Positions 1 through 64,000 of a DNA stretch of 64,000 nucleotides are shown here, piece by piece. The position numbers and the translations under genes were made by a program. How positions within the stretch are numbered: the first letter of the stretch is position 1; every line of letters starts with the position of its first letter. The notes below the pieces were generated by a model. It was not told where the DNA came from, searched no databases, and saw only the letters and a program-made list of their open reading frames with translations. Source of the DNA: Marsupella aquatica (lineage: Eukaryota > Plantae > Marchantiophyta); NCBI GenBank assembly GCA_973895155.1, contig OZ316892.1, forward strand, positions 13,203,270 to 13,267,269, written 5' to 3'.

Positions 1-1159
1 GGCGCCCCAAGCTATGAGTGTTGTTTTTGTCCTCCTTACCGGCTTACCTGTTCTGTCCCCACAGGTATGTACTAAGCAATAATTGCCTGGGAATTCGCTT
101 AAGTACTTTCCCCCTTGTTATTCAGGTTGCCTGGGAATTCGCTTAAGTACTTTCCCCTTTGTTATTATCAGGTTGCACATGTAGATGCCTCACACCCCTA
201 GTGCTTGTATTACATCATTGAATTGGTTAAGTGCCAGAAAGTACTCTGCGTAATTGTTGGTTGCACTTATCAGTAGAGGCCTATTGTGCACATTGTTTAA
301 TTGTGAATAAATGCATATATACACTAATTTATTCACTGTTGCATTTATTTGTGGTTGGTGACACCTTTCATACATTCAATTTCTAATTGTGGAGTTGGTT
401 TTTTGTGTGTGTGTATAGTTGGGAGTACATGCATCTATTGGACGTTTGTATTTCTATACTATCACCTAGAGACACTCGTCAGCCACATAGAAAATCTGCA
501 TTATTCAGTTCTCTCTGGAATGTGCATGTACTTTATCAACCTTTATTGCACTTTGCATTTACGAACTATGAACTAATATCACACATAAATTCAATTGTAA
601 GCTTGAGCTGAGCCCCCCCTGACCAGAAACAACCACAGAAATGTGCATTCTTCAGTTCATTCACAAAATCTTTGGTCCCAAGGACGAAAAAACATAAAGT
701 AATCTATTGACTCTGGAGTTTAATGTTATTCATTCAAAACTGGGAATTTTGGGGGAAGAAGGGAAGTGGAAATTGAAGGGAGGATGGACTCATCCATTTG
801 CTTAAGTGCTTAGATAGTTTTTTGTAACCTGAATGGACTGGAGTGAAACCCTCTCACTGAAACCGTCTTGTCTTCTCACATGGTACATGTTACACCTATG
901 AGTGATATTACACTTTGATTGGGTTTTTGGCCTGTGGGATCATGTGTCCCGGTTGGGCATTTTCTACTTTTAGGCAGTTTGAAATATATAGCCAAGTGTG
1001 ACAATAATGAGACAACTTAAAAAATTTGTAAGTCTCTCAATTTTCATTGGTGAGATATATTAGGGTCATTTCTCATAGGAAAGATCAATTTCTAAATAAG
1101 TAAACAAATTAAAAATCCATTGATAAATACAGAGTAATACTTATGTCAAAGTTGGTTAC

Positions 1160-1385
1160 TCAAATGTTTTTGGGAGTACAAAGTGTAGATATTCAGCAAT
1201 GAAGTAACCTTTAAAAATTCACAACTCTTTCAATTTTTCATGAAAACTATAGATAGATTATATAAATATCAGACTAGCTGGAAAAATATTTCCAACTAGT
1301 TTCTAACTAGCCACTAAGGGCAGATTCAGTTGTTGTCAAAGAAGATATAGAAGGTCAAATTTTGCTCTCCAAAACGTTTTGGAGA
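1160..1385 (+). mobile_element. Dispersed degenerate repeat, same family as 56500-57095
   Basis: Reverse-complement similarity to 56505-56700. Confidence 0.55.
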
Positions 1386-2463
1386 ATGGTTGGCGGATGC
1401 CCTTCCAATTTTCTACGGGTGTGCTACTTCTTGCAGCCCCCTTAATTTCTCTTGTTTCGAACCTGCCTCCTCCTCCCCAGGCAGGTGTTCTTGTTGTTCC
1501 CTTTGGTTTTTTGGAATAAAGGTATTGAAAAAAAATTTAAAAAATAAACGTTTCGGAGAAAAGAAAAGTGTCAACTACTGAAGTGAAAATGTAAAGGTGT
1601 CTGTGCGCATGGTGGTGCAGTAGCTGGGTGGGGGAGCAAAGTGGGAACAAGGAAATGACATGCAATTTTTCCACGTTATGGCAATAAGACACGCCCAGGC
1701 TCATACTATTACTGGCCATTTTAATACTGCCAAGCCCCGGAAGCAAAGACGAGACAACAGAAATGCGGCACGTGCACGGTTGGGTCCTCCCCCCACACGT
1801 GGCGCAGAGTCGTTGGCGGGGTTTCTGCAACGTGGTGATTCTGGTGAATCCCACGGTCAGGACCGCAGCAAATCTACCGATGAATCGACAACCAGAAAGC
1901 CGGCGTCTGTGGGCGACGCGGGGGGTGGGCCAGGCGGCGGCACGCGCGTTGGATTCGACGATCCGACGGCTGTCGGCCGTGATGATGATGCAGATCGCCG
2001 TGACACCCGAACTGGAGCAACAGCAGTCGACGACAGTCTAGTACACGAGTACTCGAGTAGTGGTGCAGGGGTAGAAGACGAAGAAGAAACGAAGCAATTC
2101 GACTAATTTACTAGTACTGCTGATGCTGTCGAAGGAACGGAAGATTTTTGCGAGAGTGCAAAAGAGGCAAAGAGCCGCGTTTCGTGAACGGCTGGTGTAT
2201 TGTAATTGTTGTGTGGTGTAAAGGTGAAAGCCCTCGCTGCGCTTGCCCCTGGCTTTTCGTCGACGAGAGCACTGTTGTTGCGTCTTCTGCGTTTTTTGTG
2301 GTGATTGAATCGGCGTTTTTGTGTGGGCTCCGGGGAGTTCTCGGATGCGAGGAGGTCATCAGCAGGCTTTATCAGGTTGGGATTTGGTTTTTGCGAAGGA
2401 GGCGAAGTTACTTTCAGTCGAGTTGTCGGTAGCCAAGCCAAGCCAAGCCGGGGTTGAGCAATC

Positions 2464-4726
2464 ATGGTGTCGTTCTGGAACATTGCTCTGCGACTCTATA
2501 ACTTTACCGGGTAATGGAATTCTTTGAATTTGATGTGCACTGGGCGTGGTAGCGTTGTTAGGTTTTGTGTTCTTGCCTTCCGGTTCTGCATTTCATGCGG
2601 CGAACGGCAAGATTTCGGTAAGGGACGGGTGGCAGGGCGTGCTGCAAGGCATCCGTCTGTTGCGATCATGGTTGGCTTATTCAGGAACAGTGATACGTTG
2701 ATTGTTGAATGTGGTCTCATGTCACGGCCACTGTGCTTTCGGTCGGTTGGAGAGAGAGATTGCCGCCGTGTCAAACTTCCAGATATCAGGATCCTCATGT
2801 TGTGTAGTTTGTAGGGAGGTGTGAATGGGTACCTTACCTTACTAGGGTCTGTGATCTTCAATGCTGGCAAGATATGTGGAGTGTCGGAGCTGAACTATCA
2901 GCTGTTTTATGTCGATTATGAGGCGTTTTGCATGTAGGGTATTCTGGAGAGGTCTGAGATGATGTCACTTAACTGTCCATCTCTTTTCTTCCCCTGCACC
3001 TTAGTAGGCTTCTTTTATCGTATTTACTTCTGAAGGATCTCTGGGACGGATCCAGCTTTGTCCGGAGTTAATGGCTCAAGTCTGGAAATTAACCTTTCGT
3101 CCTGATGTGTGTTTGACAGACCTGTGGTGATGCTCGCATATCCCTTGTAAGTTCCTTTTCTTGTCCAGAGTTGCTTTTCATTTTGCGGGCTGTATGCCGT
3201 CTGTGTTAGCCGTTACCTTATGTGACACTCTCTCTGATATAACTTAGATCGCACCTCCGAGGATGGGGTAACTTAGCTTCTAGGGCGCTCCGTGGTTATG
3301 ATTGAGGACGTTACCAGTGATTTCCAGTTTCGAAGGAGGCTCGTTTCTGTATTGGCCTCCTGTTCGTCGAGCCCTCCTGAATGTTGTCTCGATTCGCTGG
3401 TCTGCAGATATGCTTCTGTCTCTGCCATTGAGAGCCCATTCAAGGAGGATGACACTCAGTGGCTAACTTACTGGGTTCTGTACTCCTTCCTTCAGCTCAT
3501 TGAGCTCGGTTTTGAGCGTATTTTATACTGGTATGTCACTGACCTTTTATGTCCATTTCCGATTACGTCTCAACGTGGAACAGTTCATCCATTAGAACAT
3601 TGTATTCTGCACACGTATTTGGTATCCCTGCTCACTTGGTCTGACGTATTACTGTGTCTGTCGATTTTGTGTCGCCGCAGGATTCCTTTCTGGTATACTA
3701 TTAAGCTTATCACTGTTGCCTGGCTGGTCCTTCCTCAATTTCACGGAGCGGCCTTCGTTTACGAAAATTACGTCAAAAAGCATATCAGTGGTGCAGGCCC
3801 TTCTAAAACTGAAACTTTGACACCCAAGCAACGTCAACTTATTGAACGGATGAGTCCTAAAGCTCGTGCTTCAGTGTCGGCTTTCATCTCCGAATACGGA
3901 CCTGACGCCTTCGACTCAGTCATTGCCACGGTTTGATATCGCATCGTTATACCAACTGTTTGTAACAGGCATGCAAGGCTGTTGTGAAGTTTCTACCTAG
4001 CTCAAGGCTCTCGCACTTTTGACCTGTAGTTGCATGTCTTGTTTTGACTAATACCTTGTAGGAGCGGCTAGTCAGAAATGATCCTGTGAGCTCGCTAATT
4101 AGTTTCGTGCAGGCACAACCTTCTACTATTAGTGAGTGTCTTGTCTCCGATTGGCGTTGTACAATCCCTGTCCAGCGCCTTTACAAGCTCCCGATCAATT
4201 GTCCACCGTTGACTTCCCTTTGTCATCGGCAGCAGTCGCGCTCATCTGCTTACACAGCTCAAGCCGGTTCCGCTGGCTTTTATCCAAGTTGTAGGATATA
4301 ATAACGCGTAGACTTGGCTGCGGTGAAGTGGTAGTAGCATTTGTCGCTCAGTGTCCATCCCTTTCGCGAACTTTGCTAAACACTCTGTTCTTCATTATGC
4401 AGATTACCATCGAAGCCAAAAGAAAGACCAAGTCCCCATCTTCTGCAAGTAGACAGAAGGGACCTCCTCTTGCGGCACAGCCCACTAGATACCCTGGTTC
4501 TTCCCCTGGGTCTAAGCACACTAGATACACAGGATCTCCCCCCGCCGTTCGGCCTACTGAGTACACAGGGTCTCCTGCTCCTCGTGTCCATACTGGATAT
4601 GGTAAGTCTGATTCTTTTCGTGAATATTGCAGGCAACCAGTCAAGCTGTTAAAAACAAGTCTTCATTCGCTGGAGAATCGACGGAATGAGATTAGAGCGA
4701 AAATGAGGACAAACTTTGCAACGTGA
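2464..4726 (+). CDS. HVA22: HVA22-like / TB2-DP1 (REEP/Yop1 family) protein, multi-exon; 3' end uncertain
   Basis: GT-AG exons 2464-2510, 3120-3146, 3408-3530, 3681-3930 and 4403 onward join in frame to [52 protein letters not shown]...WIPFWYTIKL..AWLVLPQFHGAAFVYE, the HVA22 signature. The last exon either splices at the GTAAGT at 4602 or reads to the stop at 4726. Confidence 0.9.
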
Positions 4727-6915
4727 AGAGTGGGAATTTTACGCCACCACTTTTCTTCAAGAACGATCATGGGTTGAAAATACCCACATATTAGGGTCTG
4801 CTGGTTTCAGCGAAGTAGCGATTTGTATGTTAAATGTCAATTTTAATTATAAATATGCCATACGATCTGCAGGAATGTACAGTTACGTTTTCACTACTTT
4901 TCATCGGTGCGTCCTCCATATGGAAAGGAAATTGTTGCAACAGCCTCACGTCTATACTCAGAAATTGGGAAATTGCATGTCATGTTTATGACCAAGTTGC
5001 CTATAGGGTAAACTATGCGTGAGGTGTTTTGAGACGTTGAAATGATTGTCACTTCACTTGTACCATGTGCTGAATTTTGGGTAGTGGCGGATGCCAACGT
5101 ACATTGAATGCCTCCGAGTTTGAAAATAACCCTGAGAATCGTACTAGAGTATATGATGCAAACGTATATTGAATCCCTCCGAGTTTGAAATGAGTCGTTA
5201 GAATTTAGTGGATTTAGAAAATAAAACTGAGAATCGTACTAGAGTATGTGGTGTTTATGCGCGCCATTTGTCCAGCAACAGAAGACAGGGATTTTGGTTG
5301 ACACAATGAAGTGCTGTTAGCGTTGTAATGAGTATACTGTTATATGAATGAATTCCTCATCCTCGAAGTTCCGAGATTGTCTGATGTTGTACTCACACAC
5401 CCGGGAAAAATCTTTCTTAATACTCTTCTATAAGCTGAAATTATCATCGTCCGTGAATGGCGAATCATATTTAGGTTCTGAGTCTGGCGTTCGACACTAA
5501 ACGAAATATGGTGATAATGAATTAGGTTCATTTGCATATCGCACTACAGACAGTTCCCAAAAGCATTTTACGAAAGTATGCGTGCATAATGCAATTTATT
5601 TGGCCACGGTAAAGTACGTTACTGAATCTTCCATGCATGGTCTTTCCGCTGACACTTTGGAAAGCGAACTGGCAAATGAATTCCCAAAGGAACCTGCAGG
5701 AACGCCACTCTTGTGGGGAGAGCTAACATGACCAAGATGAGCACAAAATGATCGCTCTTTCGATTGAAATCTGTAAACCACCACTAACCATGGCAAACCT
5801 TGATGCACCAAGTTTCACCATAAATCATCAATGACGGTGACAAAAACTCATTCCACCAAGCTTCACCATAATAGTGATTGTGTAACAAGCATCAACAGTA
5901 CCCTTTTCCTTAAATTGTGGAGGGTAGATGAGAGTACTAAAGACTGGAAACAGGGAAGTTTTGCACTATTCCCTTTATATGGCTACTGACATTTTTAAAA
6001 GTAAAATCTGATAAGCCAAACTCTAGTTGCCAGGACGAGCAACCTGGTAAGTCGGCGAGTAAAGGACGATGCGTGGCCCATGAGTAAATAATTGGAAGCG
6101 TTGAGGAGGTGAGGAACTCACAAAGCAGGAAGAAAACAAATCGAAGCCCTACTCAGGTTTCAAATTTAAGTTTTAACAAGACATCCGAGGTTGCAAAATC
6201 GTAGGATGAACGTATGAACTAAGGGCAAAATGTCCGTCATTGCCATCGTTACCCAGTGCCTGATTCGAAAATAAAGAGATTAAAAAACAAAAAGTGAACA
6301 ACACCAAAGACATTTCCAACATCCCTGAGCAGAGGGTAGCATTCTATTAGCAAGTATGATTAATTCAGAGATTGGTCCTCTTTAAAAAAATGTCCAAAAG
6401 AAAGCTAGCCTTTGTTAAGGAGTCTTGATTAATTCCCTTTCTCCTATCAGCATACAGAGAGCAGTAGCCCGGGTAAAGCAGCTGGCCTCCTTGAGAGGAG
6501 TAGTTTGTCCAGTGTCTCTCCCTCCCGGACAATGCCGTTTTGTTTGTCCAGGGCAGGGGATATGTCTGCAAGGCCAGAGCAGACAGCGCCCCATGAGTAC
6601 ATTCTGCAAGAGCTTTCTCAAGCGTGCACAGAGAAGAAAACTATTCGACTATGCTTTATATATTCTCTAAGGCTAGAACTCAGAAGGGAGGAGCGGGTCA
6701 ACATTCATTGGCCTGACGCAGATACTTGATCCTCCAAGCGGAACTGAAACATACCTTCACTCGACAGAATGCTGGAAAGGTAAGCTGGACAAAGAGCTCT
6801 CCGTCCCCTAGGCTTCATATCGCCCTACTGCTTTTGGGCAAATGGCTAACATCGCCATGTGCGTCGTCTTTAAAGAGAACAATTGTAATCATGACGGTTT
6901 ATTAGCTTTAGTAAC

Positions 6916-9900
6916 CTAATCATTACCATTGCTATCATCGTCAAGCAAGGTGGGAGTATCATCTGCAGAAGCTTCCTCCCCATAATCCACCCTTTGAACT
7001 AAGGAGTGCAAGAAAGCTAGCAATGCATTCCGTCCCGGAAAGTCTGCCTCTTGGACAACTTGTTGCAGGTGGTCTTCGTCATAATCCAGGCCACCTTCTC
7101 TCAGCATATCTTCCCCGATCAAATCTCCTCCAAATGGGTGAAAATTCAACTGTGGCATGTCTTCGGGCGGAAGAGTTGAAGTTGAGTCGGAGAACTCGGA
7201 TACATGTAAATGATTATACCTGATAATCCATAAAGCATAGCGTAAGTAAGGTTACAAGGGAGTACATCAAAGGCAACCATCTCCCGAGAAAGGTCCAAGA
7301 AAATTAGCAAATAAATCGAACTAAAATCCACGGGCCCATATGACAAGGACAACGGTTCCCGTAATTACCCCAAAATAATGCTATCTGCAAAAGTAAAGCT
7401 TGCGGGAAACAGATGAATGAATAAGGATACCAGTCCACATGTCCAGCGGAGAGACGAAGACTAATGTAATAAGATAGCAACTATTTTAAGATCTGGCAGT
7501 TTTAAATCTACATGAGTGGTTGAATGAAGAAGAAACGTGGTCCACAGATCCCACTGGACAGGGACCAAGATAGACGGCAGTGAGTACAAAGAAAGATTGA
7601 TGACGACACAATGCACACTTCCTAAAGGTCCATATCTATACCATCCTCTGACGAACACTCTGACATATATCTTTGATGGGATACGAGTAGTTACTTCCTA
7701 CGAGAGAAACAAACTCAACATGTTTCAAGCTTACGTTAGGCTCCATAGCATGACTACCATGATTCGGAATGACAACAGAGAAGAAGAGTTCCAGTCTATC
7801 CTGTGTTACAGAGTCAAATGTGGCAAAGAATACTACTTGGCCTGCTCTAGGAAAAATAAGATAAGGACAAGTAGAATCACTGACTGAATATGTAATGAGC
7901 CGTTTTAGATTTTCGAGGTCCTGATGGACACAAGGAACCAGAGAACTATACGACTGTGACCAACATTGAGGACCAAGAGAGAAGAGGGAGGAACTGAGTG
8001 TTGTAACAGCATCTGCCATAGCATTGGGCCATGGAACCCACGCCCTGAATGAGAAGTAGAACGAACTGAGGACAATGCAGAGAGAGAGCATTACTCATTT
8101 TCATCCGAAGGAAACACTTCGTTCCGAATGAACTCCAAACTTGCCATTTCCGCACCAGATGCTGAATGAAGGCTTGAATCTGAGATTTGGGTGACCATTG
8201 CCGCACCCTTTTTGAGCCATCCCTGCAGTTCTGGTGATCTCCATATCAAGTAATTTCTTTCCACGTAAATGTCAATGAGGTGCTCCATAGTGGGTCTCCC
8301 CGCCTGGTCCTGACTAAAATGAGAATGAGAAGTGATTTTTGACCAAGACTCATCCTCCTTAATTGATGCTTTCGCAATTATCTTCTTCAGTGCAGATGGA
8401 TGTAGCCATAGTGCCTGCCCAAGGAGCTGTGCAGACGTCTTCTTGCTTCCGTCTTTCTTCTTTATGTCGTTACTCGTAAAATTACTTTTACCACGTTGTT
8501 GATCTTCGACGTAGAAACGGGCCACGGCCACTGAGAAAGAGAAATTTGGGAGGAGTTGTATTGACTTAACACTCTCATACTCGTCTACAAAGTGTTCCAA
8601 CCACTCATATTGCTGAGCCCGGAGTGAAAAGTAGTCAATACAGAAGAGTGCACCAAGGGGATCACTGGGATCAAGTGACAGGAGAAATTTGCAAACTTCA
8701 AGGGCTGTACGATGGCATCCTCGTCTTCCCAAATGTTGCATATGCCGAAACAAGGCCAGGAACAAAGCTTTGTTTTTATCCCAAGAGAATTCTAACCTAC
8801 AAAAACCCGAACTAGGGTTGAAGGAAGGGTGCCATGCACATTCTAGAGCGTAGAGGCATTGTTCCAGTAGATTAGCTGACTGCTGATGCTGTCCCATCTG
8901 CTTGTAAACTTCAGCCAATGCTAAAAGGGAGTCCACGTGATAGGGGTGGCTGTGCAGCAGCATAAGTAAAGTGTTGGGATCATGTGATGCGACACATGAT
9001 TCAAATCTTTTCTGCACCTCCTCGTACGACACCGAGTATTGATACCTGTAGCAGTCCGGGAAATTCCAATCAGTTCTAGATTTGTGTTGTCAATGCCTCA
9101 TGCCAGTCTCCCACAAATTATCAAATTGTGAAATGATGGAACAGATTTGACAAGCTTTCAAATTGATTTTAGAAAGTTCCCCCAAACAAATTCCCACATG
9201 AATCATAAAGATACCTTAAGAAAAATGGGCCCCAAACAGCAATGAGTTAAGTACAGCCGTCTTTAAGTTTCCGTTAAGTGCCACAACATTCCTACAAGCT
9301 CAACTATTCTGATCCACAGGACCAAATCAAAAGTGTATTTCTTGATCAACTGAGTAGGCAATAGACCGTTCTGCAAAGAAAACATACAAAACAAAGCCTC
9401 CAACCAGCACTAGCAAAGGTATTCCCAAAAGAGCTCTTCCTACAATTTTCTCACAATACTTCTTGCCGACACTGGGTAAGACACTGGGTACAAAGAAAGT
9501 GTAACAATTTGAAGTGAATGATATCACAGAAGTCACTCTATTTTGGAGTTGCATTAACCATGGACTAGATGCCAACGCCTCTAAGTCAATCCTTCTGTCA
9601 CTACAAAAGCTACTGAAGCATTGTTCTCTTTGTCATTCTGCACACACGCCTCTCTACTTCGTTGATAGCAAAATGCTTAATACCTGAAGTGTTTTATGCG
9701 ACCCTCAACTTTGAAGCACTCCATTGTTGTCCCGCCGTCCCACCGGGCCCAGTGCTCCATAGGCACTACCAAAGTGCTCTTTCTCAGCGGCACACCTCTA
9801 CCGTTACGTCGACCACCACCAAGACCTTGCCTCCTCAGTGACCGAACTCCTTCCCCTCTGCGATCCACGGAATTTATCACTTTGGATCCAAAAATTCGCC

Positions 9901-10640
9901 GCAACTCGTCCTCAGCCCTGAAATGCTTTAAGTCAACACCCAAGACACTTGGAGCCTGCCCATTATTCTCGCGATATGTTTTACCATCGTTACAACATGA
10001 CCCAGAGGAGATCGACGACGAGCCTTCCCCACTCCCCACGTCAAGCCTTTCCAATAGCTTATCCACCGCCTCCACATCACCAGTCACCGTCGGCTCGTCA
10101 CCGAAGGTAAGATCCTTCTTCCCCTTCTTCCTACCCTTACTCTTTTTTTTCTTCGATTTGTTAGGCCCAATAGATGCCGTCGTAGAACCAGAAGCAACCT
10201 GTGGCTGTGAGCTTCGCTCGACATCCCCATCTTCACTATCGTCTTCATCCTATTATCACCACACACACCACCACTACTAGGAGGAATCAGTTCCAATTGT
10301 CGTAATCAGACGGCCTTGCTTAGCCTCCGCGCTTAAATGCTCGTAAGTCGGTTCAGGAATTCTACGATCTAAATCTCTGGTGTTCAGTACATAAGACAGA
10401 TGACTTCAGCGCGTACAAAATTATATCGTACTCTAAAGATAAAATAAATCAAAGGAAGTTTGCGAGGAAGGAGATTCGGGTCCTTGCCTGTGACCTTAAA
10501 AGGTCGAAGGGATTGCTCACAGGTCCTCCTCTTTCATCTTGGTCAGAATCGCTGCCACCCACATCACGCGATACAATCTGAGCAGGAGGAGCCTGCCCCT
10601 GATTGCTCCGCAGAGCTCGTTGAAGCATGCGGGCTGACAT
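6916..10640 (-). CDS. TCF25: TCF25 / Nulp1 / Rqc1-like ribosome quality control protein, 4 exons
   Basis: Exons 10640-10488, 10249-9684, 9045-8095 and 7219-6916 join in frame. Motifs: NPFDLL, ELRRIFGSKV, HPYHVDSLL, ALECAWHPSF, RRGCHRTALEVCKFLLSLDPSDPLG, WRSPE and NEYNHL..SEFSD. Intron 1 requires a GC donor. Confidence 0.9.
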
Positions 10641-10982
10641 TGAGCTTCACTTTCCGAAACCCCGCAGCCCGAAACAGAGCAGAATTGGATTTCTATCTCA
10701 GATCGGCTGGTGAGAAATCGATCTTCTCTGATGCTCAGTACTCAGCAGATCAGCATCCTCATCAGGGGCAGGGAAGATCTCAGAAACGAGTGCGATTTTG
10801 GCACCAGAATCGCGTATGGAAAGAGAAATACCTCAAGTAAGAAGTTAGAGTCCTATCGCTTGCTCTGACTGCTTCTTTCTTTCGGATGACAAAATTCTCC
10901 CACAAAGCCTGTCAGCAGAATGCTTCGAATCTTGAGGACTGTTCATTTTAAGGTCCTCGCCGGGGCCACTCTTGTAGGGCAA

Positions 10983-11530
10983 CTCCTCACTCCTTCTTGT
11001 GTGGATTGCCTTCGTTTCCCAAGGCGAGGGCAGGCATGGAACGGCGATCAGCGCTTTGTTTTCTTCCCCAAATTTTAGCCACACTTAAAACCACCAAAAT
11101 AGAATCCAAATGGTTCTAATAGGGGTGTCTATGTTCTCTACTATCAAATGTTCTCTACTATGCACATTCCTCACTCCTTGCTGTGTGGATTGCCTTTGTT
11201 TCCCAAGGCAAGGGCAGGCCATGGAATGGTGACCAGCGCTTTGTTTTTTTCCCCAAATTTTAGCCTCACTTAAAACCACAAAATACACCCCAAATGGTTC
11301 TAATAGGGGTGTCTATGTTCTCTACTATCAAATGTTCTTTACTATGCAAATTCCTCACTCCTCGTTGTGTGGATTGCCTTCGTTTCCCAAGGCGAGAGCA
11401 GGCCATGGAACGGCTAGCAGCACTTTGTTTTTTTCCACAAATTTTAGCCACACTTAAAACCACCAAAATAGACTCCAAATGGTCCTAATAAGGGTGTCAA
11501 AGTTCTCCCATATGCAAAATCTTACTCCTG
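10983..11530. repeat. Tandem array of three ~184-bp units upstream of TCF25
   Basis: CCTCACTCC..GTGTGGATTGCCTT..CCCAAGGC..AATTTTAGCC.CACTTAAAACCAC..AAATGGT.CTAATA recurs near 10983, 11167 and 11351. Confidence 0.9.
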
Positions 11531-11543
11531 TGGATTTGGAGTT

Positions 11544-12178
11544 TGGGACCTAACATCCTTGTGGGGTTCTTATTTTGGTAGCCCATAGAAATTTTATGTT
11601 CCTGGTCGTAAGAGCACTTTATGTACTCAGATGTAACTGAGTTACAGCGCTGCTTTGACATGCCCTAATGACATCCTTTGGGGATTTACATACCTTCAAT
11701 TGGACTGGGCCAAGCATAGATCTCATATCCGGATGACAAGCAGGCTTGTAGGGAGGCTCTTAATCACATGTCCTTTGATTATGGTAGCTATGGCAGGGTT
11801 ATGGGAAATTCACTAGGAGATCCTTCAGGTTTCACCAGTCCCTCCATGTCCACCATGTTGTGTGGGACCTAACATCTTTATGGGGTACTATTTTGGTAGC
11901 CCATAGAGATTTTGTCCTGGCTGTAACAACACTTTATGTACTCAGATGTAACTGAGTTAGAGCGCTGCTTTGACACGCCCTAATGACATCCTTTGGGGAT
12001 TTACATACCTTCAATTGGACTGGGCCAAGCATAGATCTCATATCCGGATGGCAAGTCAGCTTGTAGGGAGGCTTTTAATCACATGTCCTTTGATTATGGT
12101 AGCTTTGGCAGGGTTATGGGAAATTCACTAGGAGATCCTTCAGGTTTCACCAGTCCCTCCATGTCCACCATGTTGTGT
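11544..12178. repeat. Near-identical tandem duplication of ~318 bp
   Basis: TGGGACCTAACATC...ATGTCCACCATGTTGTGTG occurs twice head-to-tail, at about 11544-11862 and 11863-12178. Confidence 0.9.
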
Positions 12179-12857
12179 GTTTCTGCTACAAGAGTTGAAG
12201 TTGCACTGTAATTTGGACCAATAAAATTGTAGCTTCTGTCATGGATTCATTGTTAGGTTCCCCTCCCTTTCACTGGCCAGTCTTTAGGAGTATGCCACTC
12301 CTTCTACAGTAGTTAAACTGCTTGTTTGGCTGCCTTCGGTTGTGCGTCTGCCCTGGTGCCAGCCGGTTTTTGGGCACCTTGACCTTCGGTTCCCCCCCCC
12401 CCGAGTGTTGCCTTTTGTGGGCCCCCTGTTGTATGTTTTACGAGTCAAAAAAAAACTTTTAAGTCTCAAAGCTTTGAAGTTGGGAATGATGACTTTTGGC
12501 CATAAACAAACGGTCCTAACTTTTTCACAGGGTTAGTAAAACTTTGTTAATAAAACCTTTTTTTCACTAGCCTCTATAGTGACTACTGTCATGGCATATG
12601 ACCTGTCTTTCTGGCAAAAAGTTGTGTACTATTAAGAATTTGGTAGTAGGTAACTTTTTTCTATCCAGACCCTTAACTACTGTTAAGGTCCATCAAAATT
12701 GAAGCTTTGAGAAGCCTTAATGCTTCATACAAAAGAGAAAGTGTCATGGAACTGAGAGGTCCTAGGCTCAATCCCCCATCCACACTAAGGGTGTAGAAGA
12801 TATGTGTGTGTGGGTGGAATGGGTTTTGTGGGTAGTGGATGGAGTTTTGATTATCTC

Positions 12858-13054
12858 CTTGGTCCCCAGTTGCCCACTTCATGCCCCTGGTTTAATCCCC
12901 TCTTCCTCCTGGTGCAGGTCTCATGTCGGATTAGTGGGTACTCACCCTGAAATGGGTTCCTTACAATGAATGAATGTATGTGTGCCACTATTTGGGTGGG
13001 GAGAGTCTACTAAGTGTTCTTAATTTCTCATTTCAGTTCAGGACAAAAATAAAT
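12858..13054 (+). mobile_element. SINE-like dispersed repeat, 5'-degenerate copy
   Basis: Shares CTCCTGGTG..., CTCACCCTGAA.TGGGTTCCTTA, GGGTGGGGAGAG..CTACTAAGTGTTCTT and CTCATTTCAG.TCA.GAC plus an A-rich tail with 29360-29594. Confidence 0.55.
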
Positions 13055-13907
13055 AAATCTCAATCTAGTTATTTCTTTAAAAGGGAAACTGCCTCGGAAG
13101 AAGCTACACTGTTCACCGTAATTAGTGTGAGTAACACTAATTCGAGAGCGCCCGTTTTCGGGGTCTACTCGCGAATTAGTGTTAGTCACACTAATTCCGA
13201 GCAAACACTAATTACGCGCGCGGAAAATAGTGTTACGTAACACTAATTCACGTGAGTTTTTGGGTCGTATCGCGCGACGCCAAAATGACAGGATTTCAAA
13301 TGTTCTTGGCATCCAAGTCTCTCATCACAGGCTCTTTGTTAGGGTGTTCAGCCGTCACTCTCATTCAGTCTAACATTGATGCTGCTAGAAGTGGATCGTT
13401 GCTGCTTGGTTGATATTGTTGCTCATTGATCGATCCTTGTAGTCCTACTGCCAAGTTGATTGGTGGTGCTATTGTGCTGTTGAACGTGAGTTGCTATTGC
13501 GGTGCTGAACAGTCGCACCTGCTGTGAAGTTGAAGTTGCTAGCTTGAATCGTGAGTTGCTACCTCTGCAGCTATTGGAATCCATTTGGGTCATTGTTGCT
13601 CCTACTACTGCAAAGTTCATTGGATCAGTACGTGTAATCAGTCTTTGGAGAACTCTCACAGAGTAGAAATTGATAAATTGAAGTAATACGTGTAATCTAA
13701 TTTGCATCTTATACGTGTAATCAATCTCTGCTTTGAGAAACCTGAGTAGAAATTGATCATTGCCTAGATCAATTGATTGTTGGCTTTAGAAATTGTTGGC
13801 TTCAGAAATTGATTGTTGGCTTTAGAAATTGCTGACTTCATAAATCGATTGTTGGCTTCAAAAAATTGACCTCAATGAACAGACAGCTCAGAATTTAGAC
13901 GAAAAAG

Positions 13908-14693
13908 ATGTCTGTTGCTTTCTTGGCAATGAACTTGTTCGGGAAGAATGTGCATCCCATGGATGAGTCCGAGCAGTGTGTAATTTTTGCTTCAGTGTGT
14001 GCTTGCACCTTCTATGGAGGGATAGAAGAAAGGGCAAGGAAGAAATTGGAGCTCAAATTTCTGGGAGGGGGTGGTGAACGAACACACCTCCCAAGCATTC
14101 ACAACACCCATTTTATTGCACATGATTGGTATGAAGTGGAGAAACTTGTGGCAGCCCTGCACATTTCTGTCCGTAGGTTCATACATCAGATTGTGATGGT
14201 GAGTTGGGATTGGGTTGGAGCTTGCTGGGATGCTCAACAGTTGGTGGATACGCACAAATTTTGCCTTAGGCCAGCAGATGGGTATTGGAGCCTCATGCTG
14301 CCATTGCCACCAGGTGTAAGAACTAGGATTTTCCAAACCTTTGATACCCGGGCTTACTTTGTGACAGACTCAATGCCACCCGTCCAATTTAAAACTTTCA
14401 TGTCTCAATTTGAGGATTACGGAGGACAGGTGCAGAGGGAAATGGGCCCAAGTGTCACACATAATTTTGCGTGTGATTGGTTTCATGTTCAGAATCATTT
14501 TCGGGACCCAGGACAGTGGTGCAGTTCAATTACGATCGTCAGTTACAGTTGGCTTTCCAAATGCATGGAAAGGCATACTATCGTTGATGCAAAGCCTTAC
14601 ACATTGAGTGCAAAGAAATTGTTAGCTCATGGGCCAAAGACGTGGAAAGAGATATCAGGAACAAGGAGGATGACATTGAGGCCAAATTGGTGA
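13908..14693 (+). CDS. Intact 261-aa transposon-borne ORF, predicted tandem BRCT-domain protein
   Basis: ATG-to-TGA ORF with no intron and an AATAAA near 14859. It has two BRCT-like repeats: IFASV...GGG...NTHFIA...IVMVSWDWVGACW..QQLVDTHKFCL and IFQTF...YGGQV...VTHNFA...IVSYSWLSKCM..HTIVDAKPYTL, each with the GG, TH and W-x3-C pattern. Confidence 0.7.
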   Translation: MSVAFLAMNLFGKNVHPMDESEQCVIFASVCACTFYGGIEERARKKLELKFLGGGGERTHLPSIHNTHFIAHDWYEVEKLVAALHISVRRFIHQIVMVSWDWVGACWDAQQLVDTHKFCLRPADGYWSLMLPLPPGVRTRIFQTFDTRAYFVTDSMPPVQFKTFMSQFEDYGGQVQREMGPSVTHNFACDWFHVQNHFRDPGQWCSSITIVSYSWLSKCMERHTIVDAKPYTLSAKKLLAHGPKTWKEISGTRRMTLRPNW

Positions 14694-15286
14694 AGATCCG
14701 TAAGCGAAAGGATAACTGCTGGAAATAGAATCATTGACAACATGATATCTGAGCCAACATTTAAAATTTTGTATAGTACAAAATTAAGAAGTCTTTCATT
14801 TTGTACAATTCCCTAAAATAGATGTTGGTACCTGTTGTGCCAGTGTACTCTCAAATTGAATAAAATGGCCCATTGTTGAACTCTAGCAGGTCGACACTTG
14901 TCCATGTATTGTTTATTTTACTTGGTGAACATTTTTAATAGTGTACATACTTTTAGATTCCATACAGTAACAGCACATTTACCAAGTCAAAATGAACGAG
15001 CATTCACTTTAGTGCAATCTAAAGTATAATAGATACAATTTTTTAATTGTCCTTATCTTTTATTTTTCAAAATTGCGTGCAACACAATTTTGGAATGCTT
15101 CCAAAGAGCTGGCCCCTAAACTGTTCACAATATTTTATTCCTCTAATGATTGGGAATTAAATTGCTCCTGACAAAATTGTGGAACACTTCCCACTTGCTA
15201 GCCGCTACAGTATTCATAGTACTATTTTAGTCCACATTGGTCTACAAAATAATGAGCTCTCTTTTGAAAGTCTATCTATCAAAAAA

Positions 15287-17242
15287 TTAAATCATTCCAG
15301 CAAGTCTACGAAACTGGGAGCTTAGATGTCCTTGTGCAAAAGGAGCCGTAGGAGTGGGCTCTACAACAATGTCAACAGCATTATCAATGGGCCCATTGTC
15401 TGGAGTCTCAAAATCACTTTCATTGTGAGAATCTTCCAATGAATCACTTTCATCACCAGAATTCTCAAAATCACTAGCACTGGTATCAGATTGGGCACAC
15501 GATTCATCACTAGTATCAGATTGGGCTTCACTTGCATTCACTTCGGTTACAACAACATAGCCCTGACCTTCCTATGGCTGATCATTTGGAACACAAGGAG
15601 GGTCATCAACAGCAAGGGGTTGTGGTTGTCCATTGACTGCTGCTTCAAAAGTGCCTCGAAACTTGACAATAATTCTCTGTAAGTCGGGAGTGAGCTGTTG
15701 CTCAGTCCAAACTCCTTCCAGGTTCAGGGAAAGGCCTCTCCGAATCATTGCCTTTCGAGCATAGCTGATACCATAATGTTTATCGACCATACTATTCACA
15801 TCTCTCACTGCATCAGCTGCCAGCTGAAGAAAAAACCGTTTACGTGGATTTTTCAATGCTCCACTAGTCCCTGCCCTACCATCTCCTTGCCACCGGTTGT
15901 CACGAATCCGGGACATCTTCTTCTCCTCCCATCGGCGGGTCCAGGCATCTTTGATCTTGGATATCACAAAAGAGTCACAGGGCTGTATCAGATCTGTTGC
16001 ATTGTCTGGGAAACGACGGACCTCAGTGTTGATGCGTTGCAAAGCCTCCTGTGCTGCTGGCAGAATCTTGTGACCTGGATAATTATCCATCCACTGCACT
16101 TTTTTCCCTCCACTCACGTCAGCAAAACTTACTTTTGGTTCCTTGTAATACTCAACCAAGCAAACACTATTCATGAAACCTTTCACTGTGCTACGATAAC
16201 AAACTCCATCTGGTAATGGCAACTTTATGCCTTTGATAGGGTAGCTGCACAAGGTGTTCTGAAAAATCAGGAATGGAATACCAATTTTACCTTTGGGACC
16301 ACCAGTTACCTTTACCATCATGGTGATGCCCACTCCTCCTGAAACCACATCTACATACTTTACGTTTTGATCCCCTCTAAACCCTAGTGTACGGCCATTG
16401 TCCATGTTAATCTGAAAATGAGTTTCATCCATATTTTCTTGCAGATTTTCGTCTAATGTGCCATCTCAAAATCCTCTGCATAAGACTCCCATGTGAAAAG
16501 CAACCTCACGTTCAATGAATTCACGCTTTGCTCCAGAGACCTGTAGCTTCCCTGTTTGTGACCTATGCACAATATTATGGGCCTCCTGAAATGTCTGAGT
16601 CCATCTAGAGGTGATGCGATCGATGAGAAGTTCAGGACTGTCACCCAAGACAGTCCTGGCATTGAAAAGAATATGAGGGTTAGTCAGTAGAGCATTTTTG
16701 GCCACTAATTTCAATACCCTTGGAGAGAATTTCAGGCCAGCCCTTTTGAGTCTTTGGAAGTCTTCTCTCACTATGGGGTATAACCATTCAATCCATGGAT
16801 GTCGCTTTCTTCCTCTCCCTGGTCGTACCTTCATCTGAATTCTATTCCTTCCACCCACATCTGACCGGCTAATTGATAATCCTTGCACTTTGTACTCTTC
16901 CAGGATGCTCTCTCGGTCCTTCCACCACCTCCCTGCCTTCATGAGATTTGCTGATCTTGACCTCTGCCTAAAAATATCTGGAAATTGTTTCACAGCAGAG
17001 GACTTGATCTTCTCCTCGGTACCCCTCTCTTGCACAGCGGCAATCATCCAATTGATCACCTTCAAATGTTGGGCCTTGGTGGCAACATTTTGTGCAGCCC
17101 GACCAGACAATACAAGCAGTGGCATCTCTGGAGCGGGAGCTGGAGCAGCTACAACAGGTTCGGTGCTAGTCTCACCAGTGGATGGGTCATTGGCAGCTGG
17201 AATTCTTGCCCAAGCTGCAAGCAAGGGTGACCCTTGGAACAT
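15287..17242 (-). pseudogene. pogo/DDE_1-type transposase with CENP-B-like HTH, interrupted by two in-frame stops
   Basis: ORF-track pieces 16466-17257, 15572-16432 and 15287-15541 share one frame, separated by TGA (16466-16468) and TAG (15572-15574). The first ATG is at 17242. HTH-like region: GRGRKR..W...DFQRLKRAGLKFS...SRWTQTF. Catalytic motifs: NMDETH, WMDNY and IQPCD, with 36 residues between D2 and D3. The C-terminal tail is acidic. Confidence 0.88.
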
Positions 17243-17811
17243 CCTTGCTCTATCCAATAAATCAAACCCCTAAAACTTTGTGGAAAGCAATTCAAAGCAA
17301 ATTAATTCACTCTGGACCCACCGGTCTATTTCTAGGCATGCAAAACTCTGACTACAATAATTGAAGTTCAATCAGAAATTGGGTTGGAGCGTTTGATGAG
17401 ATTAAAACTAATTTAGCAAGGATTGAATCTTAAGAAGACGGGAGCTTTAGCAAAATGCCAGCAAGAAACAAGATAAAATCTGAATTCTGTGGGTAGTGAG
17501 TTCTTTTTGTTAAAGAAGGAATATCTTAATCGTAAAAAGTTTGAGCTTGTAGGTAAAGAATCCGGGAAGAGAGCAAGAATAAATGTGAATTTAGGGAGTA
17601 GTGTACAATTTTGCTTGTCATGCAATAAAAAATATCTAAATCATAAAGAATGGGGCCAGTTTACGTCCTCTTACCTTGCACTGTAGGGCTGTACGCTGCA
17701 GCAATGCCAATGAGCCTCCACTCCCTAGTGATGCAAGGCTCACTATAGCGATGCCAAAGAGAATGTACGCTTTCAACTCTAGAGATGTCAGTTGATCACA
17801 CTTTCCCAATA

Positions 17812-17938
17812 ATGCCCTTGACTGCATGCCAGAGTATCCTCGCTACTGTAGCTCTGCCATGATTGATGAGCACAATGCCCTTGACTGCATGCCAGAGTAT
17901 CCTTGCTACTGTAGCTCTGCCATGATTGATGAGCACAA
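17812..17938. repeat. Two-copy 63-bp tandem repeat inside the transposon
   Basis: ATGCCCTTGACTGCATGCCAGAGTATCCT.GCTACTGTAGCTCTGCCATGATTGATGAGCACA occurs twice with one mismatch. Confidence 0.9.
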
Positions 17939-20299
17939 CGTGAGCGCTGGTTCAATGTGCACTGACTAGAAAAAGATCCCACTTTAGCCTCCACGACTAT
18001 AGCGCTCTCCGCACCTTGAAATAAAACCTCCAAAAACTATTGCGCGCGACACTAAATGTTGCGGAGCCCTCAAATCTTCTAGCCCTGACTCCACGACTAC
18101 AAAGCTTTGACTCCACTACTACAGAGCTTCCAGGTGCTCTATAGTGTGTTAAACAAAATATTTAAAACAAAACCTCAAAAAAAGATTTTAGAAACCGACA
18201 CCAATTAGTGTTACTTTTGCTTCTAGACCAAGTTCACATAAATTAGTGTGACTAACACTAATTTGGACATAACACTAATTCCGGCATAACACTAATTACG
18301 GTGAACAGTGTAGTATTGTTGCTACAACTACAGTAGTTTGCATAATTTGGGGCCACAAATCCCTGGAAAGTGCCATAAAATATTCCCTCAAAGCACCATA
18401 ATGGCACTGCCATGCTGCCTGTTCCCTGCTACCTGGGCACATGATCTAGATATAAATATTAGCAACATGACCACAGCTCCGTCCAACTAGCATGAGTAAG
18501 TTGTAGTTCATCTCCCTAGGGAGGCTTAGGTACTAAGTTTGAAAACCCCTCAAGCAATTGTACCTTTTAATCAATTGAAACCCCACCCAAAAGTGGGCTC
18601 CATGCAAGCTCTTGACACTTTAGAAAAAATACAGCGTGATTTCAGTTTCCGCTGGCAGTCAAAATGCCATGAATGCACTTCCACAAATTTATCTCCCTGA
18701 ATCTTGCAGGCAGTGGAAAAGTGTCCTTTTTAATACCTTGGCCAAAAACTGAAGGATGCCCTAACTCTTTTTGTCCAGGAGCCACCATGTGTCTTCATTG
18801 CCTTGCCACCTGGAGCTGGGTACAGAGACTCCGTCGCCAAGTTGCTCCCCGCAACGCCCCCTTTTGCCTGCACTTTGGTGGTTGCACTATGAGATTGTGC
18901 TGGATTGTAGACTAATCATTCTCATGAGGCTAGACGCACATATAGGGGGCCCACTTTCTGAACCCCCACCGTACCCTGGTCTGCCCACCCAAATATTGTG
19001 GCCCGACATTTTTCATCCCAAGGCCAGCAGTCCTCTGGCCAACAGTCCTCCTCTCAACAAGCTTGCAGGTCAAACTCACCAAGGTCCATCAATTGACCCT
19101 CTCAACCATCTATACCATGCTTTGTGGAAGTTTGGTAGGGACCCCGGGTAGGGAATAGTGTCCAGAACTGGTAAGAAATGCTTATTGCTTTCAATTTATC
19201 ACCCCCAAAATTGCAAATTGTTAGTTGCGGTCATGAAACTTTCGCAAGGAATGGTCATTTCAATATATTGATTTTTACTAGGTGTTGTTCTCTGAATGCA
19301 GTATTGTAGTTACATCAACATATTCTGTTGTTACCTTCATTGTCACAAATAATTGATCTGAAAAAGAAGCAAGAGAATCAATCTCAGCACCTCTGAGCTA
19401 AACAAAGTGTAGAGAAGGCAGCAAAGCGTTTACAAGAGGATATTCATCGCATCAAAACTCAGAAGGTTGATGACTTGAATTCTCAGTCTCAACACTACAA
19501 CTGGCTGGATCGATGAGAGGGGTTATCTATGAGATGTGATTAACTGATCTGACCAGATTGTAGCAAAGGCACTCCTACTCCTTTGGTTATTGCTTTCAAT
19601 GTCAAGCGGATTGAATCAAACCGTCTTGAAGTTTTTTCTGCCTATGGCAAACATATGCACGAGTAAGAATTGCTTTTTTCTCCTTCTCGGCTCTTTCTTT
19701 AAGTCTTGTTTTTAATTAAGGTGGGAAATAATGTTGGTCGGTGATAAGGTGAAGGCTCTAGAGTTAGTTCCCTTTATCTTGTTGAGGAGTGTTTTTTTTT
19801 AAATGTTAAGTTACTCTTTGTGTAGCAAATCTTATTAAAATTGGTTTACTGTTGTCTGCTGTATCCTCCCAAGGGGTCTCTGAAAAATGACAGAAAATTC
19901 TTGTTTTGAGGAAGCTCATGTAGCATACGGTTCAGACCATGGCCTGGGTATTCATGTCCAGCTCTCATGGTACACTGTGGCAGTGTTGGGCACCTCTAGA
20001 GGACACAACCACAAACCTGAGTGTTTGCTTCTTGATGTTTTTTCCAACCACCCGTCGTGCTTCTTGAGGAGGTTTGTATGAAGTATAGATGCACATTCTT
20101 CTTTGTGACTTCTTCTTCCTATTCTTGTGCTGCAATTGACTTTTATGAACATTCTCTATACATTTTCCCATTTTGACATGACGTCATCTCAAAATGAGGT
20201 TACTCTTGAGAGGAAGCGAGACTCAATTATTCTCGGCCTAGTGACATTTCTTGTATGTGGGCAGCCCGATTCATCTCAACGTGGTGTCATTGCCTTTAT

Positions 20300-21270
20300 T
20301 GCAACAAGAGGTCTTGTTGAAGAGAAAGCGAGAAAGGCCTCCAAAAAATAGTGGATGGCAAGATCTGAGTGTGCAAGCATCTCCTATAGGGCAACAGGAG
20401 GTCCCGTTGAAAAGAAAGCGAGGAAGACCTCCAAAAAACACTCGGCCAATAGATGGCAAAATCTGAGTGTGCAAGCATCTCCTATAGGGCAACAGGAGGT
20501 CCCGTTGAAAAGAAAGCGAGGAAGACCTCCAAAAAACACTCGGCCAATGGATGGCAAGATCTGACTGTGCAGGCATCTCCTATGGGGCAACAGGAGGTCC
20601 CGTTTCAAGAAGAGAAAGTGTGGAAGGCCTCCCAAAAAACACTCGACCAGTGGATGGCAAGATTCGTTTGAGGGTGTAGACATCTCCTACGGGGCAACAG
20701 GAGACCCCATTGAAGAGATAGCGAGGTAGGCCTCCAAAAAACACTCAGCCAATGGATGACAAGATTAGTCTGAGTGTGCAAACATCTCCTATGGTGCAAC
20801 AGGAGGTCCCGTTGAAGTGAAAGCAAGGAAGGCCTCCAAAAAATACTCAACCAGTGGATGACAAGATTTGTCTGAGTGTATAGGCATCTCCTATGGGGCA
20901 ATAGGAGGTCCCATTGAAAAGAAAACGCTGAAGGCCTCCAACAAACACTTGGCGAGTGGATGACAAGATTCGTCTGAGTGTACAGGCATCTTCTATGGGG
21001 CAACCAAAGACCCCGTTGAAGATAAAGTGAGGAAGGTCTCCAAAAAACACTCGGCCAATGGATAGCAAGATTAGTTTGAGTGTGGAGGCATCTCATATGG
21101 GGCAACATGAGGCCCCACCGAAAAGAAAGCGAGGAAGGGCTCGAAAACTTCCAGTTGTGATGAATAGTTCATTATACATAGATGAAAGTTGTCCGAGTGT
21201 CCAGGCATCTCCTATGGAGCAACAGGAGGCCCCACCAAAAAGAAAGTGAGGAAGGCCTCGCAAACTTCCA
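20300..21270 (+). repeat. About 10 copies of a ~100-bp coding-type tandem repeat encoding AT-hook motifs; decayed
   Basis: The unit translates as LSVQASPIGQQEVPLKRKRGRPPKNTRPIDGK. Copies are separated by frameshifts and carry stops. Confidence 0.85.
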
Positions 21271-23520
21271 GTTCTGATGCCGAGTACTTCAATCCAAAGC
21301 AGTCATAGTTTGGCCCAACTTGCACCCAAGCCAGAATCTTCAGGAAGAAGAGCACCAAGATGACCTCAAGGTTGTGGGAAGATTCACAACCCGTCACTCC
21401 CCTTGCCATTGGTCAAAGGAAGGACATGATGTAATCTGCATTTCTGCATTTTTGCTCTAGATTGTACGTAAAAAGCCATGCAGGAGTAGTACATGTGATT
21501 TGTTCATGGAAGTTTGGTTGCACACGCACCACCTCTAGAGCAATGAGATACCTGATCCAAACATTAGTGTTTTCGTGGGTCTGTGTGTAAGTAACTGACT
21601 ACTCATTTGGAATTGATGAGATACATCGGCCTACATTGGTGGACGACAACTGTGTTCTTTGGGTGTTCTGTTTGTGTTGGTTGTGAATCTAAACCCACTC
21701 TGTTCATCTCATACTCTTGAAAAGTTTGTCGTAGCTATTGTCTCTTGCGAGAAGAGAGCACCCGTTGTGGTGTCTGTTCCTTTTGCATAGCGAAAAAATC
21801 ACAGGTTGGGAATCATAATTACTAGTCAGGTGTGCGGAAATGTTTGCGGGAAGAACTCTTCTGTTTTTCAGTTCTGTTTTGTGGAATCTACTGTACTTGT
21901 CATCCCAGTCTATTAAACACATTCTTCTTGGTCATGTCATGCTAAAATCTCACTGAAGTTGTTAAGATGGATGTTGTCATTCATAGTGTGTGAGCATGGG
22001 TGCCAATGCTTTGTTTCACAGTTCTAAGGATTGGTTCATTAGCTCCAAATGAAGCGTGCAAGAATATGGCAGTTGTGAAATCCCCTTGGATCCTCTGGGA
22101 TGCAATCAAATATCTGGAAATTTAAATGCCTGAGAGATTTTTATTTTTCCTAGTTTTAGTAAAAGTAAATGAAAATCTTTCTAACGAGGTGTTGCAGATC
22201 TTGGTGGGGGCACTATGTTCCCAGAAGAAGTTATCTTACTAAAAAATCACCATGAGAAACTAAAGTTGGGGTCTAGGCTTGTAAGTGAAGTCTCTAGACC
22301 ATGACAAAAAAGCCCCACAAAGTTTATGTGGATGGAAAGAAGGATAGGACATGTATATCAAAATGATAATCATGCAAGATAATTTTTGTCATCATTTCTA
22401 TTAGGCTCCTATAATTAAATCTGGCTGTACAAGTTTAGCAATTTGTCCCCATGGTAGACATGCTCTCTTGTGACGTCTAGTCCAAACCTAACAGGAGGCA
22501 AAGTTCAACTACATTGCCACAAAGTGCCCCTCCAATAGTGGGCAGTGGAAGTTCTCCCACCGGTCCACTACTGGGCCTAGCCCGGAGCAACTGTAGGCCC
22601 ACTTTATGAACCCCCACCCTACCCTGGTCTGCACACCCAAATATTGCAGCGGGACATTTTTCATCCCAAGGCCAGCAATCCTCTGCTCCACAAGCTTGAA
22701 GATCAAAACTCACCAAGATCAATCAATTGGCCCTCTCAATTCTAATCGAATGGCTATGCAATCACTCTGGAAAGTGCAGTCAAACAATTCAACTTTTCTT
22801 GTGGTTCAAACCACGGCTGGCCAAATTTAATAAGTGTGAAAATCGGAAACCCTAAGTCCCTTTCAAAGGACCTGGATGGGCAGGTGCCTCAAAATGCTCG
22901 CTAAATCTCCCCAATGGAGATGTTGTTTGGTTTGCACAGGTGGGAGTGCTCGTAGGGCCCTTAACCCAATCTCCCAGATGTCTAGGATTTGTAGGATTTG
23001 TAATTTGATCTAACCCTACTCAGGAATCCTAACACGAATATCAGTTTCACATGCGCTTCTGTTATCTTTCTCCCCAATGGAAACTCTGTGTAAGTGACCG
23101 AACATTTCCAATCTGTGAAGCTTATTTTAGATAACATCAGATTATTCCTACTTGCCAGGTTTAGGTCAGACAATGAGCTTGCATTTGTCCCAAATTGTTG
23201 CCAAATTTCATGCCCGCTTACCAGAGCTCATACATTGTCGTCCAGTGTGGCATCAGTGGCTTTCCTTGATTCCGTGCGAGCCTTGGCACCAGGTCAAACC
23301 ATTGCCACATCATCCCTCTGAACCTCATCTCACAGGGGAATACTTGCAACAGCCCAAACATGTGGTCTAGATGGTTTAAGCAATCTTAGCCTGATTACAA
23401 ACATTTTGTAACTTTATTAATGTACCTGCACATAATGCATATACCCACGCGAGAAACTTCGTTTTCTTCCAAAAGTGTGATGGCCTCACTTATTTGTATA
23501 ACAAAGCTTCATCTGCAAGG

Positions 23521-26500
23521 CTACCCGTTTGCCACACCTTGCTGTCGCCATGGGGGATATTCAGAACTATCAGCACTTCCTCTCAGCATGTCAACAGCTT
23601 CAGACCCATATTCATCGTCGAGGCCATAGTCCTCACCAAAATACTTATCTATGAGTCCATTAGCCATACTACAAAGGTCTTCATTGTCATGGAATTGGAG
23701 CGTTTCCATTGCTGCAATCCCATCCTCCTTATCCACAACCTTTGGGCCTTGATTGTTAGGTAGGCCTCGCATTACCTGTAACACAGACAATTTATGCAAG
23801 AGGCTGAGTCATGGGAGACCAAAATGACGGCCCTGTAGGGCAGAACTGTGTGGACGGAACAGCAAGAGAACTTTCACAACTGGCGCTTTGTCTGTACACG
23901 TGAATTTACAAGAGAAGATAGTCACATCAACTATCAGAACATGACGTGCAAGCCAACTAAGTTTCGAACAAATACTGAGAATGAACAAAGTAAAGAGCTC
24001 GACGATATCTCAAAGTAGAACGAGAATGCCACCAGGATATATCGTTAGTGTAAATTGGATATTCCCTTTTGGTCCATTCTTCCTTTAAGTTCCCACGAGT
24101 ACAAATTCATCAACAAAAATCTGAGCCTACTCCTGGGAATAAAATTAAGACAAAAGATTACACTAGTTCAAAGCCAGTGACAATTGGTATGGAGGGACCT
24201 TACCAGTTCAAGGAACTGAAGACCAAGTCTTGCTGCTTCCATGTCCGGTGATTTTACTAAAGCCAAAAAGCCAGGAATGCAGCCTCTATCCACCAAGACA
24301 GTCAAGTGCTCAACTATAGGATCAACACCGTCCTTACCCATTCCCTTGGGAGCGGCACAAACATGTACCAACGCATAAGCCGCTTCTTTCCTAACATCAA
24401 AAGCTGCAGTAGCTAATAGATGAAGCAAGGATGGTATTGTACCACCTTGAAACACAATCTGCTTATGCAGCATTGTACCTGCTGCAATATTGGACACGGT
24501 CAAGGCCGCCTCCTGCGTAGCAAAAGATCAAAATAGAAATGTGACAAGAATCTTGGTGGTACGAGTGTACACACAAAGGGGAGAGTCTATTGACACTAGA
24601 ACCTAATACTTTGATATCAAAGGACCAAGCTGACGTCATTAACTAATTCCCCATGTACGAGTCATTTGAGATATAGAAAAGGGAAGATAGATACGACAAC
24701 CTGAGATATGTACTACCATGAAACAGGATCAAGAACGACAATAGGATTGATTATAACCTTTTGCAGGGAACGTTGCCCCATTTCCAAGCAGCGCCTTATG
24801 CCTTCATTTAGTCCACCTGTACGGTTGTATCCATTTCAGAACCAAACGAGAATAGTGTAACAAACTGATAATCCCTCACAAAGTCTACAGGGGACCAGTT
24901 TCCATTTTATAGTGGACCAGTTTCACACCTTCCCGTACTAGCTGATAGAAAGAGGGCTGAATGCCTGCATCCACTCAGTGACAAAATTTCGGAAACCCAT
25001 CAATTGCAAGAGGATCGGAAAGGAAATAAGACTCACCTGGACCATCTGGGCTGGCTGCAAGAACAGCATCTGTCCTAGAATTGTCCCCAGCCACAATATT
25101 GCCTATACATCGTAACACCTACAAAGTGGGACCATATTAAAAGTGAAAACAAGCAAACATACTTTCATGGTTGTATGGTTGAAAAGAAGAGGAAAGCAAT
25201 CGAAGTTTGGCATGAGAAAATGAATTCCTATAAAAGGAGACAACAGGTTTCGAGCAGCCTTAACAAAACGGTAGGTGAACAAGGTTTGAAAGGGGTTCTT
25301 CCAAATTGGGTGCCTTACAAATCTCATTCCTTTAAGTCACTGATCTGAATACTACCATCCCATTAAGCTACCAAGCTTTGGCCGTCATGGATACATGGTT
25401 ACAGGAGTAGAGGAACCAACCGGAATCAAGATTGTCAGCTGATCAGATGTGACCAGTCGGTTGATAAGAGGTGGAAGAAGTCCCTTGTTCACAAAAACCT
25501 CAGAGTGAGTATCTGACATAGAAGTAAGGTACACCAGTACCCAAGCTACTTCCACCACGAGCTCGTCATCGCTGCAATTCATACCCAGGTCAGGTAGGAA
25601 GCCATGAGTGAAACGATTCAATCGCATAGTCAAGACTCCGCGTAAATAAAACTGGATAGCCATTATTGTACGCTCTAGTGGTCATGCATAGAGGTTTTAA
25701 ACCGATGTTGGCTTTCTCGACTTTATCAGTCTTAAAACGAAATTGTTCATAGGGAATGAAAAATGGATCTCTACGGCATTTTACCCTTGATAATGATAAA
25801 TGGACCTCTACGGCATTTTACCCTTTGATTAAAAGTTCGACCAGGTATTCTGGCATGCCATCCAGCCTCATTAAGTCTGATGCTGCTCGAAGGCTTGGTC
25901 CCTGCAAGATCCAAACATAAGATGCATACATTGTGATGTGGTTTCTACTTTGACACATAAAAAATCGCTGTACAGTATCTAACAGACTGCTCTGGAACAA
26001 AATTGAAGAGAGATTGTTGACGATGATCTCTTCTATGTAAAGCATGTCGGAGACGAGACGAAAGCTTTATTTATCAAATAGGCTAAACCTGGGGACGCTC
26101 AATCGACCAAACTCAAGACCCACCTTAATCAAGTTGGACATTGCCCACGCTGCGGTTCGTGCTAAAGAAGGAGATGGAGATGCCATTAGACGTCCAAGAT
26201 GAAGCAAGGCCCCTTGTTCCAATAAAAGGTTTCTCATCTGCTCACTTTCGCTAGCCACATTACCAATTGCCCAAGCACATTGCTCAGACACGGCTGCTGA
26301 GCTTTTATCTGTATAAAAACCCACAAAACTTCATAGCAACAAATAACTCTCAACTCAGGAACGGATTGTCTCAAATTAGGTCATTGAAATTGAAGCACGG
26401 ATTATCCAAACGCAAAACGGACTATCCGAACGCAAAATGTCTCACCTCCGAGATGAAGTACAAGCATCCGGATAGCAGGGAGCACTGCCTTAGTCATCTC

Positions 26501-28449
26501 CTGCTCTCCTGAAGCAATGTTAGTTAGGCACCAGGCTGCCTCCACAAGCTGCGCCATCAACATCACAGACATGAGCCAAGCTTCAGTACTGGGGAATCAC
26601 GTCCAACCAAGACAAGGCTACTGCATCCAGGCACTTATTGACAAGATCTACACCAAAGTACTCAGTCATTCTTTCATGAGACACATCTCCCCGTTCTGAA
26701 ATCCCATCCATTGTTGGGTTTGGGCCAAAGAAGTCAAGTTTTGGAACCCAGTTAAACAGGTATCTCTCAAGCCAGGAGGACATTCCACTTCAATTTCGCA
26801 GTCACTTCAATTGGAGCACACAGGCCCAATAGTCGACATACCAGTCAGGTGCGCCTGAATAATTATAGGAACCCTTTTAACGTCCAGAACCAGAGGTGGC
26901 TGATGTTACCTAGGTAGTAAAAGACATGAATGTCCCAAACCCCAACCAGATGTGGTATTCCACCCCCTTCTTAATCCTCAACTGGATTGATTGCTGCGTG
27001 CGTGAGAAAAAAGAGTGACACCCGACCCTTGGTATTAACCCGCCATTTTCATCAAGGATAAAGTGTCCAATTCATGGCAGAGCCCCAATAAGCTTTCCTC
27101 TCGCTCCCTTAATCCGTTTCCCTTCCACCTCGATCGCCAACCAAATCCTTTTTATCAGATCTCCTGCGGACGCTGTGGGTAGCGTGCGCATGCGGCCCGC
27201 AAAGCCAGCACCAATGTATTCACAACCATAGCGGCCCCAGAGAAAAACCTTTTAAGGCCAGTACGATCAGTGGCTCTAATCTCTCAGCTGGGCTCACAAG
27301 CCTTGGTCTCCGCCAACTGATTGCCCTGGCGGTCAACAGCGCCCGTCGGGTGAAAATATGGTGGTCTACGATTTAGAAAACTTACTGGAAAAAATGATGC
27401 GGGTGATCTAGGTCACCATAAATTTTCAGGTCGTGATCAACGTCAAACATCGAAGGACAGCGTCCCTTTGCCGTATACAGGGAACAGAAAACCTTTGACT
27501 ATGCAAAATATTCAGGTAAGAGTGCCATCATACTCCAATCTCCATCAATTACTTCAAAAATGCTCAAGATCAAGTAGCTAGCAACCCTACCTGATCTTCT
27601 GGGGATCCAAATTCGAGGCAATTCACCAATAGAGCTACTACACCAGCCTCCACTGCAACTTTTAATGGGGGGAAAGCATTGCTTGAGAGAAGCTTCCTCA
27701 CATTACGCAGCGCTTCGATCTTCTCTTTAGAAATATCCCTTCCTCTGCACAGAATTTTATCCCGTCAACGGTATGCTTGCAGTCCTCTCTAACTGAACAG
27801 AATCGGTAATGATTTGCTTCCTTTGTTTTCACATACTTACTGCTCGAATCACAATGAATTTGGATGATACGCAAAGTAAAGAATGGGGTTTGGTATGAAG
27901 AGTCAAGACAATACATTGAATTACCCGCTGCTTTGAGTTCTTGGACAGCGATTAAAATTCTCTCTTCCAAGACCTTAGCGGTACTGTTTTCATCCATAGC
28001 CATATCACGATCTCCATTCTCATTTGCACCTCTGCGAAGGCGCTTTCCTCGAACTAGAGCATCTCGTCTTTCCTTCCCAACTTGCACAGCTTGTTGTCTT
28101 CTCCTACCGCCCGCTATATTTGCAACTGAAACATGACCAGAACATCTTCAGTTTATCCAAACGCAATCACTCACGGGTGCAGCTTTAGAACGGTCTAGAC
28201 TGGTCCCGATTCCTCAAATTTGAAGTACATTAAAGGTCCTTCAAAACCTGGCCTACCTTGCCAGGTGCTTCATCGCACTGTGGCGACATCTCCGGTCGAG
28301 AGAGACACAGAGAGAGGGGGGAGAGAGAAGGCTTGGAGAGTGATAGAGTTGGCAACCAACCAACCTGGGGTTTTGAAAACTTGAGCGCGCTGGTGGTGAG
28401 GAGGCTGAGCTCCATTCGTCGCCCATCCCTCGCCAGTAGACGACTCCAT
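23521..28449 (-). CDS. IMPA9: Importin alpha, IMPA-9-like, about 11 exons
   Basis: ATG at 28449. Motifs: IBB-like GGRRRQQAVQVGKERRDALVRGKRLRR; ARM repeats LVEAAWCLTNIA, EQCAWAIGNVA, RTAAWAMSNLIKG, EVAWVLVYL, VSNIAAG and VRKEAAYAL; and C-terminal LQFHDNEDL..MANGLIDKYFGEDYGLDDE, which matches plant IMPA-9 as I recall it. GT-AG boundaries were found. Confidence 0.92.
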
Positions 28450-29359
28450 CTCTACACATCCAGCAGACAGACGCCGATCTCGCAGCTGCAATTCAATTCA
28501 GGAAACGGCCAGCAGCATCCTCCAAACCGACAACGGAGAATAGCAAGTATTCATTCCCTTCACAATCTCGCCGTCCAGCGAGAGATCCCCCACGCTGCAG
28601 GACACAAATCTCCCATCATTTCTCAGAGTCAGGAGAGCACTTTAGGAGAGAGTATTGACCACGAGCGGAGAAAATGAAATGACCTGAACTGAACTGAACT
28701 GAAATCCCACATCGATTTTCGTGAGCCAAACGACAAGAAGACCCTTCCAGACTGTAACGAGAGTGGGAACAAATGTCATCATGACACCTGATCAACTTAA
28801 TGCACGTACTTTTTAAAGGGGGTCAAGAGAGCAAAACCACCACCGCCAACTTTTGCTCTTATCGCCCTGGAAGATGCTCGCATCTCAGACTCTGGGGTTT
28901 GGTTGGGGCACACGGTGGGGCAGGCGGTGGGTACTCGAGCTGGAATGTAGCTGGTATTGGACAGCAAGTGGGATATTGCAGTTTACTCGTGAACTGTGCA
29001 GCGTAAAGCAAGCAACTCTGCACCTGGGTTCCGGGCTTCCTGGCATACCTCTCGACACACGAGGCCTTGAACACCATAGACACAACTGTCTTCTATTCTA
29101 AATCCATGTTTTGCTTCCTCCGAACACAGATCTACCTAAGCAAATTGGCGATCCTGTAGTAGGTCAAAGCTTTACTGTACTGTACCGTCCGCTCTCTCAG
29201 ATTGTACCCTCCGTAACTGCAAGGCTGATCTTTCTTCCCTTTCTCCAAACAGTTTTGCATCTTTTCTTTCGGTTAAGTGTTTCCAGATGTCCACTAGAAG
29301 ACACAAACTCTTTGTTAGAGTGCAAACATGCATTTAATTAATTAATTAATTTGTAACCA

Positions 29360-29594
29360 GGTGGCTTAGGTCAGTTAGCTAGGGAATTGCACCTGGAGTT
29401 CTGGTTCTCTACTCAGCCCTTGGTTGTCCACTTGTGGCTCTGCTTTAGTCTCTCTCCTCCTGGTGTGGGTCCTTGTGGGATCAATGGGGGCTCACCCTGA
29501 ACTGGGTTCCTTAAATTAATGTATGTCACAACTGGGGTGGGGAGAGACACTACTAAGTGTTCTTCCTCATTTCAGCTCAAGACTGGAAAAAAAA
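29360..29594 (+). mobile_element. tRNA-derived SINE-like element
   Basis: Degenerate A-box-like GGTGGCTTAGG at 29360, B-box-like GGTTCTCTACTC near 29403, and an A-run at 29587-29594. The body is homologous to 12858-13054. Confidence 0.55.
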
Positions 29595-32082
29595 TATGCA
29601 CCTTTTTCTTCAGTCTTACAAGTATTTCCAGATGTCCACCAGAAGACACAAACTCTTTGTACAAGTGTAGACACACTTCTGCATAACTATCAACACTTTT
29701 GTTATTGCAGATTTCGTTGCACTTATGTTATAGGATTGTACGGCAGGTAATGTACAGTCCAAGGAGGGGCCAAAGCAGTATTTCAATAAGTTCAATATGG
29801 TCAGTATTGCACCTATCACTTAGTGCAAACCAGGCAACCAGGGGGATCTTAGGTGAGTGCATGATTGCCAACTTGCATTTATCACGTTGAGCAAACTTTA
29901 GTCTGTTTAGACTGCCATTCCAGAAAGTTATGGCAGGACAAAAGTGGTCACATTTTCCCCATTTTAGAAGTTTTGTCAGAACTATGGTAACCTGGAAGTG
30001 ACCTATTGTGAGAAGAACATGCTGGCAGCATTATTTGTCATCAAGTTCTGTGGATTAATTTCTGACAATCAGAGGAAATTCATAGGTGGGAAACTGAAAA
30101 CAGAGAACCCAGAGAATTCTGACCAGACCTGAGTAATGTCATATAGAGGAGTGAATCTAACAAATGTTTGTCAGTGACAAAAAAAATATTGACCCCTGAC
30201 TAGGATGTACCAAGCTTTGCTTAGGGGACAGTGGCTGGATAAACCACACCTGTCACTATAAAAGCCTCATTCCATGTCTCACTACTCACCATAAAAGGTG
30301 GAACACTAGCACCTTTTGTGAAGTAGTTGTCAAAAAAATGTTTTGCAGTCAGCACCTTTTGTTGAACTCAAAACCCATTTCTGAACTTGTACTCTTTAGA
30401 ATGAGAGCTATTGGTTACCCGTAGCCCTTTATAGGGGCAGGTGTGGTTTAAGTGTTTACGTGAGTTTCCCATAATCTCTTGCCCGGAAATAACCTTTTTC
30501 CAGACAATATTCAGGTACTATAATGGAGATATGGGCAGGGGTTCTAGCCCAAACACTGCTCCAAGAAAACTAAAAAAGAGCTTATCAATAGGGCATCTCA
30601 AATCTGGCAGTTCATGGAAAAAAATGACACCCGAAACTACCAGTTTTGGTCACGGGTTAGGAGTGTGCAGACACTCATGTTTGTGCCTGCCACTTGTCTC
30701 TTGGGAATTTGTCACTAAGTGCAATCGGAGGCAGAAAGGAGAAGATTGAGACACCCTAATGCTTCCCCACTGCCCCATCAAGGTTTTCTCACCTTCTGTT
30801 CACAAGGTACATGCTAGTCATACTTATAAAACGCAAACCTCAAGCTAGAGATGGGGTGTCTAGACTTCTAGAGTGAAACCTCTAGACTATAAGAACATAT
30901 TTTTTAAGGTTTTTTATTCTTAGCTAGTGTGGGGAATGTAAAGCAACTCTAAGGGAGGAGATGCTAGGAAAATTCTTTGTTAGTTTTTCCTAGATTACAT
31001 CCTGACCGTCAGATATCCCTAGATTTACTGATGACTGTTAAATTCTGGCAAATGAGGTCCATGATTAGGTGGGAAAGTGGCTAATGGCATTAAAAAAATG
31101 TAGCAAATGTTAGCCAAAAGTGACAAACAATTTGTGGGGAGGTGGAATTTGGCTAAATTTTGCACCTAATTTTTTTGGCTAATTTTTGCACTTAAACTTA
31201 AGTGCAAAATGGGTGACTGTAACTCTAGACTCTAACTCATGGGTACATGTATGTCAAATGCTGATGAAGCATGATTTTTGTCATGGATTTTATTTACATT
31301 CAGGCTAGTAACCTCAGACCGCCAAATATTATCCTGGGCATCTCTCGTTTCCTCCCAAGGGGGAGAGTGTGCACTTAGAGAGGGCAGAGTGTCCTGGAAT
31401 CATCAGGAGATTGGACTTTTGTGTCTGGCCTGAGTCGTGGAAGTGAAGTGCTGGAAGTGCTGCAGTCGAGGCTGGTCGGGACATTTATCACGATGAGCAG
31501 AAGACAGAAAATGTTTCACTGCTTTCGATTCACCTGAGCGAGGGGAGGGTTGCACGCGCGACGTATGTACTCAGGAACGAACACTGGCTTGGCCAATTGC
31601 GAACAGTCCGGAGATGGTGGGTCGATCGATTGATCGATCGAGGTGCCCTTGACTCGGCATCGTGTACGGTCCTGAAGTTTGTGCTGAGGGCAGAGTCTGT
31701 TCGTTCTGGCGGCTTGATTGATACCAGGGAGGGAAGGAGGTGAGGAGAGGAGATCTCGATCGGGATCGAGGTGCTTCCGGGCGCTTCGGTAGATTAGATT
31801 TTTGAGCACATTCGTAATCTGCAATGCGGTCCAGGATTGGATGCTTCAGAGCGATGATTAAGGCCACGTTGATACTGTAATGGAGGGAAGGGTTGGTTAC
31901 GCAGAAGCAGTTTCGAGGTTGGCGGATGATCCAAATGTAAAACACTGGTTGGAGTTTCGGAACGTTAATGCTCACGCCTGGTAGACATTGCTATGTTCAT
32001 CTCGTGATATCAGATACCGATAGAGCAGAGCAGAACAAGAGATTTGTCGTACATTTCTGCATAAGCGAGTGGCGTGGCCAAG

Positions 32083-35000
32083 ATGGCCAGATCAGTCGCC
32101 TGTGTCAGAGGACTACTTCTCCTGGTATTCGTTCAAAGTATCTCACATCTGTGCTTCATCTCATCAGCAGCACTGACTCGACAATCTGATGATAATTTGA
32201 TACCTTCGTTAAGAGGATCTGCTGATTTACGAGCCGAGCGAGGCTTTCCGACTATTTTCCCCCTTCAAGCGCGCGACCTCAACTCTTCACTCTCACTCAC
32301 TGAAAGGAGAAGAAGGAGCCTTTTAGGCGCCGCTCGCATGGGTCTTTACGACGATCTTCTCTCGAAAGGGTAAGATTTTGATTCCCGTCAAGTTCTGTCT
32401 CTTCCAAACCCTGTACACAGTGGAAACTCTGAAGTTGGTCACCTGTCCCGCTGCAGATTTTGAGTTGGAGTCGAAGAGTGGTTCTTGATGATTCGATGAT
32501 GCAGGCTGACGTTTAGCCATCGATTGAGCTGTGGCATCTAGCTATCTTTGTGCTTTGTTCGTTCAATCGTTTTCTTCTCAGACTATATGATCTGAACTTG
32601 AATATGGTTGTTGAGGCTGCAGATACTACACTAGCAAGCTTTTTATTGGCACCCCGGAGCGCGAGTTTGCGTTAATAGTGGACACTGGCAGCACTGTTAC
32701 TTATGTTCCCTGCTCGTCGTGTACGCACTGTGGCACTCATCAGGCATGGTCTTAATCCATTGCCTTGATTTGGTGTTCCGTTTCTTCGTTGCTAGGCACG
32801 ACCAGTGCATGTTCTCTCGTACTTGCTGACTTACTTGTGGCAGTTGCAATTCGCCAATCACAGGATCTGGCTTTTAAGCCTGGAGACTCAGCGACTTACG
32901 AAGCGATCTCCTGTACATCGCCTAGCTGTAACACTGGCGTTTGTGACGAGAATAAACAATGCAAGTATGAGAGGAAGTACGCCGAATCAAGTACAAGTGC
33001 CGGGGTGCTGGGCAAAGACCAGTTTGGTTTCGGAGACAATACTGATCTTGGGAGCCCAAAACTTGTGTTTGGATGCGAAAATGATGAGACGGGAGACTTG
33101 TTCTACCAGAAAGCCGATGGAATCATGGGCCTCGGTCGGGGGCCGCTGAGTATAGTGGATCAGCTAGTTAAAGAGAGAGACATGGCTGATACTTTCTCCT
33201 TGTGTTACGGAGGTATGGATCAGCAAGGAGGCAACATGATAATGGGCGAGTTTATTCATCCCCCGGGCATGGTGTTCACAGCTTCTGACCCTCGGCGCAG
33301 GTAACTTTTGAGTCACCGGAGGTTCTTACTTGGAATAGACTAGGCGGGTGGTACGCCGATTAATGCCAGGTAGAACACTGAAGGTTTGGGGTCATCTACT
33401 TAAGGAAGTAAGCAGTTGTCTTTTAGTCTTGAGGAAGTAGAGCTGTTATTTTAGTCTCAAGGAGGTGTGTATGATTGACCTATTTTGTGGACTGAGCATT
33501 TGTGGATTTCTTTTAGACGCATCAAATTCTGTCCACTGTTTTAATCTAGAACTTGGCATGCTATGTTATGATTGCCGTCAACCTTATCGTTTGCCCCTGC
33601 CTTCATTTTGCTTTGATAGTCGACTATGCAATAATTGATAAAGTTCTTTGCTGCTGCAGTCCATACTACAACGTCGTGTTGAAGGAGATCAAGGTCGCTG
33701 GGACTGCCCTTCCTGTGGATGCAAGTGTTTTTGACGCCAAATTTGGTACCGTGCTTGACAGCGGCACGACATATGCCTATTTACCAGAAAAGGCTTTTAA
33801 TGCGTTCAAACGAGCTGTAATGTTCTCCCTTTACAAACTCTTGTCCGAGCACGTTAATCTAAAAAACTGTTCACTTTCAGTGATCGGATGATCATTCCTC
33901 TGGTGGGATAATGTCTTTTTCTTTGCAAAATGGGATCTGCTCAGGGAGAAAATTTATCACCTGAATTCGTTTTCTACTTTATTCTATTTGATTCTGTTCT
34001 TGACAAGATCTTGTATCAGTATTACATCAACGTTATTGTCTCCTTAACCTAGATATGGGCGGCATATCTTTGAATTTGTTTTATTTGGAATTTTCATTAC
34101 TGTTGGCATTTTTTTAAGTATTTATCGCTCTACCGAGGCGATAGTTAGCTTCGAAAGTCGAGGAATCCATTTGTTTGAAATAAAGAGGGTCCAATATATT
34201 TGGATACGGGAGTGGTTTTGAAATTGAGGTCGATTGTTTCTGGAACTCTTGGGTATTTGGGGATATGATAGGTCAGCCTGTCCCTTCGTATGTTGTGGTC
34301 AATTACTCATATCATTGTTGTAATTGTGCAGGTTCTTGATCAGTTGAACTTGAAAGCAGTAGCAGGACCAGATCCACAGTTTGAGGACTTCTGCTTCGAG
34401 GGTGCTGGGAGGTATGAGTTTATGTCTAACTGTATGTGGCGCTTGTCTTCCAAAGGAGTGAATCGAGTCGTGTTTGTAGTGGAAAGGACGGAAGTGAGAT
34501 TGTGACTTACCGGCGGAATGTTAGAAAGGGAAAGAATTATTGTTAACATATTAAGCATGATAACATCATAACCTTGAATTCAGACACTTGGATCCAGACT
34601 ACCTAGTTCCCGACTGCGACCTTCAGGTTCTTATGTCCGAGTTTGGTCTAGCCAGATCAGACTTGGTAGGCAAGTGTCTGAGCTTGCATGCGATTTGATT
34701 CATTCGTGTTAAATGTCACAACTACGGTGGCCTTCCTTAATGGGCATCACTTCTCTGTGTTCTGGCAGCGATCCCAAGAAGCTCTCAGAATATTTTCCAG
34801 CGGTTGAGCTTGAATTTGGAGATGGTGCGAGCTTGGCATTAGAACCAGAGAATTATCTTTTCAAGGTTTTTACCAAACCCAGATTTCTTTTAATCAAGTA
34901 TCTGAGAAGGTCTTCGTAGATGTTAAGGATGTTGGGGCCATAATACAACTCTTCAGAAACCCGTATGATGAAGGAGCCATTTATATCCTTGGGCAGTGAC

Positions 35001-37168
35001 TGAGTCTATCTTCTATGCACGATTTTTCTCACAGCACACTCAAGTGTCAGGGGCATACTGCCTAGGCGTTTTCAAAAACGATAATGATCACACCACTCTA
35101 CTTGGAGGTACGTGTTCGGTATGTTATCCTTTTAGTGAGGCAGGCAAAGTGAATTATCACTTATCGTCGATGACAAGTAGGCAGTTGAGTTGTTACTCAA
35201 TTCCAATCATATTTTGCAGGAATTTTGGTCAGGAATATGCTTGTGAAATACGACCGAGGAACTAATCAAATAGGTTTCTGGCGCACAAACTGTACTGAAC
35301 TCTGGACTCGCTTACAAGATGCTTATGACGGCAAGAATCCTCCCATTGACCCCACCCCCACCCCCAAAACTGAAGTCAAGAATCCTCCTGTGGGGCAGCC
35401 TGTTGCAGCTCCGGTACCAGGGGTATCAATTCAAATTTCTGGTAAGTACTGCGATTACCTCAACTGGTACAAAGAAGTCCTTAAACAACTTCTGCTTTTG
35501 TTTCATTAGACCAGCCCGATTAGAGGTGAAGTGTTTAGTGCACTGATATTTTGAGTCGAAATGCAGATGAACATATTGGTGGTTTGGAACTCAATATATC
35601 AGTTACTGCAAATTACGCAAAATTCGACTCTCTATCTTCAACATTTGTGGAAGACATGGCCCTGGACTTTGAACTTGAGCCCCACCAGGTATATAGATCT
35701 GTGAACACCGTAACTGAAGGTACAAGGACGGGCGGGTTATGATTTCAAACAAGTGCATCTGGGTTCATCGTGAATAAGATGTGGAGAGAGGTCCAATCCT
35801 GAAAAGATTTGAAACTATTAGCTCTCTGGTCTGGAATGTTTAGTCTTAATTCTTAATCGGTCGCCTAAGGGTTATATTTGCAAATTTAAGGGAGTGAATC
35901 TTCTATCGAGGTTGCTCATGCTGTGCTAGCAGACCACTACTCTTAGATTATGTCTTGATTTGATATCTAGATGAGTTTCGCACCATTAGAGGTCCTGGAG
36001 GTTGCCGTAAGTGTTGTCTTCACTGTTGTGTGGACCACTGCGAACCATTGGTAGTTTCTTGCAACATTGAATGTTCGGAATGCTATCTCCAGTCGAATCT
36101 GTTTAACATCAATCCTAGATCTTTGTTTGATTGCGAAGTCTTCGGTTTGTTACGAGACTTGAAGGAGTTGGATTTTCCTTTTCAGGTTAAGCTGCTTGGT
36201 ATTAAAGAGCACGGACCTGACGTGGATGTCACTTGTGCTGTATCACCTGTCTCTTATGAGTCTCCTCTTCCGGGAAGTACAGTGGAGGTGAGACTTTATT
36301 TAATCTGAATGCGAAGAGAATGAAGATGACTCACCTTGGGTTGATACTATCTTGTGTATTTGTACTCGATGTGGAGGAGAATTCTTTAGGAACAACGAAC
36401 TTACTCAATTATTTCAGTTAATTTAGGATCTTGTACTCGGTGTCCGTACGCAGAAATTTGATAGTTTGTTGAACATTCAAATGCATCAAAGTGTAGTTGT
36501 CCTACTTTATCCGCTTCTGTTGATCTTGAGATATGTCAAACAAAGGTATTTGGTTCATTCAATGCGTTTACTTCCTGATTGTTCTTGTTGACAGAATATA
36601 ATTGGTCGACTCCAGCAACATCGAGTACAGTTCCGCAACGATTTTGGGAACTATCATCTAAATAACTGGAGGGTCATAAACGAAGAAAGGTATGCAGATT
36701 GGGTGACTAGAAAGGGATTTTTTATACGGAAGATGATTTGGTGATCCTATTGTGTTGTGCAATTTTTGTTGGTTTAATTTCTTCAGGATTGCAACCTGAA
36801 GGCATTACGTCATAGAGTCTTAATGTCTCTGGACATTTAAGTTATGACATGGGCTTTACTTCAAATCTTCCGGTGATATATGTCTACAAACCGACAAATC
36901 GAGGAAAGGGCTTGTAGTGTTAGTGTAATCGGGGATCCTGACATCTACCTAGTACTCGCAGCTGACGTCTATTATTTGATGGACATTTTGCAGGTCTTCA
37001 TGGGCTGAAGAAAATGCTGGGATCGTTCTGGGTTTGGTTGTATCGAGTGTTGTACTACTGTCTGCAGGTGTCGCATTGTGGTTTTACCGTAGGTCTAGAG
37101 ATAGAACTCGCAATGTGAAGTATGTAACTGTGGACCCCTTGGGCTACAATGCTTCACAACAGCTCTGA
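32083..37168 (+). CDS. A1-family (atypical / nucellin-like) aspartic protease with signal peptide and C-terminal transmembrane helix, about 12 exons
   Basis: Signal peptide MARSVACVRGLLLLVFVQ; ARMGLYDDLLSKGYYTSKLFIGTP; catalytic VDTGS (exon 2) and LDSGTTYAYLP; ADGIMGLGRG; LEPENYLF; TTLLGGILVRNMLVKYDR; and a TM segment GIVLGLVVSSVVLLSAGVALWFY before the stop at 37168. Confidence 0.92.
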
Positions 37169-38159
37169 GTAATCCCTGGATGTATGTGTGTGGTATAAAT
37201 GATTAGGTCGTATGATTTTTGCTTGTTTTTGTTGGACCACGAGGATGTCCCAGCCGGCCAGTTCTTGAAGTCTCTCAAATGAAAGAAGCACGATCAATTG
37301 TGCCCAGGAAAAAAATCTTCCTATGACGAATTTGGCATTGTTTGGCAGCAAAGTCAACCATTTTTATAATTTTTTCTAATCATAAAGATAGCTGGACAGC
37401 AGTTCTGAAGTGAAGTCCCAGATCTCATCGGTCGAGGTCTATGTGTAATATTATGATTGAGCGTATTTTCCAGCATATATTTACTGCTATGCTACATTTT
37501 TTCTTTGATTTAGTGTGCGACGAGTCTAAATGTGAAAATGCTTTGCCATCTAGAGCTTTTTCAGTAACTATGTTTGCGGCCAGATATTGGAGATCGCATC
37601 CCTCGCATTCACTTCAGAAGAGGCAACCAGAATACATTTGATCGATACTTCCACGATCCAAGCTTGCCAACTCGTGCAGATCACAAACGGAGCTTCAACA
37701 TTGTAGCAAATCGTTTTCTCTTTCTATTTGATGTCTTCACATGTGGGGGACTTCCTACTGGGTAGATAAAGAAGTTAGTAAGCTGGGTGCATGCTGACTT
37801 AGTGGGCTATGATGTGGAGCTTGTGACACTTCTTCACCGGCAACATTGCAAGAACAGGAAGCAACTGTGCACCGTAACTTGCAACAGACACAGTCTGCTG
37901 CCCGAAAGTTGTCCAACCCGACACTTTACAGAACTTGCATATGGGAGTTGACACGCTCTTTGAATGGCAACGTAATTATTGTGAGGAGAGACTCCGGTTG
38001 ACTGATCACAGGCAATCTGCCTGACTTGCATGACTTGTGTCCAGGAATGCCTTGGTAGGAGTGTGTTCTACTTTGGTCTTGCCGGGCGCCAACCTGAAGG
38101 CGACTGTAAGCCAGAACTGCAAGCCTGCTTTCTGCTTCGTACTTCTCAGAGACTGCCAA

Positions 38160-38810
38160 CCTGAGTGTGACTACAAGGCAGAACGTTAAGCCGCTTATAG
38201 CTGAGCATGACTACAAGGTAGAACTTTAATAAATACACTTTTGGCAGAGCGTGACTACAAGGCAGAAGGATAATACACACAACGTGACTGCGAGGCATAA
38301 AATGGTAATACATTTAATTTCTGTATAGAATGCAGGCATAAAATGGTAGTATACTTAATTTCTGTATGGAATTCAGGTTAGGAGTGTAACCATTTTTGGA
38401 GGTACCCCCTTTCTCATAATCTGTTGCCTGGAAGGAACATTTTTTTGGACAGCGTTTATCTACTATAATGGAGGTCTGGGCAGGGGGTCTGGGCAGGGGT
38501 TCTAGCCTAAACCCTGCTCCTAGACTCAGAAAAGCTTTGGGCCTGAAGGTAAGGTTTAGGTTTTCCTCACTTTCTTGTTGTAGGCCAGAAACCCCAGACC
38601 TGGAGGTTTGGGCAGGGGTTCCCTGCTCCTAGACTCAGAAAAGCTTTGGGCCTGAAGGTAAGGCTTAGGTTTTCCTCACTTTCTTGTTAAAGGCTAGTAA
38701 CCCCAGACCAGAACGCCAGTATCCTAAACTTGAATACACTTTATAGCTGAGTTTACTACAAAGCAGAAAGTTAATACACTTGTAGCTGAGCGTGACTACA
38801 AGGCAGAAAA
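38160..38810. repeat. ~40-bp minisatellite (GAG.GTGACTACAAGGCAGAA core) split by a MITE-like insertion
   Basis: Core copies lie near 38163, 38203, 38248, 38748 and 38788. The interrupting segment 38371-38735 has imperfect inverted ends (ATTCAGGTTAGGA / TCCTAAACTTGAAT), an internal ~110-bp duplication, and similarity to 30460-30570. Confidence 0.6.
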
Positions 38811-39733
38811 CTAAAAGGGCATCTCAATAGTCAGGATGGACTGTCACTGCCTACCCTTGGAAGAAGATGCATACCGTCCTGCCCCTGGAAGAAGATGCAT
38901 TGGTAACACTGATCGACTGCCATCCCTAACTTTCCAGTTACTACTTGTCCCCAACCAAAAATCTGATGGGTAAAGTTTGCACAAAATTTGGGTTTTGGTC
39001 AGAAATTCCTACAAGTTGCTTGCTGATGGGAAACAACAGGTTTGAGAGTAACTAATGAAAGAGAGAAAAACCCATGAAGACCAAAGAGACAAAAAACCTG
39101 AGAGTCCTTTACAACCACAAAGAATTAAAGCTATATTGAGCAACAAACTAAATGGTCTGGTAGAGCTTAGACAAAACCTCTTAAGAGGGTCAGAAAGAGG
39201 AATTTGTCTAGAAGCCCTTAAACTTGCAAACTTTTAAATTTTCACTTGAAAAAGGTTGGGTAAACCTGTAAAGAGCATCACTTTATTAGTTAACTTTACC
39301 CACAACATTCATAACACACCCTGCCACAAGTTACTTTTCACCTTTACCCACAACAAACACTCACTGACAAATTAAATCTTCAGTTTACCTGCAACACTCA
39401 TAAAACACTCTGCACTACAATTTACTTTTTAGTTCACCTACGGCACTCATAACACCTTCTGCCAATTATGTCATATCAACCACAGAGCAAGAGGGAAGGT
39501 CTACAAATTGGGTTAAGTTGCTATAAAACTCTTTGCAACAATTTATGGAGTATAATATCCATCTTGCCCATTCTAGATTATTGTTTGTTTTAAGAATTGC
39601 CATTTGGGTGGGAAGAATTCCTGGTTGTTTGCTGTAAAATAGTTTTTTGTCTCCATGTAATCGGCTAAAAACACCCTGCCTCATTGTGCCTTCAACATCA
39701 TCAACCCTTGCCCTCAGCACCCCACCTCACCTT

Positions 39734-39993
39734 TGTTAGACATTTACTCTTAGGTCTAAGGTTATGATTGAAACCATACTTAAGGCTGATTGTTATAGAG
39801 CCCGTTGAAAGATAGAGAAATCTTGTATTGCAGAGACTCGGTAAGGCCAACGGGCCTAGAGTGCAGTAAAGCTCTCGTGTGTTCTCGTGGATGTAACCTC
39901 AATTAAGGTGAACCACATATCTCTCTATGTTGATTACTTATCCATTTGGATGGTTCATGGATTTATCGTTGTGAATGTAATCTTTGTTCAATA
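39734..39993 (+). mobile_element. Solo LTR (Copia-like), shorter copy
   Basis: Starts TGTTAGACATT and ends TTCAATA (CA mutated to TA). The 5-bp TSD ACCTT lies at 39729-39733 and 39994-39998. The 3' half is homologous to 60072-60415. Confidence 0.85.
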
Positions 39994-40374
39994 ACCTTTT
40001 GTACCTTGCCATTGCTAATAGTGCAATGCACCAGCAGTGTGGTGTTCTAGCATATAAACCACAAGATAATTAAGTACAAGATACATTTGCAAAGTAATTT
40101 AAGTTGTCAATCTTTCTTTTGCTTCATAGAAAGAACAGGGTTTGGGTGGACTAAACTAAAAAATATGAGTGATCTATGGAGTTTTTATTGTTCAGCAGAA
40201 GTAGAATCATAATAAACTTTGGGAGAGATGCTCATTTATATGACAGTTGAGTTCTATTACTCTTAAATCATATTATCCTGGCTAAAAGACAGGAATTCTA
40301 GTTAAGAAGTTCCTTTTTAAGCTAAGAAATTCTATGGAAACAAAATGTTTGAGATGGAGATCCCATGCTAGCTA

Positions 40375-40746
40375 ATTCAGCAGGCCTTACATGCATAATT
40401 CCACAATCACTTGCCTTAAAAACAGGCAAGTAAATGTTATTCAGGCTTAATTTCTAGAAACCTGTTCCATTTGCCATCACCAAATGCCCTAAGAGGGGGT
40501 TGGGGGGGGGGGCACCTGCCAAAAGTATTGTATAATTGTCAGGAAGCATTGTATAACCAGACTTAATGATTCAGCAGGCCTCACATGCATAATTCCACAA
40601 TCACTTACCTTAAAAACAGGCAAGTAAATGTCACTCAGGCTTAATTTCTAGAAACCTGTTCCATTTGCCATCACCAAATGCCCTAAAAGGGGGGGGGGGG
40701 CATCACCCAGAAAGTATTGTATAATTGTGAGGAAGTACTGTATAAC
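40375..40746. repeat. ~194-bp tandem duplication with poly-G tracts
   Basis: ATTCAGCAGGCCT.ACATGCATAATTCC...AAAGTATTGTATAATTGT occurs twice, starting near 40375 and 40569. Confidence 0.9.
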
Positions 40747-41941
40747 TACTTAAACCACCACTGGCCGGGCCATATAAAGGGGAGAAGTGTCCAAGACCTT
40801 TGTCCTTCTTCATATGGTTCTCCTCTAAGGTTAAATTTTGCTCCACAATTTTACACAATTTCAGGAAAAAGTACTAAAAAATGGTGAAATCTCTCTAACC
40901 ATGGCTAGTGGCTTAAAGTGAAATCTCTCTAACCATGGCTAGTGGCTCTTTAAGCCTGGCTGTACAGTAAAGTAGTCTCCACCTTGGTGAATTAACTCAT
41001 GATTAACCACAAATGATTTGTACCTTACAAATTGATCGAGAAAGGAGGAGAGGAGAGGAGAGGAGAGGAGCAGAACGCGAGTGCGTGGGAGCAACGGAGA
41101 TGTGCAGTGTTGATTCGTATGTGGGTGTGCTCGACAATTGCGATGCGGAACGCAATTCATGAAATCTGCCAGAGAATTGGAAAGCGCAAATCTTGAAATT
41201 GGTGCAGCACCGGAATTCTGTCTTTGCTTCATTCGTGTCATCTCCATTTCCGTCTCCTGCATCGCTTTCTCTGCCACGACGACTACTCCAGCAGAAGAGT
41301 GTCGTCTTCTTCTTCACTTGGAGAGTTTGAGGATTTCTCATGTTTCATGCATCAATCAATCGAGCAATATATAATAAATAAGTGTTAAGTCTCTCGCTCG
41401 CCGGTTTGCTCTCTCCGCCGCCCTGCCCACATTTTGAGCTCTTGAAATGAAAAACATCGTCAACCAAAGAAGAAGCTGAAGCTGGACGAAGAAAGAGCGG
41501 GAGTGGAGAAGAGAGGCGAGACTACATAATTATGTTCTGACTTGACAACATAGAATGTGGAATGCAACGCCGGAGTCGGACGGGGAAAGAAGAAGAACGA
41601 ACGAAGGAAATTAACCGACTTCGGTAGTGAGTGAGGAGCAGAAGGACCTGCGAACGGGCATGTCCGCTACGGCGAGAGAACAGTAAGCGCACTTGGCAGC
41701 AGGAGGGGACGGGGGTTGTGGTGAGTTCAATTTTTGCAGCTGATAGGAATAGCAGGAGGTAGAGGAATCCAGGGCCATAGTGGGGTGGGGGGGACGGTAC
41801 GCAGTTTCTTGAGATTCTCTGGTGTGTTTCTTTTGCTCGAAATCAAGGATTTGGTTCAGTCGGAGAGAGGCCCGGAGCCGAGGGAAAATTTGAGTTGCAT
41901 GTTGAGAATCAGGGAGGCTGGATTTCTTCTGGGACTCGCGG

Positions 41942-44460
41942 ATGGATCCGAGGCTGGATCATTCGAGGATGGATCCGCGGATGGATCTACGGATGGATCC
42001 GCGGATGGATGCCCGGGGATTGGATCCTCGCATGGAGGCGGCGAGAATGGATCCTAGGTTGGATGGGAGGATGGAGGCGAGAATGATGCCGCAGCAGCAA
42101 TCGGGAGCAGATAATCGCTCCTTTGAGTTCGGATTCACGACGGCAGGTGGCCGGAGAGAGGTGCGGACGCTCGAGGATTTATTTCAGGGTTATGGAGTAC
42201 GAATAGCCACACTAGCGAAGATGACAGAGATGGGGTTCACAGTGAGCACACTTGTGAATATGACGGAAGCGGAGCTTGATGATATTATACAAACGATTTC
42301 GGACATTCTTCAGATGGAGCTATTGGTTGGAGAGCGTTATGGAATTAAGTCAGCGGTTAGAGCAGAAAAAAGGCATATAGACGAGGAGCTGGAGCGACAA
42401 CGACTGGAGCTTTTAACTAAGAGCGAACGGAAGCGTAAGCTCGATGAGGTTGCCGGTGTTGCTTTTTCGTCTAAGGAAGGTAGGCCACCGCCAGCGCACT
42501 TGCGAGTATAGGATGCTCCAATTCCCAAGCTCGAAGAATCTCGGAATTGTCGTTATTAATTTCATACGTAGGAGCGAGAATTCAAGAAGATGAGGAAGAT
42601 TCATCTCTCTTGGTGTGGATTGGGTTGACGACTTGTCATCCTCAGAAATCCTCATTGGTATAAAATCCCCTGACCATTTTGAAAGAATGGGTTTCTTTCG
42701 CCCTGTTACAGCGTTTCATGTGGAGTCATCCGTGAATACCAGGCATCACTAAGTGGATATCTGGTATCATTGCCTAGAATCAATGGTCTGTTCCCCAGGC
42801 ATTTTAAAATCAAAGCTGCGCGCCGCGGTCCCCGTGCCGTTAAGCCCTTCCCAGGACGAAGATTGGTCATTAAAGTATTTCAATGCAAGGGTTTAGCAAG
42901 CACAAATCACAAATCAAAGTCTCGACAAACTCTCTCACCCACTCTTGAAACCCTTTTAATCGGTATCTTTGTCTATGGTTGTTCCTTTTCTTGAAAGATG
43001 AAAGTGAGATCAAAGAATTGCTAGTCAGTCTAATGTGATGCACTGTTTGTGAGCACTTCCGTATGACTTCCTAGGACTTGGGATTCCTCGACGGGTCTCA
43101 CGCAATGAATATCTCCTACCCTTCATTTTTCGTTTCTCTGAAGTTAGAGAGGAGAAGTACTATCTCCAAGGATTTTAATGATTCCTGAAACGATGTCTTA
43201 AAACAAGCATCATTGTATCGGACCGTAATGGGATTGAATATACTGAACTTGGTTTCACAGTTTAACAAGATGGGATTTCGTTTCTGCAAAGAATGTCATG
43301 TGACCGCTACAGGTCTACCAAGTACATGTCCGTCTACTCTTCTTACACAGATACTGCAATGCCTTTTCACACATCCCTCTCCAAGTGGCTCCACTGCTAA
43401 AGGTTAGACGGGCTGGAGCAGAATGGTTTTTGGCGTTGTTCGTAGGTTGCTAATGTTTCACATGTTTTGTATTGTGTGCAGGTACAGGTGGTGGTGCAAG
43501 TGAACAAAGGAGAGAAAGTGCAATGATGATGCCGGAAGCCATCTCTCCTGTTAATGCCCTGAATTTGAATTCTAAAGAACCAACGCTACTCCTGGGGGCT
43601 GGTCATAGCTCACTCACTCCAGGCCTTCTTGCCCTCACTGAACAGAGCAGCGACAGTGATGACAAGCGGTCAGGGAAGAAAAAGCAGAAGAGAAGGCGGC
43701 CGAAAGAGCATGGAGAAGATGGAGAAGATAGGCCGAGGGAGCACCCGTTTATTGTTACCGAACCTGGTGAAGCGGCCAGGGGAAAGAAAAATGGATTAGA
43801 CTATTTGTTTGACTTGTACGAACAATGCGGCAAGTTTCTGGAGCAGGTTCAACAACTCGCGAGGGAAAAAGGAGAGAAGTGTCCCACCAAGGTCAGCCTG
43901 TTTTAGCTTTTGCTTGAGAATGTCATCACCGCCTCCGTAGAAAATAATGATGTCTTTGCGTTTAAGTCGCTGTGAATCAAATCATGAATTTCAGAGATGA
44001 TGGCTTCTTGTTTGATCCCGTGTGCCTATTCCTGTCTTGCCTCACTAGGTAGAGGACCGATGCTAGTTCTTATGTTAAGTATCAGATGAATTTGGAAGCA
44101 AGTACTCGGAGTTAATTGTCAACAGTCGTTTTGCAGGTAACAAACCAAGTGTTTCGACATGCCAAGCATACGGGTGCTGGTTACATCAACAAACCAAAGA
44201 TGCGGCATTATGTGCACTGTTATGCTCTTCACTGTTTAGACATTGATCAGTCTAATGCACTAAGAAAATTGCACAAAGAAAGGGGCGAGAATGTTGGAGC
44301 CTGGCGTATGGCTTGTTATGGCCCCTTAGTGTCCATGGCCAGAGACAATGGGTGGGATATTGAGGGCCTTTTTAACAGGAATGATAAGTTGCGAATCTGG
44401 TATGTTCCCACAAAACTTCGACAGCTTTGCCACATAGAGAAGGGCAAATTTGGAGAATAG
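41942..44460 (+). CDS. LFY: LEAFY/FLORICAULA transcription factor, 3 exons
   Basis: Exons 41942-42479, 43482-43891 and 44137-44460, with the two conserved LFY intron positions. SAM domain: [11 protein letters not shown]...[10 protein letters not shown]...[19 protein letters not shown]-binding domain: [27 protein letters not shown]...[40 protein letters not shown]...[13 protein letters not shown]. Confidence 0.98.
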
Positions 44461-47400
44461 GGAAAGGGACTATTTTTGGCAGATTGCTTGCGTGATGGGG
44501 CTCGTTCTCATTCTGGTACTTTTCCATGGTATGTGTTGTCTAAATGAGTAGGAAAATTAGATTCAGATTTTTCCCATGCTGTGTACCATGAATGTGTCGG
44601 TCTTCTTCACTTTTGGAGAGGCACACTGATTCTTTCGGGAATTCAAGAAACAAAGTCGCGAGAGGGATGAGCGCACACGATATGTCTAGAGACCCAAAGA
44701 CGGTTTACTGTGAGGTGGGGAGAAAGTCGGCAGTCGTCCAAACCGGAGAACGGAAAGAACTTGTAGTCCAAGTGGCATGCACATTTAAAAAAAATCCAGA
44801 TTTTGCAGGTCCTGTGAACGATGATTATTTCTGGGCAGGACAATCGTCAAATTTTGATTGCAGTTTCTCGAATGTACGAATCGGATTGATCAAATTCTAA
44901 GCTCTCAATTCTCTCGTCCGCTTTGAAAAGTGCTCAAACTCTTACTGTCCAAGCTGTTTCCTTCAATTTTGCTAAGTTACGGCAGTAATGTCATATTTGG
45001 CTGATATCTTTTTGAGAGCAGTATTCGCATAGACTGAGGTAATGTTCTGCAACTGAGCTTTGTCCAACTTGCAACTCGAAACTTTCAAATATGTGATTTC
45101 TGCCCTGAGACCACACTCTAGTTTACAGAACCTTGTTGACAAAGCATTCGTCCAAAATAACTGTGTGACAAAATATTGGGGCATCTGAAATGCGGTTTTT
45201 GAGCAGCCGGGCATCAGTTATTCTACAATTGTGTTATGGTTGTTATTGAAGTGGCTCCCTGCCATGGAGGGTCTTTGAAGGTAATTGAAGCTGCTACAGT
45301 TTTATGAACATTGTGATCTAATTTCTCTTTTGATCATAAGGTCCTTTCGTTTTTGTTCAAATTGAGTACCTTGGGTGTAGATCTTTTGGTCAAAAGCTTC
45401 TTCATTAGTTTTCCAAGTTCAAATAGAGTGGCTTAGGAGAGTATGTTTTGATCACGAGCTTCATTGTTCTGGTCTTGTTCAAATTGAAAAGGATACGTCG
45501 ATTCTCGAGATGCAGATTATAGATTTTTGCATGGTTAGACAATAGTTGATCTATGTATTACTACATGATGACCTAACATTGGAGGTAGGCGAAGTGTAGT
45601 AAGTTTTTGCAGTTCCTTAACTCGGCTTAAGTCTGGTGATCTTATTTGGCAACACTTCAAATGTACAGTTGCCGTTTCAATTTCTACTTGCAATAAGCAT
45701 ATACAGTATATATACAGTGTACTGTGTATCTTTTATTCTTTGTAATTTTTACAGAAACCAGGAATTGCTTTCCAGGTATCGCAGGAGGATGCCTTCCTGG
45801 GTTGTGTGTAATAGTCTGTATGTTGTGGATTGTAAGCGAATTCTGGCAGAGTTTTAGTATTCTGAAGCTTTGACATCCAAGCCACTTTTGTTGCACTTGT
45901 TACGAGTAACCAAATTATATCATGATTCTTCTAGGATCCTTGCTCTAGAGTCGTGGATTACGTCGGGCTTTTTCCCAGTGGTATTGAAGCCTGCTATTTG
46001 GGGGGGCCATGTTCGGCGTCCCAGATTTCGTCCAACTTCAAACTCGGGCTGTTACGACAGAGCTCGTTCTAGACCACACTTCATAGAAATCTGGCAGCAT
46101 GATCTGGGTGTTCTTTACTTCCAAACTAGAGAGAATAATCCAGAAGTGCACCGATCCAGTTGAGTTATGGTAGGGCTCGGGGAGGTTCGATTCGGGGCAA
46201 ATAATCGTATTGGAAACGTCCAGTCGACTGTCAGTTCAAATCTGCTTCTGTAATTTGCGGTATTTCGATTAGGAGGTATGAACGCAAGCTACACTCTCCA
46301 GACCTTTTGAAGCCGGATCGAAGCTAAAACGAGTCTCGAACCCGATAACGGTCTGTCTGCTTTGCGGGTGCGAATGTCGTCGCTTTTTGTGTTGACGTTT
46401 CTTTTCCCAAACCTAGCGGGTACGGTACCAGCGGCGTTGCGTAGTCAGAGTATCGATCATTGCATTGCGTAGACTGATGAAATATCTTCCTGCTCGGTTT
46501 CCTACAAGGCTACGAGCAACTTAGTGACTGATCGATCTGATACATTTTACGCACGTACGTTCAAGTTATTACCTTCTTTGAGGCGCGAATGATGACATTC
46601 GATTTCTCATCAATTTAATCTGTGCGACTTCTACTATAATGGGCCTGATCGATGACGATTGCAAGGGGGTACGTTGAAGACACGTCTAACAGTTACTACG
46701 CACTTGTTTGCAGGACGAGTGGGACGACATGTTCGTATACTACCGGTAGTCCTTTGAGCTGGTTCTGCAGTGAGTTTCCTTCGGACTACGATTTTGATTA
46801 ACTGATTTTTAGGAGTCCGTTACAATCTCATGTGTAAGGTGCCGATCGGTGCTGACCACAGTACCTACGGTGCCACCTAAAAGCAGCAGCGAGTGAAGAG
46901 AATCAGTCAGTCGCCTACAGCAGCTTCCTCTTTCGTCAGTGCGAACGCAACATATTATGATGAATCAATCCTCTCAGCCATGGCCAGGGAGTACCGTCAG
47001 ATTCATGAACTGAGAGACTGGATGATTGCCGAGTTAGGCCCGACGAACAGTCTCTAGCATTCGATCATCTTTGCCAACGTCCGGACTGCTTGATTGAGGC
47101 CAGGGTACGCTGAGGCAGTCAGTTACTGTACCGGGCCGCAGTTTCCATTGGAATTGCTGATTTCGGAAGTCAAGAAAGGAAGGGACGGAGGGTGCGGTGG
47201 GCGAGACGTGGATTCGGAGTTATCATTAGGCGGAAAAAGAGTAAGTTACGTGTGCCCGGCCGGCCGGACAATAGTTCGTTTTCCAACGGCTGGAGGTGCG
47301 GTTCTCATCAGTAAGACTTTCCATGCATCCTTTCGACCACCAACGTGTCGCACTCGTTGTCTTTCGTTGTTGCTACAAGCAGCCGCTTCCTGAACTTGCA

Positions 47401-47780
47401 TTCAATCAATCTCATTATCATTTACCTCTGAAACTTGCGTTCACTTGTGATTGAGCAAGAGCCTATAAAACTGTGTGTTTGTGAAGACTTGAACGAATGC
47501 GGCTGAAAAGTGTTCAACTAAATCGCTGCACGGTCGCCTGCATGCTCTCATTGGCAACGAGATCACTCCTTCACACCGCCTGTAATTGTGTAGATTTCAT
47601 AAGGTCCTTTACTAGCTTAATGTGCCTCATTGTCAGTTGAATAACTGCAGCTTGCATCAGATATACCGCCGCACGGTCGATCGGAATCTTCGAATCAGAG
47701 AGTTGATCGAGAAGAAGGCCAGGCCAGGCCAGGCCCGCTAGGAAAATTCGATCAGGCCCGGGAACGAGCCAAGGACATTA

Positions 47781-49902
47781 ATGGCGGAAAAGATTGTAGA
47801 AAAATCCGGCATTCTTGAGCGCAAAGCCATAATCAAGAATGCCGACATGACGGAAGATATGCAGCAGGACGCCATTGAGTGTGCTACTCAGGTCTCGTAC
47901 GACTCTCTCACCTGCCCTGCCCTGCTCTGCCTTCCTCGCCACCGATTAAATTGACTATGCTAGTACATTTCCTGTCAAGGATTTCAGCGATCCACTTCAT
48001 TCTGCGGAATGGCAATTACGCCTTGCTCTGAGTCTCGTTTCTTAATGAAATGAAGACTTGTACGTGATACAGAATCCGCCCGCTCCATGCGTGATCCCTA
48101 CAATTTGCTCCTTATGGCCCCGCAATTCTTGCCGACGACTAGCATGCTTGACGTACTAATTTATTATCTACTGGGCGACTCAAATATAACTGAATTCGCA
48201 AGATATTATAACTGAATATATCCCGTTTTCTAATGCACATTACTATCTATGTCCCCTTTGCAATCCTCCATTTTCGATCTCTCCCTAAGCTTGATATGCA
48301 TAATCTCTAGGATGTTATATTTTCTTTCCTACTCCGAAGGTTTAATGCTGATATATCTATTGGATTATGAAGAACGTTACCACGCACCCTGGATGGGTTA
48401 AAACGGGAGGTCAGGTTGCGTGTGTCCTTCGTTATATGGTGTCATTCCCAGTTCTGAAGTCCGTTAGAAGTTGTGAAAGGAGAGGTACAGTAGTTTTGCG
48501 GTGTGGCATCTCGTGAAGTTGTGGCATGTTGGTTAGAATGATGCGAGATCGAAGTCGTCGACTGTGAGGTTGCAGTCTCGGAAGTTTAGGAAGTATTGAT
48601 TAATGCTGGGTCGAAATTAAATGGGAAAGACATCTCGAAGCTAATTGTTGGGTATTGTCCACCTATAAAATGCTTCACCACCTCTCAAAAGACCTATTAA
48701 TTTCTCTGCCATGCCGTAACTTTTCTCATTGGCTCCTTGGAAACTTGAAGGCGCTCGACAAGTACAATGTTGAGAAGGATATTGCAGCGTATATAAAAAA
48801 GGAGTTTGACAAGAAGTACAATCCAACATGGCACTGTATTGTTGGACGCAACTTCGGTAAAGTGCAATCATTTTCTACTGATTTGTTCTGAAGCAACGCT
48901 CTAAAGTACTACTACATATTACTTTAGATCCATGTTCATCGAAAATTTAAAAAGTTCTTATTGCGTTTGCATGTGCATTGGTCAAAGATTGCATCTAGAT
49001 CAACCCACTAAGTATTGCGAGGAGCGGTCTCGTACTCTCGTCCTTAAATGTTCATACTAGTGATAAGAGGTGACTGGATCCTGGTAGTTCCTCAGATTAG
49101 GGATGCAGATCTTCTTTGTAGCACACTAAATACGTAGTATTAGTTCTGAGGATTGAGTAAAACCTCAGTAGATCAAGGACATTCCCTCAGTTCAATCCTG
49201 GTCATAGTTTGAGAGTCATCAACAACTCATTCCGTATAAGCCTTACGTGTAAAATAACGTTTAGGTTGTCTATGGCCAAATCACCAGTGCCCAACATTGT
49301 GTGTGTGACGTCCTTTGCAATATTTGACGAGAAGCGCCCGGTATCTGGCTGCTACTCGAGTGCAACCCTGTCCGTAGCCACTCGAGAGATTAGTCTACTT
49401 TAGCAATTTCTCAAAAGAAGTTTAGGGTATGGTCCCCGGACAGTATACATCTCTAGAGATATTCCCGTACAGGTTTCTGGGTTGGTTGGAAGAAGTACTT
49501 GAAAACGAAATACCTAGACCGTTTGTTAGTCCGCATTTTGTGATCCTGTCTTCGTTTGCTAGAATTCAGATGTTCTTCGTTCTTTGGAAATACGTTACGA
49601 AATTTTTTGAATGTCAATGAAGATATTTGCTAGGGTTGGTAGAATTGGATGTTTCACATGATGCCACAGTTTCAGTTCCTGTTGATTGGGTTCGTGGGTT
49701 CGACAATTTGCCTGGCTTTTCAGAGTGAAGTGTTGCGTGCGCTCTCCATCCGATGTTGGATCCTTGATGTCGTCCATTTGTGCCTAACATGAATTGTAAT
49801 TTGGGCATCACTGTGGCAGGGTCTTACGTGACTCATGAGACGAAGCATTTTGTGTATTTTTACCTGGGCCAAGTTGCAGTACTTCTCTTCAAATCCGGCT
49901 AA
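47781..49902 (+). CDS. LC8: Dynein light chain LC8 (DYNLL type), 3 exons
   Basis: Exons 47781-47891, 48751-48856 and 49820-49902 give ...[85 protein letters not shown]. Confidence 0.97.
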
Positions 49903-52611
49903 CAGCTAAGGACGATCCTCTTTATGAGTACTGACCACATAGAGAGGCTTCGAGCAGGTCATCTAAATTGGACAGCAGCAATCTCTAATCGGGAGTAGGG
50001 GGTGGGGGGCATACCTCCTGATGCCTGACACTGAGATTGTTCAGACGCGATCAGTAGGAATAGCAATGACTCATCTCATGGGAGTCAAGCTTATTAAACC
50101 ACTAATTGCAACAACATCGATTTTCACGGAACATAGCAAGGTAGATGTCAAGTATTTTCGACATCATTCGACATCATAGGGTTCTATGTCTTTCAAAGTA
50201 TCTTCTTCTCTTTATAATCTAACCACATGAGAACAAAGATCCACTCCATGATAAGCCATCACTATGCTAAAATCAATGTAAGGTCCTTCAAAATTATATC
50301 TTGGCTTGTTTATATTTTGCCGGTGACCACTTAGAGGAGCAATTACTTCGTATGGTTTGCAACTCGACCATTGAGTTCAGATCACAATCGTAGGTTGGGT
50401 GATTGTGCTTTACACAAATGACTGAAATATGGTGTCTTAGGGGCTTTCCCTAATTATCCAAGCCTGGGAGCACGATTTCCTTATGAGTCCTATCAAAATT
50501 GGGGAATTGGGTTAGCTCACTCCATCAGACTCATCAAAACTCCCACACCTAGCTTTCTCTTGAGGAGAACTTTTTTTCTACTGAGACTCAAGTTACACTT
50601 CGGGCTAGGGTCTTTCACAATCTGTACGCAAATTTCACATATCAGGCCTCATGGCATCTCTATACAGAGCCGGGGATAGCGTGTGTTTCCAACTTTATTG
50701 TATCTTTCCAAACAATTGAGGGAGACAGCATCTCAAATCGAGTACCATACTAAAGTTTGCAGAAGTAACGCCAGAACTTAGCCTTTCCCCAGGTTTTGGC
50801 GTCACCAACTTCTATAACCCGTCTCCAGTCCAATACATTCTGGGCCAAAACCAGAAATGACAATTAACTTGTGTAGATAGAAAAAATGACACCTGTGCGA
50901 GCCCACGTTAAGATTTCCTGTACTGAGAGACGGGATGGTCAGCTATCGAATCCCAAGTCTCAGGATCCATAAGGCAGAAGTCAACTTTGCAAATCTGAGG
51001 ATCTTAACGGTTGAGGACGCAAGGTGCCCAACGAAGCTAGAAAAAACAGCGATAGGATCTAAACCTAATTGAACTTACGATAAAAAGAAAACTTGCATTT
51101 CGAAGTTAGAGGAAACACCCTCTGAGTTACCTACAGACCGTAAGTCATCTTGATCCAATGACACACGTGCCCTCACTAGGCAACGGCCTATGATAATGAC
51201 ATACTTCAACCACAACTATCACAGATCTATGATGCACATGAGCTGTACGAATGTTCAAAGCCTCCTTTCAGAAGAAAATGTGTAGCACTCAGGTACCGAG
51301 ACTCTACAAGAACTAAAAGAACGGGGACACACCCAAAGCAATCAGGGAATCCTGTTCACAAAAGGAGTGACAACAGGCACATCGGAAGGTCATTACTGCA
51401 AACGTCTGCAGACAATTGATATCATTTTGGGCTATTACAATATGCTTTTAAACTGTAAAAATCCTACCTAAATAATTGGGAAACAGCATGGAATAGTCGG
51501 ACGACACGTAGCTTTGTTCCAAGCTGTTTACAAGGAAAACAAATGATCCCTATAAGAAAGTCTACGTTATACAACCTGAAAACTTCAAAGCTAAGGGAGT
51601 GACAGCATAAAGACAAATATAGCGACCATTCCCTCGAAATTGCAATGTATCGTATAATAGGAACCTGTACCTCTCGACCATCGTGAGTTTAGAGGTAGAT
51701 CTGACGAAAAGCGAGAACCGTTCTCAAACTTTAAGGTCCATGATTGCACATTTTTTCAAATCAGAAGTCGCTCAATTGCAATAAAGAATATGCACTGAAA
51801 GCAAAAGACCTCTAAATTCATGTGATGAATGATATCACTGGTTTCAACCAAAATGCAGTGTCAGAGGTAAAGACAACACGACAAAACAAGTTCATAATAA
51901 CAACGCACGACCAACTTAAAGGTGAGTTTTCATCCCTGCAAACGAAATCCTCGCACTTCTATTGTAAGATCTTTGCACTCGAAACAAACTTTGGTACGAG
52001 CCACGGGACTTTCCTATAGCAATATGCAAGCATTTCGGCAGTCTCACACAATTCATAATCTTCAGCAAATACAATAAACACAAAGCAGGGGTGGACCCTT
52101 CATGTGAATATGACTGAGCAAGCATGCCAACACCCAAAACCGATTCACTAAAAGAGATGGTTCATGAGGGAAAGATTAGGACAGTATGGTCACCTGAGCC
52201 TAACAATGATCCTTGAGCCCGTATCCACAACTGATTTTGAAAGTAAAGCAACGGGGCACACTGCCGTTAAAGATTCAGTAAAAAGAGTAGTAGTCATACA
52301 AACCCTATTGAATACATTATGATTGGTCCAGAGCATGAGTTGAACCTATCTGAATCTTTCATAGGCCACAAGCATCTCCTAGGAAGGCTATCCCTGTAAT
52401 TCCCTGCCAGAAGGTAGGTGATTCGAGTCGAACTCATTCTACGCCGTACTAGCTTCTGACGATGTAGATACCTCGCTCGGCGCTGTTGACATGGGCTCAA
52501 CAATTGAGCTGAGCATGAGGGAAAAGAAAAAAGTTACAAACTGCAGCAAGAGAACCTTGAGGTACTCACCGAGTCAAAAAGATGTCAGTGTGTTTGTTCA
52601 CAATTTAGTAC

Positions 52612-54690
52612 TCAGCTGGAGAAAGATTTCCTTCTCAGCGTCATTGATCCAGATGCGCCTTCAAACAAATCGTTGAGATTAGTCTCTAGGTCTTCGGAGG
52701 AGAATTTTATGTATTTCTCTGGATGCCTCCCGGTCTCCAAATAGCTACTATACCGACCTAAGAAGGAACGATACGCTGGGAGCAGCTTATCGGCAATCGA
52801 TATTTTTAATTCATCGCGAAGTTGTAAGTCCGGAACGATCCAACTGGATTGCACCTTATGCACGTCTTCAAACGCGGCGTTAAAGCTCCTGAACCTGTCC
52901 TTAAGAACCACGCGAGAAACGTTACTGGCCGCGCTACCTGTTACGTGGATACCCTCGTCCCTCAGACATTGCAGCACCCGGCCCCAAGCAGCTCGTTGAT
53001 AGCTAGTCGCGTGTTGTCGTACCATGCTCGTGTGCTTTCTTACCCAATCATCACCTAATAAAGCGCGCACTTCTGTGTTCTTCACCTTTTGGACGATGTA
53101 GTGCACATTATTCATAAGGAAAAGGTAGGTCAACGCATTGTCCCTGTACAGCTTCGACTTCCCGTCTAAGTTCGTTTCCAGGACATGCGTGATCCAGATA
53201 GTTTGCACTGCTAAAGGTGACTTCTCGCTATTCTTAGCTACATCAGAATCCCCCAAGAAGTCAGCCATGCCATTGGGTGATTCCTCGCCCAGCAACTTCG
53301 GCACCTCCTTCTTCTTCTCACCAAACAATTGTTTCAAAGTATCGGTGTAATCGAATAGGAACCTGATATAATTCATGACATACCGGGTAAGTGGATGTAC
53401 AGCACCTCCTGGGACGGGAGTCCTTGACGTATCGCGATGGATGGCATTCTCAAACTCGGCAAATGTTCCTCGCGCAGCTTCGCCCAAGCGCATCAGAATT
53501 CCGGCCGCTTCGGACCTCACACTAGCACAACCCTCTCCAGTGAACGTTATTTCTATCTCTGGAACGAGATCGCGAAGAGTCTCGTACATATCCAAAATCT
53601 TAAAAAGCTTTTCCGGTGTCCGTCGACTGATGGCAATAGCTTCACTGAAACTCAAAAGTTGCATTATCGAACTCTTGGCTAGATCAGCAAAACAACTTTC
53701 CCGAATTGCGACAAAATCCGTGAAAATCTGTTCACTAAGACGGCCCTCGCTGGCGAACAGGACCTTGACGGAAACTTTCATGGCCTGAATCCACTTCTTA
53801 ATCTTACCTTCCAAAGAGTCCCAAGCCATTTTCTGGACCTCATCAATCGAGAGTTTCTCAACCCCCAACCTCGTGAGGCTCTCTTCAAGGGCAGCCTTTC
53901 TAACACTCCCATAAACTTGACAGCATTCCCGTTGATACCCTGCCAAAATCATTCGTCGCGCGATGTCACTGAGATCAGCAACTATCTCTAGAGGCAGCAG
54001 ATCTAGCTGCAGCTCAGCAACTGGACGAGCGACGGGCACGTCTTCATCCCCATCTTCCAACTCACCTTCCCCTTCACCTGCAGTAGAGCCTTCAGGAGCT
54101 ATGTCAAGATCTTCCGTTCCAGAATTTCCAAGTCCGTTTCCTAGCAATGTTTCCATCAGCCAATCTGGGTCTACAGACTCGCTGTGCGCCACCAGCATGT
54201 GCCGGAACTCCTCCTCCAAACGCCCCATGGCGAGTTGCTGCAGCGTTTGGGCACGATCCTGCAATGCGCTGTTATCTTGAGACAGTGCCAAGGTCTCCAG
54301 CAGTTCCTGAACTTCATCGACGGCTTGCAGGTAAGACCCAGACTCCTCCCGAGAACACTCCCAGATCATGCACTGTCTAGCGGCTTCAGACGATGACATA
54401 TTCCACTGTAAGACGACCTTTTCAGCGGACTCGAGGTCTATAAACGGGCTCTCATTGATTTCCTCCTCTTCTTCCCCTTCTTCATGATGGATGCTCGATT
54501 CAGCTGCTGCTACTGCAGAATCCGAGGAAGACCTCGACTTTGGCAATAGGTCATTCATGCTGGAAAAGCGATTGTCGAATTTCGAAAATATCTTCAGCAT
54601 ATCATCGGTCATAGTCTCGTTGGTTCCTAAGGACCTCACGATATGTTGTGCAGTCGCCAATACTCTCTCCTCCCCATTATATGCAGCCAT
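52612..54690 (-). CDS. EXO70: Exocyst subunit EXO70, EXO70B/F-like, intronless
   Basis: First ATG at 54690 (MAAYNGEERVLATAQHIVRSLG). Exo70 motifs: AMGRLEEEFR, PEKLFKILDMYE, VPGGAVHPLTRYVMNY, FLMNNVHYIVQKV and WIVPDLQLRDELKISI...PAYRSFLGRY. Confidence 0.96.
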   Translation of the reverse strand: MAAYNGEERVLATAQHIVRSLGTNETMTDDMLKIFSKFDNRFSSMNDLLPKSRSSSDSAVAAAESSIHHEEGEEEEEINESPFIDLESAEKVVLQWNMSSSEAARQCMIWECSREESGSYLQAVDEVQELLETLALSQDNSALQDRAQTLQQLAMGRLEEEFRHMLVAHSESVDPDWLMETLLGNGLGNSGTEDLDIAPEGSTAGEGEGELEDGDEDVPVARPVAELQLDLLPLEIVADLSDIARRMILAGYQRECCQVYGSVRKAALEESLTRLGVEKLSIDEVQKMAWDSLEGKIKKWIQAMKVSVKVLFASEGRLSEQIFTDFVAIRESCFADLAKSSIMQLLSFSEAIAISRRTPEKLFKILDMYETLRDLVPEIEITFTGEGCASVRSEAAGILMRLGEAARGTFAEFENAIHRDTSRTPVPGGAVHPLTRYVMNYIRFLFDYTDTLKQLFGEKKKEVPKLLGEESPNGMADFLGDSDVAKNSEKSPLAVQTIWITHVLETNLDGKSKLYRDNALTYLFLMNNVHYIVQKVKNTEVRALLGDDWVRKHTSMVRQHATSYQRAAWGRVLQCLRDEGIHVTGSAASNVSRVVLKDRFRSFNAAFEDVHKVQSSWIVPDLQLRDELKISIADKLLPAYRSFLGRYSSYLETGRHPEKYIKFSSEDLETNLNDLFEGASGSMTLRRKSFSS

Positions 54691-55679
54691 AGATCTTTCA
54701 GCCCCCAACTTTCTCTGCCCCCTCCCTCTCACTGAGATGGTTCGGGTTTCTGCCGATCACTATCCAAACCAATCTCAATCGAGTACTGAACGCAAAACGC
54801 GTCCAATCTCCTCAACAGTCATCGCATGGGCTCCCTGCTTCTCCCTCAACCAGACACCAACTCCTCCTCCCTATCGATGTCTCTACATCTGCCCCAAATG
54901 CTTCTACGTGGTTCCGTCTGAAATTTATAGACCGAAACCCATCCCTCCTCTCAACAAAGGAGGTCCCTCACTGCCTCTCCAGAACGTCTCCTCCAGAGCG
55001 TCTTCTCCTCCACGTAGCAGCCTCCCCTCCGTGTTCCTCTTCTGTTACGCTTTGCCGTCTTCTCCTCCTCCTGACCGTCCTCCGCGATATCTTCTCCACC
55101 CCCTCCTCGTCTTGAGCTCCGAAAATCGTCGTCCCGGTCGGCTCCCCGATCCTCTACTACTCCTCCTCCTCTGCTTATTCGTCTTCCTCGGAAATCGTCC
55201 CGTTCCTTCCTCCCTCCCTCCCTCCTTCCCGTGTGCGCTTTACTCGGCCTCTTCCCTCTTCCGCCACCCTCCTCCTCCTCCTCCTCCTCCCGTTCCGCTT
55301 CTTCGCCACTCTCCTCCTCCCGCCCCCCACCCACAACACCACAACACAACACTACGAGAGCTCGGACGAGCACCGAAGGCTGGGATCTCGAAAAGCTGCA
55401 GGATTGCAGTGCTGTAGTTTCCTGGATCGCTACGCTCGCTCGCTTGCTTACTTACTTTCCTTCCACTCCGCTCCGCTCCGCCCCAGCCAACCTCTTCTTC
55501 GTCTGTTTGTCTCTCTGTCTGTCTGTCTGCGTCGCTCTCCCTCTCTCCCCCTCTCCAACACCTCTCCCCCTCTCCAACACCCCTCCCCCTCCCCCCCCTT
55601 TTGAGCCCTTCTTTCCGCCCTCGCTTCTCAATGTACTGTACCGAAAATGTGAGGCAGAAGGCAAGCAGAGGAGCAGAGG

Positions 55680-55775
55680 AGCAAGGGCAAGGGCAGGCAA
55701 GGGCAGGCAGGGCAGGCAGGGCAAGGGCAGGCAAGGGCAAGGGCAAGGGCAGGCAGGGCAAGGGCCAGGCAGGGC
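55680..55775. repeat. (AGGGCA/AGGC)n G-rich microsatellite upstream of EXO70
   Basis: Directly visible as GGGCAAGGGCAGGCAAGGGCAGGCAGGG... Confidence 0.85.
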
Positions 55776-56499
55776 AGCTCGGGGAAGGCACTAATAATAT
55801 CTGGGATGAGAGAGCGAGCTGACAATGGTACTCTCACTCATCAATCGACTCGCGAGTCAGCGAGTGTACTACTCCACTACTCCAGCGTCCAGATTCTCGA
55901 CTCGGCAGAAAACAACAAAGGGAGGCACGACTCGATATTCCATCAATCGGGAGACAGACCCGAAAGAAAGGCACCAACTCAATGAGACGGGCGAGCTCTG
56001 TACGAGGGAAGAACGGAAAGAAATTGAACGAAAGAAAGAAAGAAGGAGCGAGAGAGCCCGCACGAGGGACGGGCAGACGGAAAGAAAAGAGGGGCAGGCA
56101 CTATACGAGGAGCGAGGCGCGCACTACAGTAGTAGTACTGTAAGTAGTACTCTAACTCAATCAGTCGACGGATGACTTTATGGACTACACGAGGGAAGCT
56201 GGTCCGAGTCCCAGTCCGAGAGTCCTCGGCGTGCCATCGGGCAAGGCGGGTCTCCCGCTGCCTGCCGTCGGTTTAGTTCCCGTCCTGTCTGCCCTAAAGT
56301 GATCACCGTCTAGTGGCTCCGACCCGGACTGAGTCGTCTCGCCGTCAACTGCGCCGTCGTAACGTGCACCGGCGGTTTGATAAGCGACGGCTACAGACAG
56401 TACCCAGAATAATAGGAAAATATGCTCCCCTGGACCCCACCCAAACAACCCTCTTGGACCTTGTGACCTTTTACGCTCTCACTTATTGACACCCTCTGG

Positions 56500-57095
56500 T
56501 TTCCAAAAACTTTTCAACAGCACTTTGACCTTCAATATCTCCCTTAGTATCCAATCTAGTTGTCTACTCTTGGACTAGTTGGAAGAGTCTTGGAATGATC
56601 TTTCCAGCCCGTCTAATATCCCTAGTTTTCATGAAAAATCAAGGAAGTTATGAATGTCTGAGAGATTACTCCATTACTCAATGTTTGCACTTTGCACTTC
56701 CCCTTTGCCATTTCAGTATATTCCTGGATATCCAATAAATCATTTTGTGGAGTTCCTTCAAAGAGCTTAGTAGTCAGGATGCAATGTAATATGGACTATA
56801 CAAGCAACGAAAACAGGGTTTTGCAGTCCATCTGAGCATTTTAGCAAACGTTTTTTTCCATCCCTGAAGATTTCATGGAATACTAACCTTGCAAGTCATC
56901 ACAACTAGCCTGACTTCTCTTTCTTTGAACATAGATTTGCGGACAAAACAACTTCGCAAACAAATAGATTCCTTACTCTTACCTTCAAATATTTTCCAAT
57001 GACTTACCCCAAATCCCTCCCTGTGTCCAGCTTGCACCCTCATTGTTTGTTGTGCCCTGTCTAGAGGCTTTCACTCTAGAAAGTAGGCCCCAAGA
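56500..57095 (-). mobile_element. Dispersed degenerate repeat; inverted homologue of the ~1160-1380 region
   Basis: 56505-56700 aligns with the reverse complement of ~1160-1380 (TTTGACCTTC..TATCT, CTAGTTGGAA, TAGTTTTCATGAAAAAT, CACTTTG.ACT.CC). The CTAGAGTGAAA.CCTCTAGAC motif is shared with ~22270 and ~30865. Confidence 0.6.
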
Positions 57096-58799
57096 ACAGC
57101 TTTTGATACCCATTATATAGCTACATTTTTGTAATCTTCTGACTACCTTCTATTCGATCTTGATTGTTGACATAAACCTACTAAATTTTGGCCTCCTACT
57201 AGTAGTATTTATGTTCCACTCGGTATGGAAGTTTGCATCAGTAAGTATGTAAGTTTGGCTCTATATTGGTTCCTAATTTGGAAAGCTTATTTGCACCATT
57301 GATCAGAGTTGAATACTGTGTGCTCGTATTGATATACACTTGACAATAGGAATCAAAGGAAAATATGATGTCACACAAGTTTAATTTGAATGAGTGAAGA
57401 TATCCATTAAAGCCTCACAATAGATGAAGCAAAACCTGGTAGATCCAGGTTACTAAAATAAACCAAAATTGTGCTCAAAACAGATTCTATTTTGTCCTCC
57501 CCAAACCTGGTGAACAGTGGTGGTTTAATAAAATCATGGGGTGCATCTGTACAGACTGCTCCATCCGTGGAGGCTGCCCCATTTGTGCAATAATTGGAGT
57601 TACCAAAAGAGAACTCAGAACAAAATTGAACAGAGGAATATTTCCCCATGGTTTGGAGAAGTTTCAAGGTCGAGCTCATGCACTTCTGATTTGTTCATCT
57701 CCAGGACTATGTTAGTGGCAGATTATGTCATAATCTTATTTGGCGCACATGCTGTTGAGAAACATGTCAAATTCATTGAGCATAGGGGAAAGCAAGCTTA
57801 AATTGAGCACATATAGATAGGAAAAACAAATTCAACTATTTCTTCTAAGATTAATTGTCAGGCTTGATCAATTAACCAGGACTAGAAAGTTTGATCATCC
57901 TAATCTTGGGTTATTACTTATCAATCTGCTAAAAGTTACTTAGCCACACCTAATATGGTTGAAAACACATTCTTTGTCTTGCGAACTAAACTCTAAGACC
58001 ACAAATTGTCTTCGTTGGCTACTTTGGATCTTATCATGGTAGACCCAACTCCTTTTGATATGATGCCTCGTTCAGTACTTCCCCAACTTGCGACTTCTGG
58101 TTACCAGACAAACTATTATTTAGTTGCTTATTTCTAAAATCATGGAGCAACAAGAATCTACTATGGGAGGAAGGGAAGTAATTTGAAGAAAAGGGGGGAA
58201 ATTTGGCCACTTCCCATTATATTTTCCATGGCTCCAAGCGTGGTCTAAACTTAGCACACTGATGAAGGGTTGATGAGCTTGGTAGATCTGTATAGTGTTG
58301 CCATAGCTACAGGATAATTATGACGTTGTTTTAATGGTTGTTTTAATGGTTCCTCTTAGGATATTCTAGGGCTACTATTACAATCCCAGTTTACTCATTG
58401 AGTAACTGGAACTTTTTGGACCTTGGTATGCTTTTAGTATAGCAAAACACATTGTTGTCCTGGTGAAGTCATGGAATATCTACTCTACATATGTTTGAAT
58501 AAATATTATTCTGTTATGCTACACTGAAATTAGACACCCCTCTGCCTTGTCGACAAGGAACATCACCAAAGTGTGTTGTATATCCATTTGATATTCAGAT
58601 TTGTTACTGTAAGAAATGTATATTAAATTGACAACCATTTTGGATATTGACTTTCATTTTGCATTAGATGAATATATCTTTAATGTCAATGTGATTTTAC
58701 ATCCAATATTTTTAGGTGAACATTGTTGATCAAGTGTCATAGATATCCAGTACTTGAAATAAGTATTGCCCTTCTATGTGGCTTTGAGGTGAGGAATAC

Positions 58800-59700
58800 T
58801 GATCTGTTTGTGTATCATTGATTTGTGGCAGTACCTTCCACATTAGGAGATTGGCATGCCTTCTTTGTCACCGACTATGACACAGATTGAGATCATGAGG
58901 AAATATGCTACTCAAAGGGTGCTTTTATTGATGCTCGGCATATTCACGTAGTGGTAAAAATGACAGCAGCTTGGCAAGTGTGATGCCGTCAAATCTACCC
59001 AATGAGTTTTGTCTATTACTTACTTTTTTTGAGAACTTTTACAAATATCAGATTTGATATGTGCTGCTTTTTTGGGTATGTTCCATCAACTTGTTACGCT
59101 AGCGATTGACGTTCTGTATTGTCTTGCAGGGTCATACTACAATATGGAAAAAGAAAGACGGTGATCAAGGAGCCGCATGGGACGTTATTTATGAAACTGA
59201 AACTATGAGGACGTTTGGTAGTACACATATTACATGTTTGCAGATTGCTTAGTTTTCCACCTTGCAGCCAGCTGGTCGCTGAATCGTCAAGTTTAAAGCT
59301 CTTAACTTTTGGTATGAGATTTATGGTAGTCCACTTCAGTGGTGCATGGAGCATTGCCTAGGAATCGGCTTTGCATTTTCATGTGTAATATTTGTATGTA
59401 TCCTTCTCTTATGTGGAGTCTATCCCAAGGATGACAGAAGGATCTTGGAGGAAGGAAAATTATATCCCTCTGGAAGTTCCAATGAGTTTATTTGAAGGAC
59501 ATTTGTCAATGCAAAGGATAAAGCAACATTGGAGATGGACTCAATGGAAGAAAGCTACCTAGAAGAAAACATTGTTGGTAATGGAAGCAAAGATGTCTAA
59601 GTTGGCCAGGTGTTGTTTATTGTTTGATATTACTTGTCAGTCATAGTCCTTGGAGTCCCTTATGCCTGCTTTACGTGGTTTTTTTAGTAGGACATGGATG
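58800..59700 (+). pseudogene. Possible highly decayed PIF/Harbinger-type transposase remnant
   Basis: Only short fragments in the expected order: GAFIDARHIH (compare GAIDGTHI), LLLCGVYP (compare LGDSGYP) and RCCLLFDITC (compare ACCILHNIC). There is no open frame. Confidence 0.3.
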
Positions 59701-60071
59701 AGATATATGAAGGCACTAGAGGTCTTTATGAGAGAGCTTGACTAATTCATGCATGAGTTTGAATGAGAGCTTGGAAAACAAGGACTTCATTCTTTTCTTG
59801 GCATGGAAGATGTTGTTTAATCATCTAGAGTGAATGCCCATGGATGATTGATGAGATATAAGAAAGGAGAGTATTCCCCAGGCTCCGTTGAGTGAAGTTA
59901 GAGCATCTCTCCAGCAAGCAACAGTGTAGCAACGGCAGCGCGCAAGGTACCAAAAGAGTAGATTGAATCTCAAAATATAATAGTAAGGGATGGCTGGCAA
60001 CTAACATTGAATATATATAATGTAAACATAGCATCTTTACTGGCTGATCGATGTTGTTTGTATGCAGGAAC

Positions 60072-60415
60072 TGTTAGACATTGCTCTAGTCTTGTGACTC
60101 ATGAGCTAACCACAGTTAGTCTAACTCGGGTGAGGACTTAGCTAATGTTAGCGGTAGTGCAGTTGTGCATATAGCTAGGGCTGATGCCAGACCCTGGTGG
60201 AACTTAGGCTCATTGTTATGGAGCTAGTTGAGAGATAGGGAGAGCTTGTGCTATGGATGCTTGGTATGGCCGGTCGACCTAGAGTGCAGTAAAGCTCTTG
60301 TGTGTTCCCGTGGACGTAGCCTCATGTGGAGGTGAACCACGTATCTCTCTGCGTTGACTATTGTACATTGAATGGTTCATGGGCTTGCCGTTGCGAATGT
60401 CGTCTATGCTCAACA
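60072..60415 (+). mobile_element. Solo LTR (Copia-like), 344 bp
   Basis: TG...CA termini (TGTTAGA ... CTCAACA) with a perfect 5-bp TSD GGAAC at 60067-60071 and 60416-60420. The CCCGTGGACGTAGC...GTGAACCACGTA motif is typical of plant Copia LTRs. Confidence 0.9.
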
Positions 60416-63052
60416 GGAACATCTGCGTAATGCATGACACAAAATTGTGCACGTCATTAAAGCCCTAATTTGCTTCGTTTAGTCAAGGGAAGATTTGTCT
60501 CTAACAATTGACTTTTCTTGATTGCTTAGCATTTTGTCTTATGTACGCCTAGACTGGACAAGTCTGTGAGTTCCATGTGCTTTAATCAGCAAGGTGATCT
60601 CCTTTAGTGGGCTACTCCAATGACCACCAGGTTCTTTGGGATGTGCCAAAAGCAAATGTGATTCCAATATTGGAGAAGGAACACTCACCTGCTACAATTC
60701 ATACGTTGTTCCTTGGGCAATACATTCCTTAGCTCAAAATTTAAGGCGGTCACATCAGACTCTGAAGAACTTACATTCCTTTGTACTTTCATGGTGCTTC
60801 CAATTACAACTTTGCGGCAGTACGCAGTGAACACCACGCTAGGTCTCTCTGACCTTATATTTAGGATAGCCAAACATGCAAACTTCAGAGGTCTCACAGA
60901 GGTCTTCCCTGCATTCACTTTTGGATTCTCTCTACTCTTGCTTAACTATGTTGAGTGCAATTGAGGAAGGTATTGACACAAGCTGGATTGTAATTGCCAA
61001 ATGACTTTAAATGAACAACAGTCTATCACTACATGGATGGTCCTGTTTGTGTTATCATTGAGTTAAGACACTGAGCAATTTCCCCCATCCAGAGAATTCA
61101 TGCTGAATAATGTCTAACCTTTTATATCTAAAAAATCAAAGATTTGAATTTGGTGACAGGAAATCTTGTTATCGTCAGTCAAAGTTTGTGCCAATCTGTT
61201 GAGCCCTCAGAGCATCTGAGAAGTTTCTATTCCTTACATATCTTGAAGGCGTACCAAGTCTAAAGCAGGAATTCTCACGGGTTCTATGCTCCCAACCTAC
61301 ACATTAGAGATATATGAAGAGATCGCACGTGTGAAGGAATTTGTAGCCACCACTAGAGGCATGCAATCAAGAAGATAATGTTCATGATCTATAAGTTTTT
61401 TTTTTTTTCGCCTGAGTTGAGTATTTCTGTCACTTTATGGATGTTGTCATAGTTGATGGTCACAAGATGAAATCTTATTGAGATATGAATGTGGGTCGAG
61501 GCAAGTTTGCTTGATGCATTGGTTTGTGAGTTTTGGGGTTGCTTCTTTGGGTCTATACAAGATCAACCCTCTAGTGTGCAGCTGAATTAGAATTGGATAG
61601 CTTTAATGTATAAAGACTTCCTAACTATAAGATTATAAGAAGTAGACTCTATGATCATTCTATACTATGATTCAAAGTGTTTCTGGTTTCCAGGACCCAC
61701 TCATCCTTAGTAGAGTCACTTGATGATTTGATGGGTTGATGGGTTAACACCTGATCAAATTCAAACAATTATGTTATATTAATAAAAATTCAAATGAATG
61801 GAGTATGTCATTCAAATTGAAGTTGCACAAGTTTTTCAATGTCCTCAGCAAATTGTTGATCCAATGACCAACTACATAATATGAGTCAAGTTAATTTTGA
61901 TTAAATAAATTGAGGAGTTGGGTGTGAAAAGTGTACATTTGGGACACACATATTGGAGGTTGAAGTGTTTAATTTTGATATATACATTGACATTAGCATT
62001 TTGAGATTCACTAGCCATAGAAAAGGAGAAGTGTGCAAGACTTCTCCCTTTTTCACATTCCTCTCCTCTAGGGTGAGACTTTACTCCACAATTTTAGGAA
62101 AAAGGTACTAAACGGGTGAAACCTGGTGGATCCATGTTTTGTCATGGACAATGGCACTTTAAGCTCAGATCATAAGTCATTTCATATCAGGGGGCTTTAC
62201 CACACTGCAGGGGTTGTTTCTATTATTTTCCCATCTCTGAGATGTAATCTTAGCCATGCATTTGTGGGAACCGGCCGCACTTGACTTTACAAGACTGTTG
62301 AGGCCCATTTCCCATATTTGACTCCTGATGCTACATGGACAACAATGGGGCCGTGTGGGGCCTGTTTTTTTGCCAACGTGTAACGCTTGTTCGGCCAAAG
62401 TTTTAGACCACCTCTTGTGGTGGTTTTTCCTTTTGTCCGTTGGTCTGTTGCTATTTCCAGGCCTTGCATTAACTTTGACTGTCCTTTCCTGTCCTCACAT
62501 CCAATTCAAGAGGGCGCCCATTGGGAGCTATTAGACAATTGGGCCCCATTTATGTCTTTTCAGTGCCCCCTCTCTCTCAAAACGGTATTGTTGACTTTAC
62601 ATGAGGCCTAGGCACCCTTTGATCCAGCCTAGTACAAGGTTTTCCCCGGTTTACTAACTTTAGACGATGAAGTGGCCCCCAACTTTGCTTTGGATGAAAA
62701 AAGATTGAACGGCCCCGTGGTCCTATAAATCCCCCCTCAGATTTAGTGGTTTGAGTGTGGGACAACTATTACACGCTATTTACAGCGCATTGTTGACCTT
62801 GACCATATAGTTTAGCAGCTATATCTGTTTTCGGTTTCATTGCATGTTGTTTCGTTTGGTTTAATAATATAGCTTATCCGAGCAAATTCTATGGACCTAC
62901 TAGTTCAGAAGCTTCTCAAGCTCAAGCTTTTACTTTTTTAGTAAGAGATCAATGTCTTGGGGCAAATGTAGGGTCAGCACAAGGACCTTGCTCACTGTGT
63001 TGTCGATATATGCTGGAGGAAGTGTTGCACTCTCACATTATTGCACTCAATC

Positions 63053-63340
63053 TCGGGGGTTGACTATTATAAATCTTAGGAATCACGTGCGATCCAAAAT
63101 ATGTATTTTTGATAAAAATTAACTAAATTTTTAAAAAGCATAGGAGGCAAAAAAAGGTATTATAAATTCATGTTTATAAAGTATTCTCTAATTATATACA
63201 CATTTTATAAAATAAAATAGGTTATTAATATTGAGAATAGGAAATATTCTTGGAATATTTTCTTTATAAAATAGGTCTATTTATGTTAGGCTAGGATCGC
63301 ACATGGCACACAAAAAAATATACACTTAGTTAACCCCCAA
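63053..63340. mobile_element. MITE with 10-bp TSD (Mutator-like), 288 bp
   Basis: GCACTCAATC flanks it directly at 63043-63052 and 63341-63350. The termini TCGGGGGTTGACTA / TAGTTAACCCCCAA match 12 of 14 as an inverted pair. There is an inner inverted pair CACGTGCGATCC / GGATCGCACATG and a very AT-rich core. Confidence 0.78.
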
Positions 63341-63699
63341 GCACTCAATCTAGACTGGAAGGAGTATTGTACCCTTATAACAACAATCTAACATTGAGAC
63401 TCTCTTGTTTGACTTAGCTGAGTCCAATAGACAACTAGGTAGGCAAGCTTGGCAACTCTGTCTTGCTATCATAGGAACACATTTAGAGAAGATTTTTTAG
63501 TACTCTCTCTAATAAGTGACATCAAGCAAAAGCTTCGTTGATCAAAAGTGAAGAATGTGATTAATGTAGAGCTCTCATATTGCATAGGAGGCTCTAGCTA
63601 TCTTCTTGATACTTGGAGCATTGAGGTCCCATTGGCAAGTGTTGTGAGGTTTGTGGTCGCTAAAAGTGAGCTGCTACTCTTGTTGAAGGTCTTGTTGTG

Positions 63700-64000
63700 G
63701 TTGTTGCTATGAATGTGATTTGAATTGCATTTGTTGGGTTGGCACGGAGGATGTAACTGCTTGGGAGTACCCAGTCAAGTCTCTTCCTCACGAATGATGT
63801 TCTCAAGCTGAGAGAAGGAGGGCATTGCCCCGAGGCATCATCTCCCTAGCTATCAACACAATGCCAAAAGTACCCCAACCAGATGGAAGGGCATCAATAA
63901 CAATACCAAGAAGTTCTTTGTCAGTGAACGTAACATAGCAAGATCATTCAATAACTCATTGATAATGCTAAAATATATTGACAGACATGGAGGCAGACTC
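63700..64000 (-). pseudogene. Decayed Ty1/Copia gag fragment, probably continuing beyond the window
   Basis: Minus-strand translation gives FTDKELLGIVIDALPSGWGTF and, after a frameshift, PSFSQLENIIREEET*. This resembles the Copia gag (UBN2-type) pattern D.EL...IL.GLP..W..F...L...L.EEE.R. Confidence 0.55.

Follow-up and report, generated by a model that had tools for sequence, protein, structure and literature searches.

The 64-kb window, i.e., the whole stretch of DNA analysed here, contains a 5.2-kb element (13107..18310) with two convergent genes, a transposase on the minus strand and a tandem-BRCT open reading frame (ORF) on the plus strand. The element is a pogo transposon of the Mover (DD36D) family, of which it is a new, two-gene variant. 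In the reading that we favour, to which we give a probability of roughly 45%, the second gene is a BRCT pair captured by a Mover element and likely kept by selection, which would serve as an adaptor or decoy in the host response to DNA breaks. In favour of this reading, the gene has gene-like signals of its own, lies within no second set of ends and matches the BRCT domains of DNA-damage proteins.

The first-pass annotation had described perfect terminal inverted repeats (TIRs) and a TA target-site duplication, and both are borne out. The left TIR (13107..13128, +) and the right TIR (18289..18310, -) are complementary at 22 of 22 positions, TA is found at both flanks (13105..13106 and 18311..18312), and the TIR sequence occurs exactly twice in the window, at the two ends of the element. 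Subterminal repeats with a 9-bp ACACTAATT core are present in both orientations on the left (13117..13255), where they are likely binding sites for the transposase, and with the same core on the right (18198..18288). Two Rfam matches both fall below the gathering score and are attributed to chance.

The transposase gene (15287..17242, -) matches the Pfam DDE_1 domain (E 1.7e-7), ends in an acidic low-complexity tail (15287-15571) and is preceded by a candidate 5'-UTR intron (17270..17674, -) with a GTAAGA donor and a TTTTAG acceptor. In the window copy, two in-frame stops (16466-16468 and 15572-15574) break it; at the second, contigs of the three sequencing runs that cover it read Glu. The two transposase ORFs are not separated by a frameshift, as they share a frame with one stop between them. 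The last two Asp residues of the window protein are separated by 36 residues, and among the 103 homologues of at least 380 amino acids this spacing is 36 in 83 and 39 in one, the pattern not being fitted in 19. The annotated pogo-type DDD transposase is upheld, with the DDE_1 domain and the DD36D triad of the Mover family. In a quick tree of 42 of the 103 homologues, computed without the published Mover sequences and without other pogo families, it groups with proteins of Riccia and then with those of Plasmodiophora and Phytophthora; six transposases of Riccia sorocarpa are its nearest relatives.

The element shares several traits with the Mover family (Gao et al. 2020, PMC7386202): the DD36D triad, the DDE_1 domain, the lack of a DNA-binding domain detectable by hmmscan and the TA duplication. 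Compared by eye with rows of the supplement, the TA duplication and the short TIR agree with the Mover type. The TIR starts with CACTG, as in the Mover TIR rows of supplement 3, and contains GTAATTAGT, which it shares with the rows for Phytophthora and Plasmodiophora. Oomycetes, diatoms and plasmodiophorids have homologues of the transposase at 42-50%. Unlike the 20 published rows examined (PMC7386202), all of which measure 1.7-3.3 kb and list one transposase and none of which has a land-plant host, the present element reaches 5.2 kb, carries a second, convergent gene and resides in a land plant. For land plants, PMC7386202 reports Lemi alone.

The second gene is an ORF of 261 codons in the window copy (13908..14693, +). 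It was annotated as intact, and it is indeed open and intronless, while a one-base gap relative to the reads alters the tail of the window copy. An extra base after 14628 is found at full depth in contigs of three of the four runs, run X3 having no cover there; a shifted frame therefore probably accounts for the final 21 residues encoded in the window copy. In read-derived copies, the tail in frame occupies 14629..14728 (+) and is acidic/basic, with a KIRKRK stretch that appears to resemble a nuclear localisation signal. When the 2150-nt segment was simulated 1000 times with a Markov model, one run gave a frame of at least 240 codons. The gene also has a candidate 5'-UTR intron (13628..13898, +; with a GTACGT donor and more than one AG acceptor within 13882-13898) and a candidate polyadenylation signal, AATAAA (14859..14864, +), both predicted from sequence.

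As for the two BRCT repeats of the first-pass annotation, the second is clear and the ORF as a whole passes the BRCT_2 cut-off, while the first is weaker and the fold stays unconfirmed by the poor structure models. Against Pfam BRCT_2, the whole ORF reaches E 1.6e-6 and 28.7 bits (cut-off 27.3), the best stretch being residues 145-231; two further profiles, PTCB-BRCT at E 0.017 and RTT107_BRCT_5 at E 0.042, stay below cut-off. Repeat 2 (14340..14606, +; approximately residues 145-233) taken by itself gives 23.7 bits in Pfam, under the cut-off, and repeat 1 (13995..14267, +; approximately residues 30-120) gives no Pfam match. In support of repeat 1, the two repeats align with each other with a score of 74, a value attained by none of 2000 shuffles (maximum 51), and are 27% identical. 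Repeat 1 is also backed by a weak alignment to the tandem BRCT of PTIP (E 0.043), which runs on through the linker into the first part of repeat 2, and, as a lead, by Atlas neighbours that are mostly BRCT clusters, all with scores below 0.9. All 7 solved structures matched by the whole ORF belong to DNA-damage proteins, the best being Pol lambda, Brc1, PTIP and microcephalin. Structure models built from one or two sequences are poor (pLDDT 32 and 44); the order of strands and helices in repeat 2 is consistent with a BRCT domain, and Foldseek with VIA-align on the weak model (best Z 3.5) is uninformative either way. Matches to ribosome-inactivating proteins, obtained with a two-repeat profile (E 0.02-1.4), disappear when the ORF itself is used and are ascribed to chance.

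Public reads show that the ORF is not confined to a single copy, since it is found in read contigs at a depth equal to that of the transposase. Two to three interior copies are present per genome, and the ORF is shared by two to three copies in runs under two species labels; relative to single-copy depth, run X2 gives 2.5-3.1x over the ORF bins and 2.3-4.4x over the transposase bins. At the left end, at 13154, the same run reaches ~145x single-copy depth, and many short derivatives of the element are shown to exist. The window copy is decayed, with two stops in the transposase and a one-base gap in the ORF. Read alleles restore family-like residues in the ORF: residue 186 is Ile, residue 130 is Thr, matching the homologous fragment P0126, and residue 229 is Glu. 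At least nine ORF variants (three synonymous and six not, two falling in one codon) occur among 40 of 610 rows, counts that are affected by the dropping of variants from contigs. In one X1 contig, diverged upstream alleles continue without a gap into codons 1-129; the 80 nt upstream hold 7-9 differences, against 5-7 in 387 nt of the ORF (Fisher p <=0.004). This contrast is not clean evidence of selection, because the copies are near-identical over 13936-14294 (one contig of depth 44, ~0-3 differences expected), which exceeds what selection on the protein would produce and suggests either gene conversion or another pair of copies.

The long residence of the ORF in the element is suggested by its base composition. 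Its CpG observed/expected ratio is 0.35, close to the 0.30 and 0.45 of the transposase halves, while the eight host exons tested range from 0.43 to 1.23, three of them (0.43-0.57) lying near the ORF; none of 1000 host-codon resamplings has a CpG ratio as low. In neutral simulations, the frame remained open in 66 of 1000 cases at 10% divergence and in 0 of 1000 at 40-80%, the divergence needed for a protein identity of 45-24%. CpG depletion like that of the transposase, together with a frame that is still open, would indicate long residence in the element and constraint on the protein; the simulations themselves show selection at some point in the past of the ORF, not necessarily inside the element.

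These data bear on the alternative that the ORF is passive cargo, i.e., all or part of a host BRCT gene, evolving fast and specific to its lineage, which a single Mover lineage took up and has carried along in its 2-3 copies with no role in transposition, and which is now decaying. We hold this to be unlikely, though it accounts for the low copy number and the decay of the window copy. The ORF has no homologue among the proteins of Riccia sorocarpa, the source of the nearest transposases. A two-gene system in the family-wide sense thus finds no support, and that the proteins searched include none accompanying the sister transposases of Riccia is as expected for cargo. Non-transposase domains are common in plant TIR elements and mostly singletons: among the proteins that active plant TIR clusters encode, 335 Pfam domains are found a single time, and three of these are BRCT-type hits, one each for MULE, CACTA and hAT (PMC12973397, Table S6). 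A parent gene below 85% identity would have escaped the search of read contigs. Against passive carriage, the CpG loss is as deep as that of the transposase in a frame that is still open, the gene faces the transposase convergently and has a candidate intron and a candidate polyadenylation signal of its own, and no surplus depth over the ORF marks a near-identical parent. Unlike what a recent capture would give, none of the conserved plant BRCT genes matches the ORF at E 0.001. No close parent was found among 160 candidates of near length or 11 longer proteins, and 1.84 billion representatives yielded one match, an unnamed 72-residue protein, apparently a truncated fragment, 40% identical over residues 107-171, linker included. 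A metagenome scan with the ORF returned 2 loci from 23 stretches, rejected as chance peptide matches in unrelated frames, and neither viruses nor prokaryotes gave a match when scanned with the TIR and with alignments of the transposase and of the ORF. No fused form of transposase and BRCT was seen, as BRCT was absent from the 121 transposase-side proteins searched by phmmer and from the 26 scanned by Pfam.

It is very unlikely that the ORF belongs to a different mobile element, one that landed in the Mover and whose own ends are now lost. The ORF-bearing segment does add 2 kb to the typical 2.0-2.6-kb Mover, and the single homologue of the ORF looks like a truncated fragment. However, a search for inverted pairs flanking the ORF gave none of convincing quality, the best being 22 nt at 82% with one arm inside the ORF; the other tested frames of the segment contain no remnant of a transposase, reverse transcriptase or helicase, and depth over the ORF is not raised.

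Accessory genes are known in other superfamilies. MuDR (MURA/MURB), PIF/Harbinger, CACTA and VANDAL (VANC) elements likewise hold a transposase and a separate accessory ORF inside their ends, and the MuDR layout is convergent, as here; they differ in that their accessory proteins are non-BRCT and conserved family-wide. Precedents as transposase partner or anti-silencing factor are MURB for MURA, the Myb-like protein of PIF/Harbinger and VANC. The ciliate Tec and TBE elements are Tc1/mariner-group elements with extra ORFs, but they have DD34E transposases, three ORFs (including a recombinase and a zinc-finger protein) and long or telomere-bearing ends, and no BRCT is reported in the sections of the source consulted (PMC7325037).

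The residues that serve binding in related BRCT proteins appear to be mostly lost from the ORF, both in the canonical phosphopeptide pocket and at the Ku contacts of Pol lambda. A Ser or Thr in the first loop is expected in phosphopeptide-binding tandem BRCT domains. Repeat 1 has none after strand 1, the weak alignment placing Gly37 at that site, with the alpha-2 Lys79 retained and Glu76 at the Arg position. In comparison with PTIP/PAXIP1, MDC1, Brc1 and plant BCP1-4, the ORF thus keeps the lysine of the RTVK motif, in which both Arg and Lys have roles in phosphopeptide binding (PMC11014961), but it lacks the motif Arg and the first-loop Ser/Thr, its repeats are mutually similar and it has no further domains. 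The earlier proposal of phosphopeptide or gammaH2AX targeting is weakened accordingly, the lysine being the one pocket position retained, although BCP4 binds with a pocket conserved only in part (PMC11014961). Pol lambda's BRCT domain binds Ku70/80 through key helix 1 contacts R57 and L60 (PMC12056208). It is the best solved match to repeat 2 (86 residues, E 0.001), yet the ORF has two BRCT copies and no polymerase, repeat 2 has Gln160/Thr163 at these contacts, and an RxxL in repeat 1 matches them only if a gap is allowed.

With both sets of residues apparently mostly lost, the BRCT pair might instead be a selected accessory module unrelated to repair, which would bind the transposase or chromatin or counter silencing. 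We regard this as improbable. The signs of selection would be identical to those of the favoured reading, and binding of accessory proteins to transposases is documented for MULE, PIF/Harbinger and CACTA (PMC12973397). However, the solved matches of the whole ORF are without exception DNA-damage proteins, and single-gene Movers transpose without a BRCT gene (PMC7386202). Moreover, loss of the pocket is compatible with a repair role, because plant BCP1 acts in the damage response without binding gammaH2A.X (PMC11014961).

Altogether, the adaptor or decoy reading suggests the following model. A host repair gene, either a duplicated Pol lambda-type domain or a PTIP/MDC1/BCP-type pair, would have been captured long ago by a Mover element, and selection on the element would likely retain it. 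As is established for the family, the transposase binds the ends, excises the element, inserts it at TA and leaves a double-strand break. In the case of Sleeping Beauty, such breaks are repaired by host end joining or homologous repair (PMC7827188). In the nucleus, the free-standing BRCT pair would then serve as adaptor or decoy during the break response, and it would work by protein-protein contact, since it has no catalytic part and its phosphopeptide pocket is mostly lost. The sub-mechanism that we favour, itself doubtful, is a decoy that, at the break left by excision, competes with the BRCT proteins of the host; it would shift repair from end joining toward templated gap repair, which would restore the donor copy and raise copy number. 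With 2-3 full copies, there is no sign that the BRCT gene brought success. That a liverwort Mover lineage turned a captured repair module into a dedicated second gene steering repair of the excision break is a tentative proposal, which we consider somewhat unlikely.

Cut-and-paste transposons rely on host break repair, and the way in which a non-replicative element gains copies depends on the fate of the donor break, either joining or templated refilling. In plant TIR elements, the accessory genes that are known aid the transposase or counter silencing, and our literature search found none described that targets repair. If the decoy or adaptor reading is true, this would be a eukaryotic cut-and-paste element with its own modulator of repair-pathway choice; an ORF working as proposed would offer a small, testable handle on that choice in plants, with possible use for homology-directed editing. 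Should the gene be passive, the element still adds land plants to the hosts of the Mover family and is a case of gene capture in a superfamily for which descriptions usually give a transposase only.

The element occupies 13107-18310, as the first-pass annotation had placed it, with fully complementary TIRs (13107-13128 and 18289-18310), each flanked by TA, and two convergent genes: the 261-codon ORF (plus strand, 13908-14693) faces the transposase gene (minus strand, 17242-15287). Copies of a 9-bp core are repeated within the left and right subterminal regions, and a 63-bp tandem duplication (98% identical, 17811-17936) lies upstream of the transposase gene. Directly left of the element is a dispersed high-copy repeat (12840-13055), 74% alike to 29394-29596; a degenerate tandem array with units of about 90-100 bp spans 20293-21279. 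The genes of the window are compact plant genes, including LEAFY (41906-44457), whose N terminus carries repeated MDPR units; its best solved match is a moss protein, but two positions that are Asp and Cys in the moss chain are His and Arg here, as they are in Arabidopsis. Together with the closest transposase relatives, which come from Riccia, this makes a liverwort host probable.

The transposase carries a Pfam DDE_1 domain with DD36D triad spacing, and no DNA-binding domain is detected in it by Pfam. DD36D together with an undetected DNA-binding motif defines the Mover family (Gao et al. 2020, PMC7386202). The 20 Mover rows in supplement 3 of that work measure 1668-3316 bp, have TA duplications and bear TIRs closely resembling those of the window element; the hosts it gives are red algae, stramenopiles and Rhizaria, and from land plants it reports Lemi alone. 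Among the 120 listed of 128 transposase homologues, the nearest are from Riccia sorocarpa (45-59% identity), the others being mostly 37-53% identical and comprising oomycete, diatom, plasmodiophorid and unnamed proteins. DD36D is found in 83 of the 103 homologues of at least 380 aa; one has a spacing of 39, and 19 fall outside the pattern. In a quick tree of 42 of these 103 (the best-ranked and the named ones), the window transposase and all six Riccia proteins form one group (SH-aLRT 99), which adjoins Plasmodiophora and Phytophthora proteins. Mover/DD36D transposases are present in at least two named liverworts, R. sorocarpa (proteins P0002, P0003, P0011, P0030, P0071, P0078 and P0082) and Calypogeia fissa (P0031). 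The Calypogeia protein groups with Spongospora, separate from the Riccia clade, and Mover may have been acquired separately in Calypogeia and Riccia. Two homologues, P0006 and P0090, are Mover-type transposases with an N-terminal SCAND3-like zinc finger.

Four public sequencing runs (two species labels, two studies, none recorded as RNA) contain 55-74% of the element's words, and the window itself may derive from one of them. In run X2, flank contigs are identical to the window at a depth of about 20; relative to single copy, depth is 2.5-3.1 in ORF bins, 2.3-4.4 in transposase bins and about 145 at the left end, contig depth being only a rough guide to copy number. In each of the four runs, loose ends accumulate at the tips of both TIRs, and one contig joint leads from 13350 to 17923, bypassing both genes; the element family has thus been mobile and has given rise to many short derivatives. 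These non-autonomous derivatives make up a large family, the ends (13107-13260 and 18198-18310) being present in roughly 100 copies per genome at least. In four of four runs, contig loose ends cluster one base beyond the TA (C before, G after; 13104 and 18313), with right-end counts of 18 versus 14 in X2 and 9 versus 8 in run X3; this pile-up on both sides hints at a CTAG target preference.

The second ORF had been described as a pair of BRCT repeats. Taken as a whole, the protein scores 28.7 bits with Pfam BRCT_2, above the cut-off of 27.3, and its two repeats align at 27% identity, beyond chance (0 of 2000 shuffles); on sequence grounds two BRCT repeats are well supported, with repeat 2 alone scoring under the cut-off (23.7 bits) and repeat 1 alone giving no Pfam match. 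All seven solved-structure matches are DNA-damage BRCTs, Pol lambda being the best (E 0.001), and the PTIP pair aligns weakly over repeat 1, the linker and the beginning of repeat 2 (E 0.043). BRCT clusters predominate among the Atlas neighbours, both for the whole protein and for repeat 1, every score being below 0.9. The parent may be either of a duplicated Pol lambda type or of a PTIP/MDC1/BCP type. Genuine Pol X BRCTs can diverge past BLAST detection (PMC12362244).

The window copy is itself a decayed member of its family. Its transposase has two in-frame stops; nine ORF substitutions, three synonymous, occur among the 40 of 610 listed. Several of those in reads return family-like residues, and an extra base after 14628, found in contigs of all three covering runs, shifts the reading frame so that the protein ends in a longer tail containing KIRKRK. 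The term "intact" thus better fits the sister copies. No second set of ends brackets the ORF, and no joint deleting the ORF alone is found among those listed (15 of 86 and 12 of 80); that it is a nested relic appears very unlikely.

The ORF has no relative among 160 near-length candidates or 11 longer proteins (a weak test), and its one match in 1.84 billion representatives is a 72-aa unnamed fragment, 40% identical, running from the last part of repeat 1 through the linker into the beginning of repeat 2. Had the ORF been captured recently from a conserved plant repair gene, such a search should have found that gene's relatives. The CpG ratio is 0.35 in the ORF and 0.30 and 0.45 in the transposase; host exons range from 0.43 to 1.23, the ORF being lower than all eight, three of them close. 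An open frame of this length arose by chance in 1 of 1000 simulations, and when neutral decay was simulated, 934 of 1000 runs had lost the frame by 10% divergence and every run had lost it by 40%. The lack of a close relative, the CpG depletion and a frame still open together favour the view that the ORF has long resided, under constraint, in the methylated DNA of the element. However, that constraint may stem from a fast-evolving, lineage-specific parent gene, so the data stop short of proving selection inside the element. Singleton cargo domains are common in plant TIR clusters, and a survey of 3203 active clusters from 1007 plant genomes has at least three BRCT-type domains, each a singleton, in MULE, CACTA and hAT, with none for Tc1/Mariner among the matches listed (PMC12973397). 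Telling accessory genes from cargo is difficult (PMC6431247). Passive cargo is a somewhat unlikely reading of the ORF.

Two interior copies are resolved in X2: across 526 nt of the transposase gene they show 5 and 34 differences, and across about 350-380 nt of non-coding sequence they show 1 and 34. Over 13936-14294 of the ORF there is a single contig (depth 44, 2 differences), allowing about 0-3 differences between two copies. Copies diverging by 6-10% elsewhere are thus near-identical here, a likeness too close for protein selection alone, which suggests gene conversion, templated gap repair or a different pair of copies at this place.

The break that excision leaves is mended either by end joining or by homologous repair; the transposase of Sleeping Beauty is a binding partner of Ku70 (PMC7827188). 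Since it lacks a catalytic part and bears a likely nuclear signal, a free-standing BRCT pair would serve as an adaptor or a competitor, each functional step being one that we infer. We give a probability of about 0.45 to a selected role of the ORF in the host break response; within it, a decoy favouring templated gap repair is rather improbable. A selected role outside repair is quite improbable. The PTIP RTVK motif aligns weakly to EVEK, with Lys79 retained and Arg replaced by Glu76, and the first loop carries Gly37 in the PTIP alignment, where Ser/Thr is expected in a phosphopeptide pocket. The key Ku contacts of Pol lambda, R57 and L60 (PMC12056208), align to Gln160 and Thr163 of repeat 2; repeat 1 has an RxxL that aligns to them only with a gap. 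Neither binding surface is clearly intact. MDC1 contacts include Arg1933, Lys1936 and Gly1899; BCP4 binds with a pocket conserved in part, and BCP1 localises to damage foci although it does not bind gammaH2A.X (PMC11014961).

Among Riccia proteins, six transposases and no ORF homologue were found; annotation gaps could hide one, yet the result counts against a family-wide system. Tec and TBE, multi-ORF members of the wider group, likewise have more than one ORF (PMC7325037), and no transposon with a BRCT gene is described in the literature covered, most subscription journals and Repbase reports lying outside it. The element is real, a two-gene form not described before in the Mover family and from a host group new to that family, while its function is predicted.
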